A DNA stretch of 64,000 bases. Origin: Trichosphaerium sp. ATCC 40318. Lineage: Eukaryota; Protista; Tubulinea. The stretch's first letter is position 1. Every line of letters starts with the position of its first letter. The notes beneath the pieces were generated by a model that did not search any database, was not told where the DNA came from, and saw only the letters and a program-made list of their open reading frames with translations. Positions 1 to 64,000 of the stretch are shown in pieces. The position numbers and the translations under genes were made by a program. The stretch is taken from positions 62,001-126,000 of the forward strand of contig JALMLS010000030.1 of NCBI GenBank assembly GCA_038496445.1, read 5' to 3'.

Positions 1-253
1 CAAGGCCGGTCCTTTGCTGGGTTACAATGTAACTGAGGATACAGACAAAATTGCATTTCTTTCACTTCTTTCTGGACATTACGATAACGTTGAAGCTTTT
101 ATAAGGCGTGATGATGGAGACCTTAAGTATAATGTAAGCTATGCTAATAATAATGCCTTCGAAGAAATCTGCGAAGAATATGACGTAGAAGACGATACTG
201 GTTGTACTTCTTCAGATGTTGACGATGACCACTATGGCTCAGACTGGTGGTGA
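1..253 (+). CDS. 3' end of an unknown protein with an acidic C-terminus (partial)
   Basis: Open frame from the window edge ending ...EEYDVEDDTGCTSSDVDDDHYGSDWW*, followed by AATAAA at ~265. No family recognised. Confidence 0.45.
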   Translation, partial: KAGPLLGYNVTEDTDKIAFLSLLSGHYDNVEAFIRRDDGDLKYNVSYANNNAFEEICEEYDVEDDTGCTSSDVDDDHYGSDWW

Positions 254-287
254 ATGTACAGCCAAATAAAGCCTTGCTTCAATCCAA

Positions 288-1753
288 ATGATTCGTAAAG
301 TACCGACCGAAAATACAACTAAGTCCGCTGAGTTACGTGAAGCACGCTTTTTGTTACCTTGGTTTTACGTTTGTGCTTGGCAACAAGTACAGAGATGAAT
401 CATCATCAAAGCAAAAGAAAAAGTGCAAGTTGCTAAATACGGTCTTCACCCTCAAATCCTAAACTCACCAGAAATGTGTCACACAAAAAAGCGCTGTTCT
501 AATTCTACAGGCAGTCAATGAACCTATTTTGAACGATAGAACTGGCACTCAAACCAATGTTAAGCATGAGACACGTATGAATGAATTTTATAACAGTGGA
601 TTGAACCTTCTAGCGTATTTTCTACAATACTTGCTCTACAAGAGTACAAACAATACGCCAGTTCCGTTTTAAGCGTAACGACTACCCAAAACAATCACGT
701 TTTCGCGATTGTAGACATGTTCGCAAAGAAAACCTTACAACTTCACTGGTATTCCCACACTATGTCCAGTCACGTTACTATTGCGTTGGCAATACAAAAA
801 ATGCTTTAGACGACGAAAAAGAACTACCACAAGAGAAAACAACAAACAAGTTCGATTTCAAAAGTACCTACTCGACCATTTTCAAAATACCTCCCTTACT
901 TAAAGTCGATGACATACCAAACCCATCAATAGTGAGTACCCCTTATGTAGCAATGTGTTTCAGAGTAATAAATTACCTCTAGGAGATTGAGAAGAATGGG
1001 AAACGTCGCATTAAGTCAGGCATATCAAATCCAAATGATATCGTTTCACAGCGTAGTTGTAATGCTATAGATAAAACTATAAGGGAGTTGGATGATATAG
1101 AACTTATTAATAAGCGCCACCCACTTCTTGGCGTGGCAGTAATCTATGGTATGGACAAGCAAAGTGATGAAGGGAAAGAAGAATCTACACAACAGGTTCA
1201 ATCCAAAGTTTTCACTGAAACTGATTTAACTTATTCTTCTAGATGGCTCAGCGATTTGCTTCAACTTTACACAATAATTGGAATCTCAGGTAAGAATTTC
1301 TAGTACAACAGATTTGTTTGTTCTACACAGAACAAACTAACATTGAAACAACAGATTTGATGATTGCGATTCTGGTGTTCTGTTATTTATATCAGTATCA
1401 GATAAGGTGGCTGCTATTGCACATGGAAGGGATGTAGCTCACCTGTTATCTCCTGCGCGAAAAAAGACAATCCAAAAGCACATAATCAAAGATCTAAAAC
1501 ACCGTACGAGTTCATTTTGTACTCCTCTCATTGAACCATTTGTAAGGACGTTACTATTTGGAGGCGCCAGACATGGGAGTGAGATATATTAATGACAGTC
1601 TCCGTGGAGTGAATATAGAGTGGGTTATGCATGTTGTACAATTGATTAAGGTCACAGCATTTTTAATTATTTGGTATGTAATTAACACGTGCTTTTGAGA
1701 CTTGAGTTTCTAGTGTACCAACTATATTCATACTCATGCTCTTTGTAGTTTAG
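288..1753 (+). CDS. TPM (TLP18.3/Psb32/MOLO-1) domain protein with C-terminal TM helix, multi-exon
   Basis: Spliced exons give DDIPNP..SNPNDIVS..AIDKTIRELD..LGVAVI..AQRFASTLHNNWNL..DCDSGVLLFISVSDKVAAIAHG..IQKHIIKDLK, matching the TPM pattern. Hydrophobic tail VTAFLIICVPTIFILMLFVV*. Start uncertain. Confidence 0.6.
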
Positions 1754-1803
1754 TTTTTATCTCACAAGCTGACATAAGTATTGACGGAGTGCCAGTTGAC
1801 AAT

Positions 1804-3426
1804 TTATGGGATAAGATAGTTTTTCTGTTCAATTTTATCATAACTTGGTGTAAAGGAGAAAACAAAATTATTGAAAACACAACTGACATAAGCCATTGGA
1901 CTATAACGGCATGTAAATTTATAATAAGTGTGTGCGAGGAAATAACCGAGTATTTCAAACGTGGATAATAAGTAATACTTAATCTGGCAACTGTATTACG
2001 AAACACATGATACAGACGCCAGCCTCGTGTGTAAACAACACATGCACTTGAAGAACATACCATCCAAAGTTTTTGGCTGTTGATTCCATTTTGGAATTGG
2101 ATATTTCTAGTTGTGGCAGAAATAGGTGCAACTATCTCAAGATGAGGGCAATAAACTTGATATGTAAATTAGTCTTTTTTCCAAACTGCAACTATTTTTT
2201 TTCAGTTAAACGACTTGAGTGTTTAGGATTCCAAAATCAGCAATTTTTGAGTTATCTTAGTTGTGTTTTTATTTTGTATTGCTACAACAGAAGGAAACGG
2301 AATACTGAAAGAGAAAAAATGTATCCAAGACATCTTAGTCTACATAACTTTTTTGATGACGAAGTTACAGGCAATGCTGGTGTTCCTGTAATGTTTGGCA
2401 TGCTTGGAGAAATAGTTGTTGGCGCTGTTGTAGGAGATAGGGTTGTGTCTGGTGGATTTGTAGGTGACATTGGTGGCAATGGAGTAGTTGGTGGGATACT
2501 TGGTGTTATAGTTGTAGGTGATACTGTAGTTGGCGATACAGTATTTGATGCTAGAGTCGTTGGTGGTAGGGTAGTAGGCCGTAGAGTTGTAGGTGCTAAG
2601 GTTGTAGGTGGTGGAGTCGTCGGTGGTAGCGTTGTAGGCGATGATATAGTTGGTGGTAGGGTTGGAGAGAGTGTAGTTGGTGACTGTGTTGTTGGTGGCA
2701 GTGTTGTTGGTGGTAGAGTAGTAGGCGGTAATGTTGTTGGTGGTAGTGTCGTCGGAGGAGGCGTTGTAGGTGGTAGATTAGTTGGCGGTGGCGTGTAGTC
2801 AAAAATGTACGCGAACATGCCACCTGTTAATGTATTTTGAGGCGGCAAAGTAAACCTACAAGTTCTTTAACAATGTAAAAAATTAGTCTTACGCACGTGA
2901 ATGATGTAGAATTGAAGCTTATATTTGTTGGAGGTTTTCGGAAAGTAGATGATACTAAATTAAACCCTATTTTCATTAGAAAATCGCTTATCACGTGGAT
3001 GAGATGTTGTTCTATCTCCACAATCGATTGAATTTTTTTTAATACCTGTAACGACGGGTTGATCCATCTCACAAGTCATGACAATGTTACTACCGAAATC
3101 AACCAAACCTATTGTATCGAATTGTAGGGTGAATGACGTGGAGTCAATATTAACAGATGTTGTTGCTCCATTGGCAGAGTAACTATATTCAGTGGCCGTA
3201 TCGCTGACAATGAATGCTGGGTTATTAGGTTGATTCGATCGCGTGAGTAGATTAAACTCGGTTGATGTTACATTGTAATCACAGAAGCCTCTGTCACCCA
3301 CACCTATTTGAACATTAAGTTGTCTTGTTTGTTTAGACTGCTAGACCAAGTTTCTTTCTAAAAGGATGTACTTATTGATAAGGCTGACGCGAACAGAATA
3401 CAAAAGCATAGAATACATTTAATCAT
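1804..3426 (-). CDS. Secreted or surface protein with a mucin-like Pro/Thr tract
   Basis: Signal peptide MIKCILCFCILFASALS, an intron joining to SVGDRGFCDY..., then the TTLPP repeat exon. 3' exons and stop uncertain. Confidence 0.6.
2407..2794 (-). repeat. Coding 15-bp degenerate tandem repeat, (TT[L/x][P/S]P)n
   Basis: PTTLPPTTLPPTTLPP... in ORF 2282-2848, with synonymous variation between units. Confidence 0.9.
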
Positions 3427-4937
3427 TGTAGCGTAGGATGAGAAAATAAAGTTTAGCAGTTAAAACTTATCAACAATGTTAGTACTTAACAGTGCAAGCC
3501 AGATAGTTTGTTTGAAGTGCTTTACAAAGCGTAAAAGTTTTCTGATCTATTTATGGAATAAACTAAGCTAAAAACACTAAGTGTTTCTGCATTAGACGAC
3601 AATAAGACAGTGCGTCAGTGTTTATCCCAAAAAGATGAAAACTTTTTCTGTACCAAACCGCAAATGCTAAAAGCACCTAAAAATAAATAGAACTGCGTAC
3701 CAAAAGGGTTTGCTAATCTTTTGATGCTCGATTAATGGTGTATTTGCAAAAAATCCTGTACACAAAATTAAGATTATTTGTACTACAAGTCAATGTTATT
3801 CTTTTTTCCTGCAATTGCATCTTCCGTTTCCTCAGTGTCTTATACACAGTCACTCGTGTTGTTTAAAGTGTAATAAGCTAGGTAGTCTATTCATTTAAGT
3901 ACACAATTGAAATAGTACTGTGGTGAACGACACGGCAGACCAATCTCTTGTTTCAAACTTGTCTCCGAAGTTCGGTTTAGAACTAATTTAGAAATAATTT
4001 GTATTCAGTGAACTTTCCAACGTTTCAGGCGTAGTCACAACTTTGTACACAAATATCTTGTGAAAATAACCACGCATTGCTGCACCAGAGCTATCGGTCC
4101 GGGACAACGTGTTGGTTTTCCTCCGAGATTGTCTTGAGCTGCTTTTGTTGGATGAGGATATCTTACTTAGTGATCTTAGGACTTTTTTTAGACAGAAGCA
4201 TTTTCTTCCATTGTTTTTAATCCTGTTGGTAGAGTTGCTATTCAACTTCTCTTCCAAAGGTACCTACTGTTTGTTTATCCATGGGATTTGTACATGTTGA
4301 AATTTCAACTGTAGCGAAAACTGGACATCTACCACGCCAAACAAAAGTTGATGTTTCTTTTTGCAGTTCTATGGTCGTAATTACCAATCGTTCTTAAATA
4401 CCGTGAGAGCATGTGGCTACACAAGGCTCAATAGAACTAATATGGAAAAAGTGCACCAACAAACATTGGTGATACATCCACAGGACTAATTGTACTCCAG
4501 AGAAAATGACTGTACATGCAACTAATGATTCTCCTCATCTATAAGCTCTATTGGAATTGGTGTTTCATCATCCTTGTCTCGATGAATAACGGTTGCTTTA
4601 GTTTCCTACTATATTTCCATTGGGTATAAATGTTGGGGTCTACTATGTAACTCGACAAGTCAATTCCGTCTTCATGATACATATTTTCTTAGCGTGATGT
4701 AATAAACATACGAAGGAGATGCTCTGAAATCTATTATTTGACACGAGGATCCTCGCTACACTCGCTACTCCACGGAGTTCATGTCCGTAAACGATAGGTA
4801 GCTATTCATAACAACAAGTTCAAATCGGGCCTTACTTTATTGAGCAATACACACAAAGTCCAAACTTGATTGATTTAACAACAGTAACTTAACTTGGTAT
4901 ACCAATTTATATATTTACAACATTCCAACTGCTCCAA

Positions 4938-7900
4938 ATGCAACACCCCAACAAAACTCTTTTCTCGGGGTTTGTTTTTGCCTTTATTGTAACATTTTCA
5001 TATTGCGCAGTTCTTCGTGTTGAGACAAATGGTACGCTGAACCTAAATGGTACTACAAAAGCATAAGCTCACACGATGAAAGGCGTCGATATCGGAGATT
5101 GTCAAAACGAGCCCTGTCAGTCTCTCTACCATGCATTTAATCATACTTCGCCCAAAGACACCATACAACTAGGAGATGGCGTGTTTTCAGGTGAGCTTAG
5201 AGTAAAAGTTTTTAGAAGGTAAAAAAATAACCCTAAAATAGGTCCGAACAACACGAATCTTATTTTAGAAGCATCTCTATTCAATATAACAATTAAAGGT
5301 ATGTGAAATCAATCAATCTCGCTTGAAGGCACCAACGAAAGCCAACAACAAAATATCCACACTATGTAACATAACCTTTTGAGCCAAACTCATTTTTGAA
5401 AACGCCTTTCCTCGTAACAACCACGTGGGGCGGAGTATTTTTAGATCTTTTTTTGGTTGTTTATTGTACATGTTTGCGCTCGTTGTTGTGAAGCGAGCAC
5501 CATTTTTAGGATTAGCACGCTTCGTTTTTATTGAAAATAAAACTCTTTTCACGCGTTGAATGACCTAATTCTCTTCGTAAAGGAAGCTCATCTACGATAA
5601 TACAAGGATTTAATTTTAATCATTTTCTGGACATACAAGAATGTCAGGAGGGGTTTTTTTGTGGTCTTACGATAACCTACATAACATTCCAAGGACTACA
5701 ATGTATTCAAGACGTATGACGTTGATAGCGCGATTATAAACGTGACGCTAGTAGTTTTATTTATTTTTAAATAGGGAGATAAACCAGCTATCCTTGATAT
5801 TGGTAAACATTGGCATGTCTCTATAAGGTGCGTTTTCGAAAATAGAAATTTCAAAATTCGTTAGTTTTGTTTCATTCAAACTTGCTTTAAACAGCCTCAC
5901 AAACGCTATAACGGTATTACTTTGCAAAACTAACTCATGTTAACGGTTTTTTCGATCGACCTTCCGTTTTATGGCACCTCAACATCCTCAATCACGAGGC
6001 AATCATTTTATTACAAATCTACTAGTAAAGTGATCTTTTGGTCTTATTAATTTTCTTTTATTCAGTGATTCTGTCTTTATTGACAATGGATGCGCCTACA
6101 ACGCCACAAACGATACTTCTAGTATAATCAGTGCTAAGGAGTCTTTCTTAATACTCACCAGGTCCGTTTCATCTTTAAAACTAATACACGTGACCATATT
6201 TCTAGAGTTCGCTTTGAACGTAATCAAGGAAGCATCGATATTTCGAACACCTCCATGGATGTACTCGATTCTTCTTTTCAGTTTGGAACGTCTAAAAATG
6301 GTACAGCCTACAGAAAACCATCCAAAGCTAACACGTGTACACAGGACAAATTAGAGGCCAAGGACAGATCAATATGAACATTAAAAACAGCCAATTTTCA
6401 AGCTGCAACGGAAGCGCTGTTGGTGAGAGCCATAACGATGTGTAAATCTAACCTTGAATAGACATCCGAACTTCCAACGGAACCTCAAGCATAAGCATAC
6501 TTGATTCTGAATTTACTTCGAATACAGCTCTTGCTGGCGGAGCGCTTTTTCTACAGGGCATTAACTCCATTACAGTGGAAGGGTGCAATTTCCGGTAAGA
6601 GTATCCTTAAACAATCGCCAGATTAACTCTAAATAGAACCAACGCCGCTAATGACTCTGATGATGGTTCACACGGCGGTGGAGTATATATTGAATCTTGC
6701 TCAGACGTGCTTGTAAGAAACTCAACTTTTAAAGAAAACGCAGCATTTGTTGATGGCGGTGGAATGTACATTCTTGGTTCAGCCTTCATTGAAGTAAGAT
6801 CATGTGTCTTTGAACATAACTACGCCATCATAGATGACGGAGGTGGTTTATTTATGGAAGAAAGTAGCAATATAACAGTCGTTGATGTTCGAGTTGAGCA
6901 TAATGAAGCTACGGACTTGGGCGGTGCGATGTACTTTCTTAGATGTAACAATGTAACGGTTTCCTCGGTACACGCTTTTAACAATACGGCCATCGACCGT
7001 GGTGGTGCTGTATGCGCTTTCGAAGTCGACAGCATTGCGTTTTACGATAGTACATTCATCGATAATCGTGGTGAACAGCGTGGTGGAGCTTTTTACTCTT
7101 TCCGAACAGACGTAGTATTGTTTAAAAGCTGTAGATTTGAGAGAAATTATGCTATTATATTCGGTGGCGCTATCTATTCATATTCAGATGCGGAAGGCGC
7201 AAAGATATCGATTCAAAACGGACATTTTATTAATAACACTGCTGCCAATAGTGGAGGAGGTGTCTATGTGAATGTACCTGAAACAACGATAACCAATTGC
7301 ACTTTCAAAGACAATGAAGCTACAAAAGGCGGAGGAATAAGACTCTTTGATGGTTTCCGTGGAGAATCTATAGCGATGATATCAAACTCACTTTTCAATA
7401 ATAACGTGGCTATTGAGAGTGGCGGAGGAATAGCAGCTGAATCAGACAGAGTTCAAACTCTCTTTGTAACAAACTGCAAGTTCAATGAAAACACAGCACC
7501 ACTTGGGAGTTCCCTACATGTATTCATCTCCAACAATGGAGAAACACGTGGAGTTGTGAGTGGAAACGTCTTTGTGAACAACACAGGATACGGTACAAAT
7601 TTACCCTTTTTCTTTGGATGACGTGATTTCTAAAGTTCCTTTTTAGGTATTTCAATGAAAGAAGAGCATAATAACATAACTCTTTTTAACAATACTTTTG
7701 AGAACTCTCATCCTGCAGACTTTCACAATTTGTTTCCTACTACCCATAGTACGTCACTATTCTTCAGCAGTACTTGAACTTATTTTGTTGTAGACAACAC
7801 TTTTGACAAGCTGTCAAGTCCTCTAGATGGAATATGGACTAAGAAATACTCAGATACCGTCAATACCTTTGAAGTGAACGGTGCAGTAGAATTTGAGGAC

Positions 7901-10051
7901 CAAGGATCTTTCACAGTCTTGTCAACATTCACTGGAGAGCAAGGAATGCTAAACGTACGTTGCCAGGATATTGTAATTACCTTATTTTGGATAGGGCTCT
8001 TTGGTTGATAGTAAAGATATATATAGCCTTTCCTTTGCACCAACCTGCTCTTCCAAGGTGGCTGGTGTAAGCTTTGAAAATATGACAATCGAAAACAAAG
8101 GTGTTGTCAATGTTGCACCATCAGTATCGAATACTCTATACATGCCAAATACCCGTATAGTCAGCACAGGTTCTAGCATATTTTATGTAAGCAATTTCAT
8201 GTTCATACATGGTCAATCAAGTTCGCTGCACATGAAAAACAACTCAACGCTGGTCATGAACGTGCGTATTATTTATCGAACAAGTCTCTCCAGCTAACTG
8301 AATATAAAGGGTAAAATTGTGCTGAAATCTATTCACGTTACAATCGATTCCACAAGCACTGTTAACACTACAATTGGGATGACAGAAATCTCTTGTACTA
8401 CAGGCACAATTATAGATATTTGTACGTATATGTGTAGCTTCAAGAAATGAGATGGTGTTACTAACTGTATTATAGCTGGTACAGTAAACGTGAACTTTAT
8501 TGCAGAAACTTTCACACGTGCTCCACAAGTAGGCTCTGAATATGTCTTGATGTCGTTTGAAGCAGGGTCTTATTTAAGAAACAATGGAACTTTTGTGCTT
8601 ACCGACAGTACTGGCGCAGCTATTCCAACACAACTTGTCATCACTAATACATCAATGTCTCTAAAGATTCTGGAGAAACAAAGAGTTGTTAAAGAGTGGA
8701 GTGCATGGGATGATATCTCAACCATTACCGTGGTAGTGCTAGCTTCTATTGGCATCATTGTCACATTGATTTGCTTCTTCACGCTTGTTTGGTTCTGGTA
8801 TGTATTACTTTCTTCTTATCTTTAACATGACAATAACAAAGGCGGTCGTCTCCAATACTTAAAGCATCAACTCGAGAATTACTTGTAGTTGTTATACTTG
8901 GCATCATATTTTTGTACTCAGGAGCAGTCACGTGGTACGCAGTTCAGACTAAGTACTTCGTTGACTCATTTTGAATTTACTAGGATTGTACCAGTATCGA
9001 CTCCGTTTTGTGAGCTAAGGATATGGCTTCCTTTGATGGGCTTTATAATGGTTGTAGCGTGCGTATTAATCGATAACACTTTTCTGGTTTTTTTCTTAGT
9101 CACTCCGCAGGCCATTGATAGCAAAGACATACCGCATTTATCTTATTTTTGGTAAACTTGAGAAAAGCCCTTTAAGCATTGTATCAGTATCTCTAAGAGT
9201 AGTCCTCAATATAGCTGCACTACTGATAGCTGGTCAAATAGTATCCCTTAATACTTTTCTTCTTTTTTACCACGACATTAAATCCCTTAACTCACCATCA
9301 AGGTAGCTCTAATAATATGGTCAGCAATGTCACCAAATCGTATAACATTCACTCCTGAGCCTAAAGACGATGGTTTCAAACTTGCTCAATGTACAAGCGA
9401 GTTTGCACGTGTATTCTTGATACTCACCATTGTTTATGACGTACAATACCACTAGTTCACTTTTGTCTTTTGCAAGCTTTATTCTAACTACAAGATTCCT
9501 AGGGAGCTATTCTCGTGTTTGGTGCATATCTGGCGTTTGCTGTAAGAAAAGTACCTAATGTTTATAATGAATCGAGATGGTTGGGTGCTGCTATTTATAG
9601 TACACTTACATGGGCGATTATTCTTGTAGTTTTAGGTTACACAACGAACTCCCCGTCCCTTCTAAAAACAACGAGTGTTATCTTCTCAACTGCGATATTA
9701 TTCAGCGCTTCAGGCACGTGAACAAAAAAAAAAGGAGCACTTTAAAAACTGTGTTTTTGTCCGACGCTCTCTAACCCTCTTAGTCATACTTGCTGTCATA
9801 TTTGGTCCGAAACTGTATGTGGTACTCTCTGATAACGATAATGCAATTAAAAACTCTGAAATGTACGCTTATATTGATACATCTCTAGTAAGTGGTGCAT
9901 TATTAACTTTTTTTCTTCTCCTAGAGAATTGGATTTGAGTTGTGTATCAGATGCTACAGATATAAGTGTAATAGAAAAACAAAAAAATGAGATACAGAGA
10001 CTCAAAGATAGCGTCGCACGTCTTAAACAAGAACTCAAAGAAAAATCATAA
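4938..10051 (+). CDS. Class C (family 3, GABA-B/Grl-like) GPCR with Pmp-like right-handed beta-helix ectodomain
   Basis: Signal peptide MQHPNKTLFSGFVFAFIVTFSYC. Many FxxN..GG[A/G][I/V/M/F] repeats (6480-7590). 7TM motifs CELRIWL, AKTYRIYLIF, RKVPNVYNESRWLG, FGPK. C-terminal coiled coil IEKQKNEIQRLKDSVARLKQEL. Confidence 0.85.
9241..9302 (+). other. Candidate U12-type (minor) intron
   Basis: Donor GTATCCCTT, branch site TCCCTTAAC about 11 nt from AAG, no pyrimidine tract. Splicing restores AGQI|VALIIW. Confidence 0.65.
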
Positions 10052-10458
10052 AACAAAACTTGTAACAATACTACTCTATTAGTACTTAACGCTATTCTGT
10101 TCGCTGCTTCTCCAACAGAAAACGAATGAGTTTTACATAATGGACTACATAAACAACGCATCACGTTTCAGCATACATTATATGCAATTTAAAAACTATT
10201 TTTTTTGAGCTGATTTTATGAGTTATTCTAACACGTTGTAAGTTGTTGCTGCTATTATTATCATGGCTGTGTTTACTATCGTTCAAGAAAAAAACCAAGC
10301 TTACACAGAAGTAGCTTGAGCTATACCTTGATAAAAAAGCTGTCCAAAGAAACTTGTACAACGTTAAAGAGCAAAGAATCATTTATTTATGATACAGAAA
10401 AGTCATGTTAACTATTTTTTGGTTTGTTGTTTTATTCCTATTTTACTACTATGTTGTC

Positions 10459-10935
10459 TTATTTACCAAAGCATTCAGTTACTAAATCAATCTCCCACTG
10501 AGACATTTTCATTAGTTTGGTGTTTTTCGTCTGCTTAAAATTGATTGACTTCGATGAATACCTCCATACATCTCCTTTACTACTTTTATCAATGGACCAT
10601 CCACCAACTTGCCAACTTTCTATACGCTTTGATACCCATTTCTCCTTCTTGGCAAGATCCAAGAGACCATGATGTGCATAAGTCGTAATCCTTCCCAATA
10701 CTTTTTTGGATGTTATAACAAATGTAGTCCTGTTATGTTCGTAAATACTAAGGCAAAGGTATCCTTGTTTTCCATGCGATTTTGGTTTTTCCTTTTTGGT
10801 TGTTTCTTTACCATCAATAATTATCTTAAACTTGTGTGATATTTTACAGTCTTCAGGGTCTATTTTAGAGTCCGGTTTGTTCTTACATTGTTGTTTGTAC
10901 AACTTTTTTTCGAGCATGTTTTGACTTTTTCCCAT
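10459..10935 (-). CDS. Hypothetical basic protein, intronless, 158 aa
   Basis: Complete ATG-to-stop ORF of non-repetitive sequence. No family recognised. Confidence 0.6.
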   Translation of the reverse strand: MGKSQNMLEKKLYKQQCKNKPDSKIDPEDCKISHKFKIIIDGKETTKKEKPKSHGKQGYLCLSIYEHNRTTFVITSKKVLGRITTYAHHGLLDLAKKEKWVSKRIESWQVGGWSIDKSSKGDVWRYSSKSINFKQTKNTKLMKMSQWEIDLVTECFGK

Positions 10936-11314
10936 GTTGATTGTAGGTGTTTTTTCTTGGATTGCGTTGATTGATTATAGCAAGAGATAGGTATCTACTT
11001 GTTTGTGATAGGAAGATTATGAATTAAGAACAGGTCAGATGTTAAGTTTGGATCACGTGAAATATCAAAACACACGTGATTTTCACATGAACCTGGTGAA
11101 TTGGTTCTGTTTTCGCTTTTGCTTGATAGCGCATGCGCTTTACAAGATAATAATTGGTAGAAGACTTTAATGATGTCACAAGCGGGAAAATACGTGATTA
11201 TGTGCACCGCCGTATGTCTCCTCATTTTTCCCCGCTATTGCGCCACTTGGAATGTTAGATCACCTTAACAAGTACGTTGTTACATTTACAACCACCGTAG
11301 GGTACACAGCATAA

Positions 11315-14010
11315 TTAGTGTTCAGTTAAGCTACCATTGCGTTTAAAGACTACATGGATTGTGGAAGTAGGCTCGGGCACTGAAGCTTTGAATAGCGAAC
11401 GAATTGGAGTCAGTTTTTTTTTGGAGATAAATTACTTTTCATTATGCTTCTGTACAATTTCACTTAAATTAGTAAAATCCATGCTTATTGTACGGGTATG
11501 TCCCAACCTCTTCTTAGCAACTTGTATTAACGAGTTTTCTGACCTTGAGCGACGTTCTAAAAACGAATATTTAATTTCTTGGTTTTTTAAGAAAGTGAGA
11601 CTATTTATGCCGTACGTCTTGTTATTGGCTCTGGTTTTTCCATTTCACCCGATCCTGACGCTCTTCTTTTACGCGGTGGCGTTTCTAAATAGATAAATGT
11701 TAATAAAGAAAAAAATAAGAAGAAAAAATCCAGACGGCACGTTGGTTTGGTGAGTTCTTTCTATCGTTAGTACTCGCTTTCTTTTCAATCGGAAACACCA
11801 CTGGAGCTGATTTTGTTGATGTTGTACTCTTTTGACTTCTTGTAGAAGGAGATGTATCTCTAGTACTGTTGATATGTTTTTGATATGAATCAGCCTTTGG
11901 TTCCTTCTTTTTCATCCAACTATCTTTTTTTTTTGTAACTCTGAATAGTCTCTTGTAAGATTGCTTTCTTGTTGTTTTCTTCTTTGGTGTAGGTGATGAA
12001 GACGATGAAGAATCATCATTTGATTTTCTTATATGCCCTGTTTTTAATGATCCTTCACTTTTTGTCCTCCAAGGTGGTGATCGTCTTTCTGGTCGAACAC
12101 GTTGTTCGAACTCTGCACTTTTTACTAAACTCATTTCTCTTTTACTTTCATTTTGTGGTTGTCCTCCCAGTTTGTTAGCTGAAGCACGTAGAGCAAGACG
12201 CATATTCAATTCATTCATTATAGGCGTAGGTGCTCCAAATGCTTTGTTACTTTGTGATTCTCTTAAAGATTTCGTCTCTTCAGGAGGCGGAGATTCATCT
12301 GACATTGGTGATGATCCAAGAAGAACATTTCTTCCAGCAGTAGGTGGAGATAGTGGTGGAGAAAGAGGTGGCGGAGAAAACCTTTGAGATGAACTCTGTG
12401 GTGGTATAGGAGGTTGGAACCGTCTTGGAGGAGGTGACATTGGTGGAGAAAGAGATGGCGGAGACAAAGGTGGTGATCTTGGTGGAGGTGAAGTTGGAGG
12501 GGACCTCATCGGAGGTGACCCTGGTGTTCGAAAATGAGATACCGAACGTTCCTCTCTCCCTGAAGGCGATGGTGGCCGAAAATGAGAGACCTCTCTCCCT
12601 GAAGGCGAAGGTGGTCGAAACCTACCCATTGATGGCGAAGGTGGTGGAGAGCAACGGCCAAAAGATGGAGAGGGTGGTCGATCTAGTTCCATCAAAGGCT
12701 CTAAGGCTTGAATCGTTTCAATGTCAATCTCCGGTAGTGCATTCGAACGACGTCTTGTATGTTCTTTCTGTCTGCCTCTACTCTCTGTTTCTGTTGATTT
12801 TTCTTCTTCTCCTTCAGGGTCGTTTCCTGAAGTTGAAGAACTTGCACCCTTACTGTGCCCTTTTTTATGACGTTTCTTAGTTCTTTTCTTACTCCTTTTT
12901 TTTTCACGTGTTTGAACGACTATATTTGATTTTCTTTGTTAGTGACAATTATGATTGAGTCATATTTTTCTTTGCGTACTTGTGTCATCAGAAGATAGAG
13001 GTCTTGACTGATCTGAAAGCAAAGCAGAGAGTTGTTCAGGTTCCACATCTGCTGCCATGGACCTCAAGTCCGAAAAGTCACAGCTGTTGTCTTTTGTAAG
13101 CATTTCAAAGGACTTGTCAAAACAACAATGACGTACCCTTCACTCAATGAAAACTGTTTCCTAGATACTGAGTTTACTTCTAACTCATCTGAACTCGAAT
13201 CACTTGGCGGTGGAGGTGCCCACTCCCCAGCTTTGAAAGTAGCGCTCATTTCTTCATCTTCAAACCCGCTTGGTGGCCTGTAAATAAAACTGTTAACACA
13301 GTTCCTATTTGATAATATATCCGTACCCTAGTAAGCCTTCATCTGGTTTAAAATCATCGCTACTACTGGTATGATTGTCTTCTGTAAAATTATCTTCAGA
13401 CATTTCACCTTGCATTTGTTTTATTAAGTCTATCGTATCATGAACCAATGTCTCGAACCTAAGGTATTGTAGTTAGTATTGACAAGTATCATCATATCGA
13501 AGGTCGCGAGACCGTACGTTTCTTCAGGTACTATGAGCCCTGTAGAATCGGATAATGTTGAACGTTTATTTTCTGTTGTATTTTTTGACTCTGAAGAATC
13601 GGAATCATACGCAGCTGACTTCACATCAGTAAGCTGTTTTAAAGCAGCAAAACTCATTAACCTCTCCCTACTACGTTCTAGGATATTTATTAGAATATAA
13701 AAGGTAATATAAAGTGAGAAAAAAGGAAAAGACAAGCGAGTGTTTTACTTACCATCAGAACTTTTTAGAAATCCTGAAATTGCTCCACTGAAAAACAAAG
13801 GTGATGTAGAATCACGCGTCCCGTCCTTTGGTTTTGGTCCTTGAGAAGCTCTTACATCTGTTTTCAAGTCTATTTCTTTTTTTGTTCTTTCCTGAAGAGG
13901 AGAAAGCCTCAACTTTTCTGTAACTGCTCTTTTTACTTTTTTTGGTTTTGGTTTTTTCTCGACAACTTCGTTCTCGATTTTTTCCTTTTGTATAGGTTCC
14001 TCGCTCTCAC
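11315..14010 (-). CDS. Ser/Pro/Lys-rich disordered region, probably the C-terminal exons of the RasGAP gene
   Basis: Several exons with PPSP and HFRPPSPSGRE repeats. The first exon starts at an acceptor (ACTAAC...TTAG|GT GAG) in the phase of the donor at 14695, and no own ATG was found. Confidence 0.65.
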
Positions 14011-14580
14011 CTAACCCCAAGTTAGTTACCAATATAATATTAGATTATTATTCTCGATAAAAGATATATCGGAATCATGTAAGAAATAAGTTAGAGGCGA
14101 GAGAGTGTAGTTGTAGATGTCTATCTGAAGTTTTATTTTGTTTTGTTTTTTTTTTCTTTTTTTGAGTGAGGACAGGCTGCCAAAACCACATTCATGTTAT
14201 TCTAATGAACCACATGGAGACAGAGAAGGCATGCTTGGCCATTTGGTTGGGTTGGGGGATTATAGAGATGAAAAAAAATCTTACAAAGAACTTGTTTAGT
14301 TTGTAGTTCTTGCAAGAGGTCTCTTTGCCATGTGGTGCTGGCTAAGAAATCCATTCCCTCTGGTAGGTGCTCGACGTTGTATAGGAACTACAAACGATAT
14401 CAGAGGTGGCTGAGTGACGACGGCTTAAGAATAAACAAAGATTGACCTGTTTTGCTTTTTTTTTTTTTTGCGAAGAAATTGGTTGCAAGTTTTTTTTTTT
14501 GAGGCCGGCTTAGTGCTCCTTTTTTTGTTGGCCCTGTAAAGATGATTCTGTGTTTTTATTATTATTATTATATTAAAAAA

Positions 14581-17500
14581 TTAAAAAGCGCCTGTCACAT
14601 CAAATCAGCCAACTCTGTGCTGTAATAACCCGGCCTCACAAACCTCGCCAACCAAAAAAAAAAAAAAAAAGAGAAATTAAGATGTTTTGGTTTACCTATA
14701 TACTCCCATTTCGCAATTGTCTCATCTCGGGAGGAACTGAACATAGTAGTATCTGATGCGACAAGTGAAGTGACATCATCAACATGACCAATAACCTCAC
14801 GAACGAATGCACATGTCTTGAAAAAAAAAATTACAAAAAAAAGCACGTGATAATTGAGAACTCACTGTAGCATCCCATATAGTTATCTTCTTATCAAAAC
14901 TTCCGCTCCATATGTGCTTACTCCCATTAGGCCTTATTGACATTGCCAAACAGTTAATACGCCCTTCATGTTTGCTCTCGAGCTCTGCAACATCGACGTA
15001 CTTCTAAAGAACAAAGAAATTAACTTCCACCTACAGAAGCGTTTTGTTTCTGACGTACTGAGCCATCATAACTGACTATTTTAATCTTGTGCGAGCACAC
15101 CCATATCTTTTTACTACTCACAGCGACCATGCTAATAAATTTTAAGAAAAACGTGAAGAGAAACAATTGTTACCTGCTAACAATACCAGCGCTAATCTTA
15201 ATATGACGCAACACTTCACGTTTCGCAAAGTCAATCAACACAATAACGCCATAAGTGCCAATCCATAAATACTGTTTACCAGGAGCAGGTTCGGTAAACG
15301 CAATAGAAGATACTGGTTCCTTTAAATCCATTGTTGTTTCTGCTTCGAAACCCTATAACCGTCAAGTCAGTTGAAGCAAAAAAAAAAAATTAAAAAAACA
15401 GAATTCTGTTCTCGGCGTTAACAAAAATAATGGCTTGCCTCCATGATGAAGTAATTACAGTTCCAGAACTTTACTATACCACCAGTACATCCTGATATAA
15501 CAAACTTCTCACCACGTTTTGTCTTTACCAGACCAAGAGCATTTACAATAGATCTATGAACTGCAAGGCGACGCAATACGGTAAGAGTCTAAAAAAAGTG
15601 TTAATAAACACTTTCACTCAAAAAGCGGCATTAACGCTCGATATCACGTGCATGTGGTTTGTAAATTGAGATGGTTGTATCCTCTGAAGCAGTCCATATA
15701 TATTCTCCACAGTACAATAAAGCCATAATACCCTTCATATGGGCTTTGATTTTCCTCTCGGACTTGCCCTAATAAAAAAAATGTTTTTAATAATTGCAGG
15801 GTTCCTTGCTTGATCCTTATGCACGCACTGGGTCCCAAAGTAAAAGATTACCGTCCTTTAAACCACACCAAATAACACCATGAACAGCAGCCATACAATT
15901 TATCTAATAGCATTGTTTTAGCTTTCAAGCTTTACTTTTTTTTTGAAAAAATACAACTTGCCTTCATAGCTGCTCGCTTCATTTCTGTTATTTGTATCCA
16001 ATCAAGAGGTAACGTGAGGGCAAGCTTGATTTTCGATAACAATTTAAGCATATCTTGGGATTTTTTACCGATGACAGTGGTCACACGTTGTGTATCAACA
16101 GCATCCTTTTGCTAAAATTTGTTAGAAAAGAAAAAAAAACCCTTGAACGTTACCCCATCGTCATCAGGTAATAGAACTTTTTGTATCTTTCCTAACCATG
16201 CCCCAAGCTCCTTTTTAAGAAATTGTAGAGCCTCTTGATAGTCTTTGTGTGTTATATGCAATGGAGGAACATTAGAAGGGAAATTAGCACCAACCGGTTT
16301 CTACGAACTCAATCAGTAGCTGTTTTAACGAATTCAAGAGAAACTACGGATCCGTTTCTTATATTATGTATTGGATCACGTTTAACGTGAGACACTTACC
16401 GCCAAGTTATTTAAAAAGTACTGTAAGGGTGATAGGTATTCCGTTAACATATTAGAAAGAGGGGCCATGTAATCTTCTTTGAGTGGACGTTCGTTGACGA
16501 TTGATTGGATTACTTTACTACATAGAACAAGAACACGACGTAATTTTGTCGATATTTCAACTAGTAACGATTAAAAAAAATAATAATATTTGATCACGTG
16601 ATAATAAATGAAAAGATTACGAAGTAGACAAACAATAATCTAGGTGGTTTTTTTTTTCGTTTTTAATTTTTGTCCTACGAAATTAACGTACTATCAACTA
16701 TCTTATGTCCATCTGGTGTTACCACTGCCGGGCATATATAGCGTAAAAATATAAATCCCCCGATAGCTATCCATTTGCTCTAAATAATGTTAAATGTTAC
16801 CAAAAAAAATACAAATAAATAGAAAAATTACCTCTGGGAACTTGGCTTGTACTGTTTCTGATAGCGTTCTGCAAATTTCTCTGAAAGGTCTACAAGATGT
16901 ATATTTGTCAATAAATCATAAAAGTAAGAAGTCAAGTAATTACTTTGGACAGAAATGAGATGAGTTGAGGATGACATCCATAAAGTTATGAAGAAGTTTA
17001 CGTAGATTCGCAGTATTTTTTCCCAAGTCCTCTCCAGGTTGAAGCCTCAATTTATCAATCTAACCAATTTTAGAGGTAAAAATCGTTAACGAAGAACTAC
17101 CTCAAACCCACGAGCGTCAATATCCTTTGCTAACTCTTTGACCACAGTGCCAACGATGCGTTCCAAGTACGGTTTACCAATTAACTTTGAATACGCAGTC
17201 ATCAAGAAGGTAGCGACGCAGTTACTCCGAAACAGCGTCCCGCTTGTCTCTATAAAGGATATGAATAACTAATCATCAAATTTACGTTTAGTGTAAACAA
17301 GAAATTTTCGATTTTTACAAAAAAAAATCGCTTGTCTGCAAAACAAATACTATTTGGATGATAAATAATATCACGTGATTTGGAGGGAAAAAAGGACGGA
17401 GTTCCATCATTTACAGAACTTTGTTCTATGCCGTACTTTGATTAGCAACTTCATCTGTGATAATAGCTTCAAGTAATGCCATTGTCCTGTTGTTATATTG

Positions 17501-17907
17501 CCAAACAGTTATAATAGGCTTCGATATTTTCTCAGCCTCTCCATAAGGTAAAATTTGCACTAGCGTACGAATAATACGCATATCGGAGAGGAGAACCTTG
17601 ATAAAAAAAAGGATTGGCACCAAATACAAAAAGGATTTGGGCATAATTTTGTTCAAACTTCTTTTTTTTTTAATTTGGCACGTGGACGCAATGATAAAGA
17701 GAATTGAAGCCACCTCTGGGGAGGTAATCGCCAAGTATTTTAATTTATAAAAGCAACGATTTCATTCGTAATTCTGTATTTTTTTTACGCTTGGTGGGTG
17801 CTCTTTGTGGGGTGGTTTTATCAAAAAACGTATAAACCATTTTTTTAAAGTATTTTAATTACCTCAGCAAACGAATGGCTATCATTATAATTGGGTTGTG
17901 ACGCCAT
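14581..17907 (-). CDS. RasGAP domain plus WD40-like beta-propeller protein
   Basis: Arginine finger TLFRSN and signature GGFIFLRYICPAVVTP. Propeller repeats IWCG..DG, GHVDDVTSL..SSSRDETIAKW. The 3' end is either GAF* at 14581 or a splice to 14010. Confidence 0.85.
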
Positions 17908-18774
17908 ATGTCACGAATTCAAGCCCGTTGTTGCCTGTGCATTAGCTGTTTATGCAAGAGAATGACGAGGACATTAATGTGATTTGTGAGATTCTACTTT
18001 AGAAACAAGAAGTAGCTTACAAAGTTCTTCAGTGCCTTCGACGCTTGCGATATTACATTTTTATGGCTGTTGTAGTTTTTTTGGAGTTACAGCGTTGTTT
18101 TGCGGTTTTGAGCGCTACCCATCTCAACGATAACGTATATAGCTTCTATTTATTAATCATTTTGTCGATTCTACGATGTCCAAAACTCATAAATAGTGCA
18201 CTCCGCTGAACTAGTGATTGTACAGTGGTGCCCCTGCTTCATTGCACTTCCTACAATGTTCTCGCTTTCGGCAGCAGCGGGATCGTCTTTGGACTCTACA
18301 AATCATGCTTTCTGTGATGGTTGATTTGTTAAGCACAGTGATTATTCTGCCTTGCGGAGCAACGTCCAGTAGTAGTATGAGTTTGCTGCCAAGGTATGAA
18401 TCTACAATTCTGGAATATTGCAGACACAAAGCAAAAACATCGACGCCCATTACCGCAAGGTAGAGTGCGTATTTCGCATTGTCTGGATAAAAATAGGTAA
18501 TAAAACTTGAGCAAAAACTCTTAACTACGCGCAGCGCGTAGTACAGGTATGACGTTGTTTGTGAAGAAATCTGGGTTGGTCTTGTAGAGTAAATTTGCAA
18601 AACAGCCAAAGTAATAATAAGTCGGATAATTCTTTATTTTAGTTACAAGTGCGACAATCTGACTAAAAGCAGCAGGTCTGGTGTATACTACGTCAGTGTC
18701 GCAAAAATAAGACGAATTCTGCCCTCACTAAAAACATCAAACGGAGAACTCAGAAAAGACATTAAAACGCAAAA

Positions 18775-21700
18775 ATGAGCTTTTGGACGTTTGGATTTCA
18801 TAATGTATCAGCGATTGAGACAATTCTTGATCGCCCAGACTTCACGCTTGACGAACTACTCGATGAGGAGGACATACTGCAAGAAACTAAAGCGCAGAAC
18901 AAGCGCTTGCTCGACTAGTATCTTTTTTGAACTTACCTTTAATTACTAAGGCGATCGTTGCAGGGAGGTTAAAACTCCTTCTAATGTAGCCTGTTATTTC
19001 TATTTTAAACCCACCAACTCCTTAACGACTCAAGCATCACGCAGGAAGAGCAACTACAGACCATCTTCAATTACCTTACCGTTGAAGCTACTGAAGACGC
19101 AGAGGACAAATACAAGTTCAAGTACGTCGCATTCCGATTTATACTGCACCCACGCAGCCCTTTTAACAGCTAGTTTGCGATCTTGAGAAAATCGCGAGTA
19201 CTTGCTCTATGCAATTCTAAGCGCTGTAAAAATTATGCCACTTGATAAACACGCTCACATTGCGTTTTTACGACACGTTTAGAATCGTTTTGATTTTTAT
19301 GTATAGGTTTCCATACGTCAGTTGCGAAGTGCTTTGCTCCGAAGTTTCCTTCCTTTTAGATGCCATTGTTGAGAAACAAGATTATCTTGTTCAATTGTTT
19401 AGTTTTTTGGAACGTGAGCCACCATTGCCAACAGTATTGACACCATACGTTTGCCGCGTTGCAATGTCTCTACTCGAAAGAAGAACTGGTGAAGTTATCG
19501 CTGTTTTAAAGACACGCGAAGGATTCATTCCTAAGCTCTTGAAACACCTCGCAAGTCCTCCTCTCATTGACTTCATACTTAAGTTAATATCTGTCGAACC
19601 ACCAGAGGATGAGGGTATCGATTTGATCGGCGTACGTGCTATTTTTTGAGTTTTTATTGAAAAAACAATTTCTCTTACCTGTGTACGTAGTGGTTAGTCG
19701 AAGCAAAATTAATGAGCTGTTTGGTTGACAAGTTTGACCCAGCATTGGACGAGCAGGTACGCTTCTTTTTTTAATTTCTTTTTTTCATTTTTTTTTTTGT
19801 AAACAACGCCTTTTAATGATTGGCTAGGTGCACGAAAATGCAGCCTCGTGTTTAGTAGAAATAATTGAAGTGTGCTCGAACGGAAGAGTTACGCTTTTGG
19901 ACCAGTTAGATTCGCAAGAAAATATTTCAAAATTTTTTACGTACATGCTTACAGAATCGTCCAGCACTGCGCTACTTCAGGTATGTAATCTCGCATTTTT
20001 TTCAAATTGAAGTCTTTTTTTACAGCCTTTCTATTGAACTGTACTCACTATGTCCTTAGGGTCTCGCAGTATTAATTCGCTTGATGGCTCGCTATCAAGA
20101 TGAGGATACTTTTGATGTTCCGCTTGAAGAAGCTCCAGCTGTAATTAAAGTTACATTAGATCATATTAGTAAATTCCATGCCATGCTTGTAGAGGGAAAG
20201 GTGCGTGGTATTTTCCGTAGAGTGTGCTTTTATTTTTTGCGATTTGGATCAAAATAGTTATGATGAAAATTTAACCCTCTAGCATAATTCTCCGTGTTGA
20301 CAGAGTGCTACTGATGCTTTTTATTTCCCGAAATTTTGTGTTTAAACGCATTTTGTTGTGAGCGCGTAGTTGACGATTACGTTTAGGATCAGTTCACTTT
20401 TGTATCCACCTTTGGCGAGATTAAACAGTTTGGAACCCACCGCTTGAAGATACTAGAGTTTTTCTTGGCACTTGTCAAGACGGACTACAAATGTGTCCAT
20501 GATGTACTTTTAGAGTTGAACTTTTTCTCTACTTGCTTGGTGCGTTTTGTTTTCTTTTTTTTTTTTTAGCGGCAACTTGTTTGCTTATTATTTTTATTAG
20601 GACTTGTTTTTCCAATACAAGTGGAATAATTTCTTGCATCATATTGTTGATGATATCTTGCAGGTATGTTTGATTAGATTTTTTTTTTTTTTGGGCTTGC
20701 CCTGGACGAGTATCAAGCTTTGTGAACTGTTCACGCTATTTTTTTTTGTTATTATTTATTCCTCGGGATGTATACTTACTGTGTTGGTTTCTTTAGGTGG
20801 TCTTTAATGGTAGCAACACTGCTCTGAAGATGGCACTACTCAAGGACTGTAAATTACTCGAAAGAATCGCGGAGGCTAGTAAAGGCAACGATGACGATTG
20901 TGAAAAACCAAAGGGCATCAGAAGGGGTTATATGGGTAATTTAACGCGAATAGCTGCTACAATTGTCGATACAGTACAACTCGATGAATCATTGGCAGAA
21001 TTTGCATCCCAATGCACTACTTGGGTTGAGTTTGTTGAAGGAACACTCACACCTCTTCAACAAATGGAAGCTAAGCCTCTTGGTGGTCATAAGCCAACTT
21101 CTTTCTTACATGGTCTCGCTGGTGGTACGTTTCAAGTTTTTTTTTTGTTAAAACGAGTTGGATTTTTTTGTTTGTTTTTTGCTTCTTTTTCCTTGTCTGT
21201 TTGGTACTTTGTTGTGCGTTTATAAATAATAAGTTATGATGAAAATTTAACCCTCTAGCATAATTCTCCGTGTTGACAGAGTGCTACTGATGCTTATTTC
21301 TTACGAAAATTGATTTTTTTTTCTTGAACTCTCTTGGTTCGCTTGACTCATCAATTTTGTAGTATCACTCTCCCACGTCGGTATGAGGTCCCAAGACGAT
21401 GATGACGATGATGATGACGAAGATGAAGAACAATACGGTACGATATCAGTAGATGACGGAAAACTCCTTTATTGCCTTTATGATGAAAATTTAACCCTCT
21501 AGCATAATTCTCCATGTTGACAGAGTGCTACTGATGCCTTTTATTTCAAATCTTTGAAAAACATTTGTAATGCGAGCGATTGCTGATATTTTTTTTGTTC
21601 AAGATGAAGACGAAGATGATGATGAGAATGAGCTTGTTTTCAATGAGGATTCAACTGGATTTGTTCCTACTAATTTTAACGGTGAAGGAGATGACGCTGA

Positions 21701-22044
21701 TCGCGCATCACCTGAGCATGCTGATGAAGTTGACGAAGAGGAAGAAATAGATCCAATCGTCACACCTGATATTGCTGAAGATGAAGCAACGGATGAAGTA
21801 AAGGAAGTTGACCAAGAAGGTAAATAAGAGCCATAATATCATTAGTTTGTTTATTTACTGACGCTGTCATCTAGTTGTACCTGAAGCAGCATCTACTGAT
21901 GACGCTCCAGCAAGCGAAGAAGCAGCAACTGAAGATTCTGCTGAAGAGTCTACTGAGGATTCAAATGACGATTCAAATGACGATTCAAATGATGATTCAA
22001 ATGATGATTCTGCTGATGATAAAACTGAGTCTACTGACGAATAA
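18775..22044 (+). CDS. PPP6R: SIT4 phosphatase-associated protein (SAPS) / PP6 regulatory subunit; snoRNA host gene
   Basis: MSFW..FTLDELLDEEDILQETKAQNKRLLDY, KFPYVSCEVL, FGTHRLKILEF, LFFQYKWNNFLH, RRGYMGNLTRIA, and an acidic tail. Confidence 0.93.
18918..19034 (+). other. Candidate U12-type (minor) intron, intron 1 of SAPS
   Basis: Donor GTATCTTTT, exact branch consensus TCCTTAAC 8 nt from the end, acceptor AAG. Splicing gives LLD-TA|C-ITQEEQL in frame. Confidence 0.75.
20260..20314 (+). ncRNA. Intronic box C/D snoRNA, copy 1
   Basis: Box C ATGATGA, possible C' GTGTTGA, box D CTGA. Lies in intron 20201-20386 with box D 72 nt from the 3' splice site. Confidence 0.85.
21236..21290 (+). ncRNA. 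Intronic box C/D snoRNA, copy 2 (core identical to copy 1)
   Basis: Same 55-nt core in intron 21125-21362. Box D 72 nt from the 3' splice site. Confidence 0.85.
21480..21534 (+). ncRNA. Intronic box C/D snoRNA, copy 3 (one G>A at 21514)
   Basis: Same core in intron 21438-21603. Box D 69 nt from the 3' splice site. Confidence 0.85.
21958..22010 (+). repeat. Coding 12-bp tandem repeat GATTCAAATGAY x4 (DSND)
   Basis: Directly visible in the last SAPS exon. Confidence 0.9.
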
Positions 22045-22340
22045 TTCCTCACAAACAAAATATTAAACCCTCTCTCCCTTGCTCATACGGTGTTCCCGGA
22101 ATTAATTGTCGGATTATAGATCACGGCGTTGTAAATACAGTTTAGGATGTGCTGTCCATTTGAGCAAGGCTAATTATACCTGTCACTCTTTTTAATAAAA
22201 TCTGATGGACGTTGTAGTTCCATGACTTACTCTAAACTCAGTTTTTTTCCTTAAACTCTTCTTGTCAGTTTAAAACCAAGTTGTTGCATTATTGGATATA
22301 CTAGCGGGTTGCAGGTGTTCACCGTTACAATTAACACATT

Positions 22341-22837
22341 TTATTTCAACAACTTCATCCGTACATGTTCTACAAAGTCTTGTTCTATTATTAAACAATA
22401 TTGCTACTAAATCTCTATGACAATAGCTACATAGCATGCGTGCTTAGGAAATATAAGAGATGGAATATAATTGTTCTCTGTTGAGTTCGCATAAGTGCCA
22501 TCTGTTGCATTAGCAACGAAAACTGATAAGAAGTCCAGAATTCCGTATTCATCTCACTTAGAAAACGTAGTTCTTGTTCTTAATGATTGGTACTAATTCT
22601 GGTAACCGTTTTGGACATAATAGCGATCGAGGTTTGGGGCACAGTATAATCTTCGTCGTCAATATATTCGTTTATACACGCATTGAGTTCGTAATTAGTT
22701 GATTTAAGCTGTATAAGACTCCGTACGTCTGTACAAAGAAGTATATCTACTTGAGTGAATAACAAGTCATCACAGAGTGTTGACAGTATTGGCACATCTT
22801 CTTTAGCAACTAGCGAAGGTTTTTTATGCGTACTCAT
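22341..22837 (-). CDS. Small hypothetical protein with an F-box-like N-terminus
   Basis: LSTLCDDLLFTQVDILL..DVRSLIQLKSTNYELNACI resembles F-box helices. 3' exons uncertain. Confidence 0.45.
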
Positions 22838-23351
22838 CGCTATTTACTTTGTTAAAGGGTGAATTTTGGGCAAATTTCAAATCGGGCACTTTTTTTCTAC
22901 GCGTGAAATACCTTTTTTATAAGCGGGATAAAACGAAGCTCATTCTGTGGGATGAGATACGAACGGTTTCCAAAAGGCGCAAACCAGTCAGCGTGTAGAT
23001 AAGGGAAAGTTTGTATATTCCATGGCTCACAGCAAGCTGATGAGCCGTGCTTACGAGTTTTCAACTGTGATCTTTGTTGTTGGTGCGTAACCAGCTCAAA
23101 AGAGCTTTTCAGTATCATGAATCTAACAGGTACACGTCGTGGACGTATTAGAGTCTACAAAAGAAAGGCAATACTATTTTGAACTGATAGCGCGCCAAAT
23201 AGGTTACAGTGGCGTCGCAGTTATACGAATGTCTCTCATAATATATACAAGGTCGTTTGAGAGCAAAAGCCAACAGAAAATCGGTAACGGTACGATCACG
23301 TTTTTTTGAAACCGAAAAGGCAAGTTACAGCTTCAAACCGTCACCTACGCT

Positions 23352-23606
23352 ATGAATCATTTATATTATAAAATCGAGGCACGTTTTGAGCGACAAGAGC
23401 TTGAGAGAAGCTACAACAGAAAGATCGACCTTTTTTTGGATCAGAACAACACGGAAACACCTGTACTTTACATTAATAACATACCACTAGTAATAAACGT
23501 TGATTACGCAAATTCTCGGTTCTTCAGATTCTTTTTATTTCGTATATCCCTTTTAAATATAGATGAGTGTCTAAATACGCCTAGAAGATACCATACGGGA
23601 ACGTAG
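23352..23606 (+). CDS. Hypothetical small protein
   Basis: ATG-initiated 84-aa ORF. Shares only a PLVIxV motif with the next ORF. Confidence 0.3.
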   Translation: MNHLYYKIEARFERQELERSYNRKIDLFLDQNNTETPVLYINNIPLVINVDYANSRFFRFFLFRISLLNIDECLNTPRRYHTGT

Positions 23607-23918
23607 AAACCAGTGTGATTGCTTTTAAGTCTTTTTCGAATTTTACTTTTTTTCACATTTGTTTCTCAACAAGACAATCCCGATTTACTTCATAACTCCA
23701 CATCTTAAAACCCAACATCAAAATACGTATATCTACTACCCATTCGCATTAATATCCTTCAATTACCGTGTACAACACAGTGGACTGGTTTTCTCAAAAA
23801 CCGTGGAAAACCACAATTTTTTTGCAATAAGAAATTACTTAGTTAAAAGAAAAATGATTTTTTTATCTAGTGGAAGCATACGAATACTACAACTATAATA
23901 TCTATACTTCTGCTTGAC

Positions 23919-24183
23919 ATGTCAAGACTACTCCGAGCAGTGCGAAAGTACGCTCGTAAAAAATACAATTCTCTCCTGGGCAGACCATTAGTGATTAAAG
24001 TCACGGTCACAGTCCCTAAAAGCATCCTGGTTAACACCAGACCAAACTACACCTACGCTCTGACTTGGGACCCACAGGTAGAAGACCTCTACTACCCACC
24101 TACAGGCGTATCAAATATCATAATGATATCCAGCTATGACATTGATCTAGCAAAAATGGCATTCGAAGGCGGAAGCCCAAGAA

Positions 24184-24188
<5 letters not shown>
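23919..24188 (+). CDS. Intronless 89-aa ORF ending directly in a long poly(A) tract
   Basis: The TAA stop is formed by the first A's of A38-C-A12-C-A8 (24187-24246). Confidence 0.4.
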
Positions 24189-24225
<37 letters not shown>

Positions 24226-24881
24226 AAAAAAAAAAAACAAAAAAAATTTTGCTAGAAAATCCTGTACAACAACAAAGAGGTTGTTGCACCCTTTTATACG
24301 TAGGTTGAAATATGAATTTGAGTTTTGAATTGAGGGTGACAATGAACTGTGGCCACCATTTTTGTTTCAGTCAACTAGTTTATTTTGCATGCAATCTTGG
24401 ATGTCCAGTGACATGGCTTCTAACTAACTGAATTAAACTACTTGCGGTATTGATCACTTGATCTCTCCTTACCAGCTAAGCTTGACACATTCTACTCACT
24501 CACTGGCGCTGTCCCCATACTCTCAAAGCTTGTAACGCTGTTTCGGAATTGTACTTTTCAAGACGAATACAGTAGCAACCGATTACTTTGCTTATCTCTA
24601 GAACTGTTCCAAATAGGACTCTTTCCAACACCTAGAAATTAGTGTCTGAGTAAAGCGTCTGAATCTATGTTGTCAACTTCCGTCAATGGTACGATGATTA
24701 CTCACTACCAATAAAATGCATTCTTTAATGTGATTTCCATTGAAGTCATTATTCTTAATGTACAGTATCTTCTTTAAGAATTCAATGGCTAAAATTTGTT
24801 GTATCTCTTACATGCGTAGTAAAAAAAAGTATGATGTAATTATTTTATTGTACAGTTTGTTTTAAAGTATACATCATGTTA

Positions 24882-27296
24882 TTATGATAAACTTTCAGTT
24901 GCTTTTGTTGAGCTTGATACACTTATTGTCCTTGATAGTATTAAAGCAGGTATCATTAATGGTACAACAGCCATTGTTGTAACAACAAGAACACCACTTG
25001 TTACGATATAATACAGTTGATAGTAACGTTTATCAGGTAAACCAATAAGAAGAACAAAGAATAGGAGTGCTGTCACAAAAATCAGCGACCAGAGTGAAGA
25101 AGAACGTACACAAAATGAAAAAGAACATGCAAATCCAAAACGATAAGAAGTGGAAGAAAGGCTTGGTAAAAAGACAAAAAAAAAAAGGGAAAAAGTCACA
25201 TAATTCCTTTAAATGGTATGGTTCTCAGCAAGTTTGATTTTTTGGTTGGTAAAAGTAACTTCGGTGTGTTGATTAATACGTACCAAAGACTAGTGAGTTA
25301 TATACTGCCAAGTTGACATATTTTTGATCTATAGTTTTGAACTTTGAACTTAGCTTTCTTACTGTAAATGCTAGCCACCCAAATATCAACAGCAGTAACG
25401 TCTTGAATGTTGCAGATACAAAAGCAAAATATATATTCACAGTACATATACAATCAACAGTATCAAACCTACAAAGGAAAGAAGAACTTAGCATTTCTTA
25501 AAACAACAAAAAAAGAAAAAAAAGTCTTACATTGTTTTTACTTGCTTATGTACTGGCTTTGATGGAGCGAATATTTGCCAGAACGTCAAGAAAACAACGT
25601 CTACAGTAAGAAGAACAAGTACTATCCTTGCAAGAAAGACATCTCTGATAGCAAACACTTTAACAGTCTTATTGTTGAACAAAACTGAAAGTCTCCAAAT
25701 CTTTACCAAAGGACCAACAAAAGCCTTTTACTCTATTAGTCACGAAGAACACCCTCAATTTTTGAAAAAAATATGTGCACGTACTAAAGAAAATCCTATA
25801 CTCATAGTCCATATCCTCATACCACATGTAAATGATGTAGGTCTTCCAAGCCAGAAGAAAGTTGAAGATATAAAAATAGAAAATCCAGCAAGCGACAAAA
25901 CAGTGAACCAAAACCCCGCTTTCTTACGAATAATATGAGCACCACGTATGATAACAACATAAGTGAGTAGAACGATCAGTAGAAGTGTCATAAAAGAGGC
26001 GAATACAACAATCACATAAGTCCCAGGACTATCAAATACGACCCATTTCTAACACAAAGAAATTAGTAAAACAATTTAGATTCCAATGTAAATGCCTTCG
26101 TACTTGTATTTTAGGGGCAACAATATCGCAATTCTGTCCTTCCCAGCCAATATCGCATTGACATACAAAAGTAACATTGACAGCAACACAAGTACCCGAT
26201 TTTTGATCGCAACTTTTTAAGCATATTTCCTCATCGTCATCGAATACACCAACGTTGTCAAGCAGGGAAAATACAGCTCTATAATTCAAAGGAAATGTCC
26301 ATCTATCATATTTTCCATTTACAGCAGCTGTAGAGTTTGAAGGTATCTTGAAAAGCTGCGTGATCAACAACCTTAACAGATTTCAGTGAAATAATAAGTG
26401 TTAAGTTGGGTTACCTTATGTCAAGTCTTTCAAAGCCTCTACTCGTAACAGCGAAAGGCCATTCAGGGTAAAGTCTTGTAGTATGAGGGAATACAAAGTC
26501 AGAGGTTATTTCTTCAAAAATCTCGTATTCTTCGGCGTATTGAGGGAAGTCTTGGATGAATTTCTCAATTTGATCAGTACGTATAAATCCAACATCTGTC
26601 ACACCATCAAAAACGTTTTGAGTGATTTCATTTTGATTTGGAATGAAAGTCACGTTCAGTTTTGACGTATCAACTCCTCTCTCCTTCAAGTATCCTATCT
26701 GCATGAGGTAACCGCCAAGTCCAGTCGTACTAACGGCTTGAATACGAGAGTTTACAATATCATCAATAGTCGTAATATTATTTCTCTTTAACGTCAATAT
26801 AACTCCTCCAAACTGGTCCAACGCATAACCTTGGCGTAGATTTACCAGAGTAGCTATACGAGAAATAGAATAAGACGCCTACAGAAAATCCGTTAGTTTT
26901 TGATGAGTTGCATTTTATTTACCTCGAGGATGCTGTATTGGCCAGGGTTGGTTAAAACGAAATCTAGAACCCCATCTGCCACTGCTTCGCCGAGTTCTGT
27001 AAAGGGCAGGGCTGAAATTGAAAAAGTATGCGAAGCACCAAGGCTAGTTTCAGAGTTGTCTTGTAGGTACTGTGCTGTTGCTGTCCATTGCGCGATGGCG
27101 TTATCAACGCCTCTATTGGCTAGCACTCCTGTCAAAAAGTTAGTACCGCTTCTGCTGTTGTAAGAATACCAATAACGAAGTGCTCAGCACAAACTGATGT
27201 GAAGAATAGAGAAACAAGAACAACTCTACAAATTGTATAAGAACGTAAAATATTTTCTGTAGAGCAGCGCCACACTTACAGATTTCTGTAAGACAT
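24882..27296 (-). CDS. Class C-type GPCR with a PhnD/TtrS-like periplasmic-binding ectodomain and an EGF-like module
   Basis: Signal peptide MSYRNLVVLVSLFFTSVCA. Binding domain IGVLANRG..QW..LDFVLTNPGQY..FGGVI..GGYL..DVGFIRTD..TRLYPEWPFA..WTFPLNY. EGF CQCDIGWEGQNC. 7TM motifs TCGMRIW, VKIWRLSVLF, AFTVRKL. Confidence 0.85.
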
Positions 27297-27704
27297 GCGT
27301 CCGCGTATGAAGTTTTGTATCAACATTTGACGTTTTAAAAAACGACCAAGTAAAGACTCACAAATAGTCCGAGGTTAGTATGCGCAGTAGCTGTTTTCTT
27401 TATAAGCTGGTACATAATCTGTACAAAACCTTGTTTTCAGACAAACAAAAATAGAAACAATCTACGCGTTTGATTAAAAAAGTTGTAAATGGCATTACTA
27501 CGCGTTTTCTGCTTAATGGTTGTCTTTTTAATTATTAGCCCGAAACGTTCAAAAAAGATTTTCATCGTTTTTAGTTTAAAAACGCCAACGTGTCTAAATC
27601 GCTACCTCGTACGTATTGTAGTTTTTTGCCAATGTAGTTTGTCACTGTGCAGTATTTCTAGTTGAATACCGGAACACACGCCACCGCCACGCCAATAAAT
27701 ACCA

Positions 27705-30474
27705 CTAAGCCACATGTATGGTGTTTGCGGGTGTTTTCAAGCTATTTTCCGAAAAAATAACATTTGCCATCATGGAGCTACCGTCTAATTCTTCGTCCAA
27801 ACTACATACAGTTTGCATCCCTTTCTTGTTAGCTGACATGTACATGAAATTCTCTGTTCGTGTCAGCGTTCATCAGGTTGCTGACAACGCCTGTATGATG
27901 ATTAAACCACGTTTGTAGACTGCAAAAATAAGTAAGCATACCCACAGGTCCTTGTAAAGGTTGTTCCAGCAAGGGACGACCTCCACTACTGATATCCAAC
28001 TGCAAATCAGGCCTAAAATAAGTTTTTGTCAAACAAAAGAATATCAAGTTCCTTGACGCACCTGTAGTGTTTAATTGTAGCAGCAACTGTTTTGATATCT
28101 CCCGGAGTCCACCAATAAGGTATAGGTACTAATGAGATGCCTAAGAATACAATTTAACCACGGCGCTCATTGTTTAAAATAGACCTCACCTTGTGCATTA
28201 CAGTGTTCTGTCTTCTCTAAATCTCTTCCTTCTTGTACAGACGCGGATCCATAACGTTGAGGAGCATCTTGGTAATGATGTACGCCTTGGTATTCAATAG
28301 CCATATTTAGAGCTGGTACGTAAATATCAAAAGTAATTATTCCTTTAGATCTTGTTTTCATCCCACTCGTGTACTCTTCCATTATATCGTATGTAGGTAA
28401 TAATTCATGTACAGTATAGAGTAAAGCCCTGGCAACAATATTAGAGTAATTATATAGGTTGAAGGCGATAAGGAAGGAAGAGAAATACCTTTGGATGGCG
28501 CATCTTTTTTGATGTGTAAAAGTTGTTGTGTTGAAGATATGTTTCGGATGTATCTGGTTCAACGCTTGTGGCCAATAACGTGATAGGCCTGTACCACCCA
28601 GTAGCCTTATTTGTGCTAAAGATACTCTGTACCAGTCATACGGGTTTTTTATATTCAGTTTAACAGCTGCTTTGTCAAGGAAAGCTCTGACATTATTTTG
28701 TTTTTGCCAGTGCCCTGTTTTTTTCCTTGGTTCAACTGATTTGTCCATCCATGCGAAATTACGGAATTTTTTATAATCCCAAGTGTAATCACTATACATT
28801 CCCAAAATCGTTTTGCGAAGAGAGCCAAAATGACTAGAGAGAATAAGTGAGAAAAAAGAAGGAATATACAACTGACAAAAGGAGTGTTCTTTTTTTGGAC
28901 AAAGTTGACGTACTATACAAGTCCAGCACCTCCCAAACTGTATACTTTCTCTGTAGTGACTTGATACCAATCTTCTATTGAAGTGATGGCCAACTGATTT
29001 TCAAGCTAGAATAGAGGTCAACACGAAAAAAGATATTGCAAGCATTACATCTCTAAATATTTGTTGTCTGTTTGACTCGTTATGAAAAAACTTGGCAGGA
29101 CGTGTTGCTATGATAATGTTAGTTCTATACTACGCACAAAGTATTACACATACAAAGTGAGTCTCTAAATTTAGATTGTTCCCAGTTGTATTGAGGTAAC
29201 AGTTGTGTTAATAGTCTATGTAACTGAAATCCATAGTAACTATTTTTATGAAAATGTAAGTTTGCCTAAACTTTTTCAATTGAAGTGTGCGCACTTTAGT
29301 AATCCTCCACCACCCTTTTTTCGAATGTAAGCATGTGTTAAATCATACCAAGATTCCCATGAGTCCAATTCCCCGTGTATCTAAAGAGAGATAAATATTT
29401 CGGACTGCAACAAAAGCAATTACTTTGTTAACAAATTCTAAGCGATTTTTAACATCATGCCAATGCTGTCTTGGTGATCGACCTACAACACTTGTTATTA
29501 CCACCTAACGTACTTATTTACATTATTACCTGATGTGAGATTTCCTTGCCAATGGTGATCAGGATATACCTCTATCAAAAGAGCAAGTATTGAACCAGTA
29601 GCACTACAAACCAAATACAGATTAAAAAAAAACCAAACCTGAAATACTTTCGCACGTGAATAAACTACGACTTCCAACTTGACATATTTCTTTCTCTGTG
29701 ACGTCATACCAATCTTCCATATTCTTCAAGTTTAGTAGCACTTCAGCCTTGAAAGCAATGTCAAAAAACAAAACCGAACCTTTTTTTCAAAATACCATCA
29801 GAACAAGCCTCTCCTGAGCGTTTCGTGATTGGAATATAGCAGGATTACAACCTATGCGTATTTAGCACACTACAGTGTATTGATAGGTGGACTTACTGAA
29901 CCTGCTTGCCGACCACGTTTCAAGCGGGTAGCAATTTCTAACCATTTTGAATAAACTACCGTTATTTTCTCTATGACAAGAGTAACTAGCGTATTGCGTA
30001 TGAAATGGGCTCACTTTACGATGCTCAATGTAGAAAATCGTTCCAGGTCCTCGTTAGTGCGTTTATACCAGTCAAAAGGCGTTTTTATGCGTAAACGGTG
30101 TTCTATCTTGTCTTTTGTTAAAAAACGCTTTGTTTTCATGCGTACCTGCTGCAACTCGCTTTCCTTTGTACCGTATTTACGTTTTGCATGTTTTGGAGCA
30201 TTTTTGCGACCTTGGTGCCATTTCGTGCTTCTAACGCACGAGCAGTACTTGGTTCGCATGCTACAGTCCAACAACAGTTGTAACAGCAATAATCTATTCC
30301 AATTAATGCAACACGTGCTGGTCCAGGTTTTGCTTGGTCAAAAGCCTTCCGGAGCGATTCACGTGGAAAGAAATACTGATATAAAAGATGCCTATTGTAC
30401 AAAAGAGTGGCGACTCACGCTAGGTTCTTACTACTTCCGCTGAGTACGACAGGTTGTCTAACAACGATAAACAT
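27705..30474 (-). CDS. Helical-repeat protein (W..N.R.F....L.I....DWY..GG.GL repeats) with a C-terminal PD-(D/E)xK/Vsr-like endonuclease-fold domain
   Basis: Repeats GHWQKQNNVRAFLDKAAVKLNIKNPYDWYRVS..GGTGL and KTPFDWY. Nuclease-like FDIYVPALNMAIEYQGVHHY..RDLEKTEHCNAQGISLVPIPYWW. Both ends uncertain. Confidence 0.7.
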
Positions 30475-30492
30475 TAAATGGATTTACTTGTG

Positions 30493-32014
30493 TCATTTAT
30501 ACAGAATGAGTTCGTAAGCGAATCCAATAGCTAGTTTGACAAACTGTTCAACATGATCGTATGCTAAAAATTGTGTTATTTTCAACATTGTATGGCATTG
30601 GTTTGCACGTACAAATAAGGTCTTCTGTGTCTTTGTTTGTTAATGTAAATGGATTTCTTTCTTCGTATGGACCCTCAAAAGGATAAGCAGTCGCATAACC
30701 TTCCTACAAATCACGTGTTATTTATTTTTGTAGATGTATGAGGAAAGAAGGAGGTACCAAGAACCAGTTCACATGAGAAGAGCATTGCGTATTACACGCT
30801 GAATCTACTCGAGGAATATCACAGTAAGTGTCTATCATTAACTTGGTGAATTGTGTAAGCTCAGGGTTAGTATAATCGGACATCACACCCATGACAGCTA
30901 GAAGAAAAACCGAGTTTAGAATTGACAACTTTAACATAAAAATAAAACACGTGTTACGTTCAGTTCTCTCAGTGTATCCAATCATATCAAACATAATCAT
31001 TGCATATACATCCACACCACGACTCTTATAATCAGCTGCTATTTCTATAAGAAATAATGTTAACTATTTGATAGAAAATCAACCTAGGGAGTGTATACCT
31101 CTGCTTCCTTGAAGACGAACATCTTCTGCTGCATACATATGAAATTCTATTGATCTTCTTTCATCAGTATTACCGTTTGTTGCATCGATTATTAAGCGGT
31201 ATGCCTTAGCGTGTGAGAACTTTTAAACGTTTGTAGGAATACCTCTAATAGAGCAGCCATACCAGATGCATCACTATCAGCTCCAGGAGCTCTGTCATTT
31301 ACAGAACAAAATCCGCACTAAAGTATGTAATTAAACATTACAGTTTGGCAATAAAGAGTGTACCGAGCTATCAATATGTGCTCCGAGAATGACAACTTCT
31401 CTAGCTAACTCCCCTACGCCCTCTATTCTGAAGAACGTATAAGTGAAGTAGAACGTGAAAACAAAAAACCCAATACGTGCCTTGCAATAGCAGATGGTTG
31501 CGGCCAAGAGTGCACTACAACTCTGACCTAAAAAAATATAAAAGATAAACAATCACGCGTTTATTTTCGCTTACCGACATATCTTGGTTTAATCTTTCGC
31601 CTGCCATTTCTCTTAGCGTTTCTATACCCCAACTAGAAGCGTATTCACCATATTGACTGAGATAATACCTTTTGGGAAGAGCCACATGTCAGTTTTTGTT
31701 TTGTTTCTTAACTTTCCGCAAACATTTCAGTCCGTTAATTCGTACCGTGTTTGTATGCCTGTCAAAAACTTCAAATGGTACTCAAGGTTATTAATATCAA
31801 CCTTTTGAGTTAATTCCTTAACTTCGGTTTCATAGCTAGGCGACAAAGGAAAAACGGCTACAACAATGACGTTATTACGTAGAAAAGTCCGAAGAGACAC
31901 GTGTGGCACGTTTTTTTTAAAAAAGGTACCTTTCGCTTGTGGTATTTGGAAGCATCTTGTAATAACCAGAAAGTAGCAAAAAGCTATGAATGCAGCTGAA
32001 GAAATACTTGCCAT
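30493..32014 (-). CDS. M28-family leucyl aminopeptidase homologue, secreted, probably catalytically impaired
   Basis: GAHIDS, APGADSDASG, YAAEDVRLQGS, FDMIGY, CSSHVNW, NPFTLT, plus an N-terminal hydrophobic leader. Confidence 0.85.
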
Positions 32015-32185
32015 AACACCTACGAGGTTTAAAAAAAAACTGTACTCTAGTTAAGCAATAAGGTTTAAGGCATGCGCTTGTGTCGTTAATAAAAAACATC
32101 CAAAACAAGTGTCACAATTTCAACCTGACTGGAAATATTCCTAAACGCTACTGGTATGAATGTATTGGATGTAATGTATAAAGAC

Positions 32186-33408
32186 TCAAACACATGGGCA
32201 TGTGTACAAAAGAAAAGTGAAGTGTTTATTTATGTCTACTTCTTCAACATCAAAAATAGTATCAAGGTCAAAAACAAGTCTTGGTTCGAAGCATCCACCA
32301 TCAGCTGCAGTATATATAATATACTGCAATACTTCAGGTGGAATATAAGGATTGATACAACGTTTAATACAAAGCATAAGGCAAAAAACTTGATCTCTAA
32401 AACACTTTGGAAAATATTGATGTAAGCTGGGATGCCATCGTTCGTTTAAAGCCAATTTCATGAGTTTCTTTAGGTCACCCTCATCTGTTGCAAGGTGATC
32501 ATCAATTAGGTCCTTACAACTACCTCCTTCAATACCATAAGAACAAGGTATTGTTAACTCTGCATTGAACATACGAAGAATCACAACTGTCCTGATATCT
32601 TCTAATTCAATAGCTAAATGCATGGGCGTAGCAGAATCAGTAATTACACCTCCAGGAGACATAATATACTTCTTCTTCTTGTTAACATCTGCTCCATAAT
32701 AGAGCAACAACATTAGCGTCACTTCATTAAACTCCATTTCTTCAATCATGTGATGTAATGCCGTATAATGGTATGTTTGATCTTGTGTGCCATATGCACC
32801 TGAGAAAGTGCACTTGTTATAAACATTAGGATCAGCAGATGCGTTTAATAGTATTTGAACTACTCTCGGATTTGATAGAGCGCTTGTAAGCAAAGTCACT
32901 GTGGTTGAGGACCTACTCTGCCTTGCATATCCTACTTCTTCTGCAGAGGTATTTGTGTTACCACCCTTTGATAAAGCGAGTTTTAAGAGGTTGTAGTACT
33001 CTTTTGTAGGAGTTTGGAGTGTTAGAAGCACAATTTCATGGAGCGCTGTTTTTAATATGAACGCTGCTTCTCTATTGCCGTTACGGTAACAACCATTGAC
33101 ATTTGAACCATATTCCAGGAGCAATGAAGCTAGTTTTATGTTGGGTATCTTTGTTTTGGCTAAATTTGTACGCAACGGTATGTGTATAAGGGTGTAGCTA
33201 TATTTTCTTATAAGTTGTGTGTTTTAGATGATATTTTTTGTTTTAGATATTTAGATGTTGTTTTGGTGTACCTCCTAGCGTTGCTAGTATCCTCAATAGT
33301 TTCGTTTGGATTCGCACCATGTTTTAGTAGATTTTCAACAGCTTCAATGTCATCTGCAAGCACAGCTTTATGTAGTTCTGAATAAGGTATATCTTCGAAC
33401 CAGGACAT
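32186..33408 (-). CDS. Ankyrin-repeat protein with a C-terminal F-box/SOCS-like motif
   Basis: LHKAVLADDIEAVENLLKHGANPN, LLLYYGADVN, TPMHLAI. Tail WHPSLHQYFPKCFRDQVFCLML..IPPEVLQYII. One intron. Confidence 0.85.
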
Positions 33409-33599
33409 GTGGTTTAAACAAGAAAATTGCTGCAGAATTGTTCTCTGAAACAAACTTAAACAGTAGTCAACTGTGTTCTCACTCAAAGTGTCAGAATTAC
33501 AATGTGCTCAATGGATTTGTTTGCTGACAATCTCCCTTGAAATAAGGAACTTACTTGGAGTAAGTACCAAGTGAGTTGCGTTTCAGTTTGACAATAGTT

Positions 33600-34887
33600 T
33601 TATTGTAGTACACCTTTGTTGAATACACCTCTTATTTTAACTTTACCATTCTCTCTCCACTGTATACAAGGTCCATGTCTCACTCCTTGTTTATAGTTTA
33701 TCTTCATTCTCTTTTTTCCATTTGGATAATACCATATAGATTCACCATGCTTTATAATAGTGTGTCTATTAATAATTGAACGAACTGAGCGCATTATTTT
33801 ACCATCACTCTTTCTTGTATTTGTATACTTGGTGTACATTGTTGAGTCTGTATAATTATGATTGTATTCAACCTTGAAATTTTCTCTTTCTATTGTTATT
33901 GGGCCTGAACAGTAAGGTATTTGCTTCAACTCTTCTCCTTCAAAGTGTAAAGCTGCTAAATCACTTTGTCCTATTTCAAATATTACCCAATCTTTGTCTT
34001 TAGAACCATAAACAATACCAATACTTATCTTTGTGAACCTGATGCTATAGCCAAAATAACCTTGTCCACATTTTGTGTTGTTGCAATAAGCAACAAATTG
34101 TTGCCGTCTCGATCCAGGATTGTATTGTTCAATATTACAAACAATTGGTCCTGATATCCTTGGTGAATCATATTTAATTGTGGCACTTGAAAGAACTCCA
34201 TTTTTAATGGTATTCGAGACATTATAGGAGTAACACTTTGTGTGGTATATTCCATCAAGTAAAATACCATGTTCAAACATCAAAGCAGTCATTTCTTCTT
34301 TTGTATCAACATCAAACACCCGCAAGTTCCCATGTGGGTTTCCATGAATGAATTTACATTCACCTACGCTATACTCACTTTCGACATGTAAGTATGTGTT
34401 GGTCCTTATTTGATTCAACAGTTTTTTTAAAGCGTCCATTGGGAAACGAAAAAAACCGTGCCACTTCAAAGAAGTATCATACTTTGAGCATGTTGCAAAA
34501 TTGTAGTTCAAACAAGGCCACGTTTTTTCTACATCTGTACCAATTGATAAATCGTGGATGCACTTTAATACCTCACAAGGGACATCATTAATATCAGTAC
34601 CCCTTTTTTTTTTATCTAGTTCTTGTTCTTGTTTTTTTCTTGCTTCCTCTTTTTGTTGGTGTTGAAGTTCTTTAATAACCTTAAGTTTAATGGTATGTAT
34701 TTCCTCTTCTTCTTTGTGTTGTCTTTGAAGCTGGGTAATAACCATATATTTAATGGTTTGTATTTCAAGCTCTTTCTGTACTTGTTTTCTTTTTGCTCTT
34801 TCTGCTTTGCGGCGTAGAATTTGCCTTTTTTTCCTCCTATTATAGAATGTCAGTAAAGTTTTCGTAATGGTTTCACTCCAACTCCAT
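33600..34887 (-). CDS. Coiled coil, F-box-like motif and MORN-variant (MORN2/YwqK-like) repeat protein
   Basis: INDVPCEVLKCI..KTWPCL; KHGESIWYYPNGKKRMKINYKQGVRHGPCIQWRENG. Short first exon MEL inferred. Confidence 0.75.
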
Positions 34888-35722
34888 ACTATGACGTAGT
34901 ACTAACTTTTTCATAGCACGGTGAAAGTCACGCTACTTCACAACCCTGTGAAATCAGAAGTTCGTTTTTTTAAACCGCCAAAATTGCTTGTTGGATTTAG
35001 TACCTTTGGCGTCCAGAGATTGGTTTTGGTATTGTAGGTTGCTTATTCTTTTTGGATATTTTCCAGTACCCGACACAGAGTATTGTGATGGCTATCATAA
35101 CACTAGTTATACCCGAAGGAGTTATTAGTTGTAAGCTGAGTGGCAACATTGTAGTGACGAACAAATAAGATATTAAGTTCAGCTGAACTAAAAAATCGCC
35201 ACGTCACTAATACGAGACATACCACAGGAAGTGTTGTGATTTGATATATGTGCATATCAAACTATGGTTCAAACAATGTTTGTTTGCCTTTTTACTATCC
35301 ACTGTGGTTAATAGTGGCTACTGGTTTTTCAGATAATTCAACAACAATGGCGATTCTATCAACAGCATCACAGTTTCAGTAGAAAGGTTGATTGTTGGTA
35401 TTTGAGAGACGCCACATGCAAGTATCGCAAGGCACATAAATAGCAGTGTTCATTTAGGGGTTGTTCTTGGAGGTTGTTGCTTGAGTTGGATAATGGCTAT
35501 GTAGCACAAATTTTTGAAACGCTGAGCACGTGACGTTACCGTCGCTTTCAAGATAAGTAGCAGTAGTTTTAGTGCGTTTCTAGTGTGGCATGTTGGCTGT
35601 ACCATGCGCTGGGGCTGAGAGGTACACGAATTACGTTGTTTTTTGCTAAATTCTCAGCTGAGTTTCTGTGAAACGGCGTCAGTTTACATCCATTAAAATT
35701 AAAACTATTCATACTTTACATC

Positions 35723-36328
35723 ATGGGTGGCGTAGTAGCAAAGGTTAAGTGGCTTTTAGGGATGGCTCCATTGGAATGTCGTATTCTAATGTTAGGACTA
35801 GACAATGCAGGTGATGTTGATCTTAAGACGTTTTAAAAGGCTCATATAGAACTTTTAGGTAAAACTACCATCCTTTACAGGTTAAAACTCGGAAAAGTCG
35901 TTACAACAATACCCAGCATCGGTTTTAACGTAGAAACGGTAGAATACAATAAAATAAACTTTACCATGTGGGATATTGGAGGACGAGACAAATCACGTTC
36001 ATTATGGCGTCACTACTACGCTAACACAAGCGCTATAATATACGTTATCAATTCTGCTGATTCAGATCGTATTGAAGAGTCAAGAGAAGCAATAGCCACT
36101 TTATTTACCGAAGATGAACTACAAGACGCTGTATTACTTGTTCTCGCTAACAAGCAAGATCTACAAAATGCAATGAGTACCTCAGAAATAGTGGACAAAC
36201 TCGGACTTAAGCTTTTCCGCAACAGGAAGTGGTTTATTCAAGCCACTTGTGCAATAACTGGTGATGGGCTATACGAGGGATTGGAGTGGCTAAATAACGA
36301 ACTACGGAAACCTCTCCAAAACAATTAA
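35723..36328 (+). CDS. ARF: ARF-family small GTPase (divergent, Q71R)
   Basis: MG start, GLDNAG|KTT (intron 35811-35858), [24 protein letters not shown]. Confidence 0.95.
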
Positions 36329-36824
36329 AAAATGCAACATTTTTCAAATTGGAAAGACACAAGAAGTACTATTACCACCTACAAGATTCATTTATGTAAT
36401 GATAACCTGCACATTTACTGAGATATAATAAATTAGACTTAACAACTTGTATCAACACTTTTTGTCGTAGCAGTATAATGTCATTATTGTAAAAGAGTTG
36501 CACAATGGTTTTGAACTAAAAATAAAAAAGTGTGACTTTTTGAATTATTGTGGGACAATTGAGGAGCGTATTTGTAGTGTAAATCAGCTCTTTCAATCGG
36601 AATCCCGAGCAAGTGACTGTGGAGCAACTGTACATGAACCAACCTGTAACTCTGGATGATTCATGTACAATTTAAGGTGTAGCACATGCACGTTCTCGTT
36701 AAGCTTTCCCTACAAAACAAAAGAGATAATAGCTGGGTTGCTTCAATAATTGGTATGTAATGATTATAATTTTATTAGGAAGGCGGTCTATGTACACAAG
36801 TGTGAAATTACTGTAATTTCTTTA

Positions 36825-37837
36825 CTAAACAGGTAATATTGATGACGCAGCAGACTGTAAACAGAAAGTAAGAATATTTAAAGAAAAAAAATCATAACAA
36901 AGTCTCATTCTGTACCTTCAGTATAGTTTGTCCAAATGGTATATATGATGCTCCATACCAGCAAGCGCTTAGTATTTGTGTAAAAACAGAAGCAAAAGTC
37001 AATATACGTGACCGAAGCTGTCAAAGTGTTAAACGAGTCCTAGATAGGCTTAGCTTGTCTTAACGTACCGATACAGCACAGTATAGCGTAGCGATCATAG
37101 ATGCCACATATATCAAAGCACTAAAAGGGCTTAATAAGTCATAAGAATAGTAATTAATAAAAGTACCTTATAAGCCTATTCTTTGAACAGAGTGTCGCTG
37201 ACAAGCGTTTTAGGTTCGGTACAATGAAGAAAATGCTAAAAAAAACACGTTGACATTAGGTATTGGTCATTTTATACGTTGTTATTACCTTCCAATGAGC
37301 ATAAGACTTCCTAAAGTATAGAATTTACCGAATTGGCGAGGATTTAAGAAAGATATCATCGCCTAGTAGTGTAAGTTGTAGAAATAGCGTCTATACGTAC
37401 TAAAAAACAGAATCCAATGCCACTAGCAAGACATATTACTAAAAACGTTAGCAACATGATTATATTGACTACATTAATTCTGTTTGTGTATTTCAACGCT
37501 TGGAAGGTATAATTAACAGGTTTTGCGCTTACAACTTAAAAGTCAACGTGTTTGTTGTTTGTTTTATTGTTTTACGCCTTTATCTCGTTTTATATCATTA
37601 AAACAACTTACCAAAACCAAATAACCTGTGTTTAATCGAAATACCCCTACATACAGCCGGATCATCAGCCTGTCGCTCTAGTGAGATTGTCTCTATCCAT
37701 TGCATACCGCTAACAACACTTGTAACTGATAAACTATTCAGTCAACAGTTTTAGACAGCACAAAAAACTCTTCGAACGAATTTCATTCGAAAATGGTATT
37801 TCTGCAACTTCGTCGTCATAAAGTTGATTGTCTTCAC
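36825..37837 (-). CDS. SFT2: Got1/SFT2-family vesicle transport membrane protein with many micro-exons
   Basis: Exon pieces ICLASGIGFCFL, FLNPRQF, PFSALIYVASMIATLYCAVS, SRILTFASVFTQILSACW, and C-terminus SSILPV*. 5' end uncertain. Confidence 0.6.
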
Positions 37838-38127
37838 CTGTACTGAATAAATATTCTTAAAATACTTCTCTGAACACAGCTATTAGTGCGACGATATCCC
37901 TCCCCAACCACTGAAAGATATCTAGTTACCTCTCACATGTAAAAAAAGCAGAAGAAGTAGTAACGCCAGGTGTCAAATTTCTTTTTTTGTCAGTAAATGT
38001 TTAAACGCCTCAATTATCATCTGAGATGCTAGTGTCATAATTTTTAAAAACCTGGTTGATAGTTTTTGACTTGTTTGTTTTGAGTCAAGTTCATTTCTGT
38101 CTAAACATCATTCACAACACAACAGCG

Positions 38128-40218
38128 ATGCTATATTTGGTTGTTTTTGTAGTGTTAATCGTTTGTGTGTACTTGCTGTACTACAGGAATCGATTACACT
38201 CAAATCTACCTCCAGGCGACTATGGTACGCGTTTGCGATACATTTCTACGCTTTTGACAATTTACTCTTGCAAAAAAGGGTATCCACTCATCGGAAACAC
38301 GTTGAAGTCCTTATATAACCCGTACGGGCATAACAAAGCCCGTTTCGACAAGTATGGAAAAGAGTTTAAAAGTTCTGTACTCCTGGATAACATGACAGTT
38401 GTGCAAGACTCAAAATACGTTTTCTCCCACAAGGTGAGCGTACAAAGTGAAAAAAACCGAATTTGACGCTTTTTTTGTTGGTTCTCAGCCACTCAAAGCG
38501 AGATACGGGTTTTGACGTCTACTAGCATCTTGATTCAGGATGGCCTGAAGGTTGGCGTAAACTCTTGGGTAAGAAGTCACATATGGCTTGTCCAATAGGA
38601 AGAAAGCATAGACTAGAGAGGATGGCACTTGGTGCAGCATTCACTACAACGTAAATAACACTGTTTTACTACAAGCGTAGGACTTTTATCCTAATATATC
38701 TTTTTAGAGCTCTAGAGAGTTATGTACCACTTATTGAAGCGACTACTAACCGCCATCTTGATGAATGGGGATCCAATGATGTTGATATTATTCCAACAGC
38801 AAAAATTTACACATTTGATGTGGTACAGTAGTTGTGAACCGACAAAACGTGACAAGTTACTTTTTTTTTTATCAACATCATTAAGTATTTTTTTAGGCTG
38901 CACGTGTTTTAATTGGTGAACAAATGCCACAAGAAGAGATAGAAGAGATGTTAAATATTTTTAAACAATGGGTAATACACAACACCGCTTGAGAATAAGA
39001 AGTGTTACTCAATCAAATAATAGATAACTAATTGTTTTTTTCGAAAATAGGGAAAAGGTTGGCTAGCTCTTCCATATGAGATTCCATTCACAAACTTCTA
39101 TTATGCTATGATAGCAAGACGCCAGCTTTTATCAAAATTTGAAGCTATACTCGATAAGAAACTAGCTAACCCAGTACAACACAATAGCTTTTTTTTTGAA
39201 ATATTTACAAACTGCTACCCATATAGAATAGACAAAAGATTGGTTCCATTGACCATCTCATTGACTCAAAGTACGGAAAGGGTTTTGACTGTTATGATTC
39301 TCTTAACTAATAAACTTTAAGGGATGAGGAAGGGAACTCATTAACAAAAGAAGAACTTCTTGATCAGATGCTTCTTCAAATTTTCGCAGGCACGTGTTTC
39401 TTCTTTTTTTTCTGACTGCGTTTTTCCTCTGTGCTATTCTTACAGATATCAACAAGGTTATGATACAACAGCATCCACAATTTCGTCTATGATGTACTAC
39501 TTGGGACACAACCAAAATGTCATTGAAAAGGTGTATCATGAAGTCAAAGAAGTTGGCGTTCAAACTCTAAAAGACGAAGACTATAGCACAATTTCTGCAT
39601 TTCCTTACCTAGATGCAACAATAAAAGAGGTACAAGTTCATGTAACTGCTAACATATCTAATGTAACTGCTAGGTGATGAGGATGAAGCCACCAGTACCT
39701 GCTGTTATCAGACAAGCGAAGGATGCTACTACAACACCAATGGTACATTTTGTTGGTTTTTACAGAAACCTTACATCTTCTAGGGATACAGCGTACCTAA
39801 GTCATGGGGTATACTATTACCGGTACAGTTTATCCAAAACAACCCTGACTCATGGGTAGAACCGAGAGATGTACGCTGTAGAACTAGTCAAATCAATGCG
39901 AATACTGTTTAACTTTCAATAGTTTAAACCTGAGCGCTTCATAGAGAAGTCAATTAAGAATAATGTTTATTGTCCATTTGGGGGAGGTCGCCGTATGTGC
40001 TTAGGTAAGTATTTCTCTACAAGAACTAGTCGTAGTGATTAGTGAGAACTAAAAATGTGCTAGGTTATAAGCTTGCAAACTTGGAACTTAAAATATTCTT
40101 GCTCAAGTTTTGTTGTCGTTATGAAAAGGTTACGTTTACAAATCCTATTGAATTGACCTTTCCCTTTGGTACGTGGCAAGGTAATGTAAGTGTAACACCA
40201 CGAAAAACCCAAAAATAA
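38128..40218 (+). CDS. Cytochrome P450
   Basis: TM anchor, PPGDYG|YPLIG, I-helix FAG|YDTT, EVMR, FKPERF, and heme motif PFGGGRRMCLG. Confidence 0.95.
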
Positions 40219-40717
40219 ACAAACTTGGTTTCTTGGAGAGACGATTTTTGTGTACCGTGAGTAAGTATTCTCACAACTACTTTTTCCGTTGCCCTTATTA
40301 CATCACGTGCCACTAAATTGTTGTATACCTATATGCTCGTACCGGATTTGATACATCAGGGTATCCAGGAAATCCAAATCATAAAAGATCAAGTTTACTT
40401 TAGTCATGAATGCACGTTTTAAATTCCATTAAAAATAAAGTCTCAGACTCTTTCACTCCGATAGTCATAGACGTAACTACAAAAAGGCTTTTGTAGGCCT
40501 GAAGCAAGTTTTAATTGTCAAAGAACTTGCTACTTTATCTATTGTATGAAGTATCTAACACTCGTTTACCTTAAATAATAGAGGTAATTGTTCATACAAA
40601 AGAAGACAAATGTGCTTGGCAAAAAAAGTCAGGTTGAAGGTACATTTTGGCATGAGACGGTTTGCAAGTTATCAATAGGCGTAGTTTAGATTTGTATCAC
40701 CTTGTATAACACATTCA

Positions 40718-41440
40718 TTACATTACACAACAATTTTTTTCAAATTCACGATTATAAGAGACCTCCTCTCCATGATCAAAAACATAGTGTTTATCACGAA
40801 ATCCGGCATTCCTTATTAGACAATTTCCATGTCTTCTGCCATTTATAAAAAAACTCTTCTCTATCATTGTACCTTCATAAGTGTACATTAAGTAGCTGCC
40901 ATCAATGAGATCATTCTTATAGTAAGTCACACGTCTCAAAGCACCATTGGTGAAGAACTCTTTACGAGTACCATTCATCAACCCATTTTTATAGTAAGTC
41001 AGTTCTTTGGTCTTACCGTTTTTATACCACTTCTCTACCACTCCATCAAGTCTACCATCAACATACGTTGAAGACTCAGCTGGTAGACCATTCTTGTACC
41101 ATTCTTTATAGTCTCCTATTGGCTTATCGTCTTCATATTTGATATGAAGGTACTTTTGTCCGTTTGAATGATAAAGTGTCCATAATCCATGACGTTGTAT
41201 TTTTTCATTGTATCTTGTTGTTATTGCTGTACCTCTGCATAGCGTTGGCCATATTTTATGTATTGTTGGGTGTAATGAAGTTATCTTAGCGTGTAATTCA
41301 AGAGGAATGTCCGTTAGGGTTACACTACGCTTGTAAACAAGTTAGCAAGCACTTTTGGTACGAAGGCGAAAGCAGACACGATAAACGTACATATTGCTAC
41401 TAAACGTATTGTTTACAGTCTCATCACATCCTTTAATCAT
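40718..41440 (-). CDS. F-box-like motif plus MORN-variant repeat protein
   Basis: LTDIPLELHAKI..KIWPTL..RHGLWTLYHSNG..WYKNG repeats. The frame extends 5' of the listed ORF; one intron inferred. Confidence 0.8.
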
Positions 41441-41996
41441 TTTGTTGACGTTACAGTTGCTTTAAGTGCTGTTTTGTGTTTATTCGTAGTCTAAAAATAG
41501 GCCGCTTGACTTATCTAGAAAACGTGTAGAAGATTGACGTACTTGGATAACAACCAACCTATTTCTTTGTTAGTTGATGTTGCTTTATGTACGTTGTATT
41601 CAAGGTGATAGCGAGCATACATTCATCTCGCAAATATGATCAACGGGCTCAACTATGGAAAAACGTTTCGGAAAAAAAAAACTGCAGGTAAATGTCCGCT
41701 AATACTGAAAATATGTAGCATAATAGTCGGCATTCATGCCAACACTCCGAAGATTAACGATCCTAGAGGCACAACAGGAACTCCTAGTAGCTTTTTATTG
41801 ATACCACAGTTTACCACGTGCCACAAAACAGTTTTGTGATTGGGGCGGCTGTTCTTTTGTGTGTTATTCTGGAAATCTCCGTATTTTGAAAGATGGACTT
41901 ATAGCGCACAGCACACTACCCTTCTTTATTTTTTAAGGAGGATAACATTTCGGGGCTCACAAAACAGAGCGAACAAACTACACCAAAACAAATCTC

Positions 41997-43877
41997 ATGA
42001 TAAAATCACTTCTGCTTTTATTGGTGGCAATCCAAGCTACATGCTTAGTTCTTCACGATAGTAAAGGAGACAGTACAAGCCTAAAAAAGAACTAATTTTT
42101 ATTTTGTTTTATTTCTTATTTCCCTCACGCCAACCTTTCTATTACAGGCTTTTATGACACTCCAAACATCGCATGGTTATCTAAAGACAGTTGGAAAGAA
42201 AATAAAATTACAGGTACGTGTAATCGTTTGTACACGTGCTCTAACCGCCAGAGCTTCAAAAACTGGCGTGTTCTGTGTTACCAACTCTAGAAAATAACGC
42301 TATAATAAACATAAAAACTACATCACCGTAGAATACTAAGGGATGCCCTAGGCTTGATTGTTAGCTTAAAACACCCTAATGTCACGGGTAGAATAGTTTA
42401 TCTAACAAGCATGGGTCGTAGATGGGTTTATGGAGCGACACAGGCATTAGAGAGAGGCGCTATTGGTCTGGTGGTACGAGATGAAACGTTTGGTACTCAT
42501 TTTTATTTCTCATACAAAAAGTACATCTCATTGTTTTGAAGCTGTTCCTGGTTCATTAAATTATATAAGACTTATTAACACAGCGAGTTATTCATCTGGT
42601 ATTCCAACTGTTACGACTGGAGACGATTTAGGAGATATATTAGATGACCTAGACGAAATATTTAATGGATCTTATCCGTCAAAAAATGTGACTTTAGTCA
42701 ATGGAGGTAACTTCTTGTTGTGAGCACATGTGAAACACGTGACCAATACTAAAAAGACTTCACAATTTTTATATATTGTACTAACTTTATTCACAGACGA
42801 TAATCCATGGTGGGGGATAAATGTAGTTGGATTTGTACGAACAGTTACCATAAAACATTTGAAGATTTACTAAGAATGTTTTAGACTTTCTTCTCAATAT
42901 TTATTGGATTCTTGGCAATCCTTGCAGCATCTATGGCGATTTATAAGATAAATAATATAACAACACGCACAGGCACCTTCTTTTCAGTTCCTATATTCTG
43001 TTTATACGTTGAAGCTATTGCAAACACTGGTAACAGTTAGACTAGTTCTGAAAATACAGTTTAACTCTATTTTAGTACGAGCGATTTATGTCGTTATAGA
43101 CCCGCTGTATTCACGGAGAATATTCCCTAAACTAATACACGATGTATTGTATGTTGGTTTGACTTCTTTGTCTCTTACAACAACAGTACTCATTGCTTTT
43201 TACTGGTAAGTAAACTTGAACTCTTTTGGTGTCTTCTTTTCTTTTTATCTTACAAAGCCATCAAAGGCATGATATTCTGAACAGCTCCACTGCATTACGT
43301 GAGAGGCATAAATATGGAACTCAAAGACTTCTCATTCCAAGTATTTTTATAGTCTCGACATTTGTTGTAGTTGAAATCACAGGTGGTATTATTCTCGCTT
43401 TTTTAGACTTTGGATCTATTTACCTGGCATACCAATTAGTACTTTTCTTGGCTTCTCTTGTTTCAGCAGGATACTTACTTGTCATGGGATCAATAGTGGT
43501 CCATCGTTTAAATACAGTCCAAGCGAAATCAAAAATCCTTACTCGAATAAAACACGTGCGTAGTCCAAAAAAAGTTTGAAGTGATAAATCTGACCTTCTA
43601 TTTTTAGATTACAGTACAAATTATGATTAGCTCCTTGTGTATATTTATCTATGCCATCACAACAATATTCACTGCTTTTCCATCTTACAGAACACCAAAT
43701 GGATTCTTCATCACGTGGACAATATATTGGATTGCTCTTGTTGTAACAAGTTTACTTCAGATTTCAGCAATAAGAAAAAGACCACAACAAAACGTGCCTT
43801 CATCTTCAGGAGGAGAGTTAAATGAGATATCAACCAGTACTAATTTACCTATTTCAACTAACCAAACTCACTTGTAA
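41997..43877 (+). CDS. Signal peptide, PA-like domain and multi-pass (about 7 TM) membrane protein
   Basis: MIKSLLLLLVAIQA; GRIVYL..QALERGAIGLVV..IPTV..DNPW; then successive TM segments (RAIYVVIDP, LIAFYW). Confidence 0.7.
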
Positions 43878-43948
43878 ATAATAAAAACAATATTAGAGAT
43901 GGTAACCTATTATTATTGTACGTAAACAAATAAAGGCAATTGTTCATG

Positions 43949-44070
43949 TTATCTGTTTTTGTACTCCTTGAACTTCGATGATCTGTGATGTACCCAAATT
44001 GAATAAAATGTACACGTGAGAAGTCACACAAAAACTATAAACTTTGAGCTCAAATAATATTACAAACACG
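43949..44070. repeat. Non-coding segment duplicated in pieces at ~57838-57932 (inverted) and ~58089-58115 (direct)
   Basis: GATGATCTGTGATGTACCC..TTTGAGCTCAAATAATATTACAAAC matches the reverse complement at 57.84-57.93 kb. TTATCTGTTTTTGTACTYCTTGAACT recurs directly. Confidence 0.85.
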
Positions 44071-44378
44071 ATTGATGCAATATTAAGCTTAACAACATTC
44101 AACTTAATGATACACCCTGTATTCTGTTTACAGATACTTTACAACAGTCTTTAATATCTCAACGTCACACTGACCTTGTTTACCGCGCTAGCGCCGTAAT
44201 TGTTAAAATGGGCTGATTGAGGGCTTTCAACCACTCTATGTGTAGAACTCTTAATTTTAAGGCGTTTCAGGCTACTTTTATTCAAAATAAAGTGAGTGGT
44301 GGTTCAATAAGAAGCACTTATATTGTTATTATTCACTGAATGAATACTGCTCTTGTTCTAAAATCACGGACCGGTTAC

Positions 44379-44580
44379 GAAGCGCTCAGGTTTAAACTAT
44401 TGAAAGTTAACAGTATTCGCATTGATTTGACTAGTTCTACAGCGTATCTCTCGGTTCTACCCATGAGTCAGGGTTGTTTTGGATAAACTGTACCGGTAAT
44501 AGTATACCCCATGACTTAGGTACGCTGTATCCCTAGAAGATGTAAGGTTTCTTACTAAAAACCAACAAAAAATGTACCAT
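44379..44580 (-). pseudogene. Inverted ~200-bp fragment of the P450 gene (source 39740-39940), introns included
   Basis: Near-identical reverse complement, e.g. GGATACAGCGTACCTAAGTCATGGGGTATAC..GGGTAGAACCGAGAG. Confidence 0.92.
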
Positions 44581-44904
44581 GTAGTCAAAGTGTCCCAAAA
44601 TTGTTGAACAATAAATGAAGCCTGCACCTAATGAAAAGAGTTCGCAGATCACTCTTGCTGCCAATGATGTAATAAAAATTTAGCACGGAAATTTAATATT
44701 TACAAAAACACAAGAAAAAAAACTCGTGGGGTACTGTATGGCGTTTGACGCGATGCATATGCATATGCCTTTATCACTTGAAGAACTACGGAGTACCACA
44801 TGTGTTTTGTTTAAAAAATGACCCCAATCTGATATGCGAGGTTGGTTTGATGGGTTCAAGAAACGTTCCAAAGCACAAATAGCAATGTATCACGGTTCAC
44901 TCTT

Positions 44905-45392
44905 AAGTTCAGAGATGTAAAGTGTATCATCTTATGGGTTGATGATAGGTTTTCCAAGGAGAACCAACATACTATAAAGCTATTAAAAGCTCGGCCAAAG
45001 AAAACAGAGGCATGCAACCATATAGAATATGTTGAAGAGTGCTAACACTCCAAAGGTTTTGATATTGACGTCATCCTCAGAGGCTTTGGCATGGCTTCAA
45101 AAGTATAAAGAACATATTATCAATAGGGTACGTATTATAACAAACAGCTACCGTAAAGGTGATGGAGATGATGCAGCAGAGCACTCAGTGAAAAGGCTAA
45201 TTAAGAAAAATACGAAATGGAGTAAAATACCTAATCTTGTGTATTGTGGTACATGTTTTACAACTATCAATCAATTTTTGTAACACACTCATCCTGTTTA
45301 TTGTAGGAAATATACCAAGTGTCAGCTACCTCCAAAAGAAATACAAGAATGTTTCAGTTACAGACAATCCTGTAGATGTATTGGCCTTGTAA
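44905..45392 (+). pseudogene. Receiver-like domain duplicated from the 3' end of the PARP-like gene (pseudogene or stand-alone gene)
   Basis: IILWVDD..TSSSEALAWL..RIITNSYRKGDGD..IPNLVYCG..DVLAL*. Inverted paralog of 58451-58940 with both introns and the 3' flank retained. Confidence 0.75.
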
Positions 45393-45469
45393 ACAAGTGT
45401 CCCTTTTCATTGGTACCTACTATCTATCGAACCATGACAAAAAGCAACCACGTAATCCTTTTTTAAATA

Positions 45470-45540
45470 AACAAGTCTTCATTGTAACTTTTGACTAATT
45501 TCTAAACCTTGCATAATGTTCTACAGGTAGCCTACACCAA
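45470..45540 (+). repeat. ~70-bp segment repeated directly at 57998-58068
   Basis: AACAAGTCTTCATTGTAA.TTTTGACTAATTTCTAAACCTTG..GTAGCCTACACCAA occurs in both places. Confidence 0.9.
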
Positions 45541-45735
45541 CCAAGCTCACCCGAGTTAAAAAGAGGTAACCTGACCCAGTTTTGGAGGAGGTAAACCGTT
45601 TGTGTGGTTTTGTGAGGTATTTGGGGTTGCGTTTCCTTCAACTATTCTTCGATTTTGCTAGCACTTTCCACGCGACTTAAGCTCCGATTTTGTTAAGTTA
45701 CACATCTTTTCTACAGCAAACAACGAAAGCAACAC

Positions 45736-46823
45736 ATGGAACTATCACAATACCTAAAGCGTATAGACTTTAACGAAACAATTACAGAAGCGCGTAGCAT
45801 GAATCGCCTTGCTTTGCTATCAAAACTACAGCTCCAAACTATTTTGCATGTGCCTTTTGAGAACCTAGATATACACCGAAAAGTGCCTGTAGTGTTAGAC
45901 TTGAATAAGATATACGATAAAGTCGTAACGAAAAAAAGGCAAGTTTCAAAAAACGTAAAACTTTGAAAAAAACCTCAAGTCGAGACACAAAAGAAGCTAA
46001 TGTTCTTTCTTTAGAGGAGGATTTTGTTTGGAAGTAAACGCGATTCTGGCATGGGCAGTTGAAGCTCTTGGGTTTAAGTGTACTCGCGTTAGTGGAACTG
46101 TCTTTGATTTCTGTACGTTGAGGCTTTTAAACTTGTTTGCCGATTTTCTCTCTTTCCGCAGGACTTATTTTGTTCAACTAGTTACTAAAGCTTACTTACC
46201 ACTACCTACACACTTGGTGGTAATTGTAACCATCGACGACGTTCAATACGTCGTCGATGTCGGTTTCGGTCCTGCGTCGCCTTGTACGTCACTTGAAGAA
46301 TTGCATAATGCGTCTAAAGGTACCTAGGCGGACCTCTTGAGTTGAAGGAAAATGTTGTTATGAAGCAATATGACAGTCAGGAGTTTAAGTTTACAAAAAC
46401 CGGAGAAACTTGGTTACTCTCGCTTAAACATGGTGGGGATTTTTCTCCTTTGTTTAAATTCGTTCTTGAAGAAACTGAGCTATCAAGATTCTCTGATGCT
46501 GTAAAGTTTACCTATGAAAAGAACCCAATGTTTATTAACCAATGCTTTATTACTAAATTGGTGGATAGTAACAAACGCTTCACACTTTCCAACAACACGT
46601 GAGTTTAGCCTTTTTTTGGCAGTCGGTTTTTGTTATCAGGATTCTCATCTCTTTCTGTAGGTTTAAATCAACGGATTTAGCTACTGGGGATACTGTAGAA
46701 GAGACTGTTACTATTGAACAATATCCAAAGTTACTCTTATCGAAGTTTGGGTACAGCAAGGAAACAATAGCCGAAATTGGAGATAGTTTCAAAGAAGGGT
46801 TCATCCCAAAGAAGGAAAATTAA
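45736..46823 (+). CDS. NAT: Arylamine N-acetyltransferase
   Basis: YLKRI, VPFENLDIH, R|GGFC, THLVVIV, VDVGFG; the Cys-His-Asp triad is intact. Confidence 0.93.
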
Positions 46824-47025
46824 GCTTTTTTCTCCAAAGCCTCATAGTACCATAAACCTAATGTATTCAACATAAATAAACACCCATTTCATTTTAACTC
46901 TACTAACAAAAGCCCGAGAAAATTACAAGAAAAAATATTCTGGGTTTTTTGAGAAATCTCTTTCATAGCACACGAAGGGACTTCAGTTTCAAAAGACAGT
47001 CTTTTCTTTAACACAATCACAAATA

Positions 47026-50000
47026 CTAAGTCGTCAATGCATCCGGAAGCATAGTTGATTTACAACCTAAAAAAACATTCAACAATCTTCAAAAAAAAGA
47101 CTTGTTTAGGTTATGTACCCCTTATAGGTGCTTTAGTATCTGGGAAAAATTGTAACGCAGCAGATATGGCTCCATTTATTTCTACTTTGATAGGGTACGT
47201 CATCATATGCCCAGTATCCATGACTTTAACTTCAGGAGAAGCAAACTTATCCCAATTAAAATCAGCAATTTGATTGACCTAATACATACGTCATTTAGTG
47301 CAACCAAAAGGAAAACAACGTACTCTTGTTACTGTCACTCTATCCTCAGGATAAAGAAAACCTTTTTAAGAAGTTAAGCGAGAAAATCGTTACTTGGCTT
47401 AATAAGGACATACATTGCTCCGAAATACCCAAATGCTCGGCCCAAAGAGACATTCTGAATTTATGAATTTCACCACTTACTTCTCTACTTCTTCCTAATT
47501 GTTGTAAGCAAAAAACAAAAAATTTTTGAACGAACCTGAATGGAAAGGTTGATATGCTCCTACTGCTATCTCTGTATCCCTAGATCCATGTAGACTACGT
47601 TCATTTATATTGGCAGAGCCTAGAAGTATAAACCTAAAAATAATAAGTCAAGCTGAGTTAGAAGAACAAGAACGAAGAAACTGACAAGCTTTTTCAAGCA
47701 CGTAAGAAATTGGTTTTGAACTTTGCAAAGAGCGTACTCATCATCAGCTATAAGCATTTTTGTATGAACATAGACCATGAACCGACGGGATTTCAGTAAC
47801 GCCATCTGGCGTAGAGTTGTGCCAGTTGCTTTAGGAGGGTGAGGAGGAGGAGCTTCTCGGTTTCCCAAAGTTAGAAAAGTGAGATACTCTATTTCTCGCT
47901 GTTAACAAAGCACTCTATACCTTTTTAATATTTCTTACCTCTTGGATGCCTATTGCTACCAACACGCTCAAGTGCATCACTAAGCATCCTGTACATCATT
48001 TCAATAGTATTCCATTGCCATCTCAATATGGCTAAAAAGGATGTCAGAAAAACGCGTGTTTACTGTACTCCGTAAATAAAAGCATCAAAAAAAAGAGATA
48101 CCTTGTATAGCTGCCTCATTAGGGTGACCTTCTGGGTGTAATGGAATAACTAAGTAGGGAGTGTTAAGGTAAGTCGCACAATACCAAAAAAAAATGCAAA
48201 AAAAACGGTCTTATTTTTTGAAGGTTTTTTTTCTTTGTGTACCTATATATACTGTATATTCTCGCTGTGTATTTATCATGTGTATTATTTTACTTACAAT
48301 TTCCACGGGAATAAGGTTATTACAACTTATATTATGATCTGTTGTGTCTAAATTCGAAAAAAAAAAAGTTAGTCACAGGCAACTTTTTTGATGTTTTTTT
48401 ATTCTCCTCGTGTACCTAACCACCAAGGCGCACTTCCTATTTAAATATACTCAGTTATGAAAGTTAAATAAAGGTAACTTTATCATGTGAAAATTTCAAA
48501 TACCAATTGATATGAAAGTTCTAAAACAGAACACATTTAAAAAGGAACGTACCCAAAAAGTATTGATTCTCAATATACAAAAAGCGTTCAGACTTCCTTA
48601 TAGCATTTACATACGCCCAATGAATATTAGCTTCAACAGCAGATATAGTCGCAGAATAACTATCAATAGATCTAAACAACTGCACGTTCCAAGACTCCGC
48701 ATACTCTGCAAAAAACTGTAAACTCAAAGCATGGGTTTTACAAAAAACCCAAAAAAAAGCACAACAAAACAGCTCATTAAAAAACCCGTCTTAGCGTACC
48801 AAAACGATCTTCAACGTATGCCAGAATACTTCTTTCTTCTTTGAGGCTATACAAAGTCCCTTTATTTTTCGCCTGCTTCTTCCACCGCTGCTCAAAATTT
48901 GTCATAACATCTCTAGCAATTGGACCACAAACTTTACAATGTGCGTCTTGCCAAGGTTGTCTTGGACCCAATTGAGGATTAATACCACCCCAAGCATTGT
49001 AAAAATCATTACTATGATCAGAAGAAAGCGTAGAGAATAAACTCTTTTTAGGTGTGTCCCACCGACCTAAAACAGAGGTCAGCAAACAAAAAAAGACCTG
49101 TTCAAGGCGGTACCATCCGTGATATCAAGACCACCTAGAAACGCAACAATACGCCTAAAATATACTCCATTAAATCATTGAATAAAAGGACAAATTAAGC
49201 AAAAGAAGTAGTACCTCCGCTGCCAAGAATCACCAGCAACAGCTTCATCGCAAATAATCGTCTTTTGATGATGTGAGAAAAATAACTCTACATTAGGCTG
49301 ACTGCCTTCCCTGTAGATTCAAAAACATCAGTTACAAGCGTAACTGAGTGATTTGATAGCCTCATCACGGGAAAAATACCCAAACCAACCCACTTTACAA
49401 AAAATGTAAAAAAAACAGTACCTGTGAACTAGTGCTACAGGTATACCATTCTTATTGCAAAAAGCACGTGTTTCTTCATCATGAGTCGACATTACGCCAC
49501 CCACAGACATACCACCAATATTTGTTGATGACATATCGTCCCAAACCATAACCAAAACACAAACACCTTATTGAGAATTTTTTAGCTAGGCTTCACCATA
49601 AAGCGTAAGAAAAGAAGATTGCGAAATACCTTGGCCTTGCTTGTATTTCAATAGTTCACCTACAGATAGTATGGGTACCTCTTGAAGACCTAACGAATTG
49701 TTAGTTGTCTTGAAGAGGTCGAAGCAAAAAAGAAAATAAGACCTGGTGGCGGTGGCATTCTGCGTCTTAATAGTACTGTATCGGTATTTACAGACCATCC
49801 CGTGATGTACAAGAACTTTTTAGCATTATACATTGCGCTATAAAAAAGATATAGGTCAGTGAAATACACTGAAAAGAGGAAACAATTTTGTATTCCATAT
49901 TTGTTAGTATTTAAGAGCATTTAACTTACTAGTACATATCCCTAAATGCGCCTTGAGCAACATAAGGTGGTCCTTCTAGAGTCTGATAGATAGGCGGTGG

Positions 50001-51051
50001 AGAATCTTGCTCATCTATATGTGCACCTTGATACAGCTGCATAAAACAGCCTGTACGCATAACAAATGGTTGATCGGGTACCTAGTAACTACTGTTAGCG
50101 CTCTTTAAATCCACAAGGCAAGAAAATAATTATGACTTGACCCGCAATGTGAACAAAGAAAAAAATAATTAAAAAAAACACTTTCTACATTACGAACCGG
50201 CGCTTACCTCCCACGTGTTAGCAGGTTCATAAAATACTGTTATGTTCAATTTACCAGCTGCACCACCATTCATTGGCGTATAATCACGCCATCCAGTCAC
50301 CTTACCTATTAGAGAATGAATTCGTTTTAATTTAAACCTAAAACGTGCACATACCAACAGATATCTCACTTATGGGAATCTGTACGCTACCAATAATCCC
50401 GTATTCCTTGGAAGTTGTACGTAGATCCAAATACTCGTACTGGCCACATACAGGGATCGTTATAGCTAAGTTTTAAAGACATCAGTGCATGCAAAAGCGG
50501 GAAAAACAAAGGCGGAACGGTGAAACTGTTTTGGAAGCAGTAACGCATGTTGTCTAGGCGAATAAAGCAAAAAGAAAAGGATTTTAAAGGTGGTGTCACT
50601 TTTTCGTTTTGCGCTTGTTAACGGTGAAAACATCAATTGTGTTTGTGGTTTGATTTTGTAACGTACAGTGTTGCCAATGAGGGCTTTGATGGTACACATA
50701 AGGAGTTTCGCCAAGGTACAGTGCATCAAGCGATATTACTGTAGAGTGTTCTGCGATACCTATCAGTGCGTAAGAAGTCAAGTTGAAACGTATTTAACAA
50801 CGAAAATAATTGATAAACGCAAGTAGCGCACCTGGGAACCAACCAGAATGAATAACAATCGTTAATTTACCAATTAACAGCGATAATTTCTTCTGAAATG
50901 CACTAATAGCTGTATTCGATCCGCTGACTGATTTAGATAGCGTCTGAGCAACATCTGACAGTTGCTATGTGCATTAGGGTACAAAACAGCGAGGAATAAT
51001 AAAAAAACGTTGTAGAATACACACCTTTGTTAGTTTGCCTATTAATTTCAT
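47026..51051 (-). CDS. PLD: Phospholipase D, plant-like C2-PLD type
   Basis: Two HKD motifs ([21 protein letters not shown]), [43 protein letters not shown], and C-terminus LPDALTT*. Confidence 0.93.
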
Positions 51052-51430
51052 AACCTACACGCACATAACCTTGCACCACAGCTAAAGAGTTAAGTATACC
51101 ACTTCAGCAAAAATTCACGACGTCTGTGAATCTACCGCAAATACCACCCAATAGGAAGAATACACGTGTGTGTAGCGCTTTACGTATATGTATACAGCGA
51201 CCAGCATTATCTACAACGTTTTGTGTCACGTGTGTAAATTCTTACAGAAAGTTACTGAGAACAGGTGGATTTTCGCTTTAGAATTCTGTATTGTTCTTCT
51301 TGGATGCTGGGAAATACAACGCTACTTTTTAGTAGTAGTAGCGCTAGTTGCTGTTTGTGGTAAGACTGCACTACTGCACAAATAGTTTTGCATTACAGTA
51401 CACAATTTACAGTTTACAAAATCTGACAAC

Positions 51431-54400
51431 ATGGAAAGCACAAAGCTAGCGGAGGTCGGACAAATTCTAGCAATACCGTCACAGATACGACACAATGCTT
51501 TTGTATACAACCAACAGGCTTTCGTACTGTTTTCCGAAGGCTGCCTTGCTTTTAAAAGGCCTAACAACGACTCTAAGAGATCACAAGAGCCTAGAGTACG
51601 TAAACAAGCAAAAAGAGACGATTTTTGGAGAATACCTAGCGCTGACGTTATGCTTTTCGCTACATGTTTTACCTTTCTGTTTTCTAAAGCGTAAAAGCTA
51701 TACTAGAGCGTTTTCCTTTACTATTTTCTCTCGTCGGTGAAAAAAGCCCTTAAAATTGCCACGTTTATGCATTACCTCTGCATGACACGTGCTTCATTTT
51801 TTTTTATTACAAAAACGTATCTCGTTCCGACAGTAACCATTTTGTGAACCCATAAAAGTAGTGCGAGTATTTTTTTACTCGAGTACGTTTTTAACGCCCA
51901 ACCGCCTTTTGTTTCCAAAAAAAAATAATAAGGACATGTACAACAGTGTTAAATAATAGTAGCGTAAATCTACACTCCCTTTTTCCCAAGTCATTTTTAG
52001 TTCACAATGGAATATTCTTTAATCTTTTACTGCAGGATCCATGGGACCTTTTCTGCTTAACATATCCATACAAAATGGTCAGATACTTCGGTAGGAACAC
52101 ATCACCTATCTTGACAGCTCTATGTATGACGACAGCATTAAATATTGGTGTTAAAAAAACCACGTGTGGCCCAGACGCAGTATACCGCGTAACGTAAGTA
52201 TTTAACCATATACCACAACTTTGTGTTCTCTTTTCTTACTAGCGATACAGTAGTCACACCGTATTTATGCTGGCGATGAATATATTCACTTTACAGAAGC
52301 CTAAGAGGTCTGACAACGAAAACAGCACGTATAAAGCAATGTCTCGGTACGCTAGAAGAGTAAAAAATACATTCACACCAAAAGTTGTGTCCGATTTTTT
52401 CTTAGCATTTGTTGACTCACCCATCTTTTTTCAGATGGGTACATATGTTGGATAACAGAAGAAAGGGTAGAAATTGGCGGTTTCGCGTAAAGAAAGGAGA
52501 AATTAAAACGTGGAGTCGAGTACAAAACGATATTTTGAAGATGTTAAGAAATGATCCAAAAGTTTTTTGGACGTGGCTTTGTAGTGGAGAACAGGAAATG
52601 ATATCTCTTCGTTCTGGCTTTAAAGTATGCGTAGAATCAGTAGTATGGGCGTCAGCACTGTAGACTGACTTTCTTGACACAACAGCGCTCGAGATTTGCG
52701 TCTGTTACACCTCTTGTATTTAAATATGATTAAATCCCTTTGTATACCCTTGCTTAGTGTTGTGGTAAACAGCCGCATTCGTTTCTTTCACATTATAGGG
52801 AACGTTAGTTGTGAAGTCTTTTTTTTTTCTGGTCACCAAATAAAACCGTATTCGATCTTTCGGAAGATAAGTCAGCTGAAAATAGAAGCTCACCGCTTAG
52901 GCCAAAATAGTGCACTGTAAGGGCAGCGGCACTGCCAATAATGGCCAAGAGACGCACAGGATCAGTGCGGATGGTTCCTTGCGCAGAACTGACGATGATA
53001 AAGAAATTAGGTAACGAAAAGGCGCCTGTAGTATATTAATGGTATTGTAGGGTCTGGGAAATATGGTACAGTACACTTGGCAACTTACAAAGACGAGCAC
53101 GTCGCCGTTAAAACTAGAACAAACAATGAAGGCCTCCTTGAGGATTTTATGCATGAGGTAAGCGCAATAGTAGCATTATTGATCATGTTTACGGTAAAAA
53201 TTAATGATCGTATCTTTATTAGGTTGGGATTATGCTGTATGTGACGGTTATATTCGGTTGTATTAATACGCGTATAGCAACTTACCACCAAACCCACACG
53301 TAGTAAACATTTCCGGTCTTAGCTTCAGCAAGACCTGCGAGCCAATGCTTATACTAGAGTATATGTCTGGAGGCGATTTAGAGTCATTTTACATGAATAA
53401 CGAGATTACTGAAGAAAAAATATGGGAGCTAACGCTTGGTATTATAAAAGGTCTAACATGGTTACATGAAAACGAAATAGTACACCGGTGAGTTATTGAG
53501 GAGTTTTTTCCAAAAAAAAAAACGAGTTATTTCTTTATTACACTTATTGTATTTTGCTTTCTAATACTCGCAATAGCGATATATCATGCCGAAATATACT
53601 TGTACGCCTATTGTAGCAATTTTGCAGTTTTCTTAACACCAAAAATCAAAAACGAATACCAATCGGTTTTCTAATACAAAAAAATAGCTTACCAATGATG
53701 GTGCTCCAAGAATAAGCGATTTTGGTATGTCTCGGTACGTGTTAAATGTCAAAAACAATCAAAAAAAAATGTTAAAGGAAACTTGTAGTAACGGCGCAAT
53801 AACAATGACAACAAACACGAATTTCGGACCTGTTCCTTGGGTACAACAACTTTCTTGAAACCTAACCTTCAATTAGTATTAAAACTTGCTTACTTCTTAC
53901 TGACTGAGCGTATAGATGGCTCCTGAGAACATAGATTTAACATTTTCGACTGCTAGTGATGTAAGTTTTGGTTGTTTTTTTTGTTTTTTGCAATTTCTGG
54001 ATTTTTGATAAAATCTCAATTGTGTTTCCACCCTTCGCTCATTCAACAACCTTGTTGTTATGTCTTTATATTATATTTTTTTGGCAGTATTTTTTTCAGA
54101 CTTTATTTGTTATGGAGTTTCTTGTTCATATTTGGCTGTGAAGAACTGAACCATTTTTTTTTTTTTTGTGTGACATCAAGTGACGCTTTTGTTTGTATTT
54201 TTTTTTGATTAACACTGTTAGATATGGTCATTTGGCATGGTTATATATGAACTCGTACATCGTGCTAACCCACATTTTGATTGTACTTTAAACATAGTTA
54301 AGCTAGCTGAAAACATAAGGTACAAACAATCAACAACATCTTCGTTTTAAGTCAAAAAATCACAAACTGGAATTCGAGCTTACTTTTGAAATGATAGGGA

Positions 54401-56687
54401 TAATGGGTTTACCCCAGCTATTTGCGATGACTGTCCTGTACATTGGAAGCAGTTAATGAGTATATGTTGGGTACACATAATACACCATGAAGTGTAATTT
54501 GATGTACTGACTTTACTTTTCTTTTTTTTCAGGCTTATCATGCTTCAAAGCGTCCTGATGCTCCATCTATATTATCTAATTTAGAAATGGGATTTGGAGG
54601 GAATGATTCCATATCTATGGACTCCTCTGATTTTTCTGGAGGAGGATCATCAGTAGACGCTGACGAGCCTCTCGGAACATCTCTTTTAGATACACCACAA
54701 ACAGTACGCAAACATCACTTTACACAAAAAAATGCAGTGTGTCTTACTTTACTCTGTTAAGCCATCAAGAAAACTTCCTGCTCCTCCATCAACACTACCA
54801 CCAATTCCTAAACGGCCAACACCTAAAAAGAGACCTCACAGTGTTGCAAAGAGATCCACTAACTACACCCACCGTGCTCTTCCAAAGCGTCCTATGTCGG
54901 CTGAGAGGAAGCCAAAGAAGTCACCGCTAGCTGAGCGCATGAGAGCCTCTGAACGGTTCGCATCTGCTATTAAAAACGCAGATCACTCGACGCTCAGAAA
55001 AGTAGATAGTGTTGGATACAACTGCTTCAGTTCACCTAGTTTAACAAGAACACCGACTATACCTTCAAGAGCTCCACCTGTTGCACCTTCAAGTAAACTA
55101 AAAGCAGGTTTTACAGAAGTAAGACCAAAGGCTGTTCGCCCTAAGCCAAATCATGAACAGCCAGCATCCAACGAAGTTAAAGAAAAGGTGGTAAATCAAC
55201 CAAGAAAAAAAATGGCTGTACCTCCTAAAAGTATACAAGCATTAGCTAGAGCGTAAGTACTGTTTAAACTACTTTCAACATTACTTAATATTTATTTCCA
55301 GACGTGAGGGGACACCTGAAAAGCTTGCTGTATCCGCTGATTTAGAAACCAGACCAAAGAAAGTTATAGCGAACCAACGGCTTTCTGGGTATGTACATAT
55401 GTTTTGTTTCTAGTCCTTGTGCTCTTTTTCTTACCTGTTTGTGTAGAAGTTCTGATAGTACCTTTGAACCAAGAGAACGACAAATGAGCCTTTTAGAATC
55501 TATTCGTGCTCAAGATGAAGCGGAAGAAGACGATACGCCTATTTCATCACGTGGTTTGTATTCATGGAGACATAAGGCGTGTAGCACACTGACAGTCATT
55601 TTAACAATGCTAACCCATTAAAAGGGAGAAAGTGGGTCCAAAAATGTAAAACTCAGACCTGAAGGTGAAGAGAAGCAGGATAGAGGAAAATCAACACAAT
55701 TCGTTAGACTGAGAATAATAGGTATGATCATGTTCAGCCTTTGTTTTTGTGGTTTTTGATGTTGTGTTTAGAAGGAAGAGACTTTGGTAAAGGAAAAGCT
55801 GAAGTACATATACGTAGAAAAGAAACTTCTAAAGGAAAATCTAAAAAGAAGTTTGGTACAGATAGACTCAAGGACGCAAACTGGAATGAACGGTTTAAGT
55901 TGTATGCTAAAAATAACTTTGTATTTTTGATTGATTTTTCTACTTTTTATAGGAATTGTTCGAATGTTGATAAAGAAGTTATTGTTTTAGTCGCTTTACG
56001 TGATAGAACAGAAATAGGATCTATAGACATTCCTTTGAAAGGACGTTTTACAAACCCAGGCCTGTAAGCACCCATTGAAATTGTTTTTTTTTTGTTTTTT
56101 TTCAGGAACTGTTGGTTCACTGTTTGTCTCACCTTTGTTCCATTAGTATTGAAAACTGGTATGTTATGGGTAATGCGAAAGTCAGGGTAACCATGGAATG
56201 TGTTGATACACTTGTAGATTATCGTAAGTATCCAAAAAATTAATGAGAATGAAAGCATACTAAAAAAAACCTACTCTCAGGATCAAAAGTCAAAAAAGGA
56301 AACTCATCACCACGAAAGCATTCACGCAAGCATTCGCATGGTGGTGAAAGATATTCCAAGCGTAATCTTTCTCCGGAAACAAATATTCCAGCTGGATCAA
56401 TAAGAGTATCAGACACAACTGATAAACCAAAATTGTTTGCTGTAATTACAGAGTTTAAAACTCGAAAATCTACTCGTGTTGTTGATCCACATGGTCGTGG
56501 AAGATCACATACTATTGCGTTGGGATCTGGACCACCAGATATAGATATGCCGATGAGACAACCACCATCTTTGCCAAAGTACGTACAGACTAAGAATCAC
56601 GTCAGCGTTTTTGTTTTCAATCTAACTGCAAATTAGAGAGTAAAAAAACAAAAAGAATATCTAGCTCTCTTTTCCTTAGATCTATGA
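51431..56687 (+). CDS. Tyrosine-kinase-like protein kinase with a Pro-rich linker, WH2-like motifs and a C2-like domain
   Basis: GSGKYG, VAVK, HR|DISCRNIL, DFG, GPVPW|MAPE, D|IWSFG. Later exons FASAIKNADHSTLRKVD and ANWNERF..EIGSIDIPL. Joining of the 5' exons and the stop are uncertain. Confidence 0.85.
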
Positions 56688-57109
56688 CAACAAATGTTGT
56701 CAGTAGACACGCTAGTTATATTGTCCACTTACACCGTACAAAACAATCAAAATTGGAAAATTAGCGCTTGTAGAGCGTTAACAACAACAATTTTTTATTT
56801 GTTTTTTGGTTATCCTTTTTATCTATTAGAAACACTTCTATAAGTGTTAAAACACGTGTAATGTAGAAAAAACACAAATGTACTTTTATTATTAGATGTA
56901 GTTGTTGTTTATTTATTGTTTGAATCTAATGTTCTTGACTTATTTTTTTGTCATTGTTTTGTGTACAGAGTGGTGTCTTGGTATTTATTTGTTTCCAAAC
57001 CAGTGTTACATTGAGATATTAAAGACTGTTGTAAAGTATCTGTAAACAGAATACAGAACAGAGCGAAACATAATCAGGGTGATATCATAAAGTTTGAATG
57101 TTGTTAACC

Positions 57110-57479
57110 CACATAGACATTGCTTTAACCTTTCCCTTTATACATTTTATGCTCACATGTTGTTTTCCATGTAACCACTAGACTGTGCTTTAAGCTGTCC
57201 ATTTTCATACCATTCTTTTGTTTCACCATCTAGTTATCAGGTACAACCATACTTACTATCATGACTTGTCCATGCTTTACATTTTCCATGACAAGTACTT
57301 TTCCACTTTTGTACCATTTTATCCACTTACCTGTCATTTTTAATGATTGATCATAATGTGTACCAATTGCAGCTTGTTTAGATAATATGAAATTTTGTGA
57401 ATGCTTCAACATCAACAGTGCAAATGTATTGTTGTATTTCACGTGGTATATCTAATAAACTCAAACAGGCAGTATCCAT
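57110..57479 (-). pseudogene. Frameshifted F-box-like/MORN-variant pseudogene
   Basis: MDTACLSLLDIPREIQQYI, a frameshift to THYDQSLKMTGKWIKWYKSG, another to LDGETKEWYENG, then stops. Confidence 0.75.
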
Positions 57480-58450
57480 TTTATATTTATACTGATCTAA
57501 TAACACTTGCTTCCAGATTACTTAGTCTAAACCTTATGTAAGAATACAAACAAGTCAGTATTTGGTAAAAACGGTGTAAAAGATTCTCAATAAAAAAACA
57601 GTCAAGTTGTTTACCCAGAGTTCTCATGTCAACTTCCACTTAAACGGCTTTATGTGCTTAGAAGAGCCCAAATTCGACTACTTGTATGCGTTTCAGGAAT
57701 TGCGTTTTAAAGGCGGCTAGAAACTAAATTCTTCTCTGTGTATAGTATGTAGAATAGGCTTTCTTTGCTTGGTTGCGTTAATGTGAGCACATTTGACAAT
57801 GAGTTTAGCATTTAAGACAAGCAACAATTCCTTATTCGTGGTTTGTAATATTATTTGAGCTCAAATTTTATAGTTTTTGTGACTTCTCACATGTACATTT
57901 GTTGCAATTCGGGTACATCACAGATCATCGCATCGTCTTAGTTAGTGTTCCTTGGTTAGTTGATAGAAGAAAGTCAACTGAGAGTGTTAGAACTCTAACA
58001 AGTCTTCATTGTAAGTTTTGACTAATTTCTAAACCTTGTATTATGTTCTACGGGTAGCCTACACCAAGGGAATTAATGGTAAACAATTATTATCTGTTTT
58101 TGTACTTCTTGAACTGTCGGGAGGAAGACAAAATGTCTTGTGGCTCTAGCGCAGCGCCAAGCATTGTTATATTATACAAGAACACTTGGAAAATAAAAGA
58201 AAGGTGTTACAGTTTTTAAAACAAATTGAAAAGGAAATTTTTGGGTGGGATGTGGGTGATTGCTGCTCGCCATGTTGTTTAAGCTTTGCCGGTTGTTGTT
58301 GTTGTTGATTTATACGAAGTCAAATCATGTTTACCCAAACGTCTGTAACGGAGTAAAACACGTGTACAGCCATTTATTTAAAAAAGGATTATATGGTTGC
58401 TTTTTGTCTGGTTCGATAGATGGTAGGTACCAATGAAAAGGGACACTTGT

Positions 58451-60190
58451 TTACAAGGCCAATACATCTACAGGATTGTCTGTAACTGAAACATTCTTGT
58501 ATTTCTTTTGGAGGTAGCTGACACTTGGTATATTTCCTACAATAAACAGGATGAGTGTGTTACAAAAATCGATTGATAGTTGTAATGTACCACAATACAC
58601 AAGAATAGGTATTTTACTCCATTTCGTATTTTTCTTGATTATTCTTTTCACTAAGTGCTCTGCTGCTTTATCATCTCCATCACCTTTACGGTAGCTGGTT
58701 GTTATAATACGTACGCTATTGCTAGTATATCCTGCAAAATGTTGAAGCCATGCCAAAGCCTCTGAGGATGACGTCATTACCAAAACCTTTGGAGAGTGTT
58801 AGCACCCCTTCAACATATTCTATTTGGTTGCATGCCTCTGTTTTCTTTGGCCGAGCTTTTAATAGCCTTATAATATGTCGGTTCTCTTTGGAAAACTTAT
58901 CATCAACCCATAAGATGATACACTTTGCATCTCTGTACTTGATGTTGAACTTTGTGCTTTGATAATAAACAAGGTATCTCGGAAGAATCTGTTAAACGGA
59001 TAGTTAGAAGCAACTGCCAAAAGGGTTATTTCGAAGAATGTGAGGTTTAGTACTTGTTTGTTGGAGAATACAACAATGTCATCAAAGTCTGGTTTTTCAT
59101 GTTTTTTACAAGGATAACAAATGCGACTTGCTGTTTTTTTAACAATAGCATAGTGCGAATCATATCCATCCTATTTTTTCCATTGTTACACCACAACTAA
59201 TGCGTAATTTCAATGGATTACCTTGCATCCTTTTCCATAGAGGCTGTTTGGATCGCGAGGGTCAGGATCCTCAGTAGCTGGATAGGGTTTTCCCATCATC
59301 ACCCACGATATCATCATACAAGGAGTATCTGTCTTGTTCCACTCAGCATAAACCTTTGCTACAACAGCTCTATTAGCTCGGAATACATAAGATTATAGGC
59401 AGTACCATAATCTGGGTATTGTGTGAAGTAGATACCATTCCCTTTGTAATACAGTAAGTTAGACAAGTGCTTTTAAAGCAAAGGTATTTGTACCAAAGAA
59501 TCCTTCTTCTTTGTTGTTAGTTGGCTCTCTGAAGTTGTGGGTCGCAATTGAGAAACTGTTATTCTATGTACTGCGTATAAGTATAATTAGCATACTTAAT
59601 ACGAGGACAGTACCTCTGTTGTGCCATGAAGCGCACCAATCAGATTGATTTGCTCATTACCAGAAAAACGAAGAGGATAGTTTTCAAAATGGTTCATTGT
59701 ACGTTCTTGTGCTTCAATTCTATTTTTATCAACTGCACTCAAACTGCTATCGCTAATATCTGAATGATGGATTAATACAAACTACTAGCAAACGTTCTAT
59801 CACTTACCTGAAGATTTAGATTGAGGTACTTTAGAAACGAGTTGTTCATATTTTTTTTGAAATGCAGCTTCAAGCGCTTGATTGTCAAAGAAAACAATCT
59901 TTTCCACTGTAAAGAACGAGTCACTCTCAGTACCTACAAACTTATAGAACATATTGCGAGCTCTCAAGTACTCGTCACAACGCTCCTTGTTAGATCAGTA
60001 AGCAAAGACGAAATACCCAAGTCGGAAAAAGTGTTACACATACTCTGATTGTTTCGTTGCTTGTGAGAGAAGTCCATCTCAAACCTGGATACATTTTATT
60101 GTTCTCTTTCCAATCGCCTTGTTTTAAGAATTTTTCACCATGAAGACTGCTCCAAAAGGTATTTTGGCTTGCGTGTTTACTTTCGGCCAT
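58451..60190 (-). CDS. PARP-like ADP-ribosyltransferase domain fused to a C-terminal receiver-like domain
   Basis: VEKIVFFDNQALEAAF, LHGT, FG|NGIYFT, GYDSH, DDIVVF..Q|ILPRYLVYY, then IILWVDD..EALAWL..IPILVYCG. Confidence 0.85.
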
Positions 60191-61273
60191 TGTTTATGAT
60201 TAACTGCAAACAATGTAAAACTCACTGACTGCGCTTTGTAATTCCCTTTCGAAAAAATTAGCTAAAAAAATAAAAAAATTCGCTAAAAATTTTGTGCACG
60301 TGAAAGTTTTCCAAAGAACGGCAGCCAAAAAACTTGTACCAAGTAAAAACAATGTAGTTAACGCTTAAACGTACGTTAAAAGTATCTAACTTGGTTATGT
60401 GACGATATAAGCCAAAAACCTTACAAAGCGTTAGGATAGAGTTTGCAGCCAAGAAGCGAAGGCGACAGAGTTATAAAAAACTAAACCAGGTAAAACCCAA
60501 GACGAAGATTAGCTGTTAAAATTTCAAGCGTACCTGTATAAGACGTCAAACCAATAGACTATGTTTGCTAGTGTGGTCGCGTGATTTGTTTACTAAAGTT
60601 GACGCGGCTCGACCAAAACGGTTTACGGTCTGTGTACTAAATTATTGAACGCGCATGTAGGGGATTTATTATGAAGCTATTGTTTGCTTGTTCGAAAATT
60701 CTAGAAGTGCACTTCCGGTTTATTCAACAATATAAAATTTAACTAGACTCCAAGTCATGTCTTGAAAAAAAGGGCAAATAAAACCCTTTTAAAATAGCAA
60801 GTTGAAATTTTTAGTGCTTTTATGAGCGTCGGGTTTGTTTACTAGCGTGCCATTGCGTAAAGGAGACAAGTCAATAAAATCAAAATGGGTCAATGTGTCT
60901 AACGTTGCGCTACTAGCTACCCACAAAAATAAGAACAATTCTGTACCCGACAAGAGATGAACTTTTCCAAACAGGGGAAGTCAGTGGTACAAATCTCAAT
61001 AGTAGTTTGATAAAATACCAGCAAATTGCTTGACGAAGCTATCTGAAAAATTGAAGATCAATAATATGATTTTTGTTTTCTCAAGAGCACTGGCGTGTTG
61101 TAAAATGCCTTTGCTTGTGAGAACCTTGTAATCAATACGCTTTTGTAACCGCCAACATCGTGAATGAGCTTTCTGGTCATAAGCAATCCATACATTGCTG
61201 AAACTTGATTAGGCTAAAAATATCGAAATTTCTGCACAATAATCAATTCGGCCTATATTTTCTTACCAACAAC

Positions 61274-62591
61274 ATGAGTGTAATGAATCCACCGTTAAAT
61301 AACTCTCCTTTCAAGAATGATGTGCTTAAAGGTAAAGTGGCGTTTATTACTGGTGGTGGAACAGGTATTTGCTTTGGTATCGCAAAAGTATTCGGACAGC
61401 ACGGCTGTAAACTCGCACTGATGGGTAGACGCGAGTACGGCATCTTATTAGTAAATTAGCTTTGTAACTGTTTGTAAACTAGGTTTAAGCTCAAAGAAGC
61501 ATGCGCAGAGCTAGGAAAACATGGAATTGAAGCGATTGGATGCCAAGGTGATGTTACAAAACAAAAAGAATGCGTGGCAGCAATGAAAAAAGCCGCTGAT
61601 CACTTTGGTCGTATTGACATACTGGTACGTTTAAAATTACCAACTTGTTATTAGTATTAACGACAATTTAGATCAATGGCGCTGCAGGCAACTTTATATG
61701 CGCTGCAGAAGATCTCTCCGTGAACGGCTTCCGTCGCGTACAAGAAATAGACTCTGTTGGCACTTTTGCCATGAGTACGTAGCTAAAATAGCTTAATACA
61801 GCGTCTACAATGCTCACATACCCACAATCGGAAGAACTATCTTCATTTGTCCGTTATTTGACGTTTCATTCATTTTGTCCTCTTTTTGTCCTTTCTCTCT
61901 TACTTTCTTTAGGTCGCGCAGCTTTACCGTACTTAAAAGAACGTAGAGGAAGTCTAATCGTTAATATCACCGCAACACTTCATAAACCTGCTACTAACTA
62001 CCAAATACATGTTTGTGCTGCTAAAGCCGGTGTTGACGCAACAACAAGAGTGTTAGCACTTGAGTGGGCAAAGCACGGCATTCGGGTGAATGGTAAGTCC
62101 AAATATCCCGAATTTTTCCCGTTGTTTACAAATACACAAGGTGTTGCTCCTGGTCCTATTGGTGGTACAGAGGGTATGAAACGTTTGGCACTTCCTGGTT
62201 TCCGCGCTCAAGATTTACTATCAAAGCGTATGGGTACACCAACAGAGATTGGACATGCTTGTGTATTCCTTGCTTGCAGTCGTAAGTGAAATGGTTTTTT
62301 TCAAACAAAAAAAAAAAAAACTTTGTACATTGTGACACGTGACATGTCATGTGTCATTCCGCTTATTTTTTCCCTTTTCAATACCTTCTCACTATTGTCT
62401 TACAATTTTTTCCTTTACTTGTAGCATACATATCTGGAGAAATCATTACAGTTGATGGAGGTCAACAGAATGTTGTTGGAGCCAGTATTCCACAAGAAGT
62501 TTACGAACAATTCCGCGATAATTCTAGAAAGCTTCAATTGAAGCAAAAGGCAAAACGTGAAGCTGAAAGGAGACAAAGAGCAAAGTTGTAA
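61274..62591 (+). CDS. DECR2: Peroxisomal 2,4-dienoyl-CoA reductase (SDR)
   Basis: TGGGTGIC, NGAAGNF, NITATLH, HVCAAKAGVDA, APGPI, and C-terminal PTS1 AKL*. Confidence 0.92.
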
Positions 62592-62821
62592 CAAACCCTT
62601 TTACAATAAAAACTGCTGCGAATGCCTTGAGACGCGCTTAAAGTCTCGTCTCTTGCTAATTAAGTCAAGTTGTTTGTGTACTCTTTCATATGCTTTCATT
62701 TGCAGCTAGGTAAGATATAGTAGTGATAAGGAGTGTTTAAAGAGCTTTTTGGACTAAATCAGGCTACAGGTCTGCTCGTCATACTCGCAAGGTCTGTAGT
62801 GCGTCTACATCAACACGCGCA

Positions 62822-64000
62822 ATGTCGTCGCAACGACTAAAAAGCGTTCCGCCAAGTCATATCAAACCTACAGCAAAACACGAAGCAAGGTTACCACAGC
62901 TTTTTTGACGCGTATTAAACAATATTTAGCGCAATATTTCTTCATGGCTTAGGAGACAGCGCGTACGTTTCGTACCTGAAATAATTTAATACTAACAGAG
63001 CTATAGAGAAGGTTGGTTATCAGCTATGCAAATATTAGCTCACCGTACACCTTCTATCCATTACATCATCCCCAACGCGTACGTAGGCTTAGAAACATTC
63101 CAAAGGAAGCATTAATGCTCCAAACAAACGCATTTTATAAACTAACAACTGAGAAATAGACCTCACAGGCCTGTAACTATCAATGGCGGTATGGTGCGTT
63201 ATATCTAGCATACAACACAAGGACACCTTTTTGCATTTGACACAAAGACTGCTCTATAACTTTGTGAGCTAATCACGTGACAAAAAAAACTGTTTTTTTT
63301 AACGGTTAATTTACAAGTTCGTTTTTAGAGTATGCCTGCATGGTATGATATAAAAGATCTTTGTACGGTTTGTTTATAAATTCATTGTTGAATTTTATGT
63401 CTGATGTAATGTTCAGCAAATAGAGAAGGAGAGGACTTTGATGGTCTTGATGAGACAAAAGAAACAAGTAAGCTTTGAGAGTCAACCTTTGATTTTTTTA
63501 TGATTTTAACGGACTTTGGCCTTAGTTTATGATTTGATACAAGCGGAACTTGATGCTGGTATCCCGTCTGATAAAATTATCGTTGGTGGTTTCTCTCAAG
63601 GTGGAGCATCAGCGCTATACGCTGGGTATGAATAGTTCTTTCGAAGCTTTTTGTCGTCAAGAAGAATTTTCTCATTATTTTTTTTATTTCTTACAATTAT
63701 ATAGTTATCAGTATGATAAACCACTAGCAGGAATAGCATCTTTATCAGCATATTTGCCAAAGATCAACTCTTTCCATAAGGTAAAAAAGTAGTAGTGATT
63801 TCAAAAAAAAAAAACAATATTCAATGCTGATCGTTTTTCTTAGTTAATAAATTCTGCTAATGCTAATACCCCATTATTCTGGTATGCTAATAAATGCATG
63901 TATTATTTTATTTGTTTATTAATACCTATTATAGGGGTCATGGAGACTGGTACTTCAAAAAAAAACTATAAAAAACACGACTTATTCAATTCATTTTCCA
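62822..64000 (+). CDS. Acyl-protein thioesterase / lysophospholipase (APT1-like), truncated by the window end
   Basis: FLHGLGDS, PVTINGG..MPAWYDI, GGFSQGG, LSAYLP, GHG. Confidence 0.92.

Follow-up and report, generated by a model that had tools for sequence, protein, structure and literature searches.

The minus-strand gene at positions 24882-27296 of the window (the whole 64,000-nucleotide stretch analysed from Trichosphaerium sp. ATCC 40318) probably encodes a class C, GABA-B-like GPCR of about 613 residues, which carries a type-2 sensor-input head of the PhnD family on an EGF-like stalk and may act in ligand-driven G-protein signalling. Class C GPCRs are usually explained by a single ancient event in which a type-1 binding protein was fused to a 7TM bundle. 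The present gene provides a clear, expressed case in which that eukaryotic scaffold bears another bacterial input module, and this module otherwise feeds bacterial two-component, c-di-GMP and chemotaxis signalling. The receptor is a family member and represents a variant of a known design, not a new principle.

Reading of the sequence together with Pfam searches by exon resolved nine exons (Table 1), which total 1842 nt as modelled (613 codons and the stop) and encode, in order along the gene, the signal peptide, the PhnD-type head, a single EGF-like module, seven helices and a very short tail. An intron-containing gene had been described at these coordinates in the first-pass annotation, and all of its elements were found, on the minus strand. 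The HFVIG/VLANRG motif is, on sequence reading, interrupted by a 41-nt intron (27169-27129), and the eight downstream exons, 2 to 9, are all open and in phase. The exon with which the gene ends (25069-24882) is preceded by a 214-nt intron; an open frame up to 25199 was rejected as last exon, as the RNA splices 25284 to 25069. The start at ATG 27296 followed by a 54-nt first intron is predicted from the frame, from the canonical signal peptide that results and from the layout of the neighbouring paralogue C114b, where a 53-nt intron occupies the corresponding position. Two other solutions were considered for the 5' end and replaced by this model, namely a 23-nt intron after ATG 27296, which is out of frame and implausibly short, and a non-AUG start at GTG 27275.

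Table 1. Exons and other features of the receptor gene, in positions of the window
Feature	Positions	Strand	Basis
Predicted exon 1: ATG and 14 nt, start of the signal peptide	27280..27296	-	Frame; paralogue C114b likewise begins with a 17-nt exon
Predicted intron 1, 54 nt, GTAAGT..TAG, phase 2	27226..27279	-	Brings ATG 27296 into the frame of exon 2
Exon 2: signal-peptide hydrophobic core and cleavage region, first binding-domain strand (HFVIG)	27170..27225	-	Sequence reading; covered by RNA contigs
Exon 3: PhnD/TtrS-like binding domain, N-terminal part (VLANRG ... DFVLTNPG)	26923..27128	-	PF12974 profile 9-63; TtrS model 12-71; flanking introns spliced out in RNA contigs
Exon 4: binding-domain core (FGGVI, STTGLGGY, VGFIRTD, TRLYPEWPFA)	26415..26878	-	PF12974 54.5 bits, profile 80-200; 37-42% identity to bacterial sensor inputs
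Gene-conversion tract within exon 4	26485..26815	-	3 mismatches/331 bp vs paralogue 39 kb away
Exon 5: final binding-domain helices (WTFPLNY) and EGF-like six-cysteine module	26104..26371	-	Pfam EGF 19.3 bits, E 0.0014; Cys pattern; alignment to C-terminal helices of bacterial sensor domains
Exon 6: TM1 to first half of TM3, including the conserved Cys before TM3	25785..26048	-	7tm_3 39.1 bits, profile 3-85
Exon 7: remainder of TM3 (KIWRL motif), TM4, beginning of extracellular loop 2	25531..25724	-	7tm_3 28.7 bits, profile 91-146
Exon 8: loop-2 cysteines, TM5, intracellular loop 3, beginning of TM6	25284..25468	-	7tm_3 18.7 bits, profile 157-209; pieces adjoin in RNA contigs
Exon 9: remainder of TM6, TM7, 17-residue tail, stop codon 24884-24882	24882..25069	-	Splice 25284 to 25069 in three runs; 53% identical to P0154 TM6-7

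The gene is real, expressed and spliced. Seven GT..AG introns were removed in spliced RNA contigs from three runs (X1-X3) of two studies, and single contigs of 1382, 1540 and 1836 nt join the binding domain, the EGF module and the 7TM with the introns removed. The continuity of the cDNA, proposed earlier as a check on the fusion, was thereby observed from head through stalk to 7TM in both studies.

By its sequence, the head is assigned to the PhnD-family subfamily used as bacterial sensor input. Pfam was scored exon by exon for this gene: exon 4 alone passed the Phosphonate-bd (PF12974) cut-off of 27 bits twofold, and the second exon match, in exon 3, reached 16 bits. Full-length Pfam and structural evidence comes from the products of paralogues, which are 55-60% identical to this gene and scored 74-87 bits on PF12974; two of them, P0154 and P0002, match PF12974 and 7tm_3 across nearly the whole profiles. 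The motif series listed in the first-pass annotation was recovered, with DFVLTNPG in exon 3, FGGVI, GLGGY, VGFIRTD and TRLYPEWPFA in exon 4 and WTFPLNY in exon 5, and the ten residues with a conservation of 90% or more over 82 family members are, without exception, kept in the exons of this gene. Alignment from end to end revealed 37-42% identity of the head to the periplasmic inputs of bacterial histidine kinases, diguanylate cyclases and chemoreceptors, with the motifs GVLAxRG, DFVxTNP, FGGVI, VRTD, LYPEWPF and GWTxPLxY common to both. About 90% of the 150 nearest relatives of the head are multi-domain proteins, and those sampled by Pfam are histidine kinases, GGDEF or MCP proteins. The head is thus shared at full length with bacterial sensors having PhnD-like inputs (TtrS and ThsS, PMC5408782; histidine kinase, GGDEF and MCP proteins P0005-P0022), whereas the output in those is a kinase, cyclase or chemoreceptor and here a eukaryotic 7TM receptor, to which the amoeba gene adds spliceosomal introns, a signal peptide and an EGF module. 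An identity of about 40% to bacterial sensor inputs means that the ligand of the head could be approached both with the purified ectodomain and with a graft onto a bacterial kinase.

Among named models, the best NCBIfam match for both head exons was TtrS (NF040750, an equivalog), which outscored the ABC-transporter PhnD model on the head; together with the histidine kinase, GGDEF and MCP relatives, this bears out the proposal of a type-2, PhnD-family ectodomain of the bacterial sensor-input kind. The score was 28 bits for each exon vs the cut-off of 750, coverage of the model was limited to positions 12-71 and 96-222, and no HisKA or HATPase part is present in this gene. TtrS is the best-scoring named model, yet by these sequence comparisons the head is not a TtrS member. 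The nearest bacterial relatives reached only 200-230 bits on the same model, so they are not TtrS orthologues.

These comparisons bear on the possible sensing of a reduced-sulfur oxyanion (thiosulfate or tetrathionate) in the manner of the TtrS/ThsS kinases, which we regard as rather unlikely. It is suggested by the rank of the TtrS model for both head exons and by the PhnD-like sensor domains with which TtrS and ThsS have been described (PMC5408782), and the head retains two features that could hold anionic groups, a glycine-rich loop where a helix starts and the near-invariant Arg of the VRTD motif. The distance of each exon from the equivalog cut-off, the standing of the nearest bacterial relatives outside the TtrS orthologues and a head tree built without verified TtrS or ThsS sequences speak against it, and a sulfur oxyanion of the thiosulfate or tetrathionate type is a reasonable guess only.

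The same head occurs in public proteins of other marine eukaryotes. Paulinella proteins combine 3-8 tandem heads with Ephrin_rec_like and 7tm_3 domains, and head and 7tm_3 were found together in Chrysoparadoxa CAM9117981.1 and in P0104/P0114. In dinoflagellate proteins, one of which is annotated 'ttrS, partial', the head and Ephrin_rec_like stand ahead of a segment resembling a TRP channel (P0017 has a Pfam TRP match). The Paulinella, Chrysoparadoxa and dinoflagellate proteins resemble the amoeba receptor in that their PF12974 head belongs to the same sensor subfamily and is followed by a cysteine-rich linker and a membrane signalling domain of eukaryotic type, but they differ in the linkers (a single EGF in the amoeba), in the numbers of heads and, in dinoflagellates, in the channel-like output. 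From one lineage to another, identity of the 7TM parts is only 20-26%. The phylogeny of the ectodomain with bacterial sensors, another check suggested at the outset, placed the eukaryotic heads among bacterial sensor domains, so that the origin of the receptor is fairly described as the rewiring of a bacterial sensor input to a GPCR. With regard to the earlier idea of a rewired two-component sensor, the input domain was indeed taken over, but no part of a kinase came with it. The amoeba head clade was sister to a Chrysoparadoxa/dinoflagellate clade (support 99/93). At least two independent eukaryotic acquisitions were considered and are unsupported, the AU test keeping a single clade of all eukaryotic heads (p 0.49).

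The notion of the fusion as a one-off did not hold, as public proteins from several lineages of protists show the same design and class C GPCRs with type-2 heads have already been published (PMC5168858, PMC3971589), gut fungi being a case in point. Our literature search returned no paper on a fusion of a Phosphonate-bd/PhnD head with 7tm_3; the supplement of PMC3971589 may list such architectures. The gut-fungal class C GPCRs (Seppala et al. 2016, PMC5168858) are alike in that a bacterial-type type-2 binding protein replaces the ANF/Venus-flytrap on a class C 7TM, in the EGF-like modules of some of them and in the absence of the nine-cysteine domain. Their host is a fungus and their heads resemble sugar-uptake binding proteins, whereas the host here is an amoeba and the head belongs to the PF12974 sensor-input subfamily.

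A wider and more speculative reading, to which we assign a low probability, is that a TtrS-like input entered eukaryotes once or twice and became a portable head for unrelated eukaryotic outputs, TRP-like channels in dinoflagellates and class C GPCRs in Paulinella, a stramenopile alga and this amoeba. The head would serve to sense a dissolved anion, for instance thiosulfate, tetrathionate or an organosulfonate, and the amoeba's five paralogues, in which gene conversion touches the ligand-binding exon only, would form a small tuned receptor family. If true, this reading would amount to a so far unrecognised chemosensory system of marine protists. The identity of the ligand would reveal a dissolved chemical that marine amoebae, Paulinella, stramenopile algae and dinoflagellates detect via the shared head.

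The genome contains five paralogues, in each of which a 7tm_3 exon comes after a PF12974 exon, both on one strand; a sixth PF12974 locus (C128), which has an internal stop, was left out. Outside the exon-4 tract given in Table 1, the other exons are 65-73% identical to those of the paralogue 39 kb away, and near-identity confined to exon 4 points to gene conversion. A recent duplication of the gene and its neighbour, suggested by their pairing in the tree, was rejected, the other exons being as diverged as those of any two paralogues. Comparison among the paralogues gave pN of 0.28-0.31 vs pS of 0.72-0.82, with pS saturated, and the pattern of substitution indicates that the five have evolved under purifying selection.

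This family context weighs on the possibility that the present copy is transcribed but poorly translated or decaying, while its four sisters are the working receptors, which we consider improbable. The predicted first intron was retained in the X2 and X3 contigs, and the 5' end of the X2 contig lies at 27294, inside the predicted ATG and beside the template-switch oligo, so that this mRNA would be without an in-frame AUG ahead of the signal peptide; the X3 contig also carries a 1-nt deletion in a run of four G at 25914. Such signs of decay are countered by the open reading phase of the eight downstream exons, by the retention of the family-invariant residues, by a pN far below pS against every paralogue and by a recent gene conversion that holds the ligand-binding exon nearly identical to that of the neighbour. 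Moreover, contigs lose rare isoforms and are compatible with longer 5' ends, and the X3 deletion sits in a homopolymer and is missing from X1 and X2.

The fold of the head was modelled on the paralogue product P0154, for which AlphaFold gave a pLDDT of 88.5, with 94-98 within the binding domain. Foldseek matched this model to PtxB, ArrX, AioX, HtxB and PhnD (best E about 1e-15); the best 42 of the 50 PDB matches listed all belonged to the PhnD family, and no type-1 flytrap was among these 50. The model thus predicts a two-lobe type-2 binding protein, and an ordinary VFT/BMP fold, named earlier as the outcome that would overturn the proposal, was not found. A single-sequence PDB search with exon 4 yielded a chance match only, a profile search being needed. 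PtxB, HtxB, PhnD, ArrX and AioX (PDB 5o2j, 5me4, 3p7i, 6xl2 and 6eu7) share the fold, the paralogue model giving Foldseek E values of 1e-15 to 1e-12 and target-length-normalised TM-scores of 0.55-0.81, but they are only 12-16% identical, they are free periplasmic proteins serving transporters or kinases, and their Tyr/Tyr/Ser-Thr-Ser/His ligands are replaced in the amoeba head.

A head that binds phosphate, phosphite or phosphonate like PhnD/PtxB, and hence a phosphorus-nutrient receptor, would accord with its place in Pfam Phosphonate-bd and with PtxB, PhnD and HtxB as the closest solved structures by profile and fold. In PtxB, the hydrogen bonds to the P-oxyanion are provided by Y49, Y94, S124-T125-S126 and H155, together with a capping Tyr (PMC5700983). 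These residues align to F, F, G-L-G, Q and, for the capping Tyr, F in the present gene, in a mapping made on PtxB with true TtrS, ThsS and E. coli PhnD outside the alignment; in the 82-row family alignment the first Ser of STS is kept in 46/80 rows and the His in 40/80. This replacement and the better score of the TtrS model over that of ABC-transporter PhnD make the phosphorus reading quite improbable, and phosphate, phosphite or phosphonate bound in the canonical way is, by the aligned residues, unlikely to be the ligand.

That head and 7TM are two adjacent genes or separate transcripts, or that the bacterial-looking part is contamination or mis-assembly, can be dismissed, being already refuted by the single contigs in which binding domain, EGF and 7TM are continuous. 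The head itself is split by GT..AG introns of 41-44 nt, and the same exon order is repeated on one strand in five paralogues.

The receptor that we favour, a class C GPCR with a sensor-input head, is completed by the EGF stalk and the 7TM. Exon 5 contains the six-cysteine pattern C-x3-C-x6-C-x8-C-x-C-x8-C with GWEG between C5 and C6; its Pfam EGF (PF00008) match remained below the cut-off of 21.5 bits, and in the paralogue model the region forms a beta hairpin with a pLDDT of only 57-64. Phosphonate-bd, EGF-like and 7tm_3 (PF00003) matches follow each other along the exons in the order foreseen by the Pfam check, the EGF one below cut-off. Seven hydrophobic helices were read from the sequence in exons 26048-24885, the three exons before the last matching 7tm_3 in consecutive parts of the profile; exon 9 (TM6-7) alone had no Pfam match. 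A disulfide is predicted between loop 2, which has two Cys in exon 8, and the Cys before TM3. In P0154 the 7tm_3 match extends over 7-241 of 251 positions (115.7 bits), and its 7TM is closest in the PDB to GABA-B2 (E 1.7e-14). These profiles argue for a class C, GABA-B-like 7TM in the gene product, and the EGF module and family-3-like 7TM of the first-pass annotation are joined to the head in one transcript. A word-based homologue search with the P0154 7TM returned P0154 and P0002 only; the 7TM is too diverged for such a search, which therefore carries no information on the heads of the nearest 7TM relatives.

A type-1 Venus-flytrap (ANF_receptor) head and the nine-cysteine domain are absent, the head being PF12974 and the linker one six-cysteine EGF-like module; the non-canonical head is a point of difference and no ground for exclusion from the class C 7TM family. 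GABA-B receptor subunit 2 (PDB 7c7q, 6uo8), the best solved 7TM match on P0154, likewise has no nine-cysteine domain, but GABA-B combines a type-1 flytrap head with a long coiled-coil tail, in place of the 17-residue tail of the amoeba protein, lacks an EGF stalk and is an obligate heterodimer.

In the mechanism that we propose, a small extracellular solute, probably anionic, would bind in the cleft between the lobes of the head and close them. The disulfide-stiffened EGF stalk, at the place of the cysteine-rich domain of other class C receptors, would pass this movement to the 7TM bundle, which, probably as a dimer, would activate a heterotrimeric G protein. The prediction of an ectodomain homodimer scored 0.38, with 0.32 for one control, a result that leaves dimerisation neither favoured nor disfavoured. 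G-alpha genes are numerous in the genome, with 152 matches at E <= 1e-5.

The open segments of the gene lie on the minus strand at 24882-27296 and are parted by short GT..AG introns, in a eukaryotic host (genome G000, contig C114 62001-126000; GC about 37%) whose introns in this window are short and have TACTAAC-like branch sites. Each open segment was translated and profile-scanned singly, not as part of a joined protein, and the HMMER search matched both PF12974 and 7tm_3 in the exons, in the 5'-to-3' order PF12974, EGF, 7tm_3. These consecutive matches bear out the head-EGF-7TM architecture claimed in the first-pass annotation, with the EGF match under its cut-off, and all motifs listed there were found on reading the minus strand. 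The nine-exon model, with its start modelled, totals 1842 nt (613 codons and a stop).

Profile matches of the gene's exons and related features on the same contig
Feature	Position	Strand	Score
Pfam Phosphonate-bd PF12974, exon 3	profile 9-63		16 bits
Pfam Phosphonate-bd PF12974, exon 4	profile 80-200		54.5 bits (cut-off 27)
Pfam EGF	after head in 5'-to-3' order		19.3 bits, E 0.0014 (slightly below cut-off 21.5)
Pfam 7tm_3 PF00003, three exons	profile 3-85, 91-146, 157-209		39.1, 28.7, 18.7 bits
Tract in paralogue matching exon 4	G000:C114:128033-128363 (DNA stretch L008, about 2534-2864)		
Sister gene, PF12974 + EGF + 7tm_3 layout	G000:C114:126435-129869 (stretches L004/L008)	as this gene	

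Spliced contigs of the locus are present in three public RNA runs (X1, X2 and X3) from two studies. Individual contigs (1382, 1540 and 1836 nt) connect the binding domain, via the EGF module, with the seven-helix part, so head and 7TM stand on one transcript, and their origin from two separate transcripts is ruled out. The introns spliced out in RNA are 27129-27169 (41 nt, the removal of which creates the motif HFVIG/VLANRG), 26879-26922, 26372-26414, 26049-26103, 25725-25784, 25469-25530 and 25070-25283. One contig, from X2, has a SMART-type template-switch oligo at its end, in reverse complement, and that run is therefore cDNA. The RNA also corrected the 3' end, where the last exon (25069-24882) is preceded by a 214-nt intron. 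In the X3 contig a GGGG run at 25914, in the TM1-3 exon, is one G short, a deletion absent from X1 and X2; this contig has seven more single-base differences, likewise absent from these runs, and all of this may represent an allele or an assembly error.

The weak point of the gene model is its 5' end, where the stretch from the contig's start (27294) up to the first RNA-confirmed splice contains no in-frame ATG. Taking ATG 27296 and 14 further nt as the first exon, with a 54-nt GTAAGT..TAG intron (27279-27226) behind it, restores the frame. The signal peptide predicted in this way is textbook-like: its short start is charged, its core hydrophobic, and small residues form the cleavage site ahead of EHF. 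The sister gene 39 kb off, which starts about 300 bases past the window end, has a 17-nt first exon and then a 53-nt intron in identical phase. The start at ATG 27296, predicted from frame, signal peptide and paralogue layout, is a model and not an observation, because the X2 and X3 contigs retain the predicted first intron while the other seven are removed; the X2 contig, which adjoins the template-switch oligo at 27294, stops two bases short of the predicted ATG's first base.

With exon 4 as query, an exhaustive HMMER search returned 2373 relatives, and about 90% of the best 150 exceed 350 residues in length. Those sampled were bacterial proteins with PF12974 at the N-terminus (histidine kinases, GGDEF cyclases and methyl-accepting chemoreceptors), sharing 37-42% identity with the amoeba head in alignments that span first strand to last helix. 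For both head exons the top NCBIfam model was the TtrS equivalog, which outscores the ABC-transporter PhnD model; at 28 bits per head exon against a cut-off of 750, the TtrS likeness is confined to the input domain. For analyses that required a full-length protein, two paralogue products, P0154 and P0002 (55-60% identity to this gene), served as stand-ins. Residues 1-345 of P0154 were modelled with AlphaFold from an 82-row alignment; the model reached an overall pLDDT of 88.5, with values of 94-98 for the binding domain and 57-64 for the EGF part. Foldseek matched this model to PtxB, ArrX, AioX, HtxB and PhnD (E 1e-15 to 1e-12), in agreement with a type-2 PhnD-type head, and with no type-1 flytrap among the 50 matches listed an ordinary VFT or BMP domain is not borne out.

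In PtxB, phosphite oxygens are bound via Y49, Y94, S124-T125-S126 and H155, alongside a capping Tyr (PMC5700983). Profile alignment places F, F, G-L-G, Q and F at these positions in this gene, and the sensor subfamily mostly has F, F, [S/G/A]-[L/F]-G, [H/Q] and F. Because the PtxB-type residues are replaced, the head is unlikely to bind phosphate, phosphite or phosphonate canonically, which disfavours the phosphorus part of the oxyanion ligand proposed earlier. Subfamily residues conserved in 90% or more of the rows are retained in this gene, namely D-x-G-x-x-R within the VRTD motif, T-x-x-x-P-E-W, and two residues towards the C-terminus, a Leu and a Tyr; the glycine-rich loop at a helix start and the conserved Arg would suit an anion. 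A sulfur oxyanion is a guess, drawn from the weak TtrS resemblance and the published view of the TtrS and ThsS sensors (PMC5408782).

Heads of the same type precede 7tm_3 in Chrysoparadoxa australica (CAM9117981.1) and in the ENA proteins P0104 and P0114. P0114 (PF12974 + 7tm_3) is encoded by an uninterrupted 2355-nt frame (L013 3001-5355) on a 1.46 Mb metagenome contig (ENA ERZ26167977). Whereas the amoeba gene has one head and an EGF-like module, Paulinella micropora and P. chromatophora have 3-8 tandem heads with Ephrin_rec_like linkers before their 7tm_3; in P0001, P0003, P0004, P0010, P0057 and P0083 the heads repeat with a period of about 375 residues ahead of a single 7tm_3, and these gene models may merge tandem genes. 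Dinoflagellate and other marine proteins share the TtrS-like head, found also in P0024, and carry cysteine-rich Ephrin_rec_like modules after it (all six scanned: P0017, P0026, P0036, P0055, P0070 and P0139), with a TRP-channel segment besides in P0017. One Symbiodinium record bears the automatic name 'ttrS, partial'.

In an IQ-TREE tree of the heads (85 rows, 264 columns), all seven amoeba rows group together (100/100) as sister to a Chrysoparadoxa/dinoflagellate clade (99/93), and the pair is nested among bacterial sensor domains (95/89); Paulinella heads form a separate clade (100/98). One acquisition or two are both compatible with these data, since a tree with every eukaryotic head in one clade is not rejected by the AU test (p 0.49). 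The 7TM parts, at just 20-26% identity between lineages, cannot decide between a single and a repeated origin of the fusion. The proposal of a bacterial sensor rewired to a GPCR is fair for the input domain, given the tree nesting, and is limited to that domain.

Anaerobic gut fungi are reported to possess class C GPCRs whose heads are type-2 solute-binding domains, in some cases together with EGF-like domains (PMC5168858), and these resemble the amoeba receptor; OpuAC and Bmp heads have been reported across eukaryotes (PMC3971589), and an amoebozoan GPCR survey lists PBP_like_2 among its domains (PMC10445921). Our literature search found no paper mentioning a GPCR headed by PF12974 or by a TtrS-like domain. 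The original observation and its architectural reading are confirmed, and the design, a variation on one already published, is present in several protist lineages and uncharacterised everywhere.

PF12974 matched six places in the genome, five of which, this locus included (contigs C29, C56, C21 and two on C114), are followed within a few hundred bases by a 7tm_3 exon on that strand. The C29 and C21 paralogues encode P0154 (623 aa) and P0002 (563 aa), which come from intronless JGI transcript contigs and have branch lengths to these loci of about 0; both contain PF12974 and 7tm_3 covering nearly the whole profiles. Compared with each paralogue in turn, this gene shows 0.28-0.31 non-synonymous differences per site, well under the saturated synonymous value (0.72-0.82), which indicates long purifying selection. 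A 331-bp tract of exon 4 (26485-26815) has three mismatches to the neighbouring paralogue while the remaining exons are 65-73% identical, and this pattern points to recent gene conversion restricted to the ligand-binding exon. The sixth and strongest match (G000:C128:82885-83403, minus strand; L001 1501-2019; 116.9 bits) has no 7tm_3 exon nearby, and its open frame contains an N-S-L-S-G loop nearer to the Ser-Thr-Ser oxyanion motif of true PhnD/PtxB; this protein may be of a different kind, transporter-like or differently fused.

The nearest solved chain to the P0154 7TM is GABA-B receptor subunit 2 (E 1.7e-14), followed by mGluR3. A cysteine stands before TM3 and others lie in extracellular loop 2, and the cytoplasmic tail has just 17 residues. 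G-alpha (PF00503) gave 152 genome matches at E <= 1e-5, suggesting dozens of genes, and the downstream machinery therefore exists. Class C receptors are greatly expanded, as 7tm_3 has 146 matches genome-wide at E <= 0.01; since a TM1-3 exon search nevertheless returned only the five headed loci at E <= 1e-6, head and 7TM diversified together. A further 7tm_3 exon match lies in the window at 9491-9718 (plus strand), and more are found on the same contig at G000:C114:59931-60212, 165686-166150, 174939-175640, 190753-191418 and 193959-194510.
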